From Candidatus Heimdallarchaeota archaeon (GTDB taxonomy: Archaea; Asgardarchaeota; Heimdallarchaeia; Hodarchaeales; Hodarchaeaceae), in NCBI GenBank assembly GCA_020353515.1, contig CP070695.1:1077584-1141583 (forward strand): a DNA stretch of 64,000 bases. Direction: 5' to 3'. The notes beneath the pieces were generated by a model. The model was given only the letters and a program-made list of their open reading frames with translations, was not told the origin of the DNA and did not search any database. The position numbers and the translations under genes are program-made. Positions 1 through 64,000 of this stretch are shown here, in pieces (position 1 is the first letter of the stretch; each line of letters opens with the position of its first letter).

Positions 1-1973
1 TGCAATATACCCTCTTTTACAGTTAATCGATACGTATGCCACATTGAACTATTGAATGTTCCTCCATCTGCCCACGTGAACTTTTGCAGGTTGTCATAAT
101 CGACTTTCACAAAATTAGAACCAACTGACACAATAAACATATGAGTTCCATCTTGAATATAAAATCCCATTGGCCCTAGTGTTCCCACGAGATTAGCAAT
201 TAAGCGCGCACGTGCTTCTACAGTCACCCCATTAGATTGACTCACAGAGTTTTCAAGGATGTAGCACAAACTTTCATCTGTAGTGTCCTCCATTCTTAAA
301 TAATCCTCTGGCATCTTTTGAGAAGGTATCCCTAGCTTTGTATTCTCTTCTGGGTTTTTCCATTCTCCGTGGGTTGGTTCAGGATAAACATACTTCCGAA
401 GGAGCATCCAATAGAAATAACCAGCATTATTTTCCCGTTCTCGGGTACATACAATGACATTGTCCAAAGTTGTCAGAGCTGGGCCTGTGGCATTTGTATG
501 CTGGTTTAAATCAAGATTACGTACCGTAACATGTGAAGTGTTGTATAATAATTGCCAACGGTAATCTATGCCAATGGTTTCGTTGGGGATCCCGTACACT
601 GTGTTGTCTGTTCCCCCATAATAGATTCTTGCAGCTTGTTTATTAGTAGCAGTGTACTGAAAATGTTGAATAACAGCATCATTATAATCATGATAAGTTG
701 TTGGACTATCGGTCAAGCCTATGTGCATGTTTCCCAACCCAGCAATATTCGTCCTCTGTCCGTATGTTTCTAGGGCAAATTGATCATAAATCGTACCCAA
801 ATCATAATAAGCATATCCACTCAAAGATGTACACTCCCAATACATACGTCCCTCGGTAGGATTGATTGTAACGGTAGTGCCAAGATAATTCCAGTTATCT
901 GTATCGAAATCATCAAAGAATAGAAATGTCTCAGTCCCATCACTAGTGGTAGAAACCTCTGAGTTGCCATAATAAAGATAGATAATCTGAGTTGAAGAAT
1001 TGAGGTCAGCTTTGATTTCTACCCAAATGGTGGCATTCTCACCAAGATGAATCTCCTCAATCCAGTAATCCAGTTCTGTTTTCCCATCACTTGATGTAAA
1101 GCGTAGATCATCGAAATCCGTTTGACATTGACCATCAAGAAAGACATTTCCCTCAGAATCTGTTCCTGATCCATAATGAACAGTAAACCTTACCTGATAG
1201 TCTGTACTAGCTCCAGCTGCAGGGTGAATCATGTGTTCTTTTCGGTAGACCCAGTCCTGTAGTGGTTCAGGAAAGATGATTTTCGCTGAAATTGAGAGTT
1301 TTGGGTCATCATCAGTTCCGGGATAATGTTGTGAATCTTCCCACTTAATGGTTTCATATCCAGAGGAGATAGGATTGTCTTCGGAGGGAGATAATTCAAA
1401 AGTAATCCAATTGTCTGTGCCGTTTTCATACCAATATTGAATCAGGGGAAGTACATCTAGCGAGACATCAGAGTAATCAACATCAACATCGATTAAACTC
1501 GCGTTCGCGGTAGATTCATAGATCAGAGTCATATCTGCAATTGAGATATTTGCCATTGGCGTTGTTAAACTTGTATCTAGGTTTTTGAGCTTTATATCAA
1601 TATCATCGGATGTGTCCCAATAATCATTTGATTGATAATCAAGCCATAAATAAGCCTCTGTAAAATTAAGACTGGATTTAATTCGAAAATCAGTTAAATT
1701 CCAAGAGAGATAACTAATATATTCGTTGATTGAAGAAAAATATCTTGTGACTTGAATAATGTTCTCATTGGAAGGATCAGCGGTTGTACCATTATAGAAT
1801 GCTCGAAAATCATATTCATCACCAGGGATAGCTGTGAAATCCCATGTCTTAGCACCCATACCACCTTGAGAATAATTTTCTGGTAGATCAATAATGTCCT
1901 TTGGAGTGAAAGAAGTTAAAAATAGAACTATAATAAGTAAAACAAACGATGTCAGAGAAATTCTATTCCTCAT
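1..1973 (-). CDS. Secreted DUF2341-domain surface protein, runs off the window start
   Basis: Not in the ORF track because no stop lies in the window. Manual translation from ATG 1973 gives signal peptide MRNRISLTSFVLLIIVLFL, then DUF2341-like motifs DFDDLRFTSSDGKTELDYWIE, IWVEI, IYLYYGN, FLFFDDF, and a LamG-like WHTYRLTV at the edge in the same frame. Confidence 0.8.
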   Translation of the reverse strand, partial: MRNRISLTSFVLLIIVLFLTSFTPKDIIDLPENYSQGGMGAKTWDFTAIPGDEYDFRAFYNGTTADPSNENIIQVTRYFSSINEYISYLSWNLTDFRIKSSLNFTEAYLWLDYQSNDYWDTSDDIDIKLKNLDTSLTTPMANISIADMTLIYESTANASLIDVDVDYSDVSLDVLPLIQYWYENGTDNWITFELSPSEDNPISSGYETIKWEDSQHYPGTDDDPKLSISAKIIFPEPLQDWVYRKEHMIHPAAGASTDYQVRFTVHYGSGTDSEGNVFLDGQCQTDFDDLRFTSSDGKTELDYWIEEIHLGENATIWVEIKADLNSSTQIIYLYYGNSEVSTTSDGTETFLFFDDFDTDNWNYLGTTVTINPTEGRMYWECTSLSGYAYYDLGTIYDQFALETYGQRTNIAGLGNMHIGLTDSPTTYHDYNDAVIQHFQYTATNKQAARIYYGGTDNTVYGIPNETIGIDYRWQLLYNTSHVTVRNLDLNQHTNATGPALTTLDNVIVCTRERENNAGYFYWMLLRKYVYPEPTHGEWKNPEENTKLGIPSQKMPEDYLRMEDTTDESLCYILENSVSQSNGVTVEARARLIANLVGTLGPMGFYIQDGTHMFIVSVGSNFVKVDYDNLQKFTWADGGTFNSSMWHTYRLTVKEGIL

Positions 1974-2170
1974 TGTTCACCCTCATACATGGATCCAAAC
2001 CTAGTTGTAGTTTTAACATTTTCCAAAGATGATAATCTGCTTTTGATTGCAGATTGTTATTTATCATTTTAACATAATAAAAAGAGAGATATTACTGTTT
2101 AAATTTATGAGGAGTAGTGCTAAATGAGGATTGTTGTATTTCAACTCCTCTTAAAAAAATAAAGGTTTTT

Positions 2171-2998
2171 TCACATTGTGATTAAGTCCCACTTCTCTGC
2201 AATCTCATTGATAGTCCAAAGATCCTTTGTTTGCTTTTCGACTCCATTTGTTACTCGAATTTGATATTCAAATAAAGCTTGGCCATGAATTCCGATAATA
2301 CGACCAGTAATATCTCTAGCTTTATCACTAGCGAGAAAAAGGACGACTGGAGTAATCGTTTCTGGTGTCATATCTTCTCTTACTACTGGGCTTTTCATTC
2401 GAGTAATAGCCATTGGAGCAATGCAATTTACCGTAATATTGTAACGATTGAGCTCAATGGCAGCATTTAACGTGAATCCAACAATTCCTGCTTTGGCTGC
2501 ACCATAATTAGTTTGGCCAAAATTGCCTTTGAGTCCAGTAAATGACGTTGTATTAATTATACTACCCCCCGTCCCTTGTTCCCTCATAATGCTTGCAGCT
2601 GCCTGAGTACAGGAAAATGTTCCTTTCAGATGTACATTTATAACAGAATCCCACATATCTTCCTCCATCTTCAACAATGTCTTGTCTCGAAGAATACCTG
2701 CATTATTGACCAAGACATCAATTCGTCCATAATTATCCAAGGCAGAATTAATGATGTTTTGACCTCCATTCATTGAGGCTACATCATCATAGTTCGCTAT
2801 AGCTTCCCCTCCTTCTGTCGTTATCTTTTTTACCACTTGATCTGCTATAGAAGTTGAAACACCCGAACCATTGAGTGAAGTACCCAAATCATTTACCACT
2901 ACTTTTGCACCTTCTCGTGAGAATCTTAGTGCGTGGGCACGACCAATTCCCCTACCTGCACCTGTGATTACCACCACTCGACCATTTAAAAGTCCCAA
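2171..2998 (-). CDS. Short-chain dehydrogenase/reductase (3-hydroxyacyl-CoA dehydrogenase, MFE-2-like)
   Basis: TGAGRGIG, VVNDLG, NNAGILRD, GNFGQTNYGAAK (YxxxK). Confidence 0.92.
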   Translation of the reverse strand: MGLLNGRVVVITGAGRGIGRAHALRFSREGAKVVVNDLGTSLNGSGVSTSIADQVVKKITTEGGEAIANYDDVASMNGGQNIINSALDNYGRIDVLVNNAGILRDKTLLKMEEDMWDSVINVHLKGTFSCTQAAASIMREQGTGGSIINTTSFTGLKGNFGQTNYGAAKAGIVGFTLNAAIELNRYNITVNCIAPMAITRMKSPVVREDMTPETITPVVLFLASDKARDITGRIIGIHGQALFEYQIRVTNGVEKQTKDLWTINEIAEKWDLITM

Positions 2999-3210
2999 TA
3001 TTACTCCACCTTGTAGTCTTCAATCAAAATTTCCAGAGAACGACAATTTTGATTTAAAAACATCATCCTTTAACAAGTTTTTGTTTCCTATCTAGAGTCC
3101 TAGATGTTATCAGGTTATTTATTGTTAATCGGGTAATTAAATCCTTAGAAAACATTCTTATTGTTACCAAAGAAGTGGTTGAACAGATAATTACATAGGT
3201 TGGTAGTTCT

Positions 3211-4217
3211 ATGGCCACTCTTCACTTTGAAGCTTTTTTCCCATTTATTACAACAATAATTTCCCTCCTGTTTTTTCTTAGTGTCACTGAACAATACTTT
3301 AGAAAACGGAAACCTCACCAGCTTGTCTGGGCAATCTCTATGTTATTATTCACAATTACCGCTGGTTTTGAAGGACTAAGTTTATTGTTGGGGTATTGGG
3401 ATCCTTTGATATACAAAACGTATTATGTTCTAGCTGCTGTCCAAGTCGCGATTATGGGTGGTGGTGCATTATACTTATTTGCCAGTAGGAACATTATAAA
3501 CGAAAAAAATTCAGGAAAAGCGTTTATATTATTCGGGAGTGTATGGACTTTCTTTTCTTTTCTTTTCTTTTCCTGTTCCGAGCAGTAATTTTCCTGTGGA
3601 TATTTGTTCCAGCTCTTATAATAACCCTAGGAGGGGTATTATATTGGTTTCAAATTCGATTCCGAGATTCAGAGAAGGCATTTAAGATTTCTGGATTATA
3701 TTTCAGTCATATTTTCATTTTATTCACATTATATATTTTCGTGTTCATGTCAATCACCGCCCTACAAGCTGCTCTTGATGTAGGGTTTTTACTCAATAGT
3801 GGAGGCCAGGAAGTTGCTGGCCATGGATGGATCAACGATCTACCAGGCTTACGAGCCACAATACGATTATTTTCTCCTCTGAATACCATTCCTGGAAGCA
3901 TTGCTCTCATCGGAGGAGCGTTTTATTCTTATATTACATGGCAATGGGCTATTTACAAGAAGTCTGGAAGCATTAGTCCTACGAAAGGTGTTTTTAACAT
4001 CTATATTGGTGTTGGAGCTCTCGCTTTGAGCATTGCAGGAACATTATCAGGTTTTGGTTTTGGAGTACTCTATCTAGGGGAAGCAGTCTCTGTCGCATTA
4101 ATGTATTTTGGGTTTTTAGAATCTGACAAGATTACAATGAAAAAATTAGTAAACATCTTGACACTGGGCTGGCTTAGACATCCTAAACCTCAAGAGATAC
4201 CAATGGAGTCAATCTAA
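3211..4217 (+). pseudogene. Polytopic membrane protein split into two ORFs (3211-3588, 3543-4217) by a frameshift in a (CTTTT)4 repeat
   Basis: Both ORFs are hydrophobic and overlap at the repeat; removing one 5-bp unit joins them in frame. Confidence 0.75.
3552..3571 (+). repeat. Simple sequence repeat (CTTTT)x4
   Basis: Read directly from the sequence. Confidence 0.95.
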
Positions 4218-4246
4218 AGGAATTTAATAAACCCCTTCCACCATCC

Positions 4247-4264
4247 TTACTCTATATAGAGTAA
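4247..4264. repeat. Perfect 18-bp palindrome TTACTCTATATAGAGTAA
   Basis: Self reverse-complementary, intergenic. Confidence 0.9.
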
Positions 4265-4318
4265 CGATTACCATCTCTTTCTATCATAAACTCTCTGAAG
4301 AACTTATTTTTATATATA

Positions 4319-4334
4319 CCCGTCGTAAGACGGG
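4319..4334. repeat. GC-rich hairpin CCCGTC-GTAA-GACGGG next to a TATA-like run
   Basis: 6-bp perfect stem with a GNRA-type loop. Confidence 0.85.
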
Positions 4335-4406
4335 AGAATCTTATTATCCTAGGAGTGTCTAAATCTAATTGAAATATGTATAAACCGAAAAAATTTGGTG
4401 ATTCAT

Positions 4407-4901
4407 ATGTTTGATAAACAAGATTATCTAGATGAGATAACAACATTACTAGAGATAATACCAGAGCATGAAAAAGGGATAATTAATGAGTATATAAAAA
4501 ACGAATTGTATACTGTTTTAAAAATATTGGGATTCATTGATGAGAGCTTAGAAAGAGATCCAAGTCTTTTTTCCTTATACATACGAGACGTAAAAAAAGC
4601 AATTCAAGAACCAGATTGTGAAATATTTAATTTCCTCCCTCCACGAGAAAAAAAGATAGTTTTAAAATACATGCAAAAAGAAAAATGTTCATTCTTGTTA
4701 GCTATAAAATTGTGGTATACAAATTATCTTGGATATCCCTCGGATATCTTAAAGAGTGGATCTTACGAATTTCAAAAATTCTTAGAAGAGCTTAAAAAAG
4801 GGTATATCGAATGGATCAAAGGTCAGAAGTGGATTCACAACCCAGAACGACTTATTAATTCTATAAAAATGGAATTTTCTCGAATTAGTAAGAAACCCTA
4901 A
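4407..4901 (+). CDS. Hypothetical protein
   Basis: 164-codon ORF from ATG 4407 after GGTGA; very A-rich; no recognisable motif. Confidence 0.7.
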   Translation: MFDKQDYLDEITTLLEIIPEHEKGIINEYIKNELYTVLKILGFIDESLERDPSLFSLYIRDVKKAIQEPDCEIFNFLPPREKKIVLKYMQKEKCSFLLAIKLWYTNYLGYPSDILKSGSYEFQKFLEELKKGYIEWIKGQKWIHNPERLINSIKMEFSRISKKP

Positions 4902-5557
4902 GACTCGGTCTGATCTAGATGAGCTTCAATAAGTGCAAGTGTCTCGCGGAGTAAAGAAAGGACGGGGGCTGCTGTCTCTGATTCTAAAAGCTGTGCGATT
5001 TCTTTTTTTAATTGTAGATCCCCTTTCAACATTCCTAAGGCCACCACCGCTCCTCCTCGGACTGTTGGGGAAGAATCCTCTTGAGCAAGTCTTAGAAGGG
5101 GGTCTTTAGCTTGATATATCTTTAATCGACCTAAAGTTCGAGCACAGCGATCTCGAATCTCATCCGAATCCGATGAGTGAAGAAAATTCATCATCTTCTT
5201 TATAACGTCTTCTGGAGGCCTAATTCCAATGTAACCAAATGCAGAGATAGTATTACTTCGAACAGATTGACTGGAATCATCCAAAAGAGGCTCGAGCAAG
5301 GGGATGGCAACTTCTCCCTCTAGGAAAGCCAAGGCTATGGCTGCTTCTTTTCGTATTTCTTCATTAGAGTCTAGCAATGCCTCTTCCAGTTTGATGTGTA
5401 AATTCATTGGAAAGTCTTCGATTTGAATCTCCATTTGTCCTAATCGCTTGATACAAGCTACTCTTTCTTGGGGATCCTGGGAATCGAATTCTTTGAGGAT
5501 TTTGTTTAGTGTGTGATTCGGATCATCAGTAACCTTGAAATTCAAGTTCATCACCAC
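4898..5557 (-). CDS. HEAT-repeat (PBS lyase-like) protein
   Basis: Repeated LxDxxxxVRxxAxxALG units. Confidence 0.88.
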   Translation of the reverse strand: MVMNLNFKVTDDPNHTLNKILKEFDSQDPQERVACIKRLGQMEIQIEDFPMNLHIKLEEALLDSNEEIRKEAAIALAFLEGEVAIPLLEPLLDDSSQSVRSNTISAFGYIGIRPPEDVIKKMMNFLHSSDSDEIRDRCARTLGRLKIYQAKDPLLRLAQEDSSPTVRGGAVVALGMLKGDLQLKKEIAQLLESETAAPVLSLLRETLALIEAHLDQTES

Positions 5558-5730
5558 CTAAAATGAAGACCTTTCTCCTTCCCTCCGTTAAAAAATCCTT
5601 TCCTATGTGCAATTCTTTCAGTGAATTGTCATTCTCATTGATGCCAGAATAATTAGCTTTATTATCTTAGATTTCAGTTTCATTTGATTGTTCTTTCTAA
5701 GTTTATTGAAGAAGAAGGAGTAAAATCAAA

Positions 5731-6498
5731 TTGGGTAAAGAAGAGCCTTTCCAGTCAGAACTATTAGCTGAAGATATTCTTTTCTTCCCTGGACACGCAA
5801 ATACTGTTGCACTGAAACTAGAACAGAAAGCGATTATCATAGATGTCGGAAGGAATATCCATGAGGCGAGAAAAATTCGTAATACAGTGGAAACCAATTT
5901 TAAAACAACGGTTGATACAGTAATTCTCACACATTTCCATAGTGATCACACCCACAGTTTGCCTTTGTATTCTGACTGTGAGATCATTGCTTCTCGGCTA
6001 GTGGAAAAATTCCTTATTGGAGCTAAACGTAAAAACCTAAAAGTTCCTAAGGCTGCTTTTGAACGCGAATACATTGTGGAGGATGGGTCCTTCAAAGTAA
6101 CAGTTAAGCAAACAGGAGGGCATACCCCTGATTCTTGTTATGTATTTTCACCAAAGCACAAGCTCCTCATGGCAGGAGATAATCTACGAACCGATTTTTT
6201 GTGGGGTGGAAGACAAAGTAATCCTGAGGAATGGATTTCAGCGTTACAGGAATATATAACATTTGATGTTGATTACATCATCCCAGGTCATGGGAAAATA
6301 ATGACTAAAGAGGAAGTTAGTGCGATCGCACAGTATACTATTGAACTTCAGGATTTCATCCGCCAACTTCTTAAAGAGGGGACGAAAGAAAATGAGATTG
6401 TTGCACGTGTAAACACAGAAAAACCTCCAAGGAAAACTCCAGTCTATATCCATGAGAGTACATTAATTAAATGGTATAAATTCTGGAAAAAATTCTGA
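5731..6498 (+). CDS. MBL-fold metallo-hydrolase
   Basis: THFHSDH, GGHTPD, AGD, IPGHG. Confidence 0.92.
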   Translation: MGKEEPFQSELLAEDILFFPGHANTVALKLEQKAIIIDVGRNIHEARKIRNTVETNFKTTVDTVILTHFHSDHTHSLPLYSDCEIIASRLVEKFLIGAKRKNLKVPKAAFEREYIVEDGSFKVTVKQTGGHTPDSCYVFSPKHKLLMAGDNLRTDFLWGGRQSNPEEWISALQEYITFDVDYIIPGHGKIMTKEEVSAIAQYTIELQDFIRQLLKEGTKENEIVARVNTEKPPRKTPVYIHESTLIKWYKFWKKF

Positions 6499-6535
6499 TG
6501 CCTTATCACAATGACTTAAAAATGTAATTCTCATA

Positions 6536-6826
6536 TTATGGTATTTTTTTCAGGAGGGTAAATTTCCCATCAATAACTCTGAGCACATACGTCCGTTTCT
6601 TTAGTCCCCAGAGGATTTGATGTCCTTCTTGTGCTAACTTGGCATGACGGGAATCCTTCTGAGGATTTTGTTCGATAAACCAAATGTCTGAGTACGTCAC
6701 ATTCCGTAAACCTGACTTAGTTCGATGAATAGGATAAAAAAGTCCTTCAATTTCAACACCATGCTGCTTAGTAAAAATAGCTTCAGAGATCCTTAGTGAT
6801 GCTTCTCTCAGTTTCTCAATATCCAT
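6536..6826 (-). CDS. Hypothetical protein
   Basis: 96-aa ORF with ATG and globular-looking composition. Confidence 0.65.
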   Translation of the reverse strand: MDIEKLREASLRISEAIFTKQHGVEIEGLFYPIHRTKSGLRNVTYSDIWFIEQNPQKDSRHAKLAQEGHQILWGLKKRTYVLRVIDGKFTLLKKIP

Positions 6827-7690
6827 TGGCTTACCTTCTGGTTCTATTTTTAGTCTTTTTTGATCCAGTCAACACAAGGAGTAAAAAGAAAAGTTGAGCT
6901 TTGATATAACTTTTCTCAAAATAAGAGATTAGTGTATTGAATATAAAAGGTATGCTTAGAATCAGGAGTGAGGTGTATTGTGTGTTGGTTCACCCACCAG
7001 ACAAGCTACAAACCACTCTTGACTACTTGAATTACTCAGGGATTGTCTTCTGTCGGGATAATAAGCAAGTTTACTCAAAGAAAAAGTCTGATAAGACTCA
7101 AAATATATCTAATGCTCCTATAGTGGAGAAATCAGTCAGATAGATCGAAAAAAACCAAAAAATGTCTTCTTTACACTACTACTATCACTAATGACGAATA
7201 CAAGACCCTTGGGAGGAAAAATTATCTCCACCTGTAAACCATTCTTCACAGAGATTACAATCATATAACAATACTGGCGGTTAATCTCTTGAAACCTTTC
7301 CCTCTCTAGATTGACCGTTGTTCTATAAACTGTTCTATCATTTCTAAAATCTTATCTTTGACTTCTTTAGGAATATCTGGAGTGATAATTTCAAATAGAA
7401 GTCGTTCGTCTTCTAGTGTCTCAACTTGAAGCATACCGCATCACACTGAAATGAATTTACGAATAACGTACCAACCCCATGCATACACATATTAAAATAT
7501 GAGTGATAACGAGGGAATACGCGTCGAGTAAAAATGATATATCTATTGGAATAAATCCAAAAAAATATCCTAGATGGATCTATTACCACTTCTTTATACG
7601 ATGAATTTTTGAGCTTCGGGGTCACAATATGAGTACGGAGGAAAAAAGAATTGTTAGAGGATTTTCTATCTCGAATCTAACATCATATCG

Positions 7691-8455
7691 TTAGTGGAGT
7701 TTGATATGATAGAAATACCGACGACTTTCCCCTTTTATAATTCGTAATAAGAGTTTCTCACTGTGTTTAATTATCCTCTCGTAAAGGTTATATTGATTGG
7801 ACTTGAACTTAGGTTCTAGTTCTTTAGCAACTGAGATTTTTTTTTCGAGTAAAAGGAGCTCATTTTCTGTATAATCCCAGGTTTTAAACTTTAAACCTTG
7901 GTTTTTTAGAGCTAGAGCTACAGCTGTCATCTGGGGGTGTAGATCATCCCTTTCAAGACTATATTCCGTGTGAAAAATACCCATCTGTCCATCTGGCTTT
8001 AAAAATTTCACTAATTTACAAAATACAGTATGTAAGTCATCTATAAAGTCCCCATAAAGGGAATCAATAGCAATAACACAACTAAATGACTCTAAAGGAA
8101 ATGATAAGTCATTGATATCGGCCTCAGTAAAGTTTAATCGATTAATCTTTCTCTTAGTTCGATTCTGAGCACGAATAATTGCATCTGTCGCAAAATCAAC
8201 TCCAGTTATGTTTGACTGTGTTATATCAGAAATATTTTCAGTAATTTTCCCTAAACCACATCCTAAATCTAACACATGATCATTTTCAGTTAATCGCAAT
8301 TGGACAAGTAACCTATCAAATTGTGGCTCATCCATTCTATTCATTTGAGTTAGATCTCTTCCATACACCTTAGTACAAAAGAGAGAAAATACAGCACTGT
8401 CATCTAAGCTTACTAGGAATTTCCCCATCTCCTTTCCTTTCGATTCAGGAGACAA
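7691..8455 (-). CDS. Class I SAM-dependent methyltransferase
   Basis: VLDLGCGLG, TGVDF, LKPDG. Confidence 0.9.
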   Translation of the reverse strand: MSPESKGKEMGKFLVSLDDSAVFSLFCTKVYGRDLTQMNRMDEPQFDRLLVQLRLTENDHVLDLGCGLGKITENISDITQSNITGVDFATDAIIRAQNRTKRKINRLNFTEADINDLSFPLESFSCVIAIDSLYGDFIDDLHTVFCKLVKFLKPDGQMGIFHTEYSLERDDLHPQMTAVALALKNQGLKFKTWDYTENELLLLEKKISVAKELEPKFKSNQYNLYERIIKHSEKLLLRIIKGESRRYFYHIKLH

Positions 8456-8517
8456 TTAATTTTACATCCTGTCTTGGGATTTTAAATTTGAGAAATCTTA
8501 GAAAGACCTAATAGGTA

Positions 8518-10296
8518 TTATTTTTTCTTTCTAGAACGTAAGATCGCGATTAGTGGTAAGATAATTAGCACTGAGCTCAGTATAAGTCCTGAAGTACCGT
8601 TAGGGATGCTAGAGCTTGATGTTTCTATACTACTACTCAATGTGTTAGTTTGGGTGCTTTGATGGCCAATCATAAGCTTTTGGTATCCTGTGTACTCGTT
8701 ACCAACCATGATATTCAAACTCCCATCAGTAATGGTGTGAGGAAGGTCAAATTCAATGGTTGTACTATATTTGTATTCAGGAACAATCGCAATTGTGTGC
8801 ACAGGTACCCCATTCCGAGTCAACATGTTGTAATTTTCATCTGTTACTTCGACTACCGAAAGTGTACTAAGAAATGGACTTAAATTTTCGATATCTACCT
8901 CTAATGTGACAACATCTCCCGCATCAAATCCAGAAAAGACAGTAGATTTGACCGTGACTTCTAATCTAGGAGTAATTTCCATCCAATAGTCAAAAGCTGG
9001 GCTAATGTCTTCCCACAGGCTATCGAAGTTCTTTGCTGATTCTTCAGGGGCAAAATGCTCATACATGCCAGTCCAGTTCCAAACCTGATGCGTATCATTC
9101 TCCTCAAGAAGGAAATAGCATTCATTTTCTCGCAGAGCACTTTCGTTATGGTAGATTTCGAATGTCATGGGAACCTCGCATCCTGCTTCCTCATACATCC
9201 AAAGTGACCACTCTCCAGCAGTAGAGGTGGTGATATGAGTATTAACAGAATTCCCTCTCCAAGGGAGAAATCGATTGGGAAGGATCACCCTCAAATAGGT
9301 ATATAGTTCAGAGTATAGAACAGGTTCGAGATAGTAATTATTTGCAGAAACTGGGAAATACGTTTCATTTATCCCACTATGGAGAGAGATAGCTGCTGCA
9401 AATTTGTGCTGCAGGACAAAATCACGTAATGCTGCTGTTTCTGGTTCACTGAAAGGAGCCGTACCTGGATAAGTTTCTGATGTGGTATCAGAATCCCAAC
9501 CTGAGGTAAAGGAAGAGTCATTCCAGTAACTATCATAATTCCTATTCAGATCAGTAAATCCTACAACGTCTTCGTTAACAAGGCCATCCTCATCATTGTC
9601 TTTTCCCTCTGTAATAGTCTTTACTGGCCAGGCTGTGAAACCTGAATCAAATAAATCCCAGGTTGGAGAAGGTTTCTCATAGTATTCAATACCATATATT
9701 TTACCATCCCCGTTGAGATCATCAAGAGGATCTTCATCCAATAGTCCATCCCCGTCGTCATCATGCCGTCGTGCATTCTTTCGGATCCATTCATTCCCCC
9801 CATCAACCACGATATCATTACCATCTGGATTCAGGGTCGGAATGATATAAATCTCCTCTGAATCAACATAATGTGTAATCTTTTCATCTTCACCATACTC
9901 ATTTAATAACCGAAGAATAAATCTCAATGTTGCCTCAATTGTAATTTGCTCTCGAGCATGGTGCTGGGTGACGAAGAACACTCCAGCTTTTTGAACGGTA
10001 TTCGCTTCATTGGTAATCCTAACTAATTGGATGTCGTTTCCCAATACACTTTGACCGATCACAGACACATCAACCAACTCGGGCACGGAAGCTTCGAAAT
10101 TGGCGATTTCTTCTATTATCTCGGTACTATTATGGAATTGATCGGGATATAGTAATGATAAATCATCCCATGTACGGTCTACTGACTGAATCGCTTTGAC
10201 GTGAAAAGCTAGAGGTTCCGCTTGGGAGGGCTGAGGAACTAATAGTGTAAATCCTAAGAAAATTATACAAAGAATTATTCTTCGATTCAAAGTCAA
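8518..10296 (-). CDS. Secreted, C-terminally anchored M14 zinc carboxypeptidase
   Basis: Signal peptide, HHARE, LNPDG, RKNAR, DLNRNY, FSEPET, SLHSG, DxDxDG repeats, TM plus RKKK tail. Confidence 0.92.
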   Translation of the reverse strand: MTLNRRIILCIIFLGFTLLVPQPSQAEPLAFHVKAIQSVDRTWDDLSLLYPDQFHNSTEIIEEIANFEASVPELVDVSVIGQSVLGNDIQLVRITNEANTVQKAGVFFVTQHHAREQITIEATLRFILRLLNEYGEDEKITHYVDSEEIYIIPTLNPDGNDIVVDGGNEWIRKNARRHDDDGDGLLDEDPLDDLNGDGKIYGIEYYEKPSPTWDLFDSGFTAWPVKTITEGKDNDEDGLVNEDVVGFTDLNRNYDSYWNDSSFTSGWDSDTTSETYPGTAPFSEPETAALRDFVLQHKFAAAISLHSGINETYFPVSANNYYLEPVLYSELYTYLRVILPNRFLPWRGNSVNTHITTSTAGEWSLWMYEEAGCEVPMTFEIYHNESALRENECYFLLEENDTHQVWNWTGMYEHFAPEESAKNFDSLWEDISPAFDYWMEITPRLEVTVKSTVFSGFDAGDVVTLEVDIENLSPFLSTLSVVEVTDENYNMLTRNGVPVHTIAIVPEYKYSTTIEFDLPHTITDGSLNIMVGNEYTGYQKLMIGHQSTQTNTLSSSIETSSSSIPNGTSGLILSSVLIILPLIAILRSRKKK

Positions 10297-10609
10297 AGAT
10301 ACACCTCAGATCGAAGGAATTAAGATCGTGATTTAAGTACTCGATGATAGATGCATTCCATTGTAGGTCTTTTGCAATAATGCGTCAATTAATACCCAGA
10401 AATGAGATATTTTCAAGGAAAAAGATAATCAAAGAAAAAGAATAGATCACAAAAACTATAATAACTTGAGAATTTACTTTTTTCTTTTGTTGTGAAACAT
10501 GAATGGATGCTGAAGTTAAGTGTGAGAATTGCAGGGAAAAAATTGGTTCAGGCCTAGGATCTAGCTTAATACCTTTAATATCCTTATCAAGCTTCAAGAA
10601 AAATGGAAG

Positions 10610-11419
10610 TCAGCGTGCACGGTAGTCGAATTTTCGAATTTCCATTGGGTCAGCTCTAGTATGTAACACTTCTAGTTCATTTTCGGTGGGAGGAAGGGTA
10701 TTGGGAACTGGATCAGGGATGATTAAGGAGAAACCAGTATTTTCTATTACTTCTTCAAGGCTTGATGTTTCATGAATGGATCGTAAACGCATTCTTCCAT
10801 CATCAGTCTGGAAGTCGAGAACAGCTAGATCGGTGAATATTGTTGTTATTCCTTGATACACATCCAAGGCCATCTCTTTACGCCAGCGAGGTGAGGCACC
10901 ACGAGCTGTGATAAAATCTACTTTCTCAACAAATGTCCGTGTATCATGTCGTGGTACATACGCAAGAACTCTATGGCATGCATTACAGATATCTCCAACC
11001 GCTGCTCCTCCTGGTAATCTAACTTTGGGATTATTAAGATCTTTACCAATGATACTATTGTTAATATTCCCATATTGATCAATTTGACCTGGTCGAAGAA
11101 TTCCGAAATCCAAGGTCGCTTTTGGACCTCCCCAATAGTTGTACATGGAAATTAATTTTGAGAAACCACGTGCTTTCGGAATAGATAATTCGAATAGTTC
11201 AACATCAGTCATTATTGAAAATAAATCAACGTCTAAATCAGGGCTAATCCAATAGCCTCCATAGATAAAATCTAAATTCGGTGCATGGGTCATTCTAGCT
11301 AGTTGAATAGCAACTACTGCTAATGGGATCGCTATTCCAGTGTAACATGACTCATTATCCTTAATTTCCCTCGCTAGCGATACGGTAATTTGGTCGATCA
11401 CCTCATATTCCGAGCTCAT
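10610..11419 (-). CDS. CoA-transferase beta subunit (GctB-like)
   Basis: GQIDQYGNINNS, RLPGGAA, FVEKVDFIT, TDLAV, NTGF; likely start ATG 11419 overlapping the alpha stop (ATGA). Confidence 0.88.
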   Translation of the reverse strand: MSSEYEVIDQITVSLAREIKDNESCYTGIAIPLAVVAIQLARMTHAPNLDFIYGGYWISPDLDVDLFSIMTDVELFELSIPKARGFSKLISMYNYWGGPKATLDFGILRPGQIDQYGNINNSIIGKDLNNPKVRLPGGAAVGDICNACHRVLAYVPRHDTRTFVEKVDFITARGASPRWRKEMALDVYQGITTIFTDLAVLDFQTDDGRMRLRSIHETSSLEEVIENTGFSLIIPDPVPNTLPPTENELEVLHTRADPMEIRKFDYRAR

Positions 11420-12240
11420 TGTGATCCCTCCTGTTTCAAAACATTCTCCTCCAAATAAGTCTGAAATCCGTCTGGATTCCGTGATATACCTGAATAAGTC
11501 ATCAGATGGCCCATATCTGATGCATAAAAGGGAGGAAATCCAGAAGGCCAAGCCCCGTTAGGGACAACAGAGATATAATCAACATCAAGATAAGAAAACA
11601 TCAATCGGTCAGTAATTTCTCTTGCTTCTTCTCTCGTAATCATTTTTTCAACTGTAACAAATAATTGGTCAGAACATAAAGCAGGAAGCGTGGAGAATGC
11701 ATCTAAAATATGATTTTTAGGATAATACACGTTACCATTTGAATCAGCTGCATATGCATGAATAATCGCAATATCTGGAAAAATAGAAGGTACTTGAACA
11801 TATTTTTTCCCCTGAAATGTCACTTCTTCGAAATCAGGCCGTATTTTGACAAGATCGGATCCTAGGATAGTCCTAATAAGAACGAAAGGTAATCCTATTG
11901 CTCCTCCTTGGAAAGCACGAATCATACTGCATTCACTCCATTCATGAAAAGTGAGAGTCTTTTCTTGCTCTAAGACTCGCCGAAAATTCCCAGCCATTCC
12001 AATCATTGGTAAACCGACATAGGAGGAGTGTAACTCCGAGATAGCACCAACACCGACTAGAAGATCGATATCAAGATCACCAATTAATGTGATGACATGT
12101 AAGTCCTTTTTTTCTTGACGAATTATCTCCCTGATAGCTTCCATTGGTTTAAGAAGCATTGCACCCCCGCCTATGGCAATTTTCTTCTTGGGTTGAATTA
12201 CTTCTGACACAATTTTATCCAAATCAATAAGTTGAGTCAC
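11416..12240 (-). CDS. CoA-transferase alpha subunit (GctA-like)
   Basis: IAIGG, DLLVGVG, GLPF, GSDL, PDIAIIHA, ADSNGN. Confidence 0.88.
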   Translation of the reverse strand: MTQLIDLDKIVSEVIQPKKKIAIGGGAMLLKPMEAIREIIRQEKKDLHVITLIGDLDIDLLVGVGAISELHSSYVGLPMIGMAGNFRRVLEQEKTLTFHEWSECSMIRAFQGGAIGLPFVLIRTILGSDLVKIRPDFEEVTFQGKKYVQVPSIFPDIAIIHAYAADSNGNVYYPKNHILDAFSTLPALCSDQLFVTVEKMITREEAREITDRLMFSYLDVDYISVVPNGAWPSGFPPFYASDMGHLMTYSGISRNPDGFQTYLEENVLKQEGSQ

Positions 12241-12330
12241 AATAACATCTTCCTTTCTTCGAGAGGTAATTTTTCCAAATGTAAGAATTTATTTTAATAT
12301 AGTTCTATGTAAAGGAGGGTGGTTTGAATA

Positions 12331-12680
12331 ATGCCTCGGTGGATGTATTTAATTAATCCCGAAGCAGGGGAGAGTAAACACGAAATAGCTAGAGAATACC
12401 AAAAAGAAAATCATGGTACAATTGGAAAATACCTCTTTTATGCAGATGACAAGGGAAAGTTAATAGATCTTGGAAAAAAATAATGTCAAAGTATAAATTA
12501 TACATTGCAAAAGTACCGTTAACTAGACAACCACGTCCTGGCCAACCTGGTAAAGGACTTGTTATATGTTTTTACGATACGAATCCTAAATTGGTACAAG
12601 AACTAGAACAATATGCTGATGAAAAAATAACGTATGGTCATTGGAAAACCGATGCAGATACGATAACAGAGCATCTATAA
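12331..12680 (+). CDS. Bles03/DUF1917-like protein split by a -1 frameshift at A7 (ORFs 12331-12483 and 12483-12680)
   Basis: RBS AGGAGGGTGG before ATG 12331; the joined product reads GKYLFY...KKIMSKYKLYIAKV...VICFYD...WKTDADT. Confidence 0.6.
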
Positions 12681-12826
12681 TTGAACTTCAAGTGTACTAA
12701 TGTTGTCACAGGTTGGAGAAAGATGATCCGATTAATTCCCATCACACAACCAAAATTCGCTTTTCCAGAGAAATATTACCCTGAACACGAGTGAATTTTA
12801 CAAGATGAGATCCAAGAGATAGATGG

Positions 12827-13828
12827 TTAAGTGACATGGTGTAAAAACTTCTGTAAGAATCTTATTTTAAAAGCTCTAACTCTTAAAGTTAAAAGGAAAG
12901 AAAGATTTACCTCAGGTTGAATCTCTAAAAGAAGCATTGAAGACAACACCAAAAATATTCCAACGATAATCCAGGGAGAATAGGTAAACATTCCAAATAA
13001 AAACTCAAATCCAAAGGGTACAATTATCTGTAACAAGAGATAGAAGGTTGTTTTAACCGATCCTAATTGTGATAAAGCCCAATTATGAAGTCCAAAAGTG
13101 ATGATAGTTGAAAAAATACCTAAAAAGATCAGGAAAGGCAATGTGTACCCTAAAGATGAAAATGAGGGAGGTTTTGTTAAAATGGATAAAATAAATAGCG
13201 GGATGAAAGTGTAAACCAGTGTTGCGTACAAAAAACTCAAAGGATCATGTTGACCAGTTTTAAATTTGATTTCACCAATAAGCAGACTAGATAAGACAAT
13301 GTTTAATCCCCAAACAAAAGCTGATATCAATAAAAAGACTACTCCAATTCCATTGGTACTAGATAAATTTGTAATGTCACCATTGAAACTAATTAGAAAA
13401 ATCCCTACTGATGCCACCGTTGCTACGATCATGATTCTTTTTGAAAGAGATGTATTTTCGATTCTCCAAGACATAAATGGAACAAATATAACATAACTAG
13501 TTGAGATAAGAGTAGCTAGCCCAGCAGTAGTCAAATCCTGGCCCATGGTCGAGGCGAGATATCCTGCTGCAATTAAGAATCCTATTAACATAATTTTCCT
13601 ATTTTTCAATAAAGATAATCCATTTTGATTCTTAATGATTGGTAATAACAGGGAACTGGCGAGTACTGCTATTCCAAATCTCAGGGTCATAATATCTAAG
13701 GGAGTTGAAACCTCTAGTATTATTTCAACAACGATAGGACTGATCCCCCACAATAGACTACTAATTAACATTGCGACTTGTGCATTCTTCTCTTTTTGCA
13801 TGGTTAGAATATTAGCCTCCCTGTACAT
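12827..13828 (-). CDS. DMT/EamA family transporter
   Basis: About 10 TM segments, LLWG, RFGIA, two EamA-like halves. Confidence 0.88.
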   Translation of the reverse strand: MYREANILTMQKEKNAQVAMLISSLLWGISPIVVEIILEVSTPLDIMTLRFGIAVLASSLLLPIIKNQNGLSLLKNRKIMLIGFLIAAGYLASTMGQDLTTAGLATLISTSYVIFVPFMSWRIENTSLSKRIMIVATVASVGIFLISFNGDITNLSSTNGIGVVFLLISAFVWGLNIVLSSLLIGEIKFKTGQHDPLSFLYATLVYTFIPLFILSILTKPPSFSSLGYTLPFLIFLGIFSTIITFGLHNWALSQLGSVKTTFYLLLQIIVPFGFEFLFGMFTYSPWIIVGIFLVLSSMLLLEIQPEVNLSFLLTLRVRAFKIRFLQKFLHHVT

Positions 13829-13913
13829 GAATGATCTACCTCGATTAGGAGGTAGTTGTTTTAAGTCGAGAAATCAAACTATGTTATAATAAGTAAAAAC
13901 ACGGTGAGAATTT

Positions 13914-14585
13914 ATGCTTTATAATGCACTAGTCAAAGTTATTCATGATTGTCCATTTTCGAGACTTTCAAACAAATTTCCTATGGTTGAAGTGTTACAT
14001 TGGTGTAATTCTCATTATGATGTATTAGAATTACGAGGAACTAAGGATAAGGTAACTCATGCCATTTCAGAAGTGCATACGAATCTGGGATCCATCATTA
14101 AGAAATCCTTAGATCAAAACCACGTCCAAATGGTCATTAAGCAGTGTGAGTGTGATTACGAACCCTTTTCCGTTATTTTAGATACCCATAAATGTATTCA
14201 ACTTCCTCCAGTGAAGTATCTCGCAGGTGAAGAGGTGGTTAAACTTCTAATCACCTTAGATGATCTCAAATTAGTTACAGATGAGTTGAAGGAGAAAGAT
14301 CCCGAGGCTAAAATCGAAATCCTTAATTTGGCTCCAGTTAAAGAAATAGATAATCCTAAATTTCACCTGTTATATCTAGATGAATTAAGAACGGATTTGA
14401 CAGTAAAACAATTACATGCATTGACCAAAGCGTTTAACCAAGGTTATTATGAGCTTCCCCGAAATGTTTCAATCGATTCCCTTTCAGAAGAAATGGCGAT
14501 AAAACCACGAACCTTTCAGGAGCATTTACGAAAGGCAGAAAGAAAAATAATGAAGAAAATTGTCCCTGTTCTCAATTTTAAGTGA
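13914..14585 (+). CDS. Bat/HTH_10-type transcriptional regulator
   Basis: C-terminal LTVKQ..AFNQGYYELPR..LSEEM..TFQEHLRKAERK; divergent from the DMT gene. Confidence 0.9.
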   Translation: MLYNALVKVIHDCPFSRLSNKFPMVEVLHWCNSHYDVLELRGTKDKVTHAISEVHTNLGSIIKKSLDQNHVQMVIKQCECDYEPFSVILDTHKCIQLPPVKYLAGEEVVKLLITLDDLKLVTDELKEKDPEAKIEILNLAPVKEIDNPKFHLLYLDELRTDLTVKQLHALTKAFNQGYYELPRNVSIDSLSEEMAIKPRTFQEHLRKAERKIMKKIVPVLNFK

Positions 14586-14602
14586 GTCTTTCATTATTAG
14601 TA

Positions 14603-16693
14603 TCAAAGTTCGGAATCTTTTATTCGCCACAGGAAGAATGATAGCATCTGCGTCCCTTCTGCGATTAGCTTTGTGACTGATTTCCCAGTCCCATGACCAG
14701 CCTCAGATTCAGTCAATAATAATATGGGATTTGTAGTTTGGGGAAGATTTTGCATCAGAGCAGTCATCTTTAATGCGTGAGTTGGATCAACTCGACTATC
14801 ATTAATTGCTGTCTTAAACAGAACAGATGGATAAGAAACATCCTCTTCGACATTCTGATATGGAGAATATGCCTTCAGCCACTTGAAATCCTCCAACTTC
14901 TCTGGGTCACCATATTCGGGAATCCACGTTTTTCCAATAGAGAAGTGGTGGTACCGGAGCATATCCAGCAAGGGAACTGCACAATAAACCGCTGTAAACA
15001 AGTCTGGTCGTTGAATTGTTGCAGCTCCAACCAATAATCCTCCATTACTTCCCCCTAAAATGGCTAAGGTCTTGGGGGAACAATATTTTTTCTGGATTAG
15101 GTGTTCTGCTGCAGCAATGAAGTCATCAAAGACATTTTGTTTTTTATATAAGATCCCTGCTTTATGCCAAGCGTCACCATGCTCCCCTCCACCACGGATG
15201 TTTGCTACAGCGACGACTCCACCTCGTTCCACCCAGTGAATGAGATTAGGAGAGAAGAAGGGGGTCATACTAACATTGAAACCTCCATACCCATACAGAA
15301 GTGCTGGATTATCACCCGATAGAGCGAGTTGGGAAGGATGGATTAGGAACATATGAACTCGTGTCCCATCCTGCGATTGATACCATTCTTCTGTGGTCTC
15401 GTATTTAGATTGGTTTAGGTTCAAGTCCATTTTGAAAAATTCTACTAATTTCCCTGAGGGTATATTGAATTGATAAGTGGTTGGAGCTTGAAAAAAAGAC
15501 ATACAGTTGAAAAAGACATCAGAGTACTCCACCCCCCCGCTGAATCCTCCACCCATATCCATTGGATCGACGCTTCCAGCCTCTGGGAGGGAGATTTCTA
15601 CTACGAATGTCCCATCAGGTTCATGCAAAGTCACTTTACTTTTCACATCATGGAGCCACAAAGCAATGATTTTATCGGAGACCAATTGTACATCTTGAAG
15701 GATATCCGTTTGGGGTTCAAGGATTGTTTCCCAGTTTGTCATCTGTAAATTCTCCTTCTCTGCCCTATATAACCCAAAGTTAGGGGACTTATGGTTGCTG
15801 TAGATATACACGTAATTTTGACTAATAAAGGGAGTTAATAACCACTGGCTTTCAGTCACAATAGGAACCTGTTTCGGTGGGCTGGTGGTTAAATCAATGA
15901 AATACAAATCTGATGCTATGAAACGAAATGCTCTTACAATCATGAATGAGTCATCGGGGGATAACACTGGAAACGGATACTCTTGAGGATTGTCTGGATT
16001 TTCAAAAATGACTGGATCAAGATTAGGGTCAGTCCCTAGTTTATGCAAACGTACATGGGAACCAAAAACCTCTTCTCCTGGAGGAACATTTCCTGGTTTC
16101 GGAAACCGTGTGTAATAAAACGCCGAGTCGTCTTTCGTCCATCGAACCGATGACCATTTTGCTCGTTCGATTTTCTCATTTAAGAGATCCCCAGAAGGTA
16201 CATTCATTAGGTGGAGAATCGCCCATTCTGATCCTCCTTCAGAAAGTCCATATGCAAGCGTTTTACCTTCATTGCTAGGGAAAAAATAGTCTAATGAGGT
16301 TGTACCAGCAGGATCGATTTCGTTGACATCTACAAGGACTCGTTCCTTATCAGTGTCTCTTGCTCGGAAATATAACACCGGTTGCTCTTTATTTGCCAGT
16401 TTTTTGAGATAAAACAGGCCACTGTGGCTTTCCTTGACTTTCAGTACTTCATCTCGGTACTGCAGCTGAGACAACCGATTTTTGATTGTCTTCTTCTCAG
16501 GAAATTTATTCAAAACCTCTTCTGTGAGTTTATTCTGTGCTTTAATCCACGTAATAACAGGATCGCTTTCTATATCTTCTAACCATCGAAAGGGATCTTC
16601 AATAGGAATTCCATGTAATCGATCTATTACAATTTTCTTATTCGACGGAGGATAGCTTTTACGAATCTGTTCATCTGATATAACCCAACTCAT
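14603..16693 (-). CDS. Prolyl oligopeptidase (S9A)
   Basis: DPFRWLED, YGYGGF, RGGGE, GGSNGGLL, DSRV, GHG. Confidence 0.96.
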   Translation of the reverse strand: MSWVISDEQIRKSYPPSNKKIVIDRLHGIPIEDPFRWLEDIESDPVITWIKAQNKLTEEVLNKFPEKKTIKNRLSQLQYRDEVLKVKESHSGLFYLKKLANKEQPVLYFRARDTDKERVLVDVNEIDPAGTTSLDYFFPSNEGKTLAYGLSEGGSEWAILHLMNVPSGDLLNEKIERAKWSSVRWTKDDSAFYYTRFPKPGNVPPGEEVFGSHVRLHKLGTDPNLDPVIFENPDNPQEYPFPVLSPDDSFMIVRAFRFIASDLYFIDLTTSPPKQVPIVTESQWLLTPFISQNYVYIYSNHKSPNFGLYRAEKENLQMTNWETILEPQTDILQDVQLVSDKIIALWLHDVKSKVTLHEPDGTFVVEISLPEAGSVDPMDMGGGFSGGVEYSDVFFNCMSFFQAPTTYQFNIPSGKLVEFFKMDLNLNQSKYETTEEWYQSQDGTRVHMFLIHPSQLALSGDNPALLYGYGGFNVSMTPFFSPNLIHWVERGGVVAVANIRGGGEHGDAWHKAGILYKKQNVFDDFIAAAEHLIQKKYCSPKTLAILGGSNGGLLVGAATIQRPDLFTAVYCAVPLLDMLRYHHFSIGKTWIPEYGDPEKLEDFKWLKAYSPYQNVEEDVSYPSVLFKTAINDSRVDPTHALKMTALMQNLPQTTNPILLLTESEAGHGTGKSVTKLIAEGTQMLSFFLWRIKDSEL

Positions 16694-16785
16694 TATTTTG
16701 CCACCTGACTTATTTTCTTCGCCTAATCGATGTTTATGAGTATCCGCTTCTTAGTTTTTTTCCTTCACTAAAAGTTTAAAAGACT

Positions 16786-17527
16786 ATGGTCTCAAGATCA
16801 AAAAATAATGGCGACGACAGAAGGACCATGATCGTGGTATCTTCAATGAAGCTAATCGATTTGATTATTGGTTCTTATGGTCTTAATGTGGCTATCAATC
16901 TTATTTTCTTGATTCTTGACAATCGATTTGATATTTTATTGGTGACAGGCCCCCTATCACTCATCCCCCTGATTTTCACGTTGAACCAAAGGAGGAAAGA
17001 GTGATTTTTCTTCCTATCTATTTCTGGTTTAGATTTTCTTGGGAATTTTCTTGTTAATTTGCGCTTATGTTTATTGCTTCAAGTTGTATGGATTGAAAAT
17101 CACTATGATAACAAGTGGGTTAATTACTTCGTTTTTCTTAGTTTTATTTCTGTCAGGAGCGTATTCTAGTGTCCCTTTAAGATCTGATCTACCGATAGCA
17201 CAAGCCACTGGTGCTTTTACAGACATGATAGGTATTTTTCAAAGCTTCCTCGTGACCTTTGAGTTAGGTCGGTATGCTCTCAATAAAACGAATGGTAAAG
17301 CTCTCAGCAATGAAGATATCGTATATGTAAGTCTATTGGTCAGTTTCTTTGGATTATGCTTCCAACTATTGTTAGATGCCTCTGCTGCAGGGCTTGGTTT
17401 TTATTATTATACAGATCATCCAGCGATCAATATTTTTGGATATCCAATCTATTTTCTCTTGTCATTTACAGTATATGGATTGTGGGGTGCATTTTTTTTA
17501 ATTTTGGAGAAAAACTATGTAAAGTGA
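16786..17527 (+). pseudogene. Membrane protein apparently split across frames (16786-17004, 17039-17527)
   Basis: Two consecutive hydrophobic ORFs; a third frame bridges them (DFHVEPKEERVIFLPIYFWF); the second ORF lacks a good start. Confidence 0.5.
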
Positions 17528-17541
17528 AATTGGTGATCGTA

Positions 17542-18138
17542 ATGAAAGTACTTGACTTGTTAAAGTATCATCAGAAGGGAAATGGAGTAATACTAAAAAT
17601 AGCTGATCGATTATTAGTCGCGGTTGGGAAAGAAAGTTATTGGGATAAAACAACAGAACCATACACAATCACATATACCAATACGGGAGGCCATGTGGAA
17701 GGTGGTGAGACAATTGAAGAAGCAACTAAACGAGAAGTCCGAGAAGAACTAGGTTGTGAGGTAACTTTGTTTACTTCAGAAACCACCTATTATTGTGGGT
17801 TAGAAAACCCGAACTTGAAAAAAAAACCTATTGACGACAAGTTAGCACCCGTTCTAGTTTATAATTCCTCTGAAATCCAGATGTCAGTCTGTGTGTATCT
17901 TGCTGAAATTATTTCAGACCCTTTTCCTCAACGGGAAGTCCCAGCTATCATGTATATGCCATTAACTTTGCTTGAAGGAGGGCAACTTAAGACTCTGTTG
18001 AAGAAGGGGTGTTCAATCAAAGAACAGAAGAAAAATTCCATACCAAGAGATGCAATCATGCAACCCTTTGACTCCATAAGCATTATAGCAGAGAATCTAG
18101 ATTATTTCAGGAAACTGTCTTTTTTCCAGCGACTATAA
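17542..18138 (+). CDS. NUDIX hydrolase
   Basis: Nudix box GGHVEGGETIEEATKREVREELG; likely start ATG 17542 after GGTGA. Confidence 0.9.
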   Translation: MKVLDLLKYHQKGNGVILKIADRLLVAVGKESYWDKTTEPYTITYTNTGGHVEGGETIEEATKREVREELGCEVTLFTSETTYYCGLENPNLKKKPIDDKLAPVLVYNSSEIQMSVCVYLAEIISDPFPQREVPAIMYMPLTLLEGGQLKTLLKKGCSIKEQKKNSIPRDAIMQPFDSISIIAENLDYFRKLSFFQRL

Positions 18139-18330
18139 TCGACAATCTTTTCAAGGTCTTATTATAACTAAAAAATAGATGTTCTAATAGATAAAATCAA
18201 ATATTTTCAAGTTCTGATGACATTACTTTTTTCATATCCTTCTTGATGATCTTATCGTACACCACATTCTTCATGATTTTATATGGGAATGTAAGATTAT
18301 TACATACTTAAAGAATCTGGGTTTAATCTC

Positions 18331-19047
18331 ATGATATCGGACACTTTGATCTTCCTTGGTGCAAGTGGGGTTTTACTTTCAGTTGAAGCCCTTAATATCA
18401 AAAGACATTATACTTCTGTGAATTCTAAGGTCATCGAGAACCAATACTCCTTCCTTTTGCCCATCTCAATCATTAACATAACACTAATTGCACTTAGTTT
18501 ATTGCTTGGTCTGTACGCAGATTTCTTCTACTCCATTGCTATCTTAATTGGGATGAGTATTGGATTAATAGGAGACTTGAATAATAGATCCATTCATTCA
18601 TCCATTAAGGGGTTCGTCCTAGGTTCAAGTATATTCATTGTCTCTTATCTCTGTTTTTCAATCGGTCTACTTTATACTAGTGGTGGTTTTCATTTCCCTC
18701 TGGATCTAGTAGTAATCGGTTTCGCCTGTTTGAGTTATTGCTTTTTGGTTATGTCGTCGTGGGATTCTGATTTTTTTCAACATCTCGGAAAATTTCGCTT
18801 AATAACTAATTTTTATCCAATATTGCTCTTATTTTTACTCTCTCGTGCAATTATCAATCTTTTTCAAAGCTCTTTGCCCTTCCAAAGTGTTTTTCTTCTG
18901 ACCATCGCAATTTTACTTATTTTTATAACAGATATGGAATTTTCCATTGATAAATTCTTTAAATCCCGCGAGAGTTTGGTGGGTCCAGTCCTCTATCCTG
19001 TAGGCCAACTTACTCTTGCACTATCAACTTTATTGATAGCTTTATGA
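18331..19047 (+). CDS. YhhN/TMEM86 lysoplasmalogenase-like membrane protein
   Basis: IGD, FVLGxxxF, FITD, LYxVGQ motif pattern with about 8 TM segments. Confidence 0.6.
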   Translation: MISDTLIFLGASGVLLSVEALNIKRHYTSVNSKVIENQYSFLLPISIINITLIALSLLLGLYADFFYSIAILIGMSIGLIGDLNNRSIHSSIKGFVLGSSIFIVSYLCFSIGLLYTSGGFHFPLDLVVIGFACLSYCFLVMSSWDSDFFQHLGKFRLITNFYPILLLFLLSRAIINLFQSSLPFQSVFLLTIAILLIFITDMEFSIDKFFKSRESLVGPVLYPVGQLTLALSTLLIAL

Positions 19048-19127
19048 CTTGAATCAGTCCCTTTCCCATTTTCCTACCAGACTTCTAGCTTAATAAATGC
19101 ATCTTTACAATGTATTATTGAGCTCTG

Positions 19128-19685
19128 ATGCAATTAAAAATAACGGATTTTTGTTCTCATTGGCCAAAATTAGCCTTGATGTTAGCACCTATAATTACAG
19201 TTATCTTATTCTTGTCAAGGAATGATATTGGCAGTTATACTTGGTTTTTCTGGTTACATATCCCCATTCTCATGTTACACCAGATTGAGGAATACATTTT
19301 TCCTGGAGGATTTACGGAATTCGCAAATGAAATAACAGGAGAGAAAATCTCATTTACAGACACAAAGACTTTCTATGTGAATGTAGTACTGGGATGGGGG
19401 GTTTTTACACTGGCAGCAATTGTTGGAATGAATCTTATTTGGCTTCCTGTGGCATTGTTGATCTTTATGGGTGGGAATGCTGCTGGTCATGTGGGGGGAA
19501 CGATCCTTTTACGTAAATATGCCCCAGGATTCTTTGTAAGTCTGTTAATAAATATTCCGTTCTCTTTTTTTATCATCTTCACGCTATTGAATACAGGACT
19601 GCTTTCCCTGTTTGATCTTTCCCTTTCTATTGGAACTGCAGTCGTATTGGTTTTTATTATGTTTCTATTTTTATTAAAAACGTGA
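19128..19685 (+). CDS. HXXEE-domain membrane protein
   Basis: LHQIEEYIFPGGF, YAPG. Confidence 0.88.
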   Translation: MQLKITDFCSHWPKLALMLAPIITVILFLSRNDIGSYTWFFWLHIPILMLHQIEEYIFPGGFTEFANEITGEKISFTDTKTFYVNVVLGWGVFTLAAIVGMNLIWLPVALLIFMGGNAAGHVGGTILLRKYAPGFFVSLLINIPFSFFIIFTLLNTGLLSLFDLSLSIGTAVVLVFIMFLFLLKT

Positions 19686-20011
19686 AGTATTTTAGATTAA
19701 CATTTTTCTTAAGGATTCCCATCTTTCCGATATGGATCGGTTTATTCGTTTCTTTTGTCACAGGTCCCTCAATGATGCCATATTCTTCGGAAGTTATTGT
19801 TTATGGTTTAGAGGGAATTGATAGCGATCAGGATGGAAAAATAGATTTTATTACAGTTCTGATTACAAATAGTGGTCTTGTAACTGAAAACATCATCGTA
19901 ATCGATCTCTCAACGATGAACAAGTCTTGGACACATCCAGATGTAGAATATCCAATACAGGTAGAATCATTGGCTCAGATCAACTTGAACACACACAAAA
20001 ATTTAAAGTAG
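19682..20011 (+). CDS. Hypothetical membrane-anchored protein (possibly truncated)
   Basis: GTGA overlap with the upstream gene, N-terminal TM, DSDQDGKID. Confidence 0.55.
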   Translation: MKYFRLTFFLRIPIFPIWIGLFVSFVTGPSMMPYSSEVIVYGLEGIDSDQDGKIDFITVLITNSGLVTENIIVIDLSTMNKSWTHPDVEYPIQVESLAQINLNTHKNLK

Positions 20012-20031
20012 GAGAAGAACTGTAGTTAGTT

Positions 20032-20601
20032 GTGCAAAATATAAAAATCCTTATGATGTGTATTCTAATTCCTTATCTGACTTTTAATATAATTTCGATC
20101 CATAGTAATTCTAATGTAGTTTATTCAATAGTAGACAATGGTAAGTTGTCTACTGAACCATATCCTGAAGGAGCCGATATAATTAATCGAACGCTGGAAG
20201 ATCAGGATAGTTATGCTGTGAGTTATCAATTAACCAGATTAGATAGCATACAAGTTTATTTTATGATTGATAGATCTTCTATAGATTTAAGATTATTTTT
20301 TCATGACGAGGAGTATGAAGTGAGGTTTGATGGACTTTCCCCACAATCTTCCGCTTATAATAAGACATTTGCGTTTACTAGAAATGGACGGGCTCAAGTT
20401 GGTTTTACTAATCCAGGAGTAACTGCTGGTGGCGACAGTATCCATTTAACAGGATATGTTCGATTAATTAAAAACGGAGCACAAGAAGCAAACCAAGTCA
20501 TAACTGTACCTGAGTATACACCTACTATTGAAGGTTGGGTAGTAGTGATTGTTGCTGCAATTATAGTTTTAGTACGTAAAAGGCGTAATAATCAAAAATA
20601 G
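20032..20601 (+). CDS. Secreted protein with C-terminal TM anchor
   Basis: Signal peptide and WVVVIVAAIIVLVRKRR tail. Confidence 0.75.
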   Translation: MQNIKILMMCILIPYLTFNIISIHSNSNVVYSIVDNGKLSTEPYPEGADIINRTLEDQDSYAVSYQLTRLDSIQVYFMIDRSSIDLRLFFHDEEYEVRFDGLSPQSSAYNKTFAFTRNGRAQVGFTNPGVTAGGDSIHLTGYVRLIKNGAQEANQVITVPEYTPTIEGWVVVIVAAIIVLVRKRRNNQK

Positions 20602-20616
20602 TCAAAAAAATCTCAA

Positions 20617-21606
20617 TCATTTTTCTTCTGAAATCGAAAGAAAACCCTTTGGGTCTAAGCTGGTTGCTAACATGACTCTGTTAATATCTACATGCTCTGT
20701 CCACTCTTTGTGTTGAAACCAATAAGTGTTAATTTCTTCTATTAATGACCAATACTCTTCTAAAACAGACATCTTTTTAGCTGCTTGTAATCCAATTGCT
20801 AATCCAAGTTCTCTAAATGCTAAACCATGAGAAAGTCGATAGTTTGCAAGACCCTTTTGTGCTGCATTAATGAGAGCCCTTTTTTTATCAGGTTCCACAT
20901 CCATCTGTTCTAGTCGATAGGTATCAAACAATAGTCCACCAATACCCAAAGGATCAGTGGTAACAAGATTAATTTGTAGTAATATTCTTTCTAGTTCATT
21001 TAACACTGATTCTAAATTGACATTGGCAACTGTTTGCAATTCTAAGAATGTGACATAACCATCTATTGGATCGTATTGCCCCATCGAGGGAACGAGAGGA
21101 TAAGATAGGTCAATACTCATTTTCCAGAATATCCTATTATTCATGATGAAGCGTGTTGAAGCCTTTGTAAGATCTATGGCCCAAACGAGGTATTTTTCTT
21201 CTTTCACTACTTGAAACACCCTTACTAGAGTATGAATCCACTTTGTGAGATAATGGAAATATTGCCCATCACGGTTCCATTCCAAGTTTGGGTCAAAAGG
21301 TTCTTGGGGTTTTCTCTCGGGTAAACGTTTTCCTATTCTCAATCCATTCTTTGTGGGATGATCATTGCTTCCCAACCACCCTGATCTCTCATCATCTTCT
21401 CGGTGCATGCCTAATGTAGAGTGAACTTGTTTAACTAGCTGGATAGCCAAGTCTTTGAACCTGTTTTCTTTGGTCCTCTTGAAAAATCCTAAAAAATTAC
21501 AAGTTGCGAAGGCATCAGTCCAAAGATATCTTCTTTGAGGTTTATTTGTAGTTAATCCAGTATCCTCTGCAAATTTCTGCATTAATGCTATTGCAGTGTT
21601 TGACAT
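20617..21606 (-). CDS. Conserved hypothetical protein, probable alpha/alpha-toroid glycosidase-like
   Basis: RRYLWTDAFA, DGQYFHYLTKW, WKMSIDLS, LAFRELGL, HVDINRVMLA. Confidence 0.65.
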   Translation of the reverse strand: MSNTAIALMQKFAEDTGLTTNKPQRRYLWTDAFATCNFLGFFKRTKENRFKDLAIQLVKQVHSTLGMHREDDERSGWLGSNDHPTKNGLRIGKRLPERKPQEPFDPNLEWNRDGQYFHYLTKWIHTLVRVFQVVKEEKYLVWAIDLTKASTRFIMNNRIFWKMSIDLSYPLVPSMGQYDPIDGYVTFLELQTVANVNLESVLNELERILLQINLVTTDPLGIGGLLFDTYRLEQMDVEPDKKRALINAAQKGLANYRLSHGLAFRELGLAIGLQAAKKMSVLEEYWSLIEEINTYWFQHKEWTEHVDINRVMLATSLDPKGFLSISEEK

Positions 21607-21700
21607 AAAAGAAAAAACATTTCTTCAATTATAAGAATTTTATGACCGAATAATTTTCTCTTTCTTACTTATACTAAATAGTATGATACGAGGATTACAC

Positions 21701-22663
21701 ATGGCATCTAATGATAACTATGTTCTCATCATTGGATCTAGTAATATGGATCTCAATATTTATTCGAAGAGATTTCCTATCCCTGGAGAAACTGTTACAG
21801 GGGGGATCTTTACCCAGTCTTTTGGAGGAAAAGGCGCAAATCAGGCTGTTGCTTCTAGTAGATCCGGAAGTAAAACTGTCTTCATTGGAAGGGTAGGCCA
21901 AGATCCATTTGGATCCCAAATGCTTGAAAACTTAACGAATGAAGGTATTGATACCACAAGAGTGATAGTCGATCCAGAACATGCTTCTGGTGTTGCTGTT
22001 ATCCTGATAGACTCAAATGGGCAAAATATGATCAGTGTTGCTCCTGGGGCGAACGCGGAGATTACACCCGAAGATATTCAAAATATTAAGGATATTATAG
22101 AAAACGCCACCGTCATAGTAGTCCAAATGGAAATACCAATGGATGTTATTCGTGACATATTCAACATTACATCTAAGAAAAATGTGATTACAATCCTAAA
22201 TCCCGCGCCTTTCAAAGAAATCCCGTTAAAGCTTTTAAAGCAAATTGATATTATTACCCCAAACGAGAACGAGCTTTCTCAACTGCATTCATCTCTTGGT
22301 TTGAAAGAACTACAGAAAAATGATCAGGATTACATATTAAACCTAATAAACGATCTTCATGGTCAAGGAGTAAATACAATCATAGTTACGCTGGGTAACA
22401 AAGGCTGTTTTGTATCTAATAAAGACAAGGAGGAACAAATTCATGTTCCTGCTATCAAAGTGTCCGCGATAGACACTGTTGGAGCGGGTGATTGTTTTAA
22501 CGGTGTTTTGGCAAGTAGATTATGTGAAGGTTATGAATTGTTAATAGCGACACGATATGCGAATGTTGCAGCTTCTATTGCGGTAACCAAGACAGGAGCT
22601 CAAAGTTCAATGCCTTTCTTTGCAGAAATTGAAAAAAGATTCAACCAATATTATATTATTTAA
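21701..22663 (+). CDS. rbsK: Ribokinase (PfkB family)
   Basis: GSSNMD, GGKGANQA, LNPAP, PNENE, DTVGAGDCF. Confidence 0.93.
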   Translation: MASNDNYVLIIGSSNMDLNIYSKRFPIPGETVTGGIFTQSFGGKGANQAVASSRSGSKTVFIGRVGQDPFGSQMLENLTNEGIDTTRVIVDPEHASGVAVILIDSNGQNMISVAPGANAEITPEDIQNIKDIIENATVIVVQMEIPMDVIRDIFNITSKKNVITILNPAPFKEIPLKLLKQIDIITPNENELSQLHSSLGLKELQKNDQDYILNLINDLHGQGVNTIIVTLGNKGCFVSNKDKEEQIHVPAIKVSAIDTVGAGDCFNGVLASRLCEGYELLIATRYANVAASIAVTKTGAQSSMPFFAEIEKRFNQYYII

Positions 22664-22686
22664 AGAGCCAGAAAAAAGGCTTTTTT

Positions 22687-23322
22687 ATGAATTTCGATCC
22701 ACGTAGATTCATTAGCATTCGTACCATTGGTCTACTAGGAGTATTATGCCCCATAATAGCATATACTGGTATTATAATTGCAATTTTTTTGAATTTGGAC
22801 TGGTTTAGCTGGACAGATAGTGCGTTGTCTGATTTAGGGCATTATGAAAACTTAGGAATTCGGGCATTTGTTTTTAATGGTGGATTATTTATTAGTGGTG
22901 TTCTTGCGCTCATTTTTTGCCTGGCTTTTTATTATCAAGAGAAAGAGCAATTTAAAGATGATAAAATTGGGAATTTTCTTATAGTTATTGGCGTGATTGC
23001 ATTATTCATTGCCGTTCTGGCATTAATTGGCATTGGCATTTTTTCCGAAGATTTCAACCCTATCCATAGGTTTGTGTCAGAGGTCTTTTTCACCTGTATT
23101 CCGTTTGCCATGTGGTTTTTCGGAGGTGCATTTTATCGAAAGGCGGAATTGAAAGTCATGGGTTTATTAGCACTTCTTGTTGGCACCATTGCAGGTATTA
23201 CATGGATTTCTTACTTTATTTTCCATTTTGTTTCGGGAGTGGCTATCCCTGAAGCCGTCTCATCAATAGCTGTGAGTATCTGGATTGTTATACGTGGTGT
23301 ACAGTATTATCAGTCTAGTTAG
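22687..23322 (+). CDS. DUF998 membrane protein
   Basis: WFSW..ALSDLG, FNGGL, IGIFSE, AIPE. Confidence 0.85.
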   Translation: MNFDPRRFISIRTIGLLGVLCPIIAYTGIIIAIFLNLDWFSWTDSALSDLGHYENLGIRAFVFNGGLFISGVLALIFCLAFYYQEKEQFKDDKIGNFLIVIGVIALFIAVLALIGIGIFSEDFNPIHRFVSEVFFTCIPFAMWFFGGAFYRKAELKVMGLLALLVGTIAGITWISYFIFHFVSGVAIPEAVSSIAVSIWIVIRGVQYYQSS

Positions 23323-23523
23323 CTTGCATTCTTATGATGTTACTTAGAAATGTTGAATCGTTAGGGGTAACTGCTTCTTATATGCTGGAAATTTACTCTC
23401 TTCTTCTTTACAATTCTTTGATCTATCAGCTTACAGGGAGAAAAATACAAAGAGTACAAGATAGAAGTCAAAGCTTGGGGCAGTATCCATAACACGAATT
23501 TTTTCTTGTGTTGTCTTTATTTA

Positions 23524-23580
23524 GTACTAACATTCGTACGTTTTTAAGCAAGCTTGGGAGCTCTGTACTAATGTTAGTAC
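23524..23580. promoter_or_regulatory. Two palindromic operators GTACTAA-N2-TT(A/C)GTAC (23524-23539, 23565-23580) upstream of the BRE/TATA of the SBP gene
   Basis: GTACTAACATTCGTAC and GTACTAATGTTAGTAC, 41 bp apart, followed by GAAAAACTTAAATA. Confidence 0.75.
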
Positions 23581-23690
23581 ATTAAAAAACGATAGAAAAA
23601 CTTAAATAACTGAATTTACGTGGTAGAGATTTGTTATTACTCGTCTAAAGAAGTTAGAACCTAAAATCGAAAATTCGCAAGGCAAAAATA

Positions 23691-25838
23691 ATGAAGAAAT
23701 CCAGATTACTGTTATTACTAGCAATATTGTCACTTATCTCAATACAAACACAATCATCGTTTCTTAATCCTGTAGGAACAGACTATCAACTAGGAAAAGC
23801 TCTTTCAAATCCTGGTGTCACTGCTGAAGTCCAACAAATACCAGATGTTTTACGAATGGGAGATTTAAATCTTTATGACCTCCCAATAGATTTGGATCCC
23901 CTAAATAGAGCTTGGGTAGGTCCTCATTCAATAATGTACGAACCACTAATAGAATATAATGCCGAGAAAAATATAGTAGTGCCTGTTCTTGCCTATCAAT
24001 GGGTTGTTACAAATGACAGTAAGCATTGGACGTTTGATCTTCGGGACAACATTTTATTTCATGATGGGTCAGCGTTTAATGCACAAGCGGTGAAAATTTC
24101 CTTTGAGAGGGCTCATATCAAAGCCAAAGGGCCGGCACCTTATTCTTATGCAGCAATGCCCTTGGAATCTGTTGAAATCGTTAATGAGTTCCAAATTATC
24201 TTTCATTTCTATGAGTCATATTCTCCTTTCATTCATCGGGAGGCTCAAACTTTTTTTGTCTTATCTCCTAATAGCTTTGAAGGCGAAAACCTGACATCAC
24301 CAATAGGAACTGGGCCATATAAAATCAGTTTGGAACAATCAAACTCAACTTTTCTTCATTATAACCGTTTTGATCTATATCACAGTGGTGTAGCACCCTT
24401 TAAAGAAATCCATTATACAATCTATCCACAAGCTGAGGGTGATAGATTCGATGAAGATATTAATGAACATAAAATAGATTATGCGGCTATGGGGGTATAC
24501 ATAGATTCCTCAGCAGATCCGTATTGGAATACTTCGTATACTGAAGGAGCACCAGTTTCAAATGTATTTCATTTCAATATTAGCAATCCCTACCTAGCAG
24601 ATAAGAACGTTCGAAAAGCCTTAAATTATGCGATAGACAAAAAAACATATGTTGATGGATCGCCCAGTTCACACCCATTGCGCTCCTTGCTTCCTCCAGG
24701 TTATCTTGATCATGATCCCACGATTGAAGGATATCTGTATAATCCTGAGCTGGCGAATACGCTACTAGATGAAGCAGGATTCACTAGAGGAGAAGACAAT
24801 GTCCGATTCAGTCTCAGAATAATTGGAGCGGATTTCTGGGAAGGGATTCTAAATTTTGTGGCAACATCTCTAGAACAAATAGGAATTAGATGTGAGGTTG
24901 AACCAATTGAAGGAGAGAACTTTTTAACACGATGGGAACAGGGGGATTATGATCTAGCTCTTTTTGTAACGCTTGATTATGATTCTAGTATCATATATTC
25001 ATTACTTCATACGAATGGAGCTTATAATACTGGGGGATTTGAAAATGAAACTATTAATTACTTGACAACGCTAGCTCAAGAAACTCCTGTGCGACAAGAA
25101 CGGAAATACTACTATAAATTAGTACAAGAAGAAGCACAAGAGGAATGTCCATATCTCTTAATGGAATATTATCCTATGCATTATTTCCGTGCACAGCATC
25201 TAACACCTTATTTTCATCTATCTGGAAAAGCACGATTGATATTTAATTGTACTAATGGAGACAGTCAGTTAATGATCAATTCTCTTAATTTTAAGATAGA
25301 TAATAAAAAACCCACTGATTTGAAACTCCTAACAGATATTACAGTGGCAGATCAAGCGATTTATTTTCCAATTACTGATGCTATCATTGCAAATCCGAAT
25401 GTACAACCGTTAGAGGTCACAATGAAAATGAGTCATCAGTTATCGAGCTTCCTACCAACCCAAAACGCGACAGGGAAATTTTACCAAATCGAGACTGATA
25501 ATGAGGATCTTTCTTATCGGTTTCGCAGTTACTATGACCCCGAAGAATTGGAAAAAAAATCATACGATCAACTTGCCTTATTTGAGTATGATGAAACTCA
25601 AGAAATCTGGAGGGAATTAGTCACCCTTTCGTCGAATACGAGCCTTTCTTATGTGGAGATCGAACTCAAAGGGGGAAAGAGATTGTTACGCCTAGATGAA
25701 TCAATAGAAGAATTAGTACAATTAACCTACAAATTATTCCCATTTATATCGATTTTCACCATTCCTATGATTGTTATTATAGTTTTGACCATTGCTAAGA
25801 ATCAGAAAGTGGCTAAATATGTGAAAAACAAGTATTGA
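23691..25838 (+). CDS. Family 5 (peptide/nickel) ABC solute-binding protein, C-terminally anchored
   Basis: YEPL, PVLA..W, FHDGSAFNA, IGTGPY, VRKALNYAID, LLDEAG. Confidence 0.92.
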   Translation: MKKSRLLLLLAILSLISIQTQSSFLNPVGTDYQLGKALSNPGVTAEVQQIPDVLRMGDLNLYDLPIDLDPLNRAWVGPHSIMYEPLIEYNAEKNIVVPVLAYQWVVTNDSKHWTFDLRDNILFHDGSAFNAQAVKISFERAHIKAKGPAPYSYAAMPLESVEIVNEFQIIFHFYESYSPFIHREAQTFFVLSPNSFEGENLTSPIGTGPYKISLEQSNSTFLHYNRFDLYHSGVAPFKEIHYTIYPQAEGDRFDEDINEHKIDYAAMGVYIDSSADPYWNTSYTEGAPVSNVFHFNISNPYLADKNVRKALNYAIDKKTYVDGSPSSHPLRSLLPPGYLDHDPTIEGYLYNPELANTLLDEAGFTRGEDNVRFSLRIIGADFWEGILNFVATSLEQIGIRCEVEPIEGENFLTRWEQGDYDLALFVTLDYDSSIIYSLLHTNGAYNTGGFENETINYLTTLAQETPVRQERKYYYKLVQEEAQEECPYLLMEYYPMHYFRAQHLTPYFHLSGKARLIFNCTNGDSQLMINSLNFKIDNKKPTDLKLLTDITVADQAIYFPITDAIIANPNVQPLEVTMKMSHQLSSFLPTQNATGKFYQIETDNEDLSYRFRSYYDPEELEKKSYDQLALFEYDETQEIWRELVTLSSNTSLSYVEIELKGGKRLLRLDESIEELVQLTYKLFPFISIFTIPMIVIIVLTIAKNQKVAKYVKNKY

Positions 25839-25844
25839 TGACCA

Positions 25845-26405
25845 ATGAAAACTAAAGAAAAACTGGAAGAAAAGGAAGAAGCCCAGGAAGTAACAGTGGA
25901 ACTCATTGAAAAAGAGACACAATTAACAAAACGAGAAATGACGGCGAAAATCAAGCCTGGGAAGTCATTGGATACTGATATACTCCAAGGAAAATCACTC
26001 CAAGTATATTGGCATCTTTTAGAAAACGGAGCGGCAAGTATCCGAGAAATACATAAAGCACTTGGGTTTTCTTCACCTGGGGTTGCCTATTACCAAATAA
26101 AAAAGTTGATGGCAACCGGGATTATAGCCAAAGACGAAGAAACAGACCAGTATTTCTTACACGAAAAAACGAAAGTAGGAGTACTGAACCTTTATACCAA
26201 CGTTGGCAATCTCCTTATTCCTCGGTTCTCCATTTATTTAGCGGTTTGTCTCGTAGGGTTCATAATTTGTCTTATCTCGGCGTTAGTTTGGGGAGATCAA
26301 TTTAATGTTCATCCCGGAACAGTTTTTCTCTTAATTTTCTTAACTATTGGAACAATCGCCTGTATCTATGAATCCAGGAAAACTTGGAAATTAAAACCAA
26401 ATTAA
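25845..26405 (+). CDS. Membrane-anchored winged-HTH regulator
   Basis: LQGKSLQVYWHLL..IREIHKALGFSSP..YQIKKL, then IPR and two TM helices. Confidence 0.8.
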   Translation: MKTKEKLEEKEEAQEVTVELIEKETQLTKREMTAKIKPGKSLDTDILQGKSLQVYWHLLENGAASIREIHKALGFSSPGVAYYQIKKLMATGIIAKDEETDQYFLHEKTKVGVLNLYTNVGNLLIPRFSIYLAVCLVGFIICLISALVWGDQFNVHPGTVFLLIFLTIGTIACIYESRKTWKLKPN

Positions 26406-26485
26406 GAAATCTATTGGAAATGAAACAAAAAACAGAAAAATCTATGAAAGAAAATACAAGAAATCATAACAGGAAAGAATGAAAA

Positions 26486-27712
26486 ATGCAATCCTCATCT
26501 TTTGTAAATAATTTGGGAACTAGAATTCGAAATACGATACCATCGTCCCGTCTTGTCCCTATCGATTTTACTAGAGGCTTAATTATGATTCTAATGGCCC
26601 TTGACCATGCCTCTATAATAAATCCGTATCATGTGGGGGGTGAAGGATTCCTCGGGAATCGACCGAAGTATCCAGATGTCATAACCTTTCTTACCAGATT
26701 TTTGACACATTGGTGTGCACCAGCTTTTCTATTCTTAGCGGGAACGGCTATCACCTTAAGTACAATCAGACGCCAGGAAAAAGGGGAAACACAAATGACA
26801 ATAAGTCAACATCTTGTTATTCGTGGGATAATCCTCTTAATAATAGAATGGACATTAATATCAACACTATTCAGCTTCTTTGGTGCTGTACAGTTCTATT
26901 TTGGGATTCTTGCGTGTATAGGGGTAGGGATGATTTTCTTTGCGTTTACTCACCGATTACCTAATTCTGTTCTTATAATCTTTTCAGCAGGGATAATCCT
27001 ATTGTCACCATTTATGATGATGTCTCCAATCATTGATTTTGAAACCGAGACCAATGAAATCGTGCGATTTCTTGCAGTCGCACTATTTTTACCTATGCAA
27101 TTTGAAGGAAGATTGTACGGGATTTATCCATTGATACCCTGGCTAGGCGTCATGGGATTAGGGGTAGTTTTTGGCCGCTGGTTAGTTCAACAGCAAGAAG
27201 ATTCAAGTTCAAATAGGAAAATAGCCGAACAACTAGGGATTGTGGGTGGATTATGCCTGGTAGCTTTCTTTGTATTACGATTTGCTAGTTTAATAGGCAT
27301 CCCTACGTGGCCAGCAAATTACCTCCCTCCAGAGAGTCTTGCCATTGACAAGTTTTTCCTCATTGCCAAATATCCTCCAAGTATCGTCTTTCTCCTCTGG
27401 ACATTGGGTGGTACGTTATTATTTTTGGCAACAGGCTTTCTCTTTCAAGAAAATCCGCGCTTTCGATCATTAATGACGCCAGTACTACTTTTTGGAGCAA
27501 CAGCTCTGTTTTTCTATTGTGTTCACATGACATTGTTTATGGGCGGGGCAATACTCGTTTGGACTCTGATTCCTTATGACCCAGGAGTTTTCGACGCGTT
27601 AATTGTTTCCTTAATATGGTGGATAGTTGTGTTACTGGTTTTAATCCCCGCCTGTTTTTGGTTTCGAGACATGAAAAGTCGATATCCTACATCCGTGCTG
27701 AAATACATCTGA
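26486..27712 (+). CDS. DUF1624/HGSNAT-like membrane acyltransferase
   Basis: IDFTRGLIMILMALDH, THWCAPAFLFLAG, YPLIPW, KYPPS. Confidence 0.88.
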   Translation: MQSSSFVNNLGTRIRNTIPSSRLVPIDFTRGLIMILMALDHASIINPYHVGGEGFLGNRPKYPDVITFLTRFLTHWCAPAFLFLAGTAITLSTIRRQEKGETQMTISQHLVIRGIILLIIEWTLISTLFSFFGAVQFYFGILACIGVGMIFFAFTHRLPNSVLIIFSAGIILLSPFMMMSPIIDFETETNEIVRFLAVALFLPMQFEGRLYGIYPLIPWLGVMGLGVVFGRWLVQQQEDSSSNRKIAEQLGIVGGLCLVAFFVLRFASLIGIPTWPANYLPPESLAIDKFFLIAKYPPSIVFLLWTLGGTLLFLATGFLFQENPRFRSLMTPVLLFGATALFFYCVHMTLFMGGAILVWTLIPYDPGVFDALIVSLIWWIVVLLVLIPACFWFRDMKSRYPTSVLKYI

Positions 27713-27857
27713 AAACCGGTGAAACATGATGAATCTGATAGATCCGCACACTGAGTTATAATTCTTCTTAGTTTCCCGCAAACGAAGACGTTAAGTCTTT
27801 TTTCCCTCCTTTTTCCTTTTCTTTGCTATTCAAACGCTGAAGTATGGAGTGTTTCTC

Positions 27858-28142
27858 TCATGGATATTCCTGAGGTTTTGGTGTTTCTCCCGTTTTTCCA
27901 CAGATAAAATAATGTTCATCAGGCGAAGTATTATTCGTAATTAGATGTAAGAATGGACATTCCAATTTAAAATTTAGCTGATAGAGGGCATCCATTTGAA
28001 TAGGAGCTCCCTTAAAAAAGTAAGAACACTTCTCAGGGCAGTCTGGTAGATACTCTTTCATCACTAAACAAAAGAAAACTGTAGTTTCTTTCTGTTTATC
28101 TGCCACCTGATTTTGGCAATCACGAGTAGTCGTTTCAGCCAT
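27858..28142 (-). CDS. Small Cys-rich protein, paralogue of 35059-35397
   Basis: RBS GGAGG; C..C-x9-C-x3-C pattern; follows the luxC-like gene. Confidence 0.7.
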   Translation of the reverse strand: MAETTTRDCQNQVADKQKETTVFFCLVMKEYLPDCPEKCSYFFKGAPIQMDALYQLNFKLECPFLHLITNNTSPDEHYFICGKTGETPKPQEYP

Positions 28143-28166
28143 GTTGAGTCCTCCAACCGAAGGTAT

Positions 28167-29630
28167 TCAACATGGTACAGATTGTTCATCCATTACCCAC
28201 TTACACATGCGTCTGAGAGGTTCGATAGCGTCTTGAGGAGTCGCAAAACTGCCGTTCGGAGCGAATCCTAATGATACAATGCGTTGCACCCCATTTAGGA
28301 TCAACTCATCACGAATCTGCTGTTTGAGCTGCTCTGGATATATTCCTACTGTCTGGGTATATGCGTTTACTGACTGGATTGCGGTTTGCACATCATCAAT
28401 CGGGACGAGATTCACTACTCTGCCACATAGTTGATCTGAAAAGTCCACTGGTTCATCCATCTGACTAACTATCACAGCTCCCTCATTTTCGTGTCCACCA
28501 AACACACGATAGAACATATCATCCATTCGAAGGCCATCAATGTTACTTTTGAGATCCACATCGAACTCTTTTGCAGGTGTGGAGACATGACTGGGGAGAT
28601 TCACTAATGAGTAGTACAAATATGCCCCTAGCTCATTTAATCTGTCAATACCAGCACTATCTGTTCCTGATTGCACATAAATAACACGACTATTCACACA
28701 GGCCTCCTGATTGAATGCTCCGATATCGATAGCTGCTCGTTGTGCGACCGTACGTAAGATTTCCTCCGTTTGAAATGCGTCTGCTCCGATAATTGACATA
28801 CTTAATTTAGGATCTAACGTGATCAAATCGATCCCTGGCTGTAGATACTTTGTGATATGCTTGATAGATGCATAACCTCCCCATGCGATGATCTTTTCGA
28901 TGTTCTCAGGTTTATAAAATGCTGTTTCGAACTCTGTGTCTCCACCTTTCCAATAAGCAATTACTACACTCTTGGTGATTGGGTGATTAGGTTCCATGTC
29001 AATCATAGTCCGCGCTAGTGCTGTAGCTGTCAAGGGATCATTTGAGGGGAGCTTGATGATCGTATCACATCTAGTACAACAGCTGCGTGCAATTGTTCCT
29101 GCTGCGACCAATGGAACATTCCCTGCGATCACATGCACAGTCCGAGCACCAAATGCTCGTACCGATATAGTCTGGCCATTACTCATGGTTGTTGGTACCC
29201 AGTTTTCAAGATACTTAATTCCGATCCGTTGGTTCAACATTTCTCTGAGACTTTCTTTTGATAACAGCATTGGAAGTGCCTGATATGTCCCGTAAAGTAC
29301 AGTTTTGGTAAGTCCTGAGGCTTCACAATTCAATGTGAACGCGTCCTGGAGGTATTCGTTTTCCTTGAGGACTAGTCGTTGTCCTAGATCATCCATGAAG
29401 TTTAAGATCTCCTCTATACTAAGATTATACAGTGCTTTCTGTTGGGAGGGGTTCTTAAGAACGATCTTGTTCAGATACCTCTTTGCATCTGGAGTTTTGA
29501 ATGTTGCTGATCCATGTCGTCCTCCAAACGTCAGACTATAATTATCTATGACTTGTCCACGCGCAATGATCGGGATCTCATAATCCACTAGTTCAATGGT
29601 TGTCGTTTCCTTATTCATGACGGTTTGCAT
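28167..29630 (-). CDS. LuxC-like acyl-CoA reductase
   Basis: HVIAGNVP, IIKLPSNDP, YWKGG, IAWGG, DPKLS, FNQEACVN, QTVGIYP, GVQRIV. Confidence 0.9.
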   Translation of the reverse strand: MQTVMNKETTTIELVDYEIPIIARGQVIDNYSLTFGGRHGSATFKTPDAKRYLNKIVLKNPSQQKALYNLSIEEILNFMDDLGQRLVLKENEYLQDAFTLNCEASGLTKTVLYGTYQALPMLLSKESLREMLNQRIGIKYLENWVPTTMSNGQTISVRAFGARTVHVIAGNVPLVAAGTIARSCCTRCDTIIKLPSNDPLTATALARTMIDMEPNHPITKSVVIAYWKGGDTEFETAFYKPENIEKIIAWGGYASIKHITKYLQPGIDLITLDPKLSMSIIGADAFQTEEILRTVAQRAAIDIGAFNQEACVNSRVIYVQSGTDSAGIDRLNELGAYLYYSLVNLPSHVSTPAKEFDVDLKSNIDGLRMDDMFYRVFGGHENEGAVIVSQMDEPVDFSDQLCGRVVNLVPIDDVQTAIQSVNAYTQTVGIYPEQLKQQIRDELILNGVQRIVSLGFAPNGSFATPQDAIEPLRRMCKWVMDEQSVPC

Positions 29631-31092
29631 ATGTGATCACAGCTTTATATGAAGAAGAAGGTTCACTTTCCTCCTCATCCATTAAGAAATCAATGAAGTC
29701 ATCGTAAGCCCCTTGAACGCCTGCGCAAGATATTTTATCGTCCCCACCTTGTAACTCACTGTAACGGGCAATATCTGACTCTAACCAAGCTGCTTTTACA
29801 CCACATTCACATTGGTCATAATGAATAGTGACTCTGTCGCCCGTTATAAAGCCGCCCCAGTAATTTTCCGCAAGTAAGTCAAAGAAGGCGAAACGTCCAG
29901 TTTGAATACCTTTTCGCTGAGCTACTTCTCCTGTTTCGGGATTTAGAATAAATGGAATATGCCATGGGAAAAAATGATAATTTCCACATTCACACGATGG
30001 TAAACCACCACCATTCATTTCTGTCATTCCATACCCCTTAGGTATAGACTTTATTCCATAAAATTCGAGTGTTTTCTGGTACCAACCCTCTGGAGGAGTA
30101 TATCCTTTCATACCTCCGCCAGTTACAAAACCAGATCCAGGTGCAAACACATTTCGTTCACCTTTATCATGTCCTTCAATAGCACTTTTGATGAAGTCTG
30201 CTTGCAGACCCATAAAGAAGATCTTCTTTCCTTTATATGACAAGAATTTTTCCATAAAAGTTTCTTTAAGCTTTGGCATCTGTATTTGAGCTTTGATCAG
30301 TTCCCCCTTATTGTGTACTAAAGAACGTATTAATTGTATCTTTCCAAGCTCTCCTTTTGCCTTGGCTGCCTTAACCCGTCCAGCAAGAGACATAAAATCA
30401 GCTGATAATCTACCTGGATATGCATAATGATAATCTTCCTCTGAACCAGCGAATTTAGGACCAAAAGTACCGAAAACTTTTGTGGCAATCTGACGTCCAG
30501 TTTGATATCCTGGGACAAAGACAGGCATTCGTTCCTTGTGAAAATCAATGCTGGTAATCTTTTCCATAAAAATGTAGAAAGCATTAACATAATTTTCCAT
30601 GTCAATCTTTGATCTTGGGATGATTGATAGTTTTCCTGTTGTTCCTGAAGAGTGGACTGGTTCCAGTTGTGTTTTCTCTTCTAACTGATCTAACCATTCA
30701 TCGATAGTTTTTGGGTCATCTAGCTTAACATCTCCGATATCAAGGGTTGTGAACTTATCTAACCACTTAGTAAGTTGAGAATATTTCTTTTTTTCAATCA
30801 AGGAAAGAGGATATGATTTATATGCTGTATGATGGAAAAGAATAGGAGCAAGATCGTTTAGAGTACTGATTTGACTGATTCCTTGACGATTAGCTAAGTC
30901 TCTAACAGCCGCGATTTCGTTATAGGCTTTAATGAATTGTTCTTGGGCTGCTTTAAGCTGTAGTTCTTCAGTTATTGTTTGATCGAGGTTTAAACATTCA
31001 TCAGGTGATCGTAAATCACGTCTAGGCCACTCACGGGGATGTGTATCCCACTCGGAGGCCTTTTCCTCTTGACGAATTGTAGCTATTGTCAT
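29611..31092 (-). CDS. LuxE-like acyl-protein synthetase (ANL adenylate-forming)
   Basis: HSSGTTG, TGGGMKG, YGMTE, GGFITGD; adjacent to luxC-like; likely start MTIAT at 31092. Confidence 0.8.
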   Translation of the reverse strand: MTIATIRQEEKASEWDTHPREWPRRDLRSPDECLNLDQTITEELQLKAAQEQFIKAYNEIAAVRDLANRQGISQISTLNDLAPILFHHTAYKSYPLSLIEKKKYSQLTKWLDKFTTLDIGDVKLDDPKTIDEWLDQLEEKTQLEPVHSSGTTGKLSIIPRSKIDMENYVNAFYIFMEKITSIDFHKERMPVFVPGYQTGRQIATKVFGTFGPKFAGSEEDYHYAYPGRLSADFMSLAGRVKAAKAKGELGKIQLIRSLVHNKGELIKAQIQMPKLKETFMEKFLSYKGKKIFFMGLQADFIKSAIEGHDKGERNVFAPGSGFVTGGGMKGYTPPEGWYQKTLEFYGIKSIPKGYGMTEMNGGGLPSCECGNYHFFPWHIPFILNPETGEVAQRKGIQTGRFAFFDLLAENYWGGFITGDRVTIHYDQCECGVKAAWLESDIARYSELQGGDDKISCAGVQGAYDDFIDFLMDEEESEPSSSYKAVITYANRHE

Positions 31093-31192
31093 TTTTTTTC
31101 TTCCTTTATATATTAGAAATTTCGAAAGTCGCATTTGATTGCGGATTTCTTTTTTATACATGAAATTCCACTATGGCAAACTATATATAGAC

Positions 31193-31211
31193 TCTAGATA
31201 TTAAGTCTAGA
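31193..31211. promoter_or_regulatory. Candidate PadR operator TCTAGA-N7-TCTAGA just downstream of TATA
   Basis: Two palindromic hexamers between TATATATA (31182-31189) and the padR start. Confidence 0.55.
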
Positions 31212-31224
31212 TGAGGTTGAATAT

Positions 31225-31593
31225 GTGTCTTCACCCGAACAATTAGTTAAATGGACCACGGAGTACAAAAAAGGCTTTGCAAAGCCGTTTATTTTATTAT
31301 CATTAGCTAAAAAGACTAATTATCCATACAGTTTAACTCGTGAGATTAATTCCTTGACCAAGGGCCAGATTGCTATTACGGGATCTAATATCTATCCTAT
31401 TCTCAAAGATTTAGTGGATGAAGGCTTGATCAATAAAGAAAAGGTTCCGAAACCGAGTAAACGCAGTGATACGGCGAAAAAGCAATATCGTTCAGAATAC
31501 TCGTTAACAAAAGAAGGTGAGGAGCTCATAGTTGATCTCAAACAATCGCTAAAGGAATTTGTCGATATTATAACAGATTTTATTGAAGAATAA
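31225..31593 (+). CDS. PadR family regulator
   Basis: YPYSL, IYPILKDLVDEGLI, YSLTKEG. Confidence 0.92.
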   Translation: MSSPEQLVKWTTEYKKGFAKPFILLSLAKKTNYPYSLTREINSLTKGQIAITGSNIYPILKDLVDEGLINKEKVPKPSKRSDTAKKQYRSEYSLTKEGEELIVDLKQSLKEFVDIITDFIEE

Positions 31594-31605
31594 AGGATTA
31601 ATAAA

Positions 31606-32298
31606 ATGATGAGCAATAATACAGATTCAATAAACATATCAAAGTATATTGGGGAAGTAAGCAATCTACTTCCTTATAGTCATTCTGAAAAACAGCCCGT
31701 TTTAGATGATTTACAAGAGGACTTGCAAGAAGCCCTAAGTTCTGATCCAACAATTGACCTTTTCAGTACTTTTGGTTCACCTCATGAAGTCGCAAAAAAT
31801 CTCAGTAAAAGTCACGATTGGAATACTAAACCAGCTGGGTGGTTAATACGGATTTTAGCATATTTCATTGACTTCATTTTGTTACTAATATTCGCATTTA
31901 GTAGCTTTATTATCGGATTTGCGGTAGTGCTAGACTGGTTGACGAATATTATCAATACTGAAAGGCTAGAGTTAACTGAATTTCTTTTTCTGTTTAGTGT
32001 GATAATAATCATTGGAATGCTACCTGTAATTATCCTATTTTTGTATTTTGTAATATTAGAAAAGCTGTGGGCTACCACAATTGGGAAGTGGATTTTTGGA
32101 CTGAGAACTGTTGATATTACAGGGATTAAACCTTCATGGAAGCAGGTATTGATTCGTAACTTTACCAAATTTCAAGGTGAATTCCTACCTTTTGATATTA
32201 TTATAGGCATGATGATGGAAAAAGAAAAGGGGACGCCAGGTAAATATCAACGAGCTAGCGATATTCTTGCGGACACTATGGTTGTAAAAAGGTTATAG
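31606..32298 (+). CDS. RDD family membrane protein with N-terminal HAAS-like domain
   Basis: FGSPHEVA; RILAYFID; TIGKWIFGLR; QRASDILADTMVV. Confidence 0.88.
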   Translation: MMSNNTDSINISKYIGEVSNLLPYSHSEKQPVLDDLQEDLQEALSSDPTIDLFSTFGSPHEVAKNLSKSHDWNTKPAGWLIRILAYFIDFILLLIFAFSSFIIGFAVVLDWLTNIINTERLELTEFLFLFSVIIIIGMLPVIILFLYFVILEKLWATTIGKWIFGLRTVDITGIKPSWKQVLIRNFTKFQGEFLPFDIIIGMMMEKEKGTPGKYQRASDILADTMVVKRL

Positions 32299-32318
32299 TT
32301 CCCTTCCTTTTCTTTATT

Positions 32319-32648
32319 TTAGGAGATATCTCTCAATTCAAGCCCAACATCCAATTTTTTTGCGAGCGCATATCCAATAACCTCAAACAACACAATAGCG
32401 AAAATAAAAGTCACAGCGCAATATAGGAGGTAAAAAAAGATATTATCAAAATAAAACAACAGAAAGACCAAGAACAATCCTAAAATCGTCCCATATACCG
32501 TAGCAATAATTAGAGATGCTCTTCTGTACTTTTTTAGACGTAACTTTGCATTGCACATGTTACATTTCAGATGCCATGGGGTTGGTGCTTTTAAAAAGGT
32601 GATAAAATCCATTTCTATTGAGCAATTTGGACAGATTAATCTATTCAT
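32319..32648 (-). CDS. Zn-ribbon membrane protein
   Basis: CPNC..CNMC and two TM helices. Confidence 0.75.
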   Translation of the reverse strand: MNRLICPNCSIEMDFITFLKAPTPWHLKCNMCNAKLRLKKYRRASLIIATVYGTILGLFLVFLLFYFDNIFFYLLYCAVTFIFAIVLFEVIGYALAKKLDVGLELRDIS

Positions 32649-32870
32649 AAGGAGATGTGCTTCACTTATGTTTAAAAATCTAGCTTATGTACTATCAAGC
32701 ATATAAACAGTTGAATTTTGAGTATTGCTGCTGTTTCTTGTCTCATTTTAATGGATTTCACCTGAAAAATCGTGAATAGTACTCCCGAATTCTGCTGTTC
32801 TCTAAGTGGGTTATTGTGAGACGAAAAAAAACTGATAAGTTACTTTTTTGGCCAAATGTTACTACTGAAA

Positions 32871-34835
32871 TCATTTCCTTTTATAAATTCGATATAGAAC
32901 CATGAAACTTGATATGGAAAAGATCAGTAAAATAAAGAAAATTAAGATACTGAAAATATTGATTCCCCCATTAGTTTTAATTGAGACAGGTTCAGTTTTC
33001 ACGAGCCACACATCACTTTGCCCTCCACAATCACGCGTAAAACCAGCTAGTACAAAACAACCATCATCAGTTCGAAGGAGGGCTGAAGCTCCATCGTTTC
33101 CAGTCCTTCCATAAGTTTGGTTCCATTCCAAGGTGCCCTCGGAGTCAGTTTTTAATAAAAACATGTCAGAATCAACGCTATAGCTGTTCATTGTACCAGC
33201 AATGACAAATCCCTCATCCGCGGTTTGGAGGAGTGATCTTGCCTCATCATCCACATTTCCACCATAAGTCTGATTCCATTGCATGATACCATTCGTATCC
33301 GTTTTTACAAGCCACATATCAGAAAAAGGGGTTGTATTGGTATAGTATGTATAACCCACAAGAGCAAACCCTTTATCCTTTGTTTGAATAAGTGCGTAAG
33401 CGTGGTCATGCCAGGTTCCACCATAACTCTGATTCCATTGGATGATTCCATTCGTATCTGTTTTCACAAGCCTCATGTCACGTTGGGTTTCCTCAGTCCA
33501 GATGTTCCCCGCGAGAGCATACCCCCCATCCGCGGTTTGGACAAGAGCATAAGCGTATGAAAATATTCCATATGTATGATTCCATATTACATTCCCCTTG
33601 GCATCAGTCTTCAGAAGACACATTTCACTTTGCCATGTACCTGAAACATCGGTAGATCCAGCTAATACAAAACCTCCATCCGTAGTTTGGATGAGAGTAT
33701 GAATCTCATCATTTCCGGTTCCACCATAAGTCTGATCCCACTGGATTTCTCCCTCAGCATCAACTTGCACAAACAACATGTCTGGATGGTCACCATCATT
33801 GCCAAAAGAGTATGTGGAACCAGCAAACGCATAACCCCCATCCTGCGTCTGGATAAGGGCATTTACATAATCATCATTTGTCCCGCCATAAGTCTGATCC
33901 CACTGCACTACGCCATTGGCATTAGTCTTCACAAGCCATATATCCCTCTCTCCTGAACCAATTGAAGTAGTAGAACCAGCGAATGCATAACCACCATCCT
34001 GTGTCTGGATGAGGGTATCAGCCTTCTCACTTCCATCTCCTCCATAAGTCTGGTTCCATTCAATACTTGGAAATGCATCATCAGGCATAATCATTATAGC
34101 TTGGGTTGCAAGGACTTGGATATTATCAAACCAAAACTCAGCTGTTCCTGCTTCTATAGGATCTGGGATCGGATTGGGTGGATGAGTAAATGGATTTGAG
34201 AACTCTGCTCCAAGCTCAATCGTAATATCTGAGTTCTTCTGGAAAAGGTAATAAACCGCAAGAAATGGAAGAGTTCTATTGTATGTAGTCCATTCATCAG
34301 GATATGGCTGTTCCCCCTCCGCTCGGTATAAATAATCTTGAAAAGGACTGTCCTCTGGCTTATGAAACCTCACATACGTGGAAGTAGAATCGGGATTAAT
34401 GGTACCCGTGAAACGAGCTTTCATCTGCCAAGTAATCGTAACTCTTGTCGGTAAACAAGATTCATAGGTAAGAAAGCTTGTTCCTCTCACACTTGTACGG
34501 TAAATCTGATCAGTGCTGTTATCAGTAAGAGTTATTTTAACTGATCGTGACCCCTCAACATATTCAGTGGTGTCATATTCCCACGATCCCTGGGGGTCAT
34601 TAGGAAGAGTTGAAGTTGGACTGGGTACAGTAACTGAGCTGAAATTCCAATTAGAATCATCCTCAAAATTTGGGTCAGGTACAACCTGAATAATCTCCTC
34701 CATATTATTATTACTTTGAATATTTACAGTATTTACGTGAATTTCGTTGTCTTTAATGAAATCAGACAAAACAAGGTTAAGGGGAATCATTGTAACAAGA
34801 ATAATTATAAAAATGAAAGAAATACTCTTTTTCAT
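32871..34835 (-). CDS. Secreted, membrane-anchored 7-bladed beta-propeller protein
   Basis: Seven W(N/D)xTYG...QTxDGGY..G...LVKTDxNG-type repeats, signal peptide, C-terminal TM plus KRK. Confidence 0.88.
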   Translation of the reverse strand: MKKSISFIFIIILVTMIPLNLVLSDFIKDNEIHVNTVNIQSNNNMEEIIQVVPDPNFEDDSNWNFSSVTVPSPTSTLPNDPQGSWEYDTTEYVEGSRSVKITLTDNSTDQIYRTSVRGTSFLTYESCLPTRVTITWQMKARFTGTINPDSTSTYVRFHKPEDSPFQDYLYRAEGEQPYPDEWTTYNRTLPFLAVYYLFQKNSDITIELGAEFSNPFTHPPNPIPDPIEAGTAEFWFDNIQVLATQAIMIMPDDAFPSIEWNQTYGGDGSEKADTLIQTQDGGYAFAGSTTSIGSGERDIWLVKTNANGVVQWDQTYGGTNDDYVNALIQTQDGGYAFAGSTYSFGNDGDHPDMLFVQVDAEGEIQWDQTYGGTGNDEIHTLIQTTDGGFVLAGSTDVSGTWQSEMCLLKTDAKGNVIWNHTYGIFSYAYALVQTADGGYALAGNIWTEETQRDMRLVKTDTNGIIQWNQSYGGTWHDHAYALIQTKDKGFALVGYTYYTNTTPFSDMWLVKTDTNGIMQWNQTYGGNVDDEARSLLQTADEGFVIAGTMNSYSVDSDMFLLKTDSEGTLEWNQTYGRTGNDGASALLRTDDGCFVLAGFTRDCGGQSDVWLVKTEPVSIKTNGGINIFSILIFFILLIFSISSFMVLYRIYKRK

Positions 34836-34964
34836 TTACACTTCCTCCATTATAACAATACACTTCTCTTGATACGGTTTGGATAGCGTTCTTGACGAGA
34901 AAAGTCCTTTTAAAAATATTGTTACTTTTTTTCTAAGAATAATTTAATTATCATATACATTACG

Positions 34965-34981
34965 CGATTTTGAGTATTTAT
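34965..34981 (+). promoter_or_regulatory. Variant promoter motif CGATTTTGAGTATTTAT
   Basis: Matches the motif upstream of the repair genes. Confidence 0.5.
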
Positions 34982-35058
34982 ACCTCCCCTCCATAATCTT
35001 CACCAGAGACTATATACTAATATCATTTAACAGATGATTTATTTCTGAGGATACATCA

Positions 35059-35397
35059 GTGTTTCGGGATCAGGTTCGTCTTGTGGCATTAGATGGTCTT
35101 TTTAAAGAATGTCTCTTTTTAATCACGTCTAACGATAACGCTGCTGTTTATTGTCTCAAGTTTAAACTCTGGAATGAACCCTGCCCCAAAATGTGTGATC
35201 AGTATGTCCCAAGTGAGCCAGGCAATATTGAAGAGGCAAAACAGGCAAATTACGATATTGAATGTCTGGATTTCACTCGAAAACTCGTGGAGGGTGAACC
35301 CGAGTTTTACTGCTCTCTCTATAACTTGACAAAACCTCTCTGTAAAGAGTGTCTCTTTCATCGTTATGCAGAGGATCCTTCTATAAACAAAGAGTGA
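35059..35397 (+). CDS. Small protein with two Cys4 modules
   Basis: Two C-x14/15-C-x9-C-x2/3-C units. Confidence 0.75.
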   Translation: MFRDQVRLVALDGLFKECLFLITSNDNAAVYCLKFKLWNEPCPKMCDQYVPSEPGNIEEAKQANYDIECLDFTRKLVEGEPEFYCSLYNLTKPLCKECLFHRYAEDPSINKE

Positions 35398-35582
35398 GTT
35401 TTTGCCACAAAGACTAATTTTTTAATTATTGTCTTACCTGTACTCAGAGGTGGGTTGCAGAATAATGAAAATCCTCCTCTAGTTGGTGTGTTTTTCTTTA
35501 AAGAAGCTGGAACTCCATCATTTCTTACTATACTAGGATTCATTGTAGAGTAGAAACAGTTTGAGGATCAAGATGTGATCTC

Positions 35583-36086
35583 ATGATTCAAGTTGCGAGA
35601 GCTGATCCTATAAGAGATTCCCAAGATATTGCGACACTAATTCAAATATGTCGAACAGAGAAAAAAACTGTGTTAAATGAGTATACAGCTGACGAGGAGA
35701 GAGAGTACATTACAAATCTTCCTCCTAGAGATGCAGTGTTTGTCGCACGCGTCATTGATGGCCCGTTTGCTGGATTTGCTTCTATTAATAAGCGTTATCG
35801 TCACAGTGAGCGTCTTAAGCATTGTGGAGAGACTGGTACTTGGATAATGCCTGCTTTTCGAAGACAGGGAATTGGGAAGGTCTTATGGGAAAAAGGAATA
35901 TTTCCTTGGTGTCAAAAACATGGATTTAAACATTTAGGATTTTCCATATTGGCTGATAATAGAGAAGGAATATACTTCTATGAAAGTCTTGGATTTCGGG
36001 TTTGTGGTTACCACCGAAAATTGGTCTATGGTTATGAGGGAACTTTCATAGATGCTATAGAAATGGAATTATGGCTTCAAAAATGA
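35583..36086 (+). CDS. GNAT acetyltransferase
   Basis: FRRQGIG, N..GIYFYESLGF. Confidence 0.9.
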   Translation: MIQVARADPIRDSQDIATLIQICRTEKKTVLNEYTADEEREYITNLPPRDAVFVARVIDGPFAGFASINKRYRHSERLKHCGETGTWIMPAFRRQGIGKVLWEKGIFPWCQKHGFKHLGFSILADNREGIYFYESLGFRVCGYHRKLVYGYEGTFIDAIEMELWLQK

Positions 36087-36206
36087 ATTGTAATAGGAGA
36101 ATCTCGTATTAATCTTAAAATTATTGAAATAATAGGATAATATGGTAATTTCCCATCCGTAAAATGCAGAATCATAGAGTTATCACATGCATTGTGAATT
36201 CCTAGT

Positions 36207-37406
36207 TTATTCTAAATCTGAGGGGAGAATGGGTTGAGTCAACAGTTGGGAGAAATCTCTTGGTGATGGTTTCTCTCCGAATTTCCGTCTTATCAATGCC
36301 TCTCCATAACTATATGTAAATATGTAGGGCGCCCACAACGGATTTCGAATAAACTTCATCCATTGGTGAAGTCGTTCTTTTGTATATGGAATATTTAGCT
36401 CACGACTACAATAATCAAAAATTTCATCGTCAGTCCATCCATCTACATGAGCGTAAATGGCTAGGTTACCCGATAGCTTGAATAACTCATTCATACATTT
36501 TACTCGCTTTACTAGCACCTCTAGTGTAGTATTGGAAGGATTTGGACGAAAATTCTCAATTTCGATCTCCATTCTACGTTGTTCATTAGGAAAAATCACA
36601 TCTAGCCCAGTATTCGCAATTCCTTCTGAAATGACTGCTTCTGGTGTGAGAATTAATAAAATTGCATGTTCAAATCGGTTTTTATCAGCGTAAAGAAGTT
36701 TTTCCTTAACACTATGTTCGGTGTGATGCCCTGGATACCCTTCATGAGCTGCAAAACCAAGGATTTGATCCCATTCTAACGGTAAATCAGTATTAACATC
36801 AATTCGCGATTTATATTTCCCAAGATACCAATTGTATGCAGACCATGGTTCATTCGTGACTATTTTGACTTCAACTCTTTCATTAATAGGCAGTAATTCG
36901 GAAAAGGTGGTTGAGGTTTTTTCTCGTGTAATAGATAAGGCTTTGAGCATAACAGTTTCAGCATTTTCAATGGAAATGGTTTTCAGTTTTCTCTCCGCTT
37001 CGATTCTCTCGATAAGACTTCCTTTCCCTCCGTACAACTCATCCAATTGTTCAACAGCTTCGATGAATAGTGAATCGTTAATTTTTTGGGGTTTGATATC
37101 AAATAGTCGTTGTACTTTCTCTAGATACGGAAACTCTTCTCCTGAGAGGATTTCTATTGTTGTTCTCATCGCGAATAACATTTTGCTAATAAATACTTGT
37201 CTTTTTTCATCAAATCCCTGTTCTGGTAGCGTTTTGATGAGCTTATTGACACCCTCAAGAAGATTCTGGGGAGATTTTTTTTCCTCCTGTTGTATTACTG
37301 ATGATAATTCCTCAGGCCCATAATATGAATCGACAAAACCGTCCAAATGCTTATTAATTCGTAAACCAAGAAGTAAATATTCCCGACTGAATTTAATAGT
37401 ATCCAT
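36207..37406 (-). CDS. DUF885-like putative zinc metalloprotein
   Basis: VDSYYGP, WSAYNWYLG, HEGYPGHH, SEGIA. Confidence 0.75.
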   Translation of the reverse strand: MDTIKFSREYLLLGLRINKHLDGFVDSYYGPEELSSVIQQEEKKSPQNLLEGVNKLIKTLPEQGFDEKRQVFISKMLFAMRTTIEILSGEEFPYLEKVQRLFDIKPQKINDSLFIEAVEQLDELYGGKGSLIERIEAERKLKTISIENAETVMLKALSITREKTSTTFSELLPINERVEVKIVTNEPWSAYNWYLGKYKSRIDVNTDLPLEWDQILGFAAHEGYPGHHTEHSVKEKLLYADKNRFEHAILLILTPEAVISEGIANTGLDVIFPNEQRRMEIEIENFRPNPSNTTLEVLVKRVKCMNELFKLSGNLAIYAHVDGWTDDEIFDYCSRELNIPYTKERLHQWMKFIRNPLWAPYIFTYSYGEALIRRKFGEKPSPRDFSQLLTQPILPSDLE

Positions 37407-37515
37407 CTTTATTCACCAAAGATACGTTCTTTTTAGCAAGACAAGAATAGGGAAATAGCAATCTCGAAAACCATTTCACAACAGATACCTTCATAGTTTA
37501 ACAATTTTTTCTTGT

Positions 37516-37532
37516 CAATTTTTCGTATTAAA
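37516..37532 (+). promoter_or_regulatory. Variant promoter motif CAATTTTTCGTATTAAA
   Basis: 33 nt before the helicase start; fits the shared consensus. Confidence 0.55.
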
Positions 37533-37565
37533 AAAGTGATGCCATAAATCATACGTGGATAGCTG

Positions 37566-40331
37566 ATGACAGTTCTCGAGAAAAACAATTCTGAATTATG
37601 GAATCGGTATCAATCTGCTCTAGAGAATTACCAGGAATTTCATGATAGAGAAGAGGTATTAACCGAATTTCGAACAATTGTAATCTCAAAAAATCCCCCT
37701 ATTGATCTTCTTACAAAAGTAGCCAGTCATTTTCTAAAATTCAAACAGGTCGAGGATGCAAAAAAGACATTTGGACGAATCTTGCAGATAGATGACACAC
37801 ATCGAGAGACATGGAAACAATTATCCTCTCTTTACTTTAAACTCAAAGATCCGAGAAAGGGAGAGTTCTGTCTTCAAAAGTATTATTCATTGGCAGGTGG
37901 TAATCCCCAACATCTTCAGAAAGCAACTCAATTACGATTAGCTAGTTCTGGTAGATTAAAATCGTTACCAACTAACCAAGAACTCGGCCTACAAACAGGT
38001 AAACTGATACAATCCTCGTCACCTAGAAGTATCATGAACCTTGCAGATTTTGAGAAATATTTTGAAATTTCAAGACGAACCCTCCCACTTACGATCAAGA
38101 AAATACTTCAATTTGCCCAACATCAAGTTGTGGATTACCGCATTTTCAATGAACAATCTGGAGCACTGGGTTCATCGCGGTTAGAAATCTTGCAGGATCA
38201 AAAATTAATCGAATTCCTGAGAAATAAAAAGATTAATAGGTTATATCAATTTCAAGAAGAGGCCATCAAAGCAATTCTCGATTCTCATGATGTGTGTATC
38301 ACTGCACCAACTGGAAATGGTAAAACTGAGGGTTTTCTACTCCCTGCGATACTTAAGATTAGGAAGAACAAAGGATATGGAGTTCAACTTCTTCTGGTCT
38401 ATCCAATGAAGGCCTTAGCGAAGGACCAATTACGAAAAATAGAAAATTATGCTAAGATTCTGAACCTAACCGTGAAAGTATTCGATGGTGATACCTCTCA
38501 TTATCAACGGAAGAAAATCTATGCAGATCCTCCTGAAATACTAATCACTAATCCTGATATCTTACATTATCATTTGGGGATTGGAAAAAATGCTAGTCGT
38601 TTTCAGGATCTGTTAGCGGGCCTTAAGATTGTCATCTTGGATGAGATTCACACTTATTCGGGAACCTTCGGGAGTAATATGTTTTTCATTGTGAAGCGAC
38701 TTGAAAGGGTGGTTAACCATAAGCTACAATTTATTGGGGCTTCTGCGACTGTTGCCAATGCTAGTAAATTTGTTTCCCGACTTTTAGACAGGCCAATCAA
38801 AGTTATTGAATGCAAGAATGGGAAACGAGGGAAACTGCACTTCTTAATTTTGGCTCCGTTTAGTGGAATGTCTACATTAGACAGTATGATAAACTTAGTA
38901 AATAGCATTATGGGTCTTGGAAAGATTCTTGTCTTTCAAGATTCACATAGAAGTGTAGAACTACTCTATCAAAAACTCGGTGGAAAAGTTCGGAAAGTGG
39001 GGATTCACAGAGCAGGATTGGAGAGAAAAATTCGTGAGCAGGTCGAAACGGATTTCCGAGATGGTGTCCTTGATTTACTGGTAGCCACCCCGACTCTCGA
39101 ACTAGGGATCGATATAGGAGATTTAGATATCGTTGTCACCCCTCCTATTGCGGTGAATAGAGCCATGCAACGAATTGGTCGGGCTGGACGGAAGGGCCAG
39201 GAATCCCTTGCGATCATTCTATTAAATTCAGAAGATCCTATTAGCCATTATTATCTCCAGTATCCAGAACGCTATTATCAGGATATTGAGGATGTCTTTT
39301 TCGATCCTGAGAACCCTAATGTAACGGAACATCAACTGTTATGTGCCTCTCTGGACAGTCCTCTTGATTTAAGTCAAGGTGATTTTCCTCGGTATGTAAC
39401 TACCCTGCGACAGCTGGTCAATGAGAGCTTCCTTAACCAGGTCAATGCCTCTGTTTTAATGCCTACTGAAGCAGGAATGGCAAAAGCACGAAAGTATTCC
39501 ATTCGTGGACAGACTCATGAAATTCAGATTAAGTGTGGTGGACGAAGGATTGGTAAGCGTGCAATGCCTCTTGCCATGCTTGAATTATACCCTGGTGCCT
39601 TGTATTATGCTGCAGGAACTCGGTATCGAGTAGCTAGTTTTCATTTCAATGGCATGAGAGGAACTGCTCACTTAGTTAAACCCAAAAGCAGTTGGGGGAC
39701 AACCTTTCCTCTCTCTGGATTTAAACCTGAGATTGTAGATATTCATAGAAATTATCATGCTTTTGGACTCGAAGTTGCGTATATAGAGGCTAAAGTTCTC
39801 CAGACCGTCTGGGGGTATACGCTTGAATCCCCAAATGGAACATCCCAGCATCGCCTCCGTGATCCCCTTTATTATTCGTCTCGCTCTAAAGGAATACTCT
39901 TTCGATCACCCATACTTCCGCTAGATACATTGGATCTAGATCGTAACACTCAAGTTGCCTCGCGTCATACTCTAGTTCATGTGATTTTACATGCCAGTCT
40001 TCCGTTTATTGGAGGACAATTACATGAAATTAGTGGGTTGGTACTCCTCCCTCAGGGATACATCTTATTGTTTGATAATGCAGCTGGTTCTGGGGTTTGT
40101 GCTATGCTTTGTGATCATTTACAGGAATTATTTTCCCGAGCATATGATATTCTAGGATGTGATTGTAAAGCTCCTGAGGGGTGTCCTAGATGCACTTTTC
40201 TCCCTCGTTGTAGTCATAATAATACGAAGCTCGATAAATTAGGAGCTCGTTCCTTGTTAAAAAGTATTCTGGATGAAGTAAAAGTTCCCTTGGGTGATGA
40301 TTACAATCACTTTGCCCAAACCCTTCACTGA
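37566..40331 (+). CDS. Hrq1/MrfA(YprA)-family SF2 helicase with DUF1998 Cys4 domain and N-terminal TPR
   Basis: APTGNGKT, YPMKALAKDQ, TNPD, DEIH, SAT, TLELGIDIG, QRIGRAGR, CDC..GCPRC..C. Confidence 0.92.
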   Translation: MTVLEKNNSELWNRYQSALENYQEFHDREEVLTEFRTIVISKNPPIDLLTKVASHFLKFKQVEDAKKTFGRILQIDDTHRETWKQLSSLYFKLKDPRKGEFCLQKYYSLAGGNPQHLQKATQLRLASSGRLKSLPTNQELGLQTGKLIQSSSPRSIMNLADFEKYFEISRRTLPLTIKKILQFAQHQVVDYRIFNEQSGALGSSRLEILQDQKLIEFLRNKKINRLYQFQEEAIKAILDSHDVCITAPTGNGKTEGFLLPAILKIRKNKGYGVQLLLVYPMKALAKDQLRKIENYAKILNLTVKVFDGDTSHYQRKKIYADPPEILITNPDILHYHLGIGKNASRFQDLLAGLKIVILDEIHTYSGTFGSNMFFIVKRLERVVNHKLQFIGASATVANASKFVSRLLDRPIKVIECKNGKRGKLHFLILAPFSGMSTLDSMINLVNSIMGLGKILVFQDSHRSVELLYQKLGGKVRKVGIHRAGLERKIREQVETDFRDGVLDLLVATPTLELGIDIGDLDIVVTPPIAVNRAMQRIGRAGRKGQESLAIILLNSEDPISHYYLQYPERYYQDIEDVFFDPENPNVTEHQLLCASLDSPLDLSQGDFPRYVTTLRQLVNESFLNQVNASVLMPTEAGMAKARKYSIRGQTHEIQIKCGGRRIGKRAMPLAMLELYPGALYYAAGTRYRVASFHFNGMRGTAHLVKPKSSWGTTFPLSGFKPEIVDIHRNYHAFGLEVAYIEAKVLQTVWGYTLESPNGTSQHRLRDPLYYSSRSKGILFRSPILPLDTLDLDRNTQVASRHTLVHVILHASLPFIGGQLHEISGLVLLPQGYILLFDNAAGSGVCAMLCDHLQELFSRAYDILGCDCKAPEGCPRCTFLPRCSHNNTKLDKLGARSLLKSILDEVKVPLGDDYNHFAQTLH

Positions 40332-40345
40332 TTTCAAGTATAAAT
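40329..40345 (+). promoter_or_regulatory. Variant promoter motif TGATTTCAAGTATAAAT
   Basis: About 20 nt before the start (leaderless spacing); fits the consensus. Confidence 0.55.
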
Positions 40346-40363
40346 ACTGTTATCCAATATCAA

Positions 40364-41485
40364 ATGATGAGTCATAAAATGTTGAACCGAAGTATCTTGA
40401 CTGCTATCATTGGATTTCTTGTTGGTTGTTTGTTTTATTATATGGCAGATGCCAGTGTAGTCATCGTCTTAATCATGGGTTGTTCGGGGTACTTTGTTGG
40501 CCTCATTTTAGACAACGCAGACATCAAACATCAACTCGATACTTTCCATTTTTCCAATCTATCAACTCAAGAGATCTTTCAATCAGCTGATATTCCAGAG
40601 GCTCTCATATTTTATTCACCAAAAGAGAACCTTACTACTGTTTCAATTGATTTTCAAGTAGACACGAAACCCCAAACATTTCGCCTTTCTGTCTTAAAAA
40701 ATCTTCAAGAACATCAATTTCGGATATTAGAAGATTCTAGCAAAACAATGTTTAGTCTTACCCTCGATTATCCAGAATGCAATTATCCCAAGATATTGTC
40801 TTCCCCCAATCAAAAAGAGAAATTCCATTATGATATCAAGGAACATAGCTTGGACTTCCAAAATGCGATTCAAAAGATTATCCCAGGGTTAGTTCTTTCT
40901 AAAATTTCTCATACTAGTCCATTTGGAGATGTACAAATTCAGACTTTTCTTGAAACATCTCCAAACCCTTCACAATTTCCACCTCCGGCTTCCCCTTCAT
41001 TTGACAGACTGACCAGATATGATAGAGGAATTAGTCATACTAGTCTAAATGGTGCCTCTGAGGAGAATCAAGAAATTAATGAGTCCCAAATCATGGAGGA
41101 TTTGTTACCAGGGTTATCTTCTGAAATAAAAATTCCTGATCTTTCTCCAGAAGAAGTTCAGCATCTAAAAGGTTCTAATCAGCGCCAATTGGAAGTGTTC
41201 TTGAATGACAATATTGAAGTTATAAAGGAGGAGTCCTTGGAAGAAAGGCTAGCTAGCAACGAGTCTGAAACGACTGATAATATTGAAATTGATTTCTCGA
41301 AAGTTGATCAACCTGTGAATGATAGTACAAAAGAAGATTTCAATCAGGTTATCGCTAATCGAATTGAAGAAAGAACCAGAATAACCCTTAACAAAGAGAC
41401 ACCTGATCTAGAACTCCAAAAAGAACGGGAAGAAATCAAAAAAAATATTTCTGAAGAAATTAACACAGAAAGATCGCCTTTTTGA
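40364..41485 (+). CDS. Membrane-anchored hypothetical protein with acidic low-complexity C-terminus
   Basis: Two N-terminal TM helices, globular middle, E/D/S-rich tail. Confidence 0.78.
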   Translation: MMSHKMLNRSILTAIIGFLVGCLFYYMADASVVIVLIMGCSGYFVGLILDNADIKHQLDTFHFSNLSTQEIFQSADIPEALIFYSPKENLTTVSIDFQVDTKPQTFRLSVLKNLQEHQFRILEDSSKTMFSLTLDYPECNYPKILSSPNQKEKFHYDIKEHSLDFQNAIQKIIPGLVLSKISHTSPFGDVQIQTFLETSPNPSQFPPPASPSFDRLTRYDRGISHTSLNGASEENQEINESQIMEDLLPGLSSEIKIPDLSPEEVQHLKGSNQRQLEVFLNDNIEVIKEESLEERLASNESETTDNIEIDFSKVDQPVNDSTKEDFNQVIANRIEERTRITLNKETPDLELQKEREEIKKNISEEINTERSPF

Positions 41486-41515
41486 TACTATGTAGAGACG
41501 GGGTAGGAAAAATGA

Positions 41516-42034
41516 TCATTTTACTGAGAAGGTATTGCAAAATAAACATCTTGGTCTGTTGTCAGTGAAAAAAACGAATCGAGTACAATTATGACAACGA
41601 ATAGTTATTTGAGAATCTTTTAGATCTGCTTTATTTGAGAGATTTTCTTGTAACTCTGGAAATATTAGGAAGAAAAAGGCTCGTTTTTTTGTGGGAGGCA
41701 AATGAAGTCGTGCCAGATGAAATAACGCATGATATTTTTTATCTAATTTAAGTAGGCATTCGATAACCATTTTGTTAATGAAATTGTCAGTGGTAGGAAT
41801 TAGCTCTTGGAGATAGGTTAAGGATTTGTAATAGTTCTTCGTCTCAAAATAAAGCCATGCAAGTTTTCGTTGCACTTGCTGTCGTACACTCGGAGCGTTT
41901 CGATAAAGGTAATGGAGCTTGCTTGCTGCTTCATTCCAGCGACCTGTTTGGATAAGCTCGTCAATCTTGTTGAAAATTTCCGCTTTTCTTTTTTCTGTTT
42001 CAGAACATACTCTTGTTTTAATTGGACGAGGCAT
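41516..42034 (-). CDS. TPR-like helical protein with C-terminal Zn ribbon
   Basis: LAWLYFETKNYYKS; CHNC..CLFC. Confidence 0.72.
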   Translation of the reverse strand: MPRPIKTRVCSETEKRKAEIFNKIDELIQTGRWNEAASKLHYLYRNAPSVRQQVQRKLAWLYFETKNYYKSLTYLQELIPTTDNFINKMVIECLLKLDKKYHALFHLARLHLPPTKKRAFFFLIFPELQENLSNKADLKDSQITIRCHNCTRFVFFTDNRPRCLFCNTFSVK

Positions 42035-42038
42035 CGAG

Positions 42039-42545
42039 CTAATCTCGGTCTTTTCGTGATCTTTTCCATAGAGGAACAGAGGAAAAACGGATTCGGTACC
42101 GCTTATTCATCATACGGAGTATATCTTTCCGAACTTCTGGTACTAAAGATTGTTGCTTTGCACTAAGACGCTTTCTTAAGGCTCCCTCTTTTGAAATTGT
42201 AATGATTCCCAGCCCTGTTTCCTCAGCCCATGACACTTGTTGTCGTTTTGTTTCTGAGGGGAGTGAGTCGAATGCCTCATCAGGACATACTAAATAACAG
42301 TAATCGCAAAAATTACAATACATTGCGGGATGTTTTACATGTAATTCTGTTTCTGCTTCAAAAAAATAAATTGAACTATCAAGCTGATTAATTGCTGCTA
42401 GATCAATCCTTAATTGATCTTGTTTAATCATTTTTTGGAGATCTAAATGCTTTGAAGTGATCGTTAACTCAGGATAGGTCTGAAACTTAAGCTTGTCTAC
42501 TATTACATCATTAAGATGATTGACTAATTCTGCCTCGGATTGCAT
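42039..42545 (-). CDS. PD-(D/E)xK-fold protein, MmcB-like
   Basis: E..L, RIDLAA, YFFEAE, YCNFCDYCYLVCP, GLGII. Confidence 0.6.
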   Translation of the reverse strand: MQSEAELVNHLNDVIVDKLKFQTYPELTITSKHLDLQKMIKQDQLRIDLAAINQLDSSIYFFEAETELHVKHPAMYCNFCDYCYLVCPDEAFDSLPSETKRQQVSWAEETGLGIITISKEGALRKRLSAKQQSLVPEVRKDILRMMNKRYRIRFSSVPLWKRSRKDRD

Positions 42546-42575
42546 ACTGACTCAATAATTATTTGGTTTTGATCT

Positions 42576-42630
42576 ATTTATATTCGAAAAAAACGATCAC
42601 AAAGCTGGACTGGACTTTTCGGATTTTTAA
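42576..42630. promoter_or_regulatory. Divergent promoter pair with weaker copies of the variant motif (TTTTTTCGAATATAAAT on -, ACTTTTCGGATTTTTAA on +)
   Basis: TTTC immediately upstream of each TATA-like box. Confidence 0.4.
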
Positions 42631-42685
42631 GCCTCACAAGGAATACCTAGATAGATGATAACAATTATTCATTGGTGAGATAATT

Positions 42686-42961
42686 TTGACGAGCGATCCT
42701 GAAATTCCAGTCTTTAATTCTCCCTTTTTGGATGAAGTATTTTTCAACAGCCCTTTATGTCAAATTTGTGAGTATGCGAGTTTATTTGGCGGAGTTTGTT
42801 CACTTCTTCTGAATCGACGGATTCCTGTGAATTTTACTGTGAAACAATCGCAAATTGTGAGCTGTTCCGCGCATCGTAATTGGTTGCAAACTTTGGATGG
42901 TGAGGATTCTTCATTTTGGGAGGAACTGGGTGAAAACCAAACTCATCATGATCCAGGATAG
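42686..42961 (+). CDS. Small Cys-rich protein
   Basis: GGTGA RBS with TTG start; CQIC..C..C. Confidence 0.65.
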   Translation: MTSDPEIPVFNSPFLDEVFFNSPLCQICEYASLFGGVCSLLLNRRIPVNFTVKQSQIVSCSAHRNWLQTLDGEDSSFWEELGENQTHHDPG

Positions 42962-42966
42962 GTTAT

Positions 42967-44874
42967 ATGATGACAACCATGGAAGTATCTCCTCCCTCTG
43001 ACAAACTAAAATTTGATCCATCCTTACAAGAACAACTTCTTCTTCCAAAGGTTCACGATCATAATTTACTAGTAATTTACTCATCAGAGGAAGCTTTAAT
43101 TCGGATTCAATCTCTTATCATCCTTTTTTATCTAACCCAATCTGATCCCCAACCATCAAGAATACTTATTTTAACTAAGAAGAATCAGCAACAGAAGTTT
43201 CAAACGATACTAAAAGCTCATTTAACTCAACTTTCAACCATTCTCAACGGAACTATCCTCCCTTATGCCCGAAAGTTCGATTATAATAGGTTTCGAGTAA
43301 TCTTTTCTACAGCAAGAACGACAAAGAACGATTTGATAGAGGGTTTCTTTCCACATGATCATTTTTCTCTCATTATCGTGAATCATGCTGAAGGAGGCTC
43401 ATCATCCAGTTCTCTAAGATATCTTGTCAATCATTTGACCAACTTTCGAGTTGTTGGGTTTACTCAGGTGACTAATTCAGACCGATTAAGAAGTGTTTGT
43501 AAAAATCTACACTTTCAGGAGGTAGTTCAGTTAGAAGAACCTGTTACACACCTGGAAAAATCACATATCCAACACTACTCTATTCCATTACCTCAAGAGT
43601 ATTTTTTCATACTGGAAATCTTAGATCAGATCAAGTCTCATGAATTGGATGAACTGGAAAAACTTGGATTTGATGTTTCATCTAGAAGTGCTTATCGTGA
43701 GATTACAGCAATTCATGAAAGTCTTAAAAAAGACAATAATCCGAAAGCACTCATCCGTGTAAGTAATTTACTCAGGATTATGGTTCTACAGAAGATTGTG
43801 ATTTCCCAGGGCTTTCTAGCAGTTCAAAATTATTTTAAAGCTCTTCAATCTCGTGTTGAACAGGAACAAGACTTTCCAGGAAAGCGGACCATTTTTGAGT
43901 TCCTAACTGACATGAAAATTCTGAAGCTTCGCGAATTCATCAGCATACATAAGGATCTGCAACATCCAAAGGTGCAAATGCTTCTCAAACTTATCTCCCA
44001 ATATAAAACAGGAATTTCTATAGTTAGTCATAACTACCATAATTCTGCTTTTTTAAAGGATTATTTAGGTCAGCAAGGGTTTTCAGTTATCCAAATAGAG
44101 GAACCCATCAGTTCTTTGACTGATCTTAACCTTCAACGCGCCCTTTTACCATTTACTGAAAAGAAAGTGAGTATCTGTATAACTAATACTGTTCATGAAC
44201 TAATAGCTCGTAATGCTCTGGTAATTATCGCTTACGATGTTAATGCAGGCATTGTTGAGTCCCTTAATAGTATAGATGTTGATATCCCCAGAGTCTTCTT
44301 ATTAGCAAAGCAAACAAATGAGGAGGCACGGTTTTTTTACTTAAAAAGATTAGGATCACGACCTCTTCATCAGATTGAGAAATTAGATTCCATAAATGAG
44401 AGTTTACCTTCTAATTCGAGAAGTCAAACGAGAAACAAGGATGATGGTGACTCCCCCAAGATAGAGAAACATGATTCCCCTTCATTAGTTTTCAACTCTT
44501 CTTTATTCGAGGTTGGGATTCCATATCTCTTTTCCAAAAAGAATTACACTATCCAGTCTAGTAATGAAATTTCCTTTCCTGGCTTCATTCTTGGTAAAAA
44601 AGTCTGTTTTCTGATTCTCCTTCCAGATAGTGTTGATTTTTTTCTATCTGCAAAACCTTCTCAACTCTTTAGCATGCTAATAAATGAATTTACCCAGATT
44701 CATTTAATTTTCTTCTCTCACAGCTTTACTAATCTCAGTTTTGACTACCAATGTGAACTCCTTCATACAGCAAATCGACATAATGTATGGATTTCATTTT
44801 TAACCAAGGAGGAAGATCTTTCAAAGTTGGTTAAACGAGTACTTACCAATTCTATCTATGAAGGTTTATCATAA
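42967..44874 (+). CDS. Degenerate Hef/FANCM-like (SF2 helicase + ERCC4) protein, predicted catalytically inactive
   Basis: Hef layout retained (VIFSTARTTKNDL, FSLIIV, HPK, VIIAYD) but Walker A reads YSSEEAL, DEAH reads NHAE, TAS reads TQV, and no ERK nuclease motif is present. Confidence 0.65.
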   Translation: MMTTMEVSPPSDKLKFDPSLQEQLLLPKVHDHNLLVIYSSEEALIRIQSLIILFYLTQSDPQPSRILILTKKNQQQKFQTILKAHLTQLSTILNGTILPYARKFDYNRFRVIFSTARTTKNDLIEGFFPHDHFSLIIVNHAEGGSSSSSLRYLVNHLTNFRVVGFTQVTNSDRLRSVCKNLHFQEVVQLEEPVTHLEKSHIQHYSIPLPQEYFFILEILDQIKSHELDELEKLGFDVSSRSAYREITAIHESLKKDNNPKALIRVSNLLRIMVLQKIVISQGFLAVQNYFKALQSRVEQEQDFPGKRTIFEFLTDMKILKLREFISIHKDLQHPKVQMLLKLISQYKTGISIVSHNYHNSAFLKDYLGQQGFSVIQIEEPISSLTDLNLQRALLPFTEKKVSICITNTVHELIARNALVIIAYDVNAGIVESLNSIDVDIPRVFLLAKQTNEEARFFYLKRLGSRPLHQIEKLDSINESLPSNSRSQTRNKDDGDSPKIEKHDSPSLVFNSSLFEVGIPYLFSKKNYTIQSSNEISFPGFILGKKVCFLILLPDSVDFFLSAKPSQLFSMLINEFTQIHLIFFSHSFTNLSFDYQCELLHTANRHNVWISFLTKEEDLSKLVKRVLTNSIYEGLS

Positions 44875-45063
44875 CCGTAATGTCTTCTCTTTCGACCAAT
44901 GCATGCGAAGGATGTTCTCTCTAAGGTTCAGACGAAGGAAGAATATTCTAAAATGAAGAAAATACTGACCTGATTATCAAGTATGCCCAGAATTCTTTTT
45001 CATAACACTTATTAGAACCAGTTTTTTCAATAGTTCATACATTTCAATAGAGGGTAGCTTTCA

Positions 45064-46590
45064 ATGAATAAAAGGAAATATTCTTTTTTGTTATTAATTG
45101 GATTTTTCATTGTTTCAATATATTCTAGAAATCATAATATGAACATTTCAATTATTCAAGAACCAAAACCCTACGAAAAGAAGAATGTAATTGTATCCTT
45201 TCAATTAGAACCTCATAATCCGATTTTAATCGATGGAAATGCTGATTTTATCGAGAAAGCAGCATTAGAAGGCTGGGATCTAGGTGGTACACAAGATGGG
45301 ACCGCTTCCAAACCGTACATAATTTCTGATCTTTCTATTACGGGTTCTTCAGATCAGGATCTTATTAGTATTTCTAATAGCGATGTGTACTTTAAAATCC
45401 TAAATAATACTATTTCAGGGGGAGATAACGGAATCAGTTTATACAATACTAGCAATTGCAATATTGAATCATCATTTCCGAGAGAGGTCCCCTTTTGGTA
45501 CGGATGAGTTTTCAGACTTTTATTCTTCTCATATTACTCTACCTCCTAGTACCAAGTACTGCGTCCATGAGAAGTGATGTTGAGGGGGATCTTTCTCTCT
45601 TAGATCACCCCTCTATAACTAAAAATCCAAGAATACCAGTTTGTTCCTCAACTATCAGTCAAAATCAGCCTCATTCACCTATTAAGATAGTCAATAACTC
45701 CGATTTTGGGAATCAAGCAGCTGAGGATCAGTCCAGACGCAAATGGAGATCTTACTGTTGATATTGCTTATTCTATTGCTGGGGGCGCAAATAACTTGGA
45801 TCAATCCCCCTCTACTACACGAAATCATCTTGTACTGGGTGTTTTACTCAATCCTAGGATAGGAGAAATCCTATCGGGCGAGGTAACAGTTCAATGGATC
45901 GCGATTGATTTACTTGAACATAATATCACGTATTCTGTCTCTTACTCTCCTGATAGAGGAAAAAACTGGATTTTACTAGAAACAGGATTGAGAAATCCCT
46001 TCTATACATGGGATACAACGACTGTAGATGATGGTGCTCAATATCTTATTCAAATAATAGCGTATTGTAGTGAAGGAGCGAGGTGTGTCTTTTCTTCTGA
46101 TATTCCCTTTACTATTGACAACTTACGTCATATCCATCATTTCTCCATATCTACACCTGGAAATGGAGATGTTATTAGAGGAACAATTAATATTTTATGG
46201 ACGGGAGAGGATGTTTTTGGTCATTTGGTGACTTTTAACGTCTCATTATCATCTAATAAAGGCGTAACTTGGATCGACATAGGAACAACCACGGAATTGT
46301 CGTGGCTTTGGGATAGTACTACCGTACCAGACGGGGATCGGTATGTGATTCAGGTCACGGCTCTCTGTAGTGAGGGGTCATGGTGTACGCCCTCTAGAGT
46401 TGCTTTTTCCATAGCAAATTGGCCTGACTGGAAGCTATCTAACACTCTCACCTCTCCATCTCTCACTAGCTTTGATCAAGCTGCTCCCCTTCTTAACACA
46501 ATACCACTTATCCAGCTTCTAGAGTTCGGTAGTGTTTTGTTCTTCGTTCTCACTCTTGTGATTGTAGTCCGATGTCAGCAATCAAAGTAA
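45064..46590 (+). pseudogene. Fragments of two NosD/beta-helix plus Ig-like surface protein genes (45064-45507; 45495-45761 plus 45706-46590)
   Basis: Two signal peptides and two HxPIxI..NxDF starts, both truncated; the third ORF carries two YSxDxGxxW..WDTTTVxDG repeats and a TM. Confidence 0.7.
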
Positions 46591-46604
46591 CGAAGAGATA
46601 ATCT

Positions 46605-48350
46605 TCACTGTAACTTAAACACTCGGTTCATTTTTGCGAAAAAGAGGTCATAAGCATTGTATAATGTTTGAAGATTACGATAAACATGGGTGGGGGGTAA
46701 CAGTGGTCTCATTTTGATGGCTCGATAGTCTAAGATTAAGCTGGCGGCAAAATCCGACTCGGATCTGATCCCTCGTCCAATAGCTTGTGATATTCCCCGT
46801 GTGACTGGTAACATGGACAATAGTTTAGCCATACGGTACCCCCATCTTTTAAGATAAAGAGATCTGAGCAGCTGGTTAGAAGCGTCTGGTCGGGGATATG
46901 GAAGACCTGCGATAATAATCAAGGATAAGAGGCTTCGTTTTGTTTTAGAATCTAGGATTTCTATTCCTTCAGATAACCTACCTCCAATCACACCAAAAAT
47001 GCACTCATGGTTCTTCTGTCTTAATTCATCTAAGAAGAAAGGTGTGGTACCTGGGTTTTCAATATAAACGTCTGGTAAAGAGATGTGAGCTAATAATTTC
47101 TGTTTAAATTCATGAGAAGTAGTAAAAACGATGGTATGGAAGGGATTACTCGAATGCAATCGTTCAATGACTGCTGCCATGGTTTCATACGTCCTGACGC
47201 TTCGCTCCGAGAACTTAGAGGTGAAATTTCTTTGATAGAGGATCCCATTCAGACTGAACTGGAAATCTGAAGGAATTTGTAGAGTAGCGTAATTCACATC
47301 GAAAAGCGCTTTGTATAAGGCAAGGGGGGTAAAAGTTCCTGACATTAGGAGTACCCTGTCGAAAAAATTGTTTATAAAATTAAATGCCTGATGGGGATAG
47401 GGATTTAGCTGAATTAATTTGTTTTTTTTCTCTGATACCCAGATATCCCCTCTAGATATTAGAAAATCTTTAACCTTTAACAGTGTCGCTTTCTCAACCA
47501 GTGTCAAGTTGTACTCGTGATCTAGGAAAGCATCCAAAGAAGCTGCAGACAGGTTCCTCGGTCTCTCCACTCTCCCGTTCTGTGATAATATTAGCTCTTG
47601 TAAGCTATCGATTACTTTCAATGGGATTATAGCTTGAGCTTTGTTTAGTTCGTGTAATGTGATTTCTGCTTCAAAGTCTGCTGTAAAATTATGTCCTTCG
47701 TCAATTATTGCCATTTGGTGAGGAAATGAGCTTTGTGAGATTAACTGGGAAAACATGTCTTGAAGGTTTTTACTCCTCAGGTAAGTCTGAGTAGTAACTA
47801 CAATGTTTGAATAGGGAATGCATCGTTTTATAATGTGATATGGACAACCAAACTCTCTGAAAGCCTCTTTGAATGTATCTATGGTGATGGAACCTTCATG
47901 GGCAGTAATTGGTATTTGTTCTACAATCGCAGGAAAATCTTCTTCTGGAACCGACTTTGCTTGTTCTAGGAAAGGACATCGAATCTGTTGACAGATGTTG
48001 TGATAGAATTGAGGGATCTCGTCTCGTTTTATACACAGATCCGCTTTCAAGATAAGAGGTAGGACGGTTAAGTAACCATATTTCTTACTATTCGCAATTT
48101 TAAAAATTTCCTCCAGAAAAACTCGGAATACTTGGGTCTTTGTTCGTACAAATATAAACAACTGATAATTTTTTGACCTCACCAAGGGAAGAGCATGAAT
48201 TAACGCCATAATCGTCTTCCCAAATCCAACTGGGGCGTGAATCATTGCCTTAGGATTTTTTTCGACAAATCGAAGGAATTTTGTTTGATAAGTGCGCAGT
48301 TCTTTGTGGGGAAAGAGCTGAAGTGCTGGGGGAAGATTCGTGTCAATCAT
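46605..48350 (-). CDS. XPD/Rad3/DinG-family Fe-S helicase
   Basis: APVGFGKT, four Cys ending in GCPY, IDEGHN, SGT, GRLSEGI, QAIGRGIR, LDYR. Confidence 0.9.
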   Translation of the reverse strand: MIDTNLPPALQLFPHKELRTYQTKFLRFVEKNPKAMIHAPVGFGKTIMALIHALPLVRSKNYQLFIFVRTKTQVFRVFLEEIFKIANSKKYGYLTVLPLILKADLCIKRDEIPQFYHNICQQIRCPFLEQAKSVPEEDFPAIVEQIPITAHEGSITIDTFKEAFREFGCPYHIIKRCIPYSNIVVTTQTYLRSKNLQDMFSQLISQSSFPHQMAIIDEGHNFTADFEAEITLHELNKAQAIIPLKVIDSLQELILSQNGRVERPRNLSAASLDAFLDHEYNLTLVEKATLLKVKDFLISRGDIWVSEKKNKLIQLNPYPHQAFNFINNFFDRVLLMSGTFTPLALYKALFDVNYATLQIPSDFQFSLNGILYQRNFTSKFSERSVRTYETMAAVIERLHSSNPFHTIVFTTSHEFKQKLLAHISLPDVYIENPGTTPFFLDELRQKNHECIFGVIGGRLSEGIEILDSKTKRSLLSLIIIAGLPYPRPDASNQLLRSLYLKRWGYRMAKLLSMLPVTRGISQAIGRGIRSESDFAASLILDYRAIKMRPLLPPTHVYRNLQTLYNAYDLFFAKMNRVFKLQ

Positions 48351-48369
48351 TGACTATTTCTCTGGTTGT

Positions 48370-49392
48370 CTACTTCGAGTAATCCTGAACTCCTTCACCA
48401 GTAATTGCAAACTCAATTTTACCGTCAGGAAGTTCAGGGCTTTTCGTTAAGGTTGCAGTACGTTTAATTGCTTTTCCCTTTCTGATCATCAGTCTTGATG
48501 TAACAGTATGACCAACAACGTTGCCTCCTACGGGCTTATTAGGGTCACCGAAGAACATAGCATCAGGTTTCGCCGAGACTTGATTAGTTACGATCCCCAC
48601 GCAATTCAGAATTTCAGCCTGCTTGGAAATGAATGAAAGGTGTTTTCCTATTAACTGTTGTCTTTCAGCTAATGTTCCACGTCCAGCAAATTCACTTCGG
48701 AAGTGAGCCATAAGAGAATCAACGATAATCAATCCAACATTGGGGACCATTGTCAAAGCTTCTTCTGTTAGAGCCATTTGGTGTTCACTATTGTAGGCTC
48801 GTCCAACAGTGATTCGTGACAGCACTGTATCAGGATCCATACCAGCTGCTTCTGCTATTTGGACAATCCGATTGAATCTGAAAGTACCTTCGGTATCAAT
48901 CCACACCACATCTTGATCTAGGAATTTCACACAATTTATTGCTAGTTGGTGAGCTATTTGGGTTTTTCCACAGCCATTTTCCCCTGCTAGTTCAGTGATA
49001 CTACCTGTTTCAAAACCTCCACCGAGTAGGCTGTCAAAAGCTTGAGATCCCGTAGTTAATTTGACTCGTGTCTTTGCTGAGGCTTCATACTCTGATCCTT
49101 TTTTCAATCCAAGATCAAATCGAGCTCTTGCCTCTCGAATTAACAGAGCCGCTGTTTTCTCTGCAATGCCCGAAATCTCAGTTAATTGAGCTTTCGTTGC
49201 TAATGCGATTGATTCCTTACTTCCATACCCTGCTTCCTCCAAACGTTGGCGTGTGGTAGGGCCAATTCCAGAAATTGTTTTTAAGAAAGGTTTTTCTGAG
49301 TCAGTTGTTTTCTTTTGACTCTTTTTTGGTTTTTCTGTCTCACTGATTGCTTTAGGAGGAATTCCTTTTTCTTTAGATTCTACTTTTGCCAT
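48370..49392 (-). CDS. radA: RadA/Rad51 recombinase (divergent)
   Basis: HhH N-domain, LLGGGFETGSITE, GENGCGKTQ, IDTEGTF, DSLMAHFRSE, GRGTLAERQQ, TNQV. Confidence 0.92.
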   Translation of the reverse strand: MAKVESKEKGIPPKAISETEKPKKSQKKTTDSEKPFLKTISGIGPTTRQRLEEAGYGSKESIALATKAQLTEISGIAEKTAALLIREARARFDLGLKKGSEYEASAKTRVKLTTGSQAFDSLLGGGFETGSITELAGENGCGKTQIAHQLAINCVKFLDQDVVWIDTEGTFRFNRIVQIAEAAGMDPDTVLSRITVGRAYNSEHQMALTEEALTMVPNVGLIIVDSLMAHFRSEFAGRGTLAERQQLIGKHLSFISKQAEILNCVGIVTNQVSAKPDAMFFGDPNKPVGGNVVGHTVTSRLMIRKGKAIKRTATLTKSPELPDGKIEFAITGEGVQDYSK

Positions 49393-49434
49393 GATAATTC
49401 ACTTTATCCTATTTTCAACTAATTGAACAAATAA

Positions 49435-49500
49435 TCTGAGATAGATTTCCTCCCTCCCTTTTATATTCAGAATCGCCCCCTCACAATTTCTAGTATTTAA
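49435..49500. promoter_or_regulatory. Back-to-back variant promoters for radA (CGATTCTGAATATAAAA on -, 49459-49475) and the surface-protein operon (CAATTTCTAGTATTTAA on +, 49484-49500), plus ATCTATCTCAGA (-, 49435-49446)
   Basis: Motifs read directly; 8 bp apart in opposite orientation. Confidence 0.65.
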
Positions 49501-49519
49501 GGGTCATCAATCATCAGGA

Positions 49520-52500
49520 GTGAGATTATTAATAGTACTAGAGGCCGTCAGTATGTCTCGAGTTTTAGGAAACTACTCTTATAAATTATTTCTCATGAGC
49601 GTTTTTCTTGTCTTAATATTATCTGCCTTTTCTCCAACAACAGCTGCCCCAATAGCTACCTCTACTACCATTTTATCTGATGTGGGAGCTGTTGGGCCTG
49701 GTGGGACAATTCAATTCACTGTCTGGGTTTATGCAGATTTTGATCCTGTCCCCACAGGTCCCATCAGAATCACTCATCTTAACGATACTGATGAATATAT
49801 TGATACTACGATCCTAGCTGGTAAGGTAATAGTTAACTGGACGGTAAATAGTTATTCAGAAGGCGTACATGTCTTTCAAGCAGCATTTCAAGGATTTTTA
49901 GATTATTCTTCTTCCTCAGGTATTTGTTCTGTCAATTTCGACGATTTTTCTCCTGGTAGTTCTAAGACCACTATTATTTCTCTCTCTAGTAATTCCACTG
50001 TTGTGTACAAGAACTCTTCTATTCAATTTTCAGTTGATTTAGAAATTATTGGAGAGTTACATCCTCACTTTAGGGGAGGATATATTTACGTTAAGAATAC
50101 CAATCTCAGTGGATCTCCAACCATCTATTCTCATGGGCCTCTTCCTCTCCATATTTCTGCAGTGTATTCTTTTTCTTTTGATTACCAAATACCTACTTTT
50201 TCCTCCATTGGGGTTAATTCATTTATAACAGAATACACTGGGAGTTCAGAATCCCAAACAAAGCCCTGTACGTCATCTCTTCATAATATTACAGTATTGA
50301 GTACTGGTTATTTGTTAGTTCAGAATTTGGATCATAGTTCCCTCCAGCGTGAAGAAAGAACTCTAGAACTCAATACTACGGTACTTGGGGATAATCCAGT
50401 AGGATTGGAGTTAAAAACTTACTATATCCTTAATGAAGAAGAAATTATCATTCAAGATCAGATCCTCGAATCCCGGAACACTGTATCTCATTTCTCACCT
50501 AATAGTTCGGTACCGACTGGCATTTTATCAATTATCACAGAGCTAATTGATCCAAGTACAGAATTACAATATGCTAATGCAACGGAAAATGTATCAATTA
50601 TCGATCGAGCACGAATTGACCATTCTGAGAACGCTACTGAATATAGACATAATGAAACCATCCGTTTTGATGTTTATGTTACCGAAGAGGACGTTTGGAC
50701 GCATCCTGTTGTATCTGAAGTCGAACTAATTGATGTTACCGATAACAATCGTTCTGTCATTAATAAAACCACAAATCAGGATGGATTTGTGATAATTGAA
50801 TATACTATTCCTGGAAATTCCACGGTTGGAAATCATGATTTCAGTTTAAAGACCCATGACTCAGGTTCATTCATTGCTGACATTTCCGAAACATTCCCCA
50901 TCGTTATTAAGGGTTTGACGGAATTTGATTTGACTTATGAGAGTGGAGGAGTGGAAAGGAATTCCATCACCATCATTGAGGTAACAGTTCTCTCAGGAGG
51001 TAATCCAATTAGCGAAGGATTCGTTACATTGGAATTCGCTAGTAATAGCACGGTTATTGAAACCCAAGCGTGTGAACCTGGACTTGAATTTCATTACTTT
51101 ATCAAAACGTCGCATCCGCGTGGTGATATGGATTATCAAGTTCATTTCTTTGGTTCAACCAATTATGATGAACATTTAGAATCATTTGTTCTCTCAATAT
51201 TTTCTAATCCAATATTCAATACTACGGGTCAAAATGCAACAAATGTCATTAAAGGGCATACAGTACGGATTTGGGGCCAATTAGTTGATGAATCCTCACA
51301 AATCCTTGCTAATGAAGAGGTACAACTGACAGACACCTCGACTGGTATCTTTTTAGGAACTAGCATTACAGACGCGCAAGGTATTTTTGTCTATGATTAC
51401 TATATCTCAGACTCTACCCAGATTGGATTACATTTCGTCGAAATAGCTTATACTGGGAATCCTCTAGAATTCTACCATTCAGCAGTCAACACTCCCGTCT
51501 TGAGCTTCACTGTGAGACCACCACTATCTATTTTGATTGATACTGAGGTGGTTGCAGAGTATTGGACAATTATTGTTTTGGAAGGTGGATTAAACGATGA
51601 AATATTGTTAGAATGGCAAAAGGAGGGGGAATCTGATTGGGAAAATCTTGGGGTAATTATTCTTAATTCCACTGGTCAGGGTTCTTATAACTGGACCACA
51701 CCTTATTATAAGGGCGCTTTCACTATTCGGGCAATAGGCCCGAATGGTACTAAATATGATGTTTCATCAATGTTCGCAATCCCGAAGATAGTTGTAGAAG
51801 GTGATGAAATCGGTAATGTTAATGATCCCTATCCTTTTACAGTTAATTCTTCAGAACAATACCAAATTTGGATAGGAGACCAGCTGTGGCAAGACTGGAG
51901 GGCAGGTGGCGTACATGAATACGAGTATACCTTTACAAACCGTGGAATTAAAGAACTCCTCATAATTAGCAACAATTCTTACGTCTATTATCAAGAATAC
52001 CGACATTCTCTTCTGGTTTTTGAGGATGTATTTATTACACTGTCAGCCCCTCTTGAAGCTCTAGTAAATATCACTGTGAATTTAGATGGTACAGTTATCG
52101 GGGAGGTTTCTGGTCCGATACAGGCAATGGATGTCATCTTAGAGGTAAATGGGACTGAAGTGCAGGTTGACTCGACTGATGGTGCTGGAAATTACTATTT
52201 CTCACTCATTTTCGATGTTCCTGGTCATTATAACCTTATGACGAAAACTCCCCTAAGTGCAACCGATTTTTATATTGCTAGTTTCAGCGATGTTTCGATT
52301 ATATCGATTAGGTCGAATCCTGCTGATATACAAATATTAAATCCTTTAAATCGAACTTACAGAGCCATTGTTGAAATCTCCCTTACTGGGAACGCGGAGA
52401 GTTATTGGTATCGTATTGCCCCCATCGATTCAAAGAATCTTTCTTGGTCGGCTCCTATCTTTCGAGAGTTAGTGGAGGGGAATTATACATGTCATTTCTA

Positions 52501-54337
52501 TGGTCAGAACGCTTTTGGAGTCATAACGTATGCCTATTCAAACTTCGGTGTAGATACAACGGCTCCCTCCCTAGTTCTGGTGAATCCTGAAAATATTACT
52601 TATACTACTGATGAAATCCTATTATCTTATCTATCAGATGAAGATGAAGTATTGATTTTTCTAGATGGAGTTGAATTAGAGGATATTAGCTCGGGTTCAT
52701 TACTTTTTGATCTAGCTGAGGGAGACCATAACTTGACAATCATGACTACTGATGAAGTTGGAAATAATATCAAACGTGTAGCATTGTTTAGTGTTGACAC
52801 CATTCCTCCGAGTTTAGAAATCTTTTCCCCATACAATCAGAGTTATATTTCTGAAATCGAAATTAGGTTAGGGTCAAACGGTAGTACCGTACTCTATTAC
52901 ATCTCCTCTGTTTATTCCTATAATCAAACGTATTCAGAACCATTCTGGCTTAATTTGTCGATAGGAAATTACCAGCTCGTAGTACATGCTTTTGATGACG
53001 CTGGTAATGTCCATACTGAGTCTGTATTTTTCTCTATTGTTCAAACGATTGATTTATTGGTCGGTCCTAACTACGAGGTTCTTGATGGTGCTGGAACTTA
53101 CTTAATCTATACAGAGATTCTGAATCATCCGAATTTTGATTGCGTAGGGGTTAATCTCAATGGTAGCTTTGAGGGATGTCTAGAGTGGAGTTATCTTTAC
53201 CTCGATTATCGTTTAACTATACAATTTGAAACTCCCGGAATATGGGAGGTCACGCTATTTGCAAACACTACCTTACAGGAATATGATTTTCATTATTTTG
53301 AAATTGAATGGAATCCTCCACCTCCATCATTTGAAACAATCTCTATTTCACATACATCCTCTTCATTCGATGTTCGTGTGCACATTGATTCAGGATCTTT
53401 ATCCTTGGAAAATATTAAGGTTTTATACAATGGATCTTTTTATGATCTAACTGAATCTTATGGTAATCGTTGGGAAGGTAGTTTACCCTTCATTCCCCAC
53501 AACACAACAATAGTATTTTCTGCTTGGTACCCATGGAGTCTCACGACTCCTGCAGCTCAACAAGAGTATGATATTCACTGGTACGCTCCTGTAATTTCGG
53601 TAGAATATGTCCCCTCACGGACGGATTTCACCTTACAGCTTCAGATCATGAAACAAAATGCTACAATAGATACCTCCTCAGTTACATTGATTATTAGTAA
53701 TGGATCCTTTCAGATCACTGTGAATGAAACTTCTTTTTATGAGGATTTGACACGAAGTTACCAGGAATGGGAATTTATTTCTCCAACTCTTTTTCCGAGT
53801 TTGTGGCATTTTTCTGTAAATGTTACAGATATTTATGGAGTAACTCGGATTTTCACAGGGCTCTTTAATGCTACTGATACTCCTCCAGTCTTTGGAAATA
53901 AATCAATGGTTCTCGAAAATAGTCATAAACAAGGGGAAATGTGGTGTCTTGAAATCGGTGTCACTGATGATTATGAGATTGATGGAGTTTTTTTGTTTGT
54001 TGATGGGATCAAACTAGTCCCTAGTACCCAGAATGATACTCACTTTACTTTTGATATCTGGTTAGATGAAGGTATTCACAATCTTCAAGTAGTAGCGGTT
54101 GATGATATTGGCCAAGAAAACACATTGATTCTACCGTCTATTGAAGTGACTTTATATCATTCATCTGTTTCAAGAAGTAGTCCTGAAGATATTATTACTT
54201 CAGAGGGCTCTTCTCATAGTAATCTTGCAGAAGATAACAAAAGAAATGGTGATCTTGATGAGATCAGTCTAGCTGGGAGCATTTTTGCAGGATTAATCAT
54301 TGTAGGAAATGTGATTAATCGGAAGAGGCGTGGTTGA
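49520..54337 (+). CDS. Large secreted Ig-like repeat surface protein with C-terminal anchor
   Basis: Signal peptide, repeated TDxxG and DTxPPxLxIxSPxNxTY modules, many N-x-S/T sequons, TM plus RKRRG; the start may be ATG 49553. Confidence 0.88.
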   Translation: MRLLIVLEAVSMSRVLGNYSYKLFLMSVFLVLILSAFSPTTAAPIATSTTILSDVGAVGPGGTIQFTVWVYADFDPVPTGPIRITHLNDTDEYIDTTILAGKVIVNWTVNSYSEGVHVFQAAFQGFLDYSSSSGICSVNFDDFSPGSSKTTIISLSSNSTVVYKNSSIQFSVDLEIIGELHPHFRGGYIYVKNTNLSGSPTIYSHGPLPLHISAVYSFSFDYQIPTFSSIGVNSFITEYTGSSESQTKPCTSSLHNITVLSTGYLLVQNLDHSSLQREERTLELNTTVLGDNPVGLELKTYYILNEEEIIIQDQILESRNTVSHFSPNSSVPTGILSIITELIDPSTELQYANATENVSIIDRARIDHSENATEYRHNETIRFDVYVTEEDVWTHPVVSEVELIDVTDNNRSVINKTTNQDGFVIIEYTIPGNSTVGNHDFSLKTHDSGSFIADISETFPIVIKGLTEFDLTYESGGVERNSITIIEVTVLSGGNPISEGFVTLEFASNSTVIETQACEPGLEFHYFIKTSHPRGDMDYQVHFFGSTNYDEHLESFVLSIFSNPIFNTTGQNATNVIKGHTVRIWGQLVDESSQILANEEVQLTDTSTGIFLGTSITDAQGIFVYDYYISDSTQIGLHFVEIAYTGNPLEFYHSAVNTPVLSFTVRPPLSILIDTEVVAEYWTIIVLEGGLNDEILLEWQKEGESDWENLGVIILNSTGQGSYNWTTPYYKGAFTIRAIGPNGTKYDVSSMFAIPKIVVEGDEIGNVNDPYPFTVNSSEQYQIWIGDQLWQDWRAGGVHEYEYTFTNRGIKELLIISNNSYVYYQEYRHSLLVFEDVFITLSAPLEALVNITVNLDGTVIGEVSGPIQAMDVILEVNGTEVQVDSTDGAGNYYFSLIFDVPGHYNLMTKTPLSATDFYIASFSDVSIISIRSNPADIQILNPLNRTYRAIVEISLTGNAESYWYRIAPIDSKNLSWSAPIFRELVEGNYTCHFYGQNAFGVITYAYSNFGVDTTAPSLVLVNPENITYTTDEILLSYLSDEDEVLIFLDGVELEDISSGSLLFDLAEGDHNLTIMTTDEVGNNIKRVALFSVDTIPPSLEIFSPYNQSYISEIEIRLGSNGSTVLYYISSVYSYNQTYSEPFWLNLSIGNYQLVVHAFDDAGNVHTESVFFSIVQTIDLLVGPNYEVLDGAGTYLIYTEILNHPNFDCVGVNLNGSFEGCLEWSYLYLDYRLTIQFETPGIWEVTLFANTTLQEYDFHYFEIEWNPPPPSFETISISHTSSSFDVRVHIDSGSLSLENIKVLYNGSFYDLTESYGNRWEGSLPFIPHNTTIVFSAWYPWSLTTPAAQQEYDIHWYAPVISVEYVPSRTDFTLQLQIMKQNATIDTSSVTLIISNGSFQITVNETSFYEDLTRSYQEWEFISPTLFPSLWHFSVNVTDIYGVTRIFTGLFNATDTPPVFGNKSMVLENSHKQGEMWCLEIGVTDDYEIDGVFLFVDGIKLVPSTQNDTHFTFDIWLDEGIHNLQVVAVDDIGQENTLILPSIEVTLYHSSVSRSSPEDIITSEGSSHSNLAEDNKRNGDLDEISLAGSIFAGLIIVGNVINRKRRG

Positions 54338-54921
54338 TGAAAAATAGTACTCATTATCTCTTTGCAGTTGGCTTACTTAATCTCTACGTACTAATCTTCA
54401 TTCGAGATCCACTTCTTGCTTGGGTGTTTTTTATTTTATCTTTCCCCCTAAGCGGAGTTAGCCTTCTTCCCAACCTTTTAGACAGCTACACAGCTGCTGA
54501 TTTGAAATTTGAAGGAGTACAGCTACATCGTGTCCGTCATCCATTAACTCATTCCCCATGGACCTTAGGTTATTTTCTCCCACTTTATTATATAGGAGAA
54601 CAGTTTTCAAATCAATTTTTTATCTTCATGGTCTTTGTATTAGTCCTAGGGTGGCTTTCTCATCTTTTGTTAGATACCCTTAATCCTGAAGGTATTCCAT
54701 TAGGGAAACAACCTATATTTTTACCACATCCCGTCAAACACTATTCATTTCAACGGAAACGTACCAATACTAGAGTTTTAAGGTTAGCTCGTATTCCGTT
54801 TAATGACCTCAAAAGGAATGCAACGTTTTCACGATGTGGCTTGTTGTTTTTAGCCCTAAATATGGCAGATTTAATCTATAATCATCTTCAAGTCATTACA
54901 GAGGTGATATTTTTTGTATAA
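54334..54921 (+). CDS. YdjM-like membrane metal-dependent hydrolase
   Basis: THY, LLPNLLD, RHPLTHS, SHLLLDTLNPEGIP. Confidence 0.8.
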   Translation: MMKNSTHYLFAVGLLNLYVLIFIRDPLLAWVFFILSFPLSGVSLLPNLLDSYTAADLKFEGVQLHRVRHPLTHSPWTLGYFLPLYYIGEQFSNQFFIFMVFVLVLGWLSHLLLDTLNPEGIPLGKQPIFLPHPVKHYSFQRKRTNTRVLRLARIPFNDLKRNATFSRCGLLFLALNMADLIYNHLQVITEVIFFV

Positions 54922-55966
54922 GTCGCGTATATTTTTCGGACTGATATTCCTACTAAGTTTATCATCTTTCTATAACATTTTAATTGTAGAAGCCACTATG
55001 AATTCCCAACCTGTGAAACTTACCTCTGAAATCCACGACTTAAAGATTTCTCAAGTTATTACAGAAGTAGAAACAACTTTTCAACGAAACATCATTCTGT
55101 CACAGGGTTGGGATAGGGTATTACTAAATTTGAGCGTCCAAAACTTTGGTGACCATCTTGATACTGTCTTTCTAAAAGTTACAGCAAATGGCGCTCCTAT
55201 CCAAGCCACCTTCCGTGCTTTTGAAGAGGTTGGATTAGTACAAGCAATTTCCTTTCAGTTTGAGGTTCCTCAAACACTTGTGATGACGTTGAATTATACT
55301 AAGCAAACTCAGATCCAATTAGAAATTATAATTCTATTGGATTATGGAGTGACTCTCGATGAACCTTTCATTGATTTTTTGATTCAAGGAGCTCAACTGA
55401 TAGCTCTAAATCTAGCACATCCAATGGAAAGGCACCAAATACCTTTATTTAATACAAATCATCACTACCAGATTCAACCAGTGAAATATTCCTTTTTAAA
55501 GAAAGATCTTTTCTCTTCAGCGTTATTATTCGTTCAAATACCTGTTGAAATGCAACTAAAATTAACTGTATCTGTATCATTACACGGAACCAAGATTAAC
55601 TCTTTGACAATAGACGATCAGACTTTTTATCCGAGTGAAAATGACTTTACAATCAACTTCAATTATACTAAGGCTCCCACATCTATAGGTCAGGATTTAT
55701 TCTTAACGATGATAATCTCTCCTGACTATGAGGGTTTAGATGGATTAACACAGATCGTACTATCGACTTCTGTTATTGGGGTACTTCAACCACTTTCAAG
55801 TTTCCCGATAGGTAATGTGTTAGGATCACATCCCATTCCAGGGATTATTATGCTTCCTATTCTATTAATCAGTTTATTTGGCATACCATACTATTTAGTG
55901 TATCAGGAGCACGCATCTGACCGTGATGAAAATATCCTTGATCCACACAAAAAGACCAATTTGTGA
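54914..55966 (+). CDS. Extracellular beta-rich protein with signal peptide and C-terminal TM
   Basis: Hydrophobic termini; overlaps its neighbours (operon). Confidence 0.75.
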   Translation: MYKSRIFFGLIFLLSLSSFYNILIVEATMNSQPVKLTSEIHDLKISQVITEVETTFQRNIILSQGWDRVLLNLSVQNFGDHLDTVFLKVTANGAPIQATFRAFEEVGLVQAISFQFEVPQTLVMTLNYTKQTQIQLEIIILLDYGVTLDEPFIDFLIQGAQLIALNLAHPMERHQIPLFNTNHHYQIQPVKYSFLKKDLFSSALLFVQIPVEMQLKLTVSVSLHGTKINSLTIDDQTFYPSENDFTINFNYTKAPTSIGQDLFLTMIISPDYEGLDGLTQIVLSTSVIGVLQPLSSFPIGNVLGSHPIPGIIMLPILLISLFGIPYYLVYQEHASDRDENILDPHKKTNL

Positions 55967-56400
55967 ATAATTTGAATACTAATGTACTCAAAATTAAACC
56001 AATAGTCTTTGTCGGAAAATATCAAGATATAATTGAGAATCTTCTGGGTGAAAATATTCTGTTTCTGAAACCTAAAGTAATTTGGATCGAATACCGAACA
56101 ATTCCAATCTTTAAAATTATGAGAAGCTTACGTGATCATCCTCAATTGTCTAGTCAGTCTTATTTTCTGGAGATATCCTCTCTCGAGGCTTTGAACCATC
56201 TATTGAGATCAAGAGCATTGCTTAGGATCTCTCAACATGGCTTTTCAACTTTAATTATCGATGTACCTGAATATTGTTCAATTCCTATTGATTTCTATGT
56301 TCGATTTCAAGAACTAATGAGAAAGACTAACATAATTCTGATCATGGAAAGTGAATTGACGCTTTCGAGATCGCAGATAAATTTAATAAGAGTAGAGTGA
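55963..56400 (+). CDS. Small hypothetical protein, possibly a degenerate RecA-fold protein
   Basis: Strand pattern IVFVG, KVIWIE, TLIIDVP, IILIME parallels the RecA core without a Walker A. Confidence 0.55.
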   Translation: MNNLNTNVLKIKPIVFVGKYQDIIENLLGENILFLKPKVIWIEYRTIPIFKIMRSLRDHPQLSSQSYFLEISSLEALNHLLRSRALLRISQHGFSTLIIDVPEYCSIPIDFYVRFQELMRKTNIILIMESELTLSRSQINLIRVE

Positions 56401-56403
56401 GAG

Positions 56404-57129
56404 ATGACATCATTCCAATTGGTTCCCCTTCACGAGATAGCGTCAAGATGGAATAAACAGATTGCTTTTCCTCTTGACATTGATTTGATTGATGAAATAA
56501 TCGGAGGACTCATTCCTTCTCAGCTTCACATCGTTGTAGGTGATTCAGGTGTAGGAAAAACTTGGTTTTGTTTAAAGGCAATATTTCAGATATTAACTAA
56601 GAATCCCCAAGCTCATGTAGTATACAATGATTTTAGAGGAAACTTCCGAATTAATAATTTGCGAAAAATGCTCTCTAATCCATGTGAACAACTTGATCAG
56701 ATTACGATCTTCCAACCAACAAGTTTACTTGAGCAGATCATCTTTGTCCGAAATTTACTAGAAATTTCTGATTGTTCTTTTGATTTAATTGTCTTAGATT
56801 CTGTTTTTGGTTCTCCATTAACATGTCTAGAATATTTCTATAAGAAATCAAAATTCTGGAATAAGAAGATTTTTGCACATCTACTCGATTTACAAACTGT
56901 TGCTCGTCAGATGAAGATACCTATCCTACTAACTAATCATCTGATTTCAACTAGGGAGAATTTCGAACTAGGTTCATCTTTGAATCAATATGGTGGAGAT
57001 TTAGTCGAACAATTTGTCCCCATTATGTTTTCCCTCAAAAAAATTGCTCAAAAACTGTTTATAGAACTCAGAATTTTCCAAGAAATAATTGATCATTCTG
57101 ATTTATTCCCTCCTATAAATGAGAGTTAA
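56404..57129 (+). CDS. RadB/Rad51-paralogue ATPase
   Basis: IDEIIGGL, GDSGVGKT, LIVLDSV, ILLTNH, QYGG; no N-terminal HhH domain. Confidence 0.82.
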   Translation: MTSFQLVPLHEIASRWNKQIAFPLDIDLIDEIIGGLIPSQLHIVVGDSGVGKTWFCLKAIFQILTKNPQAHVVYNDFRGNFRINNLRKMLSNPCEQLDQITIFQPTSLLEQIIFVRNLLEISDCSFDLIVLDSVFGSPLTCLEYFYKKSKFWNKKIFAHLLDLQTVARQMKIPILLTNHLISTRENFELGSSLNQYGGDLVEQFVPIMFSLKKIAQKLFIELRIFQEIIDHSDLFPPINES

Positions 57130-57171
57130 TATTTTAAAACCATAAAGTGATCTATTTACAAATAAGGATGA

Positions 57172-58314
57172 GTGGCAGGAATGCTGCAAAAAATCCATCA
57201 AATGTTCAATAGATCTTCTACAAGGATAATTTCCTCGTTTTTTTTCTTTTTTCTTTCATTACAAATTTTCAGTTTTTTTTGGGTTGCTGGAAGTCCGGAT
57301 AATTACCAAAAAGTTGAAATAAATGCGGAAGCGGATGCCTATGTAAGTTCTAATTATCCTTCTAGTAATTTAGGAGATTTATTAACTTTAGGAGTCACGA
57401 ATGCTGTCAATGAAACAATGATTTCATATATACGATTCGATATATCGGAAATTGCTGTTCCTATTGAATCTGCAGTATTGAGATTAACAACTTATACTGC
57501 AGAATGGAGTGGGGACGCTCCTCAGAAAGTTACTGTTTATGGGTGCGACAATAATACTTGGTATGAGAATACGATCACATTTTGGAATATACCTACTTGT
57601 GTTGGTCAAATCTTAGATTCTCATAGTGTAAACACAGCCCAACAATCTCTCAATCGATGGGATGTCGCTTCCTGGGTTCGGGTTCGAACACATTTGAATG
57701 AAGGAAAGGTGACCTTTTTCCTGAAAATGGAACCAATCACGAATGACTATTTTTCGTTTTTTTCTAAAGAGGGAGTTAAAAATAAAGCAGTACAAGACCT
57801 TTGGGGTTCTGTTTCACCTCCTCTTCTCATCATAAATGATGACAGTTCCCTTTTTACTACTTTAGCTGATAATCCTACTTTTTCCCTGGTCATACTGCTT
57901 TGCATTACAGGAGGGGTATTTTTCTTTATTATCTTCTTATTCCTAAGGACGTCTCCTTCTCCCAGTCCAGTGTTACCAAGAAAGAAATCTTCTAAACCTC
58001 CGCCATCAATTGAGGCGAGGAATGCCATTATTTTTACTTCACTAGCTAAGAAACTCTTTGAAACATCAATTGAAAAACCAATATCACCTGTGAAACCTGA
58101 ACCAATGGATCTTGATACAGAAATTGTCCTGACTCCTAAAGAAAGAAGGAGTTTTTTTTGTCAGATCGATGGTCAAAAACATCCTGCAACTGATTCTGCC
58201 TATGAGTGCGAAGAATGTTCTCGTAATGTGTGCGGGAGCTGTCATGAGAGCAGTAAAGTTGTTGGTATTGGTGGTTGCCCCTTTTGTCAGGGAAGATTAA
58301 TCCGAATACAATAA
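57172..58314 (+). CDS. Single-pass membrane protein: extracellular DNRLRE/CBM96-like domain, cytoplasmic RING-like Zn finger
   Basis: ADAYVSS..P..N.G, SYIRFDIS, SAVLRL, WYENTITF; TM; CQID..CEEC..CGSC..CPFC. Confidence 0.78.
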   Translation: MAGMLQKIHQMFNRSSTRIISSFFFFFLSLQIFSFFWVAGSPDNYQKVEINAEADAYVSSNYPSSNLGDLLTLGVTNAVNETMISYIRFDISEIAVPIESAVLRLTTYTAEWSGDAPQKVTVYGCDNNTWYENTITFWNIPTCVGQILDSHSVNTAQQSLNRWDVASWVRVRTHLNEGKVTFFLKMEPITNDYFSFFSKEGVKNKAVQDLWGSVSPPLLIINDDSSLFTTLADNPTFSLVILLCITGGVFFFIIFLFLRTSPSPSPVLPRKKSSKPPPSIEARNAIIFTSLAKKLFETSIEKPISPVKPEPMDLDTEIVLTPKERRSFFCQIDGQKHPATDSAYECEECSRNVCGSCHESSKVVGIGGCPFCQGRLIRIQ

Positions 58315-58325
58315 AATGACGGCTA

Positions 58326-59579
58326 TTAGAGCGAGATCAAGATGTAAGCGAGGGTTAAAATAACACTATAGGGGATATACAGTGCGATCAATCGTAATTT
58401 GGATATTGGATAATCCCCCAACTTTGCATGTTCTTCTTTAAATGGTTTAAAGCCTCTACCCACTAATACATGATCTTTCTGATCCTTGCTTAGGACAATC
58501 TTTACTTCTGGGAATTCTCTGAATGTATGACGATAGAATAAAACGTTTTCAAGCTTATTGATGATCCCTTGAAATTCTTCTTTTTTATTTAACAGCTTAG
58601 TAGTTGTGCTTTTACTGATTTTTGGAATTTTATCTGGCTCTGAACCACTAAAGGAATCTTTTTCTAATATTTCGATTAGTCGTGCATCTTCATTAGGTAA
58701 ATCTTTGAGTTCAGAGTCTCCAATGATCTCATTATTTCTCTCCTTAAAGACATGGACATTCTTCCAATGATTAAATTCATATAATCTACCAGTGAATTTT
58801 CCAAGAGAACCCTCACCTTGGCAAATAGAACACGTAATATCCCCAGAACCACCACAGGAACTACAACTGACTCTTCCACTAAAACACGAACAGGAATCTT
58901 GAACAGTCTTTCTTTCATCCCCATCCCATTCTGTCCGTTCTATATAGCCCCAACCAGAACATCTTGAACATGTGACTGTACCACTCCCAGAACAACTGGA
59001 ACAGGATACTTTCCCCAGTCCTTCACATGTAGAACATGTTTCTTTTTTTAGGGTTCCACTAAGAGGAAATTCTTGGTGGTAATTGACAAAAGTCTTGGGA
59101 TAATTGACTGGAAAAGGTTCTTTTTCTGAAAAAAAGGCTAAACTACTGGCTTGAGAGTAAGGTAAAGACCTTTCAGTATTGGATGTCTGAAAATATTCTG
59201 CCTCGGACTCTACTTCAACAAGAATAGAGCGTTCGGTTTCAGAACTGAAACTCGCAATGTGAGGTACTCTCCGTAAAAAACCTTTTAATCCTCTTTTCTG
59301 AGCAATCCACCAACCAGTAAGAATATCTTGTTCTGTAAGAGGCTCATAATTTGGCTGCAAAGAATCAGATTGTATCAGAGAGTAATATTCCTCCACCCAA
59401 GAAGGCGAATGCCGATAACGCGTAGTGAAAAGGAGGATGAAAACCAAATAAACGATAAATGAAATCACAGAGAATAATATGAAAGAATCTGGAGAACTGG
59501 AAAAGATAAGGAACAAATATCCTTGTGATACAATCCATATTGGGAGTAATAAAATCCAGAGATATTGATTTCTTCCCAT
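58326..59579 (-). CDS. Membrane protein with CxxCxGxG (DnaJ-type Zn finger) repeats, SSUH2-like
   Basis: Five CxxCxGxG plus one degenerate copy, no J domain, TM at both ends. Confidence 0.78.
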   Translation of the reverse strand: MGRNQYLWILLLPIWIVSQGYLFLIFSSSPDSFILFSVISFIVYLVFILLFTTRYRHSPSWVEEYYSLIQSDSLQPNYEPLTEQDILTGWWIAQKRGLKGFLRRVPHIASFSSETERSILVEVESEAEYFQTSNTERSLPYSQASSLAFFSEKEPFPVNYPKTFVNYHQEFPLSGTLKKETCSTCEGLGKVSCSSCSGSGTVTCSRCSGWGYIERTEWDGDERKTVQDSCSCFSGRVSCSSCGGSGDITCSICQGEGSLGKFTGRLYEFNHWKNVHVFKERNNEIIGDSELKDLPNEDARLIEILEKDSFSGSEPDKIPKISKSTTTKLLNKKEEFQGIINKLENVLFYRHTFREFPEVKIVLSKDQKDHVLVGRGFKPFKEEHAKLGDYPISKLRLIALYIPYSVILTLAYILISL

Positions 59580-59700
59580 TGTTGTTCCCTAGAACTATAA
59601 TCATTTAATGATGATTTTTATCATTTTAAGTTTTATCAGAGGATTTTCTAGCAAAAAAGTGAGATATACTTAAAATAATAAGAGATTTCTATCTTCATGA

Positions 59701-60489
59701 GTGTTGAATTTGGAAAGGTGTTGGACTTGTGGGAAAACGATTAAAGAAGGATCACCACATCTTCACTTCTGTTCTACACAATGTCAAAGAGCTTATTCAA
59801 TGGATCAAAAAGATTTCGATAAGAAGCAGAGTTTAAAAAGAATAAAAGGAGCCAAAAAAGGATTATGGACGATTCCGTGTCCATATTGTAATGTAACATT
59901 AGACTTGACAACAGAATTTAATTTTTGTTCAGAATGTGGACAAGAAATACATGAAAGATTGTTTTTTCTTAGGAAACCAGATTCTAGTAAAGAAACGTAC
60001 ACCTTTAGTTACAAAGATAAGCGGGGTTTCATCACAGGATTCACAGCCCAAAGATCTGGAAAATTACCTAATTGTAAAATTCTTGACAATGATGGATCAG
60101 TAATAGGAGAAATCAGGGGCAATCTTCTTTTTACTAGAGGGAGAACCTCTGAATTATCTGAAACAGCCAAAATACTCACAGACAAGATTGAAACTACTTT
60201 TGGTTTATTCACAGCAGAGAGACAGTCTGAGGAAAGTATTTCAGTAATAGACTCACACGGAACCAGTTGTTTTAATATTCATGCTTTAGAAGAAGCATCA
60301 TTACAGGGACAACAACGCTGGAAGAGAGTTTCCAGAGGCTTGGGATTTGACCTTCACGAATTGAGAGATTTCCGCGTTTTATCAAATGGGAAATTAGATC
60401 CCTGTTTTATCTTTTTAGCGTCGATATCAATTCTTGAAGGAATGTTTAGACTAGTAAAACGGGTTCGTCGCGATTCAGAGGGCGACTGA
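59701..60489 (+). CDS. Double Zn-ribbon protein with a possible Tubby-C/scramblase-like domain
   Basis: CWTCGK..FCSTQC; CPYC..FCSECG; ILDNDGSVIGEIRG; terminal hydrophobic helix LDPCFIFLASI. Confidence 0.65.
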   Translation: MLNLERCWTCGKTIKEGSPHLHFCSTQCQRAYSMDQKDFDKKQSLKRIKGAKKGLWTIPCPYCNVTLDLTTEFNFCSECGQEIHERLFFLRKPDSSKETYTFSYKDKRGFITGFTAQRSGKLPNCKILDNDGSVIGEIRGNLLFTRGRTSELSETAKILTDKIETTFGLFTAERQSEESISVIDSHGTSCFNIHALEEASLQGQQRWKRVSRGLGFDLHELRDFRVLSNGKLDPCFIFLASISILEGMFRLVKRVRRDSEGD

Positions 60490-60561
60490 TTTTTCATTTT
60501 TAAAATTTGAAGGTACAATGATCTTATGGATTGAATCTAAACCTAATTTTAATTTATCCTT

Positions 60562-61326
60562 CTAATCTTTACAGATCCACTTAAATTCACAGGTTTTACA
60601 GGGTGGATTTTTTGGAGGATCAAAATTTTCCTCTCTAATAGCTATCTGAAAATTCTTTAGAAAAATATCTAAGTTGTTAAAATCACTTGAATTTAATTCC
60701 CGAAATATTAGATTCATTCTATAGTAATCAATGTATAAAAAACTCTGAGGAATAAATTCCATTGGTTTTAAAATACGAGCATATAGAGCGGCCTGTAGAG
60801 TCACTAAACGTTGTGTATGGGGAAAATCACTTCGAAATGTTTGGATGAGTATCAACGCAGAATTGTTAGAATATCTAAAAACAGCAGATGGCCGTCCTTG
60901 TAAATTTAGACTGGGAGCTTGGATAAATTCGTTAACCATAATGGGTAAAAAGTTCTCTTCTGTTTCCCACAAATTGAGAATTAACCATAGTAATAATGTA
61001 AAAACCTTCTCATCTAGTTCTCGAAAGGTTGGCTCTTCATTTCTAGCAAATTTTTCTAGATGATTACGGAATTTTGAACTTAATAGGTACTCTAATTCAA
61101 AACGTGTCCTTGGACGGGTCTTTGCATCCCATAAGCTTAGAGCGGAAAAGAAACCAGAGGTAAATGTGTCTATTCTTTCTTGAACTGAAGAATTATTTGT
61201 GGAGATTAAACTTAAATGATGCATCCACCGATAAGAAAAGGATCGTGGGCAGAATAGATACTCTTTTACAAGAGAGGGAGAGATATATCTCAAAAGAATG
61301 CCTCTATATCGGAACAGGACATTCAA
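60562..61326 (-). CDS. Cas4/AddB-like Fe-S PD-(D/E)xK-fold protein with degenerate active site
   Basis: ISPS..EYLFCPR, LQGRPS, LQAALYA, CKTCEFKWIC. Confidence 0.78.
   Translation of the reverse strand: MNVLFRYRGILLRYISPSLVKEYLFCPRSFSYRWMHHLSLISTNNSSVQERIDTFTSGFFSALSLWDAKTRPRTRFELEYLLSSKFRNHLEKFARNEEPTFRELDEKVFTLLLWLILNLWETEENFLPIMVNEFIQAPSLNLQGRPSAVFRYSNNSALILIQTFRSDFPHTQRLVTLQAALYARILKPMEFIPQSFLYIDYYRMNLIFRELNSSDFNNLDIFLKNFQIAIREENFDPPKNPPCKTCEFKWICKD

Positions 61327-64000: not shown

What the first reader, a model, noticed from the sequence alone, without database searches (positions are those of the whole stretch)
42967..44874. Intact but doubly dead Hef/FANCM paralogue
Seen: an uninterrupted 635-aa ORF keeps the Hef-like order of strands, the helical insertion and HPK, while Walker A, DEAH, motif III and the ERCC4 catalytic residues are all replaced. 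Established: eukaryotic XPF has an inactive helicase module, and FANCM, ERCC1 and FAAP24 have inactive nuclease domains acting in heterodimers. Inference: a pseudo-enzyme partner showing eukaryote-like subfunctionalisation in an archaeon.
Basis: partly seen in the sequence, partly recalled or inferred. Interest (0 to 1): 0.72.

Follow-up and report, generated by a model that had tools for sequence, protein, structure and literature searches.

The report
Catalytically dead Hef paralogue in Hodarchaeales
One family of Asgard archaea (Hodarchaeales) keeps, beside its normal Hef repair enzyme, a second selected copy that has lost the residues needed to burn ATP and to cut DNA and is co-transcribed with a small cysteine-rich protein, which parallels the inactive partner subunits of eukaryotic XPF/FANCM complexes.

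Summary
Window 42967-44874 (+) is a real, conserved 635-aa gene. It is homologous to the archaeal Hef helicase (profile vs PDB 1wp9 E 5e-17; profile-profile vs true Hefs E 1.6e-37). The fold is two RecA-like domains with a helical insertion, followed by an ERCC4-fold domain (top 12 structural hits are all XPF/Hef/ERCC1/FANCM/FAAP24/Mus81-Eme1, Z 8.7-11.7).

Every ATPase motif (I, II, III, VI) and every ERCC4 catalytic residue is replaced in all 31 full-length members checked. The TGxxxPxxR, TPxxxxND and HPK motifs are kept.

The family occurs in 20 of 21 genomes of one Hodarchaeales family and in none of 62 other genomes of the class. It always sits beside a normal Hef. dN/dS is 0.04-0.16 for the helicase-like part and 0.11-0.28 for the ERCC4-like part.

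It forms an operon with a conserved 75-106-aa Cys/His protein (window 42686-42961). Conserved neighbours include an XPD/DinG-family helicase. The ERCC4-like domain was lost in two or three sublineages, so the core unit is the pseudo-helicase plus the small protein.

The "heterodimer partner" reading is untested. The eukaryote likeness is analogy, not orthology. New variant of a known kind.

The parts
42686..42961 (+). Gene for a small (91 aa, TTG start) Cys/His protein with an acidic tail, co-transcribed upstream partner of the dead Hef
   Evidence: It has 54 homologues at 51-85% identity, and all that carry a name are Hodarchaeales-type. C25, C28, C38 and C60 are invariant and H63 is nearly invariant (A5). 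It lies immediately upstream of, or overlaps by 4-14 nt, the dead-Hef gene in all 9 other loci inspected. Its stop lies 5 nt before the dead-Hef ATG, with an AGGA overlapping the stop. It has no Pfam, NCBIfam, PADLOC or PDB match.
42967..44874 (+). Dead Hef paralogue, whole gene (635 aa; likely start 42970)
43003..43581 (+). RecA1-like domain (res 13-205). The P-loop reads SSEEALI and DExH reads NHAE. TGxxxPxxR (NGTILPYAR) and TPxxxxND (TARTTKND) are retained
   Evidence: Model secondary structure, column table, alignment with the genome's own Hef
43582..43956 (+). Hef-type helical insertion domain (res 206-330), the best-modelled part
   Evidence: pLDDT 85-93. It aligns with the insertion of 1wp9 and of true Hefs. 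NLxRI and SQGF are conserved.
43957..44361 (+). RecA2-like domain (res 331-465), opening with the invariant HPK. Motifs IV, V and VI are replaced
44362..44478 (+). Low-confidence linker (res 466-504) with a short conserved NxxL helix. The QxxLxxF motif of the true-Hef linker consensus is not present
   Evidence: pLDDT 27-48, consensus lines
44479..44856 (+). ERCC4-fold domain (res 505-630) without catalytic residues. No (HhH)2 follows
   Evidence: Model with pLDDT 88, Foldseek and VIA-align hits, residue table. It is not detectable by sequence alone.
42039..42545 (-). Conserved divergent neighbour, 168 aa, of no recognised family
   Evidence: The same gene sits in the same position in 9 of 9 other loci inspected. 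Only a weak sub-threshold Pfam Fer4 match, and no NCBIfam or PADLOC family.
41516..42034 (-). Conserved neighbour, 172 aa, with weak TPR matches and a C-terminal CxxC...CxxC
   Evidence: Seen in 7 of the 9 other loci inspected, partly cut at the locus edge; L027 and L031 have a different ORF there. Weak TPR_6 hit.
46605..48350 (-). XPD/DinG-family helicase (581 aa), convergent with the dead Hef. It is directly adjacent in most relatives. Here it is separated by three extra ORFs (45064-46590)
   Evidence: Pfam DEAD_2 and Helicase_C_2, NCBIfam rad3 subfamily at 96 bits, below cut-off, synteny

Best explanation
The gene encodes a non-enzymatic descendant of the archaeal fork-repair enzyme Hef.

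Shown. It arose from a Hef-type gene. It kept the SF2 two-RecA scaffold with Hef's helical insertion, and an ERCC4-fold domain. It lost every residue needed to bind or hydrolyse ATP and to cut DNA. It also lost the (HhH)2 domain. It has been kept under purifying selection in one Hodarchaeales family alongside a normal Hef. It is co-transcribed with a small Cys/His protein.

Inferred. The pseudo-helicase and the small, probably zinc-binding protein form a stable pair. This pair acts as a DNA-structure-binding or adaptor subunit in fork or lesion processing. It uses the retained RecA1 strand-contact motifs (TGxxxPxxR, TPxxxxND) and the insertion domain to hold DNA or partners without translocating. 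It recruits or modulates active enzymes such as Hef, short XPF or the neighbouring XPD/DinG-family helicase. The ERCC4-like domain is an accessory protein-protein module that several sublineages have discarded.
For: Homology and fold.

Loss of all catalytic motifs in all 31 full-length members, with G93/P97/R100, T113/N119/D120 and HPK kept.

Selection: NG86 dN/dS is 0.04-0.16 for the helicase-like part and 0.11-0.28 for the ERCC4-like part. The true Hef of the same genomes gives 0.03-0.11 and 0.05-0.15. In the least saturated pair, G060-G061 (dS 0.30), the values are 0.136 against 0.081.

Distribution: 20 of 21 genomes of family f1, each also holding a normal Hef, and 0 of 62 other genomes of the class.

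Operon and conserved neighbourhood (small Cys protein, two divergent genes, convergent XPD/DinG-family helicase). NCBI locus tags of the small gene and the dead Hef are consecutive in four MAGs.

Surroundings in the window hold repair genes: an MrfA-type helicase, XPD/DinG and RadA.

No defence-system family matches either protein.
Against: - Nothing here shows DNA binding, zinc binding or a physical complex.
- The RecA2 nucleic-acid motifs IV and V are also replaced, so DNA binding across the helicase cleft may be lost.
- The (HhH)2 domain that known XPF-family members use for DNA binding and dimerisation is absent.
- The XPD/DinG neighbour is convergent rather than co-transcribed, and it is displaced here and replaced in two genomes.
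- There are no expression data.
- The family is narrow, and no homologue has been studied.
Confidence: 0.55

Rival explanations
1. The protein is the non-catalytic half of an XPF-ERCC1-like or FANCM-FAAP24-like heterodimer. Its dead ERCC4 domain pairs with the active nuclease domain of the genome's Hef (G000:C1:716300-718555) or of the short XPF (G000:C1:3154098-3154670).
For: The ERCC4 fold matches ERCC1, FAAP24 and Eme1 as well as it matches the active nucleases. The genome holds an active-looking Hef and a short XPF, both with GDY...ERK or ERK. In the G049/G052-G055 clade both Hef and the dead Hef lack their ERCC4 domains. That is one correlated event, so it is weak evidence.
Against: There is no (HhH)2 domain. 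The ERCC4-like domain is missing in G060 and G061, which keep a full Hef and a short XPF. It is also missing in five genomes that keep a short XPF, and it is truncated in G056. It evolves faster than the rest of the protein. The part that is always kept is the pseudo-helicase plus the small protein.
Confidence: 0.2
2. It is a decoy or brake. The dead copy competes with active Hef for branched DNA or for shared partners and so restrains fork cleavage or regression.
For: It always co-occurs with a normal Hef. It keeps Hef's insertion domain and RecA1 contact motifs but no activity. It lacks the QxxLxxF linker motif of the Hef consensus, so it would not share that tether.
Against: There is no regulatory evidence. 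Hef is nearly universal in Asgard archaea (112 of 121 genomes), so co-occurrence carries no information. A decoy does not explain the dedicated small partner gene.
Confidence: 0.12
3. The scaffold was re-used for something other than DNA repair, such as RNA or ligand sensing in the manner of the related RIG-I-like SF2 proteins, or a purely structural role.
For: RIG-I, MDA5 and LGP2 are strong structural neighbours. The ATPase and the RecA2 contact motifs are gone. The partner protein belongs to no known family.
Against: The closest relatives by sequence are Hefs, not RIG-I-like proteins. The neighbourhood holds repair genes. No defence family matches.
Confidence: 0.07
4. It is a decaying relic of a duplicated Hef with no function.
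For: All catalytic residues are lost, and it evolves about twice as fast as Hef at the amino-acid level.
Against: The frame is intact over 470-660 aa in 20 genomes at 39-80% identity, apart from one TAA in the G053 match. dN/dS is far below 1. There are 38 invariant columns of its own, for example Y38, R46, R102, D105, Y106, N267, R270 and N407.
Confidence: 0.02

Closest known systems
Archaeal Hef (P. furiosus Hef helicase 1wp9, nuclease 1j22-1j24; NCBIfam PRK13766)
   Same: It has the same domain order: RecA1, helical insertion, RecA2, linker, ERCC4. Hef is its closest relative by sequence and fold. The HPK, TGxxxPxxR and TPxxxxND motifs are shared.
   Different: Motifs I, II, III, IV, V and VI and the GD...ERK...D nuclease signature are all replaced. 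There is no (HhH)2 domain and no QxxLxxF linker motif. It scores 77 bits against a 610-bit cut-off.
Eukaryotic XPF (ERCC4) with its inactive helicase-like module (6sxa/6sxb, 9qec)
   Same: It has an SF2-like module without ATPase motifs followed by an ERCC4 fold. The full-length Foldseek alignment spans about 700 columns at E about 1e-22.
   Different: The XPF nuclease is active and carries (HhH)2. Here both features are lacking. There is no specific sequence affinity (profile E 0.37).
ERCC1, FAAP24, EME1 and Zip2-Spo16: non-catalytic ERCC4-fold subunits
   Same: They share an ERCC4 fold with catalytic residues lost (Z 9.4-11.7).
   Different: Those proteins lack an SF2 module, and ERCC1 and FAAP24 pair through (HhH)2. 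Here the dead ERCC4 fold is fused to a dead helicase and has no (HhH)2.
FANCM, and Hodarchaeales Hef variants with a degenerate nuclease (P0055, P0056)
   Same: They are Hef-derived with an inactive ERCC4-like C-terminus. P0055 and P0056 are the best non-family hits (E 6e-16 and 9e-16). The P0055 cluster is from Hodarchaeales.
   Different: They keep a DExH box and other helicase motifs. The translocase of this protein is dead.

Membership tests
Hef/XPF/FANCM superfamily (homology) | Hef-type SF2 fold: two RecA-like domains with a helical insertion, plus significant sequence similarity to Hef helicases | tested here: met
Hef/XPF/FANCM superfamily (homology) | C-terminal ERCC4-fold domain | tested here: met
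   By structure only. Foldseek gives E about 1e-4 and TM 0.6-0.7. VIA-align gives Z 8.7-11.7 for 12 ERCC4-family chains, with the next hit at Z 6.5. Pfam ERCC4 finds nothing, and the domain alone is not significant by hhalign.
Archaeal Hef (functional enzyme, NCBIfam PRK13766 equivalog) | Helicase motifs I (GxGKT), II (DExH), III and VI (QxxGRxxR) | tested here: not met
Archaeal Hef (functional enzyme, NCBIfam PRK13766 equivalog) | ERCC4 nuclease signature D..E / GD / ERK...D | tested here: not met
   alignment
Archaeal Hef (functional enzyme, NCBIfam PRK13766 equivalog) | C-terminal (HhH)2 domain | tested here: not met
   The protein ends 5 residues after the ERCC4 fold. Hef columns L707, L708 and G732 have no counterpart.
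Archaeal Hef (functional enzyme, NCBIfam PRK13766 equivalog) | Score over the curated cut-off (610 bits) | tested here: not met
   77 bits. The genome's true Hef scores 653 bits.
Eukaryotic XPF | Inactive helicase-like module | tested here: met
Eukaryotic XPF | Active ERCC4 nuclease plus (HhH)2 | tested here: not met
Eukaryotic XPF | Closer by sequence to XPF than to archaeal Hef | tested here: not met
   The profile gives E 0.37 for XPF against 5e-17 for Hef. No tree with eukaryotic sequences could be built, because none was available by reference.
ERCC1/FAAP24-type non-catalytic partner | Inactive ERCC4 fold | tested here: met
ERCC1/FAAP24-type non-catalytic partner | (HhH)2 domain used for heterodimerisation | tested here: not met
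ERCC1/FAAP24-type non-catalytic partner | Obligate heterodimer with a catalytic or translocase paralogue | not tested
FANCM | Active SF2 translocase | tested here: not met

The most novel reading that the evidence does not exclude
The split of Hef into catalytic and non-catalytic paralogues began in the Hodarchaeales lineage before or around eukaryogenesis. On this reading, the family is a surviving relative of the lineage that gave eukaryotes their inactive helicase-like or nuclease-like XPF-family subunits, and not an independent parallel. The present data do not exclude it. The family's position among Hefs is unresolved: the ML tree groups it with Hodarchaeales Hefs, but an alternative placement is not rejected (AU p 0.62). 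No eukaryotic sequences could be put in the tree.
Probability: 0.05. Interest if true: 0.85.

Novelty: new variant of a known kind. Interest (0 to 1): 0.55.

Why it matters
Non-catalytic paralogues that steer active nucleases and translocases (ERCC1, FAAP24, EME1, the XPF helicase-like module, Zip2-Spo16) are, to my knowledge, described as a eukaryotic feature of the XPF/MUS81/FANCM family. Archaeal Hef and XPF are described as homodimers of active subunits. Here an archaeon from the group proposed as sister to eukaryotes (Hodarchaeales; PMC10307638) keeps a selected Hef paralogue with both active sites dead, plus a dedicated small partner gene. This shows that pseudo-enzyme diversification of this family also happens in archaea, and it gives a defined two-gene unit to test biochemically. 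The family is unannotated (no Pfam or NCBIfam family; sources call it hypothetical). I found no paper describing it in the library searched. Its narrow distribution and likely independent origin limit what it can say about eukaryogenesis.

Tried and rejected
- Complex prediction of dead Hef residues 9-466 with the small upstream protein gave no verdict (score 0.01, mark 0.32). It counts neither for nor against binding.
Synteny was read from genome-search loci instead.
- No RNA holder was listed among public runs. Read laying was therefore not used, and nothing can be said on expression.
- The ERCC4-like domain alone against the true-Hef profile was not significant (E 0.23, wrong segment). The ERCC4 assignment rests on structure and on the collinear full-length alignment.
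- For the small protein, Pfam, NCBIfam, PADLOC, the PDB profile search and the ESM Atlas gave nothing usable. A search for longer fused forms found none, which is weak evidence.
- Tree placement: the ML tree puts the dead clade (stem 2.84 substitutions per site) with Hodarchaeales Hefs, P0055 and P0056 at SH-aLRT 99. A tree that holds those Hefs together without the dead clade is 8.3 log-likelihood units better and is not rejected (AU p 0.62). The point of origin within Hefs is therefore unresolved. A quick tree of the family itself does not resolve whether the short forms share one loss.
- The defence-system reading was rejected for lack of any PADLOC match to either protein.
- The SHOC1 paper (PMC5962103) was checked for a described helicase-like domain. 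None is mentioned, so SHOC1 is not claimed as a doubly dead analogue.
- Domain net charge and pI were not informative.
Full report
THE GENE
Window 42967-44874 (+) is an uninterrupted 635-aa ORF in DNA of about 37% G+C. The window lies at 1,077,584-1,141,583 of a single 4.94-Mb contig. Sources name the gene's closest homologues Hodarchaeales, Hodarchaeota, Heimdallarchaeota or Promethearchaeota, so the organism is a Hodarchaeales-type Asgard archaeon. Three in-frame ATGs open the ORF, at 42967, 42970 and 42979. Orthologues start MTT..., which fits 42970. The database gene call is 631 aa.

IS IT HEF-LIKE?
Yes.
- Pfam finds nothing.
- NCBIfam's Hef nuclease model matches residues 70-345 at E 9e-22, with 77 bits against a cut-off of 610.
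- The only PDB sequence hit is the P. furiosus Hef helicase 1wp9. It scores E 1e-6 with the single sequence and 5e-17 over residues 16-459 with a 35-sequence family profile. FANCM scores 0.009 and XPF 0.37.
- hhalign of the family against 27 catalytically intact Hefs gives E 1.6e-37 over 617 collinear columns, running through the C-terminal domain.
- The genome's own Hef (752 aa, 653 bits, intact GLGKT, DEVH, GDY and ERK) is 23% identical over the helicase part.

FOLD
The AlphaFold model built on 35 sequences has mean pLDDT 80.9. It shows two alpha/beta RecA-like domains, a helical insertion at residues 206-330 (pLDDT 85-93), a disordered linker at 466-504, and a C-terminal alpha/beta domain.

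Foldseek ranks the Hef helicase 1wp9 first (2.5e-23). Full-length human XPF follows over about 700 alignment columns (about 1e-22), then the FANCM translocase (1.7e-19) and RIG-I-like helicases.

The C-terminal domain folded alone (residues 497-635, pLDDT 88, pTM 0.83) hits only XPF-family structures at the top:
- By Foldseek: A. pernix XPF, the Pfu Hef nuclease domain (TM 0.69/0.71), FANCM C-terminus, FAAP24, ERCC1 central domain and Mus81-Eme1.
- By an exhaustive VIA-align search of 48,161 chains: the best 12 are all ERCC4-family at Z 8.7-11.7, and the next is an unrelated fold at Z 6.5.

By sequence alone this domain is not recognisable.

BOTH ACTIVE SITES ARE GONE
I merged alignments of 31 full-length family members and 27 intact Hefs and read every column that is at least 90% conserved in Hefs.

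| Site | In intact Hefs | In the dead family |
|---|---|---|
| Motif I | P34-T-G-L-G38-K39-T40 | S-(T/S)-E-E-A-L-I (K to L in 29 of 31) |
| Motif II | D137, E138, H140 | N/L, Q/N/H, E |
| Motif III | A164, P166, G167 | Q; P166 and G167 deleted |
| Motif IV | F362, R366 | V, Y |
| Motif V | E426, G427, D429 | deleted, deleted, I |
| Motif VI | Q450, R451, R454, R456 | N, N/S, V, P |
| Nuclease | D535 | N/S/H |
| Nuclease | E538 | L |
| Nuclease | D563 | G |
| Nuclease | E573, R574, K575 | (V/I/L), P, (E/D) |
| Nuclease | D579 | F/Y |

The register in the nuclease strands could be off by one residue. No register restores an acidic/ERK set.

Retained residues are G93/P97/R100 (TGxxxPxxR; 30-31 of 31), T113/P114/N119/D120 (TPxxxxND; 26-31 of 31), Q291 and H335-P336-K337 (31 of 31). 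From general knowledge of SF2 helicases, the first two motifs contact the nucleic-acid strand on RecA1. That is an inference here, not a test.

A motif scan of all 182 proteins fetched up to that point shows no GxGKT, DExH, QxxGRxxR or ERK in any family member. Nearly all non-family hits have the helicase motifs.

The (HhH)2 domain of Hef, XPF, ERCC1, FANCM and FAAP24 is absent. The QxxLxxF motif in the linker consensus of true Hefs also has no counterpart.

A SELECTED GENE FAMILY, NOT A RELIC
A word-indexed search of 5.8 billion proteins found 43 homologues at 39-80% identity. An exhaustive HMMER scan of 1.84 billion cluster representatives found only about seven full-length family clusters plus a handful of short fragments (P0049-P0054). 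After those, the hits are ordinary Hefs at E 6e-16 or weaker.

In whole genomes the family profile hits 20 of 21 other genomes of the window's own family (f1). It hits none of the 62 other genomes of the class, including the two other genomes of the same order. The three matches at about 1e-25 in f7 lie in roughly 800-aa frames of ordinary Hef length. Every f1 genome also has a normal Hef. Hef itself is nearly universal in the phylum, in 112 of 121 sampled genomes.

Nei-Gojobori dN/dS on codon alignments:

| Region | dN/dS |
|---|---|
| Dead Hef, helicase-like part | 0.04-0.16 |
| Dead Hef, ERCC4-like part | 0.11-0.28 |
| True Hef, helicase | 0.03-0.11 |
| True Hef, nuclease | 0.05-0.15 |

Most pairs are saturated at synonymous sites. 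The least saturated pair, G060-G061 (dS 0.30), gives 0.136 against 0.081. The dead copy evolves about twice as fast as Hef at the protein level but is clearly constrained. It has 38 invariant columns of its own.

ORIGIN
In a maximum-likelihood tree of helicase modules the dead family is one clade (100) on a very long stem of 2.84 substitutions per site. It falls on the same side of a 99-supported branch as the f1 Hefs and as P0055 and P0056. The P0055 cluster comes from Hodarchaeales.

A tree in which those Hefs form a clade without the dead family is slightly better and is not rejected (AU p 0.62). Long-branch effects are also likely. A duplication of Hef within Hodarchaeales is therefore the simplest reading, given the taxonomic restriction and the best hits, but it is not proven. 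No eukaryotic sequences were available by reference, so their relation could only be judged by profile E-values.

CONTEXT
The ORF at 42686-42961 is a real gene. It has 54 homologues at 51-85% identity, and all that carry a name are from the same kind of organisms. It has invariant C25, C28, C38 and C60 and nearly invariant H63, so it is probably a zinc site, and it carries an acidic tail. In the window its stop lies 5 nt before the dead-Hef ATG. In all 9 other loci inspected it lies immediately upstream of the dead-Hef gene, overlapping it by 4-14 nt in several. NCBI locus tags of the two genes are consecutive in four MAGs. This is an operon.

Two further genes lie divergently upstream: a 168-aa protein of no recognised family, present in all 9 loci, and a 172-aa protein with weak TPR matches and a Cys pair at each end, seen in 7 of them. 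A convergent XPD/DinG-family helicase is conserved downstream in most genomes. In this window three extra ORFs (45064-46590) separate the dead Hef from that helicase. RadA follows, and an MrfA-type helicase lies upstream. No PADLOC defence family matches the dead Hef or its small partner.

THE ERCC4-LIKE DOMAIN IS DISPENSABLE
Seven genomes carry a 472-486-aa form that stops right after the RecA2-like domain. They are the G049/G052-G055 clade and the G060/G061 clade, and no separate gene for the domain lies next door. In G056 the domain is truncated. The small partner gene is kept in all seven short-form loci inspected.

In the G049/G052-G055 clade the normal Hef is also helicase-only (522 aa), and the only strong ERCC4 match (>80 bits) left is the short XPF. 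G060 and G061 keep a full Hef. The joint loss is a single event and only a weak hint of a link between the two ERCC4 domains.

MECHANISM
What is shown is a Hef-derived, doubly inactivated, (HhH)2-less protein. It is under purifying selection and is translationally linked to a small Cys/His protein inside a conserved repair-type neighbourhood.

What I infer, at confidence about 0.55, is that the pseudo-helicase and the small protein form a non-enzymatic DNA-structure-binding or adaptor unit. This unit would recruit or modulate active fork- or lesion-processing enzymes. The ERCC4-like domain would be an optional protein-protein module.

A decoy role (about 0.12), a non-DNA role (about 0.07) and a functionless relic (about 0.02) are the other options.

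COMPARISON AND NOVELTY
The protein works most like the non-catalytic members of the eukaryotic XPF/MUS81/FANCM family. It belongs to the Hef/XPF superfamily by homology and fold. It fails every functional criterion of Hef, XPF, FANCM and ERCC1/FAAP24 (see the membership table).

I found no description of such a family in the papers searched. The Hodarchaeales phylogenomics paper does not mention Hef, XPF or FANCM. I rate it a new variant of a known kind. It is of moderate interest because it shows pseudo-enzyme diversification of this family in the archaeal group proposed as closest to eukaryotes. The evidence favours an independent, lineage-restricted origin.

Noticed in passing
P0055, P0056, P0239 (not in the window; Hodarchaeales metagenome proteins): These Hef-like proteins keep a DExH box and, in part, other helicase motifs, but their C-terminal region lacks the GD...ERK signature while keeping an HhH-like tail. 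That makes a FANCM-like architecture in Hodarchaeales. JGI names the P0055 cluster 'Fanconi anemia group M protein'.
   Followed up: partly
G055:C4:5397-6935, G049:C96:75968-77506 and the equivalents in G052/G053: In one subclade of the same family the normal Hef is a 522-aa helicase-only ORF. The only strong ERCC4 match (>80 bits) in those genomes is the ~252-aa short XPF. This is the same subclade that lacks the ERCC4-like domain of the dead Hef.
   Followed up: partly
e.g. G130:C49:15833-17368, G159:C174:37325-38899, G139:C1:132856-134478: Many genomes of another Asgard family (f14) carry a second Hef paralogue of about 690-760 aa that matches Hef only over the helicase part. These form a clade sister to that family's normal Hef.
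   Followed up: partly
window 45064-46590: Three ORFs (147, 88 and 294 aa; weak Beta_helix and Big_7 matches; N-terminal hydrophobic segments) sit between the dead Hef and the XPD/DinG-family helicase. In relatives those two genes are directly adjacent, so this looks like a local insertion.
   Followed up: no
L030:2964-3704 and L032:2964-3713 (G061, G060): In these two genomes the short dead Hef is followed not by the XPD/DinG-family helicase but by a 246-249-aa ORF with a C-terminal Cys cluster that looks Cas4-like by eye. No family search was run on it.
   Followed up: no
G058 vs G065 (L016/L018 and L035/L037): Divergence is discordant. The normal Hefs of this pair are 92% identical (dS 0.49), but their dead Hefs are only 70% identical (dS 1.45). 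This suggests recombination or transfer of one of the two genes between species.
   Followed up: no
G000:C1:327886-328215 and G000:C1:71006-71326 (outside the window): The genome has two further weak ERCC4 matches (28.8 and 27.5 bits). The first has stop codons in the longer Hef-model match.
   Followed up: no
window 37566-40331: A 921-aa DEAD/DEAH helicase with a C-terminal MrfA Zn-binding (MZB) domain carries an N-terminal extension of about 200 aa with no family match.
   Followed up: no

What the first reader, a model, noticed from the sequence alone, without database searches (positions are those of the whole stretch)
49484..57129. Giant surface protein and membrane proteins in one operon with RecA-family paralogues, divergent from radA-xpd
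Seen: five genes with overlapping or 3-bp junctions (1605-aa Ig-like surface protein, YdjM-like hydrolase, TM-anchored extracellular protein, putative dead RecA fold, RadB-like ATPase). They share a bidirectional promoter with radA. Established: ydjM is LexA-regulated in E. coli, and Sulfolobales couple damage-induced cell contact (Ups) and DNA import (Ced) to recombination. Inference: this could be a cell-contact or DNA-exchange module feeding homologous recombination. No VirB4/HerA ATPase, pilin or ComEC is visible in the window, so the translocation step is unexplained.
Basis: partly seen in the sequence, partly recalled or inferred. Interest (0 to 1): 0.8.

Follow-up and report, generated by a model that had tools for sequence, protein, structure and literature searches.

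The report
Envelope operon carrying RecA-fold gene pair
In one genus of Hodarchaeales (Asgard archaea), three cell-surface/membrane genes are packed in a single operon with two cytoplasmic RecA-like genes next to a radA gene; the linkage is real and conserved, but the two halves are gained and lost independently and nothing found here shows DNA exchange.

Summary
Five tightly packed + strand genes lie divergent from radA-xpd. They encode a ~1,600-aa multi-Ig surface glycoprotein, a YdjM-family membrane hydrolase, a bitopic protein with two jelly-roll ectodomains, a 145-aa protein and a RadB-like protein.

The 145-aa protein models as a RecA/Rad51 core without a P-loop (Z 10.5). The RadB-like protein keeps Walker A and B but lacks the catalytic Glu and conserved DNA-binding loops. 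The two are predicted to heterodimerise (score 0.84, best control 0.01).

The block occurs only in one Hodarchaeales genus. The TM350 profile matched 20 of 21 genomes there and 0 of 62 other Heimdallarchaeia. Gene order is identical in every locus read.

The block is composite:
- The RecA-fold pair was deleted at least twice while the envelope trio and radA stayed; one genome keeps a remnant.
- In another sub-lineage radA-xpd was truncated or deleted while all five genes stayed.

The two core promoters are separate, 30-260 bp apart in relatives. The rare radA-type promoter motif is not in front of the operon. No ComEC is in the genome and no HerA/VirB4-type ATPase is in the window.

Best reading: an envelope trio plus an optional Rad51-paralogue-like heterodimer. 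A DNA-exchange role is unsupported but not excluded. The scan noted the RecA-fold pair before, on this same window only.

The parts
46605..48350 (-). XPD/Rad3-type helicase gene, downstream of radA
   Evidence: Helicase_C_2 1e-18, DEAD_2 4e-8, TIGR00604 rad3 1.6e-27. Follows radA directly or after an ~860-aa gene in relatives.
48370..49392 (-). radA (island copy), one of five full-length RadA paralogues in the genome
   Evidence: Rad51 PF08423 9.7e-75; NF003301 RadA 361 bits against a cut-off of 259. Four further copies at 34-47% identity elsewhere in the genome.
49460..49474 (-). radA BRE/TATA element of the rare type GATTYTGARTATWWA
   Evidence: 4 matches in 4.94 Mb (1.2 expected). Three lie in this window (34966, 49474, 61800) and the fourth lies inside a coding frame. 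Conserved upstream of radA in relatives.
49487..49502 (+). Core promoter (BRE/TATA-like TTTCTAGTATTTAAGG) of the five-gene operon
   Evidence: The only match to TATWTAAG on the + strand between 49400 and 57500. Similar elements precede the giant gene in relatives, at 30-260 bp from the radA TATA.
49553..54337 (+). Giant surface glycoprotein (1594 aa from ATG 49553; longest ORF from GTG 49520): signal peptide, many Ig-like/beta-sandwich domains, Ser/Thr-rich stalk, C-terminal TM helix and basic tail
   Evidence: Big_13 1.1e-9 and weaker Big_3, MG2 and CarboxypepD_reg hits. 46 sequons, 201 D+E against 65 K+R, conserved C-terminal G-SIFA...GN..RKRR. Full-length homologues carry only Hodarchaeales-type or other Asgard MAG labels; most are 1584-1608 aa, plus a ~996-aa form.
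54337..54921 (+). YdjM/DUF1286-family polytopic membrane metal-dependent hydrolase
   Evidence: PF04307 3.7e-8, 33.5 bits (cut-off 29); DUF1286 2.9e-4. H68, H72, H109 and D113 invariant in orthologues and paralogues.
54914..55966 (+). TM350: bitopic protein with N-terminal signal/TM, two jelly-roll beta-sandwich ectodomains, a C-terminal TM and a conserved cytoplasmic tail
   Evidence: No Pfam or NCBIfam hit. Model pLDDT 74.7. Domain 1 matches the furin P-domain (Z 11.0), BcsB (Z 10.1) and many CBMs (Z 7.5-8.7). Profile found in 20 of 21 genus genomes and 0 of 62 other Heimdallarchaeia.
55963..56400 (+). P0004: 145-aa minimal RecA/Rad51-like fold without Walker A
   Evidence: Model pLDDT 86.6, pTM 0.82. 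VIA-align Z 10.5, rmsd 3.3 A, 143 of 145 residues aligned to a chain of a RAD51-paralogue (DX2-CX3) complex, with RAD51, RAD51C-XRCC3, BCDX2 and RecA entries at Z 9.5-10.3. Atlas TM 0.69-0.72 to RecA, Rad51 and KaiC clusters. No sequence hit in the PDB.
56404..57129 (+). P0005: RadB-derived ATP-binding RecA-family protein
   Evidence: TIGR02237 RadB 6.9e-16, 58.8 bits (cut-off 172.4). Family profile best matches S. solfataricus RadA 2bke at 1.8e-12, then DMC1, RAD51D and RadB. Walker A G-x2-G-x-GK[TS] and Walker B Asp are invariant; the Glu of IDTEG is replaced; the L2 region is not conserved. Predicted heterodimer with P0004.

Best explanation
The five genes form one conserved, probably co-transcribed unit that exists only in one Hodarchaeales genus. 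It is built from two separable modules.

Module A is always present. It comprises an acidic, heavily glycosylatable, membrane-anchored multi-Ig surface protein, a YdjM-family membrane metallohydrolase with its metal ligands intact, and a bitopic protein with two carbohydrate-binding-module-like jelly-roll ectodomains. Inferred role: making, processing or anchoring a cell-surface structure.

Module B is optional. It comprises a P-loop-less RecA fold (P0004) and a RadB-derived protein (P0005). P0005 can still bind ATP but lacks the catalytic Glu and conserved DNA-binding loops. The two are predicted to pair through the N-terminal beta-strand of P0005, much as Rad51-family subunits dock on each other.

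Most likely Module B is a Rad51-paralogue-type accessory heterodimer (RadB or Rad55-Rad57-like) that modulates one or more of the genome's five RadA paralogues. It sits at the 3' end of the envelope operon inside a conserved DNA-repair gene island and depends on that operon's promoter. No DNA transfer through the envelope proteins is needed to explain it.

Shown: gene content, folds, motifs, conservation and the independent losses. Inferred: co-transcription, heterodimer formation, and the functions of both modules.
For: Anatomy and packing.

P0005:
- Nearest relatives by profile are RadB and RadA, not KaiC or ArlH.
- The family is sharply bounded: E falls from 1e-57 to 1e-26 or worse.

P0004:
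- RecA/Rad51 fold at Z 10.5, rmsd 3.3 A, 143 residues aligned.
- Atlas TM about 0.7 to RecA and Rad51 clusters.
- Weak but collinear profile match to P0005.

Heterodimer:
- Score 0.84 in all three runs; best of 3 controls 0.01.
- The mark was reached by 58 of 80 solved complexes and 2 of 110 mismatched pairs. These counts hold only roughly, because my own alignments were used.
- The runs share at least 88% of contacts, and the partner's pLDDT is at least 81.
- The pass may partly reflect likeness to solved Rad51-paralogue complexes.

Repair island conserved in the genus: Hef-like, xpd, radA | operon | Cas4-like, 148-aa and 458-aa genes.

Separability:
- The pair is absent in G003, G008 (99% complete) and G012, with the trio and radA intact.
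- These genomes are not sisters on the tree of the giant protein, so there were at least two losses.
- G003 retains a P0004 remnant at L054:12812-12904.
- The TM350 cytoplasmic tail is unchanged in genomes without the pair.

Another RadB-like gene and five RadA paralogues exist in the genome.
Against: - The pair has never been seen away from the envelope trio: it lies directly downstream, 11 bp or less apart or overlapping, in the nine loci where ORFs were called, and in the same order in the others.
- The pair survives where the neighbouring radA-xpd is truncated (L070) or gone (L069, L037). G021 has no orthologue of this radA at all. So it is not tied to that radA.
- Paralogous YdjM-like/TM350-like cassettes in five relatives also sit beside a cytoplasmic P-loop ATPase, a 425-aa AAA. 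This hints that the membrane pair works with an ATPase.
- Loss of the catalytic Glu and of the L1/L2 loops fits a non-DNA role equally well.
Confidence: 0.4

Rival explanations
1. The RecA-fold heterodimer is a cytoplasmic ATP-binding partner of the envelope trio, acting in assembly, gating or signalling at the membrane as ArlH/KaiC-type RecA-fold proteins do. It has no role in DNA transactions, and its place in a repair island is historical.
For: - The pair is found only directly behind the trio and only in the genus that has the trio.
- It is retained when radA-xpd is deleted.
- P0005 lacks the catalytic Glu and conserved L1/L2 loops.
- Paralogous YdjM-like/TM350-like cassettes lie next to an AAA ATPase in 5 of 5 loci read.
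Against: - The nearest relatives of P0005 are RadB and RadA, not KaiC or ArlH.
- The trio and its conserved cytoplasmic tail are unchanged in three genomes that deleted the pair.
- No interaction with the membrane proteins was tested.
Confidence: 0.25
2. One reading: the whole block is a cell-contact or DNA-exchange device whose surface proteins bring in DNA, which the RecA-fold pair hands to the neighbouring RadA for recombination.
For: - It would explain both the operon linkage and the position inside a repair island.
- In every locus with enough upstream sequence to judge, the trio keeps at least one RecA-family neighbour.
- The giant protein has adhesin-like Ig domains.
Against: - No translocase: ComEC has no match in the genome, and the nine HerA/DUF87 matches all lie outside the window.
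- Double dissociation of trio, pair and radA.
- The operon lacks the strict radA-type promoter motif, and promoter spacing is not conserved.
- YdjM is a 12-member family here, with no repair link.
- The TM350 ectodomain resembles carbohydrate-binding modules. The SIDT-like two-domain match is weak (Z 8.0, rmsd 4.8 A; Foldseek TM below 0.3).
Confidence: 0.12
3. The pair is a decaying, functionless remnant of a RadB or RadA duplication that merely persists behind the envelope operon.
For: - Lost at least twice.
- Catalytic Glu lost, and P0004 has no P-loop.
Against: - Intact reading frames of constant length in almost every genome that carries the pair; the one exception found is G021, whose P0005 match contains 2 in-frame TGA codons. 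Sequence identity among orthologues is only 30-54%.
- 20 invariant positions in P0005, including Walker A and B.
- Confident fold and interface predictions.
Confidence: 0.05

Closest known systems
Archaeal RadB (TIGR02237) and RadA ATPase core
   Same: P0005 has the size and architecture of RadB: a RecA core without the N-terminal HhH domain. Walker A and B and the GG motif are intact. RadB and RadA are the nearest families by profile.
   Different: It scores 58.8 bits against a cut-off of 172.4. The catalytic Glu of IDTEG is replaced and the L2 region is not conserved. It is genus-restricted and encoded behind envelope genes; the nearest outgroup RadB-like gene read (P0054) has an unrelated context.
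Eukaryotic Rad51-paralogue heterodimers (Rad55-Rad57, XRCC2-RAD51D, RAD51C-XRCC3, Csm2-Psy3)
   Same: Two adjacent RecA-fold proteins, one of them degenerate, are predicted to heterodimerise. The best structural matches of P0004 are chains of RAD51-paralogue complexes and RAD51 itself.
   Different: No sequence-level orthology. Binding to RadA or DNA was not tested. The pair is co-transcribed with surface and membrane proteins.
ArlH (FlaH) and single-domain KaiC-like ATPases
   Same: Small RecA-superfamily proteins that work with membrane machinery rather than DNA. Weak FlaH and KaiC hits.
   Different: Sequence affinity is to RadA and RadB, not KaiC. There is no archaellum or T4P platform gene in the operon.
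Sulfolobales Ups pili and Ced DNA importer
   Same: Only the concept: envelope functions coupled to recombination after DNA damage.
   Different: No pilin, no CedA-like or CedB/HerA-type component in the window. No shared damage-type promoter motif.
Archaeal surface-layer gene pairs (large glycoprotein plus membrane-anchored partner, e.g. SlaA/SlaB)
   Same: A large glycosylatable Ig-rich protein is followed by a smaller membrane-anchored beta-sandwich protein. It has a signal peptide, a Ser/Thr stalk and a C-terminal anchor.
   Different: There is no homology. The giant has its own anchor. The S-layer protein reported for cultured Hodarchaeales is described as a homotetramer conserved across many Promethearchaeota (bioRxiv 10.1101/2025.02.26.640444), unlike this genus-restricted protein.

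Membership tests
RadB (NCBIfam TIGR02237 equivalog) | Score at or above the curated cut-off (172.4 bits) | tested here: not met
   58.8 bits, E 6.9e-16.
RadB / RadA ATPase core | Walker A GxxGxGK[TS] and Walker B hhhhD | tested here: met
   G46, G49, G51, K52 and D132 are invariant in 10 orthologues.
RadB / RadA ATPase core | Catalytic Glu in the IDTEG motif after strand 2 | tested here: not met
   The profile aligns 'ysdfsG' to RadA 'YIDTEG'. That position is R, S, C, Q, N or E among the orthologues.
RadA / Rad51 recombinase | Conserved DNA-binding loops L1 and L2 | tested here: not met
   The L2-equivalent region (residues ~183-205) is variable and gapped among orthologues. The L1-equivalent motif reads G-S-P-L, without the RadA HFR motif.
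RecA/Rad51 fold (P0004) | Central beta-sheet alpha/beta core superposable on RecA-family ATPases | tested here: met
   Z 10.5, rmsd 3.3 A, 143 of 145 residues. Foldseek E about 1e-4 to KaiC, RadA and DMC1. Atlas TM 0.69-0.72. This rests on a predicted model (pLDDT 86.6) built from a 10-sequence alignment.
RecA/Rad51 ATPase (P0004) | P-loop (Walker A) | tested here: not met
   After strand 1 the sequence reads G-x-Y with no GK[TS]. Invariant positions are G18, Y20, W41, F68 and F94 only.
Rad51-paralogue heterodimer | The two RecA-fold subunits bind each other | tested here: met
   In silico only. Score 0.84, best of 3 controls 0.01. The mark was reached by 58 of 80 solved complexes and 2 of 110 mismatched pairs. 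At least 88% of contacts are shared between runs and the partner's pLDDT is at least 81. The pass may reflect likeness to solved complexes.
Rad51-paralogue mediator | Binds RadA/Rad51 filaments or ssDNA and stimulates strand exchange | not testable with these tools
Biochemistry is needed.
YdjM (PF04307) | Score above the gathering threshold, with conserved His/Asp metal ligands | tested here: met
   33.5 bits against 29. H68, H72, H109 and D113 are invariant.
SOS-type damage regulon membership of ydjM | Damage-responsive operator upstream | tested here: not met
   The strict radA-type motif occurs at 34966, 49474 (radA) and 61800 but not in front of the operon. LexA regulation itself is a bacterial feature.
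Ced / ComEC DNA import systems | Membrane DNA channel plus HerA/VirB4-type or ComEC component in or near the locus | tested here: not met
   PF03772 has no match in the 96%-complete genome. PF01935 has nine matches, none in the window. CedA has no model on hand and was not tested.
   13 of 13 same-genus loci plus L069 and L070. A three-gene version occurs in G003, G008 and G012. TM350 was not found in 62 genomes of other Heimdallarchaeia families.

The most novel reading that the evidence does not exclude
A lineage-specific Rad51-paralogue-like heterodimer in the archaeal order held to be closest to eukaryotes is physically coupled to a surface-protein/membrane module. This would be either a membrane-tethered recombination accessory that handles incoming DNA, or a RecA fold recruited to power or regulate an envelope machine.
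Probability: 0.3. Interest if true: 0.75.

Novelty: new variant of a known kind. Interest (0 to 1): 0.45.

Why it matters
Hodarchaeales are the archaea currently placed closest to eukaryotes, and how Rad51 paralogue complexes arose is an open question. This genus carries five RadA paralogues. It also carries a home-grown heterodimer of one ATP-binding and one P-loop-less RecA fold, the same design as eukaryotic Rad51-paralogue mediators, evolved independently. Its strict co-location with envelope genes is unusual for recombination accessories. It sets up a clear experiment: does the pair bind RadA or DNA, or does it bind the membrane proteins? If the link is only historical, the locus shows how far operon context can mislead.

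Tried and rejected
2. G015 (L029) seemed to show a RadA paralogue fused upstream of the giant gene. An N-run separates them, so the adjacency is unreliable and was discarded.
3. P0003 fold: Foldseek's top hits were SIDT1/2 ectodomains (dsRNA transporters), but TM is below 0.3. The wide search shows generic jelly-roll/CBM matches, and SIDT2 reaches only Z 8.0 with rmsd 4.8 A. No nucleic-acid inference was drawn. The Atlas feature search gave no usable hit.
4. Giant as the S-layer protein: the architecture fits. However, the published Hodarchaeales S-layer protein is described as widely conserved and tetrameric, so this reading was not adopted.
5. YdjM paralogue contexts in the own genome show no recurrent partner, only a short-chain dehydrogenase and others.
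6. The fourth genomic copy of the radA-type promoter motif lies inside a coding frame, so there is no extra regulon member.
7. Sister-family radA contigs (G022, G023) are 2-2.6 kb, too short to show the ancestral context.
8. P0004 has no sequence match in the PDB even at E 10; only fold comparison identifies it.
9. The first complex-prediction run failed because the machine was busy. One script call returned nothing and was rerun.
10. The tree is the quick version because the careful search did not finish. The two-loss inference rests on SH-aLRT values of 96-98.
Full report
**Observation**

The window is G000:C1:1077584-1141583 of a 4.94-Mb single-contig genome. Names attached to orthologues place it in Hodarchaeales-type Asgard archaea.

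Their junctions are a TGATG stop/start overlap, an 8-bp overlap, a GTGA overlap and a 3-bp gap. radA (48370-49392) and an XPD/Rad3 helicase (46605-48350) run the other way.

The 127-bp spacer does not hold one shared promoter. It holds two back-to-back BRE/TATA elements about 30 bp apart.

**The genes**

- **P0001 (giant).** The likely start is ATG 49553, giving 1594 aa, as in the collection's record. It has a signal peptide, weak-to-moderate Ig-like Pfam hits (Big_13 at 39 bits), 46 N-glycosylation sequons and a strong acidic bias. A Ser/Thr-rich stalk precedes a conserved C-terminal TM helix and basic tail.
- **P0002.** It passes the PF04307 YdjM threshold (33.5 against 29 bits) and keeps invariant His and Asp residues.
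- **P0003.** It has no family hit. Its model (pLDDT 74.7) shows an N-terminal signal/TM, two beta-sandwiches and a C-terminal TM. The first ectodomain is a jelly roll like the furin P-domain (Z 11.0), BcsB (Z 10.1) and many carbohydrate-binding modules.
- **P0004.** It has no sequence relatives outside the genus. It models confidently (pLDDT 86.6, pTM 0.82) as a RecA/Rad51 core: Z 10.5, rmsd 3.3 A over 143 of 145 residues against chains of RAD51-paralogue complexes, RAD51 and RecA. Atlas TM is about 0.7 to RecA, Rad51 and KaiC clusters. It has no P-loop.
- **P0005.** It is RadB-like (TIGR02237 at 58.8 bits, far below the 172.4 cut-off). Its family profile is closest to S. solfataricus RadA, DMC1, RAD51D and RadB, and in the 1.8-billion-protein library to RadB and RadA. 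Walker A and B are invariant. The catalytic Glu of IDTEG is replaced and the L2 region is not conserved.

**The pair**

P0004 and P0005 are predicted to bind:
- The score is 0.84 in all three runs, and the best of 3 controls is 0.01.
- The mark was reached by 58 of 80 solved complexes and 2 of 110 mismatched pairs. These counts hold only roughly, because my own alignments were used.
- At least 88% of contacts are shared between runs, and the partner's pLDDT is at least 81.
- The N-terminal strand of P0005 (residues 4-9) docks on strand 66-69 of P0004.

Because Rad51-paralogue complexes have been solved, the pass may partly reflect that likeness. A weak but collinear profile match is compatible with P0004 being a degenerate duplicate.

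**Conservation**

- All five genes, in the same order, occur in 13 of 13 same-genus loci and in two further public contigs.
- In the nine loci where ORFs were called, P0003 and P0004 overlap or lie 11 bp or less apart.
- The P0003 profile is found in 20 of 21 genus genomes and in none of 62 genomes of other Heimdallarchaeia families.
- The P0005 and giant families are likewise genus-restricted and sharply bounded.
- The wider neighbourhood is a conserved repair-gene island: Hef-like, xpd, radA | operon | Cas4-like, 148-aa and 458-aa genes.

**Dissociation**

- **Pair lost, trio and radA kept.** G003, G008 (99% complete) and G012 have giant-YdjM-TM350 next to radA but lack P0004-P0005, both at the locus and anywhere in the genome.
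  - On a tree of the giant protein they are nested among five-gene genomes and are not sisters (SH-aLRT 96-98, quick tree). That implies at least two losses.
  - G003 still carries a 31-codon P0004 remnant.
  - The conserved cytoplasmic tail of TM350 is unchanged in these genomes.
- **radA-xpd lost, five genes kept.** In a sub-lineage with a 996-aa giant, all five genes are intact.
  - radA is cut to 196 residues in L070, and is gone together with xpd in L069 and L037.
  - G021 (88% complete) has no orthologue of this radA.
- **Summary.** The trio is constant and the pair is optional. The neighbouring radA is dispensable for the pair. The pair is never seen away from the trio.

**Other context**

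- The genome has five full-length RadA paralogues and a second RadB-like gene.
- PF04307 has 12 matches in the genome, with unrelated neighbours.
- Five relatives carry a paralogous YdjM-like/TM350-like cassette beside a 425-aa AAA ATPase. G000 does not.
- The strict radA-type promoter motif occurs four times in the genome against 1.2 expected. Three copies are in this window (radA, the Cas4-like operon and 34966) and none is in front of the operon.
- The distance between the radA and operon TATA boxes ranges from about 30 to 260 bp in relatives.
- ComEC has no match in the genome. HerA/DUF87 ATPases all lie outside the window.

**Reading**

The block is a composite of an envelope trio and an optional Rad51-paralogue-like heterodimer.

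- **Recombination accessory (0.40).** By homology the pair is most likely a recombination accessory riding on the envelope operon's promoter within a repair island.
- **Membrane partner (0.25).** Its exclusive association with the trio, and its independence from the neighbouring radA, keep open a role as a partner of the membrane proteins.
- **DNA exchange (0.12).**
- **Decaying remnant (0.05).** This is unlikely, given intact frames in almost every genome that carries the pair and 20 invariant positions in P0005.

Nothing in the held literature describes this pair or its context. The Asgard RadA study PMC12722695 removed RadB-like and highly divergent sequences. The scan noted the RecA-fold pair before, on this same window only.

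Noticed in passing
window 34966, 49474 (-), 61800 (-): The extended BRE/TATA motif GATTYTGARTATWWA occurs 4 times in the 4.94-Mb genome (1.2 expected). Three copies are in this window, in front of radA, the Cas4-like operon and the gene at 35059. The fourth (genome 4192064) lies inside a coding frame. It is a candidate small regulon that excludes the five-gene operon.
   Followed up: partly
genome G000:C1 1486193, 1428848, 3812393, 3961488 (outside the window): The genome encodes five full-length RadA-type paralogues. The window copy lacks the QLPxxxGG insert that the sister-family RadA has (L071, L072). The other four sit in unrelated contexts.
   Followed up: partly
L048-L052 (G020, G004, G012, G018, G003): A paralogous cassette is conserved in five relatives and absent from G000. 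It comprises YdjM-like, TM350-like and a 233-aa membrane protein, flanked by a 425-aa AAA (PF00004) ATPase, a 563-aa protein and a 292-aa protein. In L052 the 233-aa and 563-aa parts are fused into one 988-aa protein.
   Followed up: partly
L054:12812-12904 (G003): A 31-codon remnant of the P0004 gene, identical over 11 residues to the window protein, sits right after TM350. This is direct evidence that the RecA-fold pair was deleted.
   Followed up: yes
L069, L070, L037: A sub-lineage has a shortened giant (about 996 aa, the N-terminal 57%) and different deletions upstream. These removed xpd and part or all of radA, leaving fragments of neighbouring genes.
   Followed up: partly
window 57172-60489: Three genes are absent from this position in relatives: a CBM96/DNRLRE-TM-Cys-rich protein, a 417-aa membrane protein and a 262-aa zinc-ribbon protein. 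They are inserted between P0005 and the Cas4-like operon. Relatives have a ~290-aa gene of no known family there instead.
   Followed up: partly
L025, L027, L030, L033, L034 (between radA and xpd): Relatives carry an ~860-aa gene with no Pfam or NCBIfam match between radA and xpd. It is absent from the window, where xpd follows radA after 19 bp.
   Followed up: no
L029:13300-13400 (G015): The 'single-contig' genome G015 contains N-runs at gene boundaries. It is probably a concatenated MAG or has withheld stretches, so adjacencies across them should not be trusted.
   Followed up: yes
L010 (G021:C49:8532-9230): The P0005 orthologue of G021 matches over residues 1-234 but has 2 in-frame TGA codons inside the match. 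This may mean a broken gene, sequencing error or recoding. It is the one exception found to intact frames for the RecA-fold pair.
   Followed up: no
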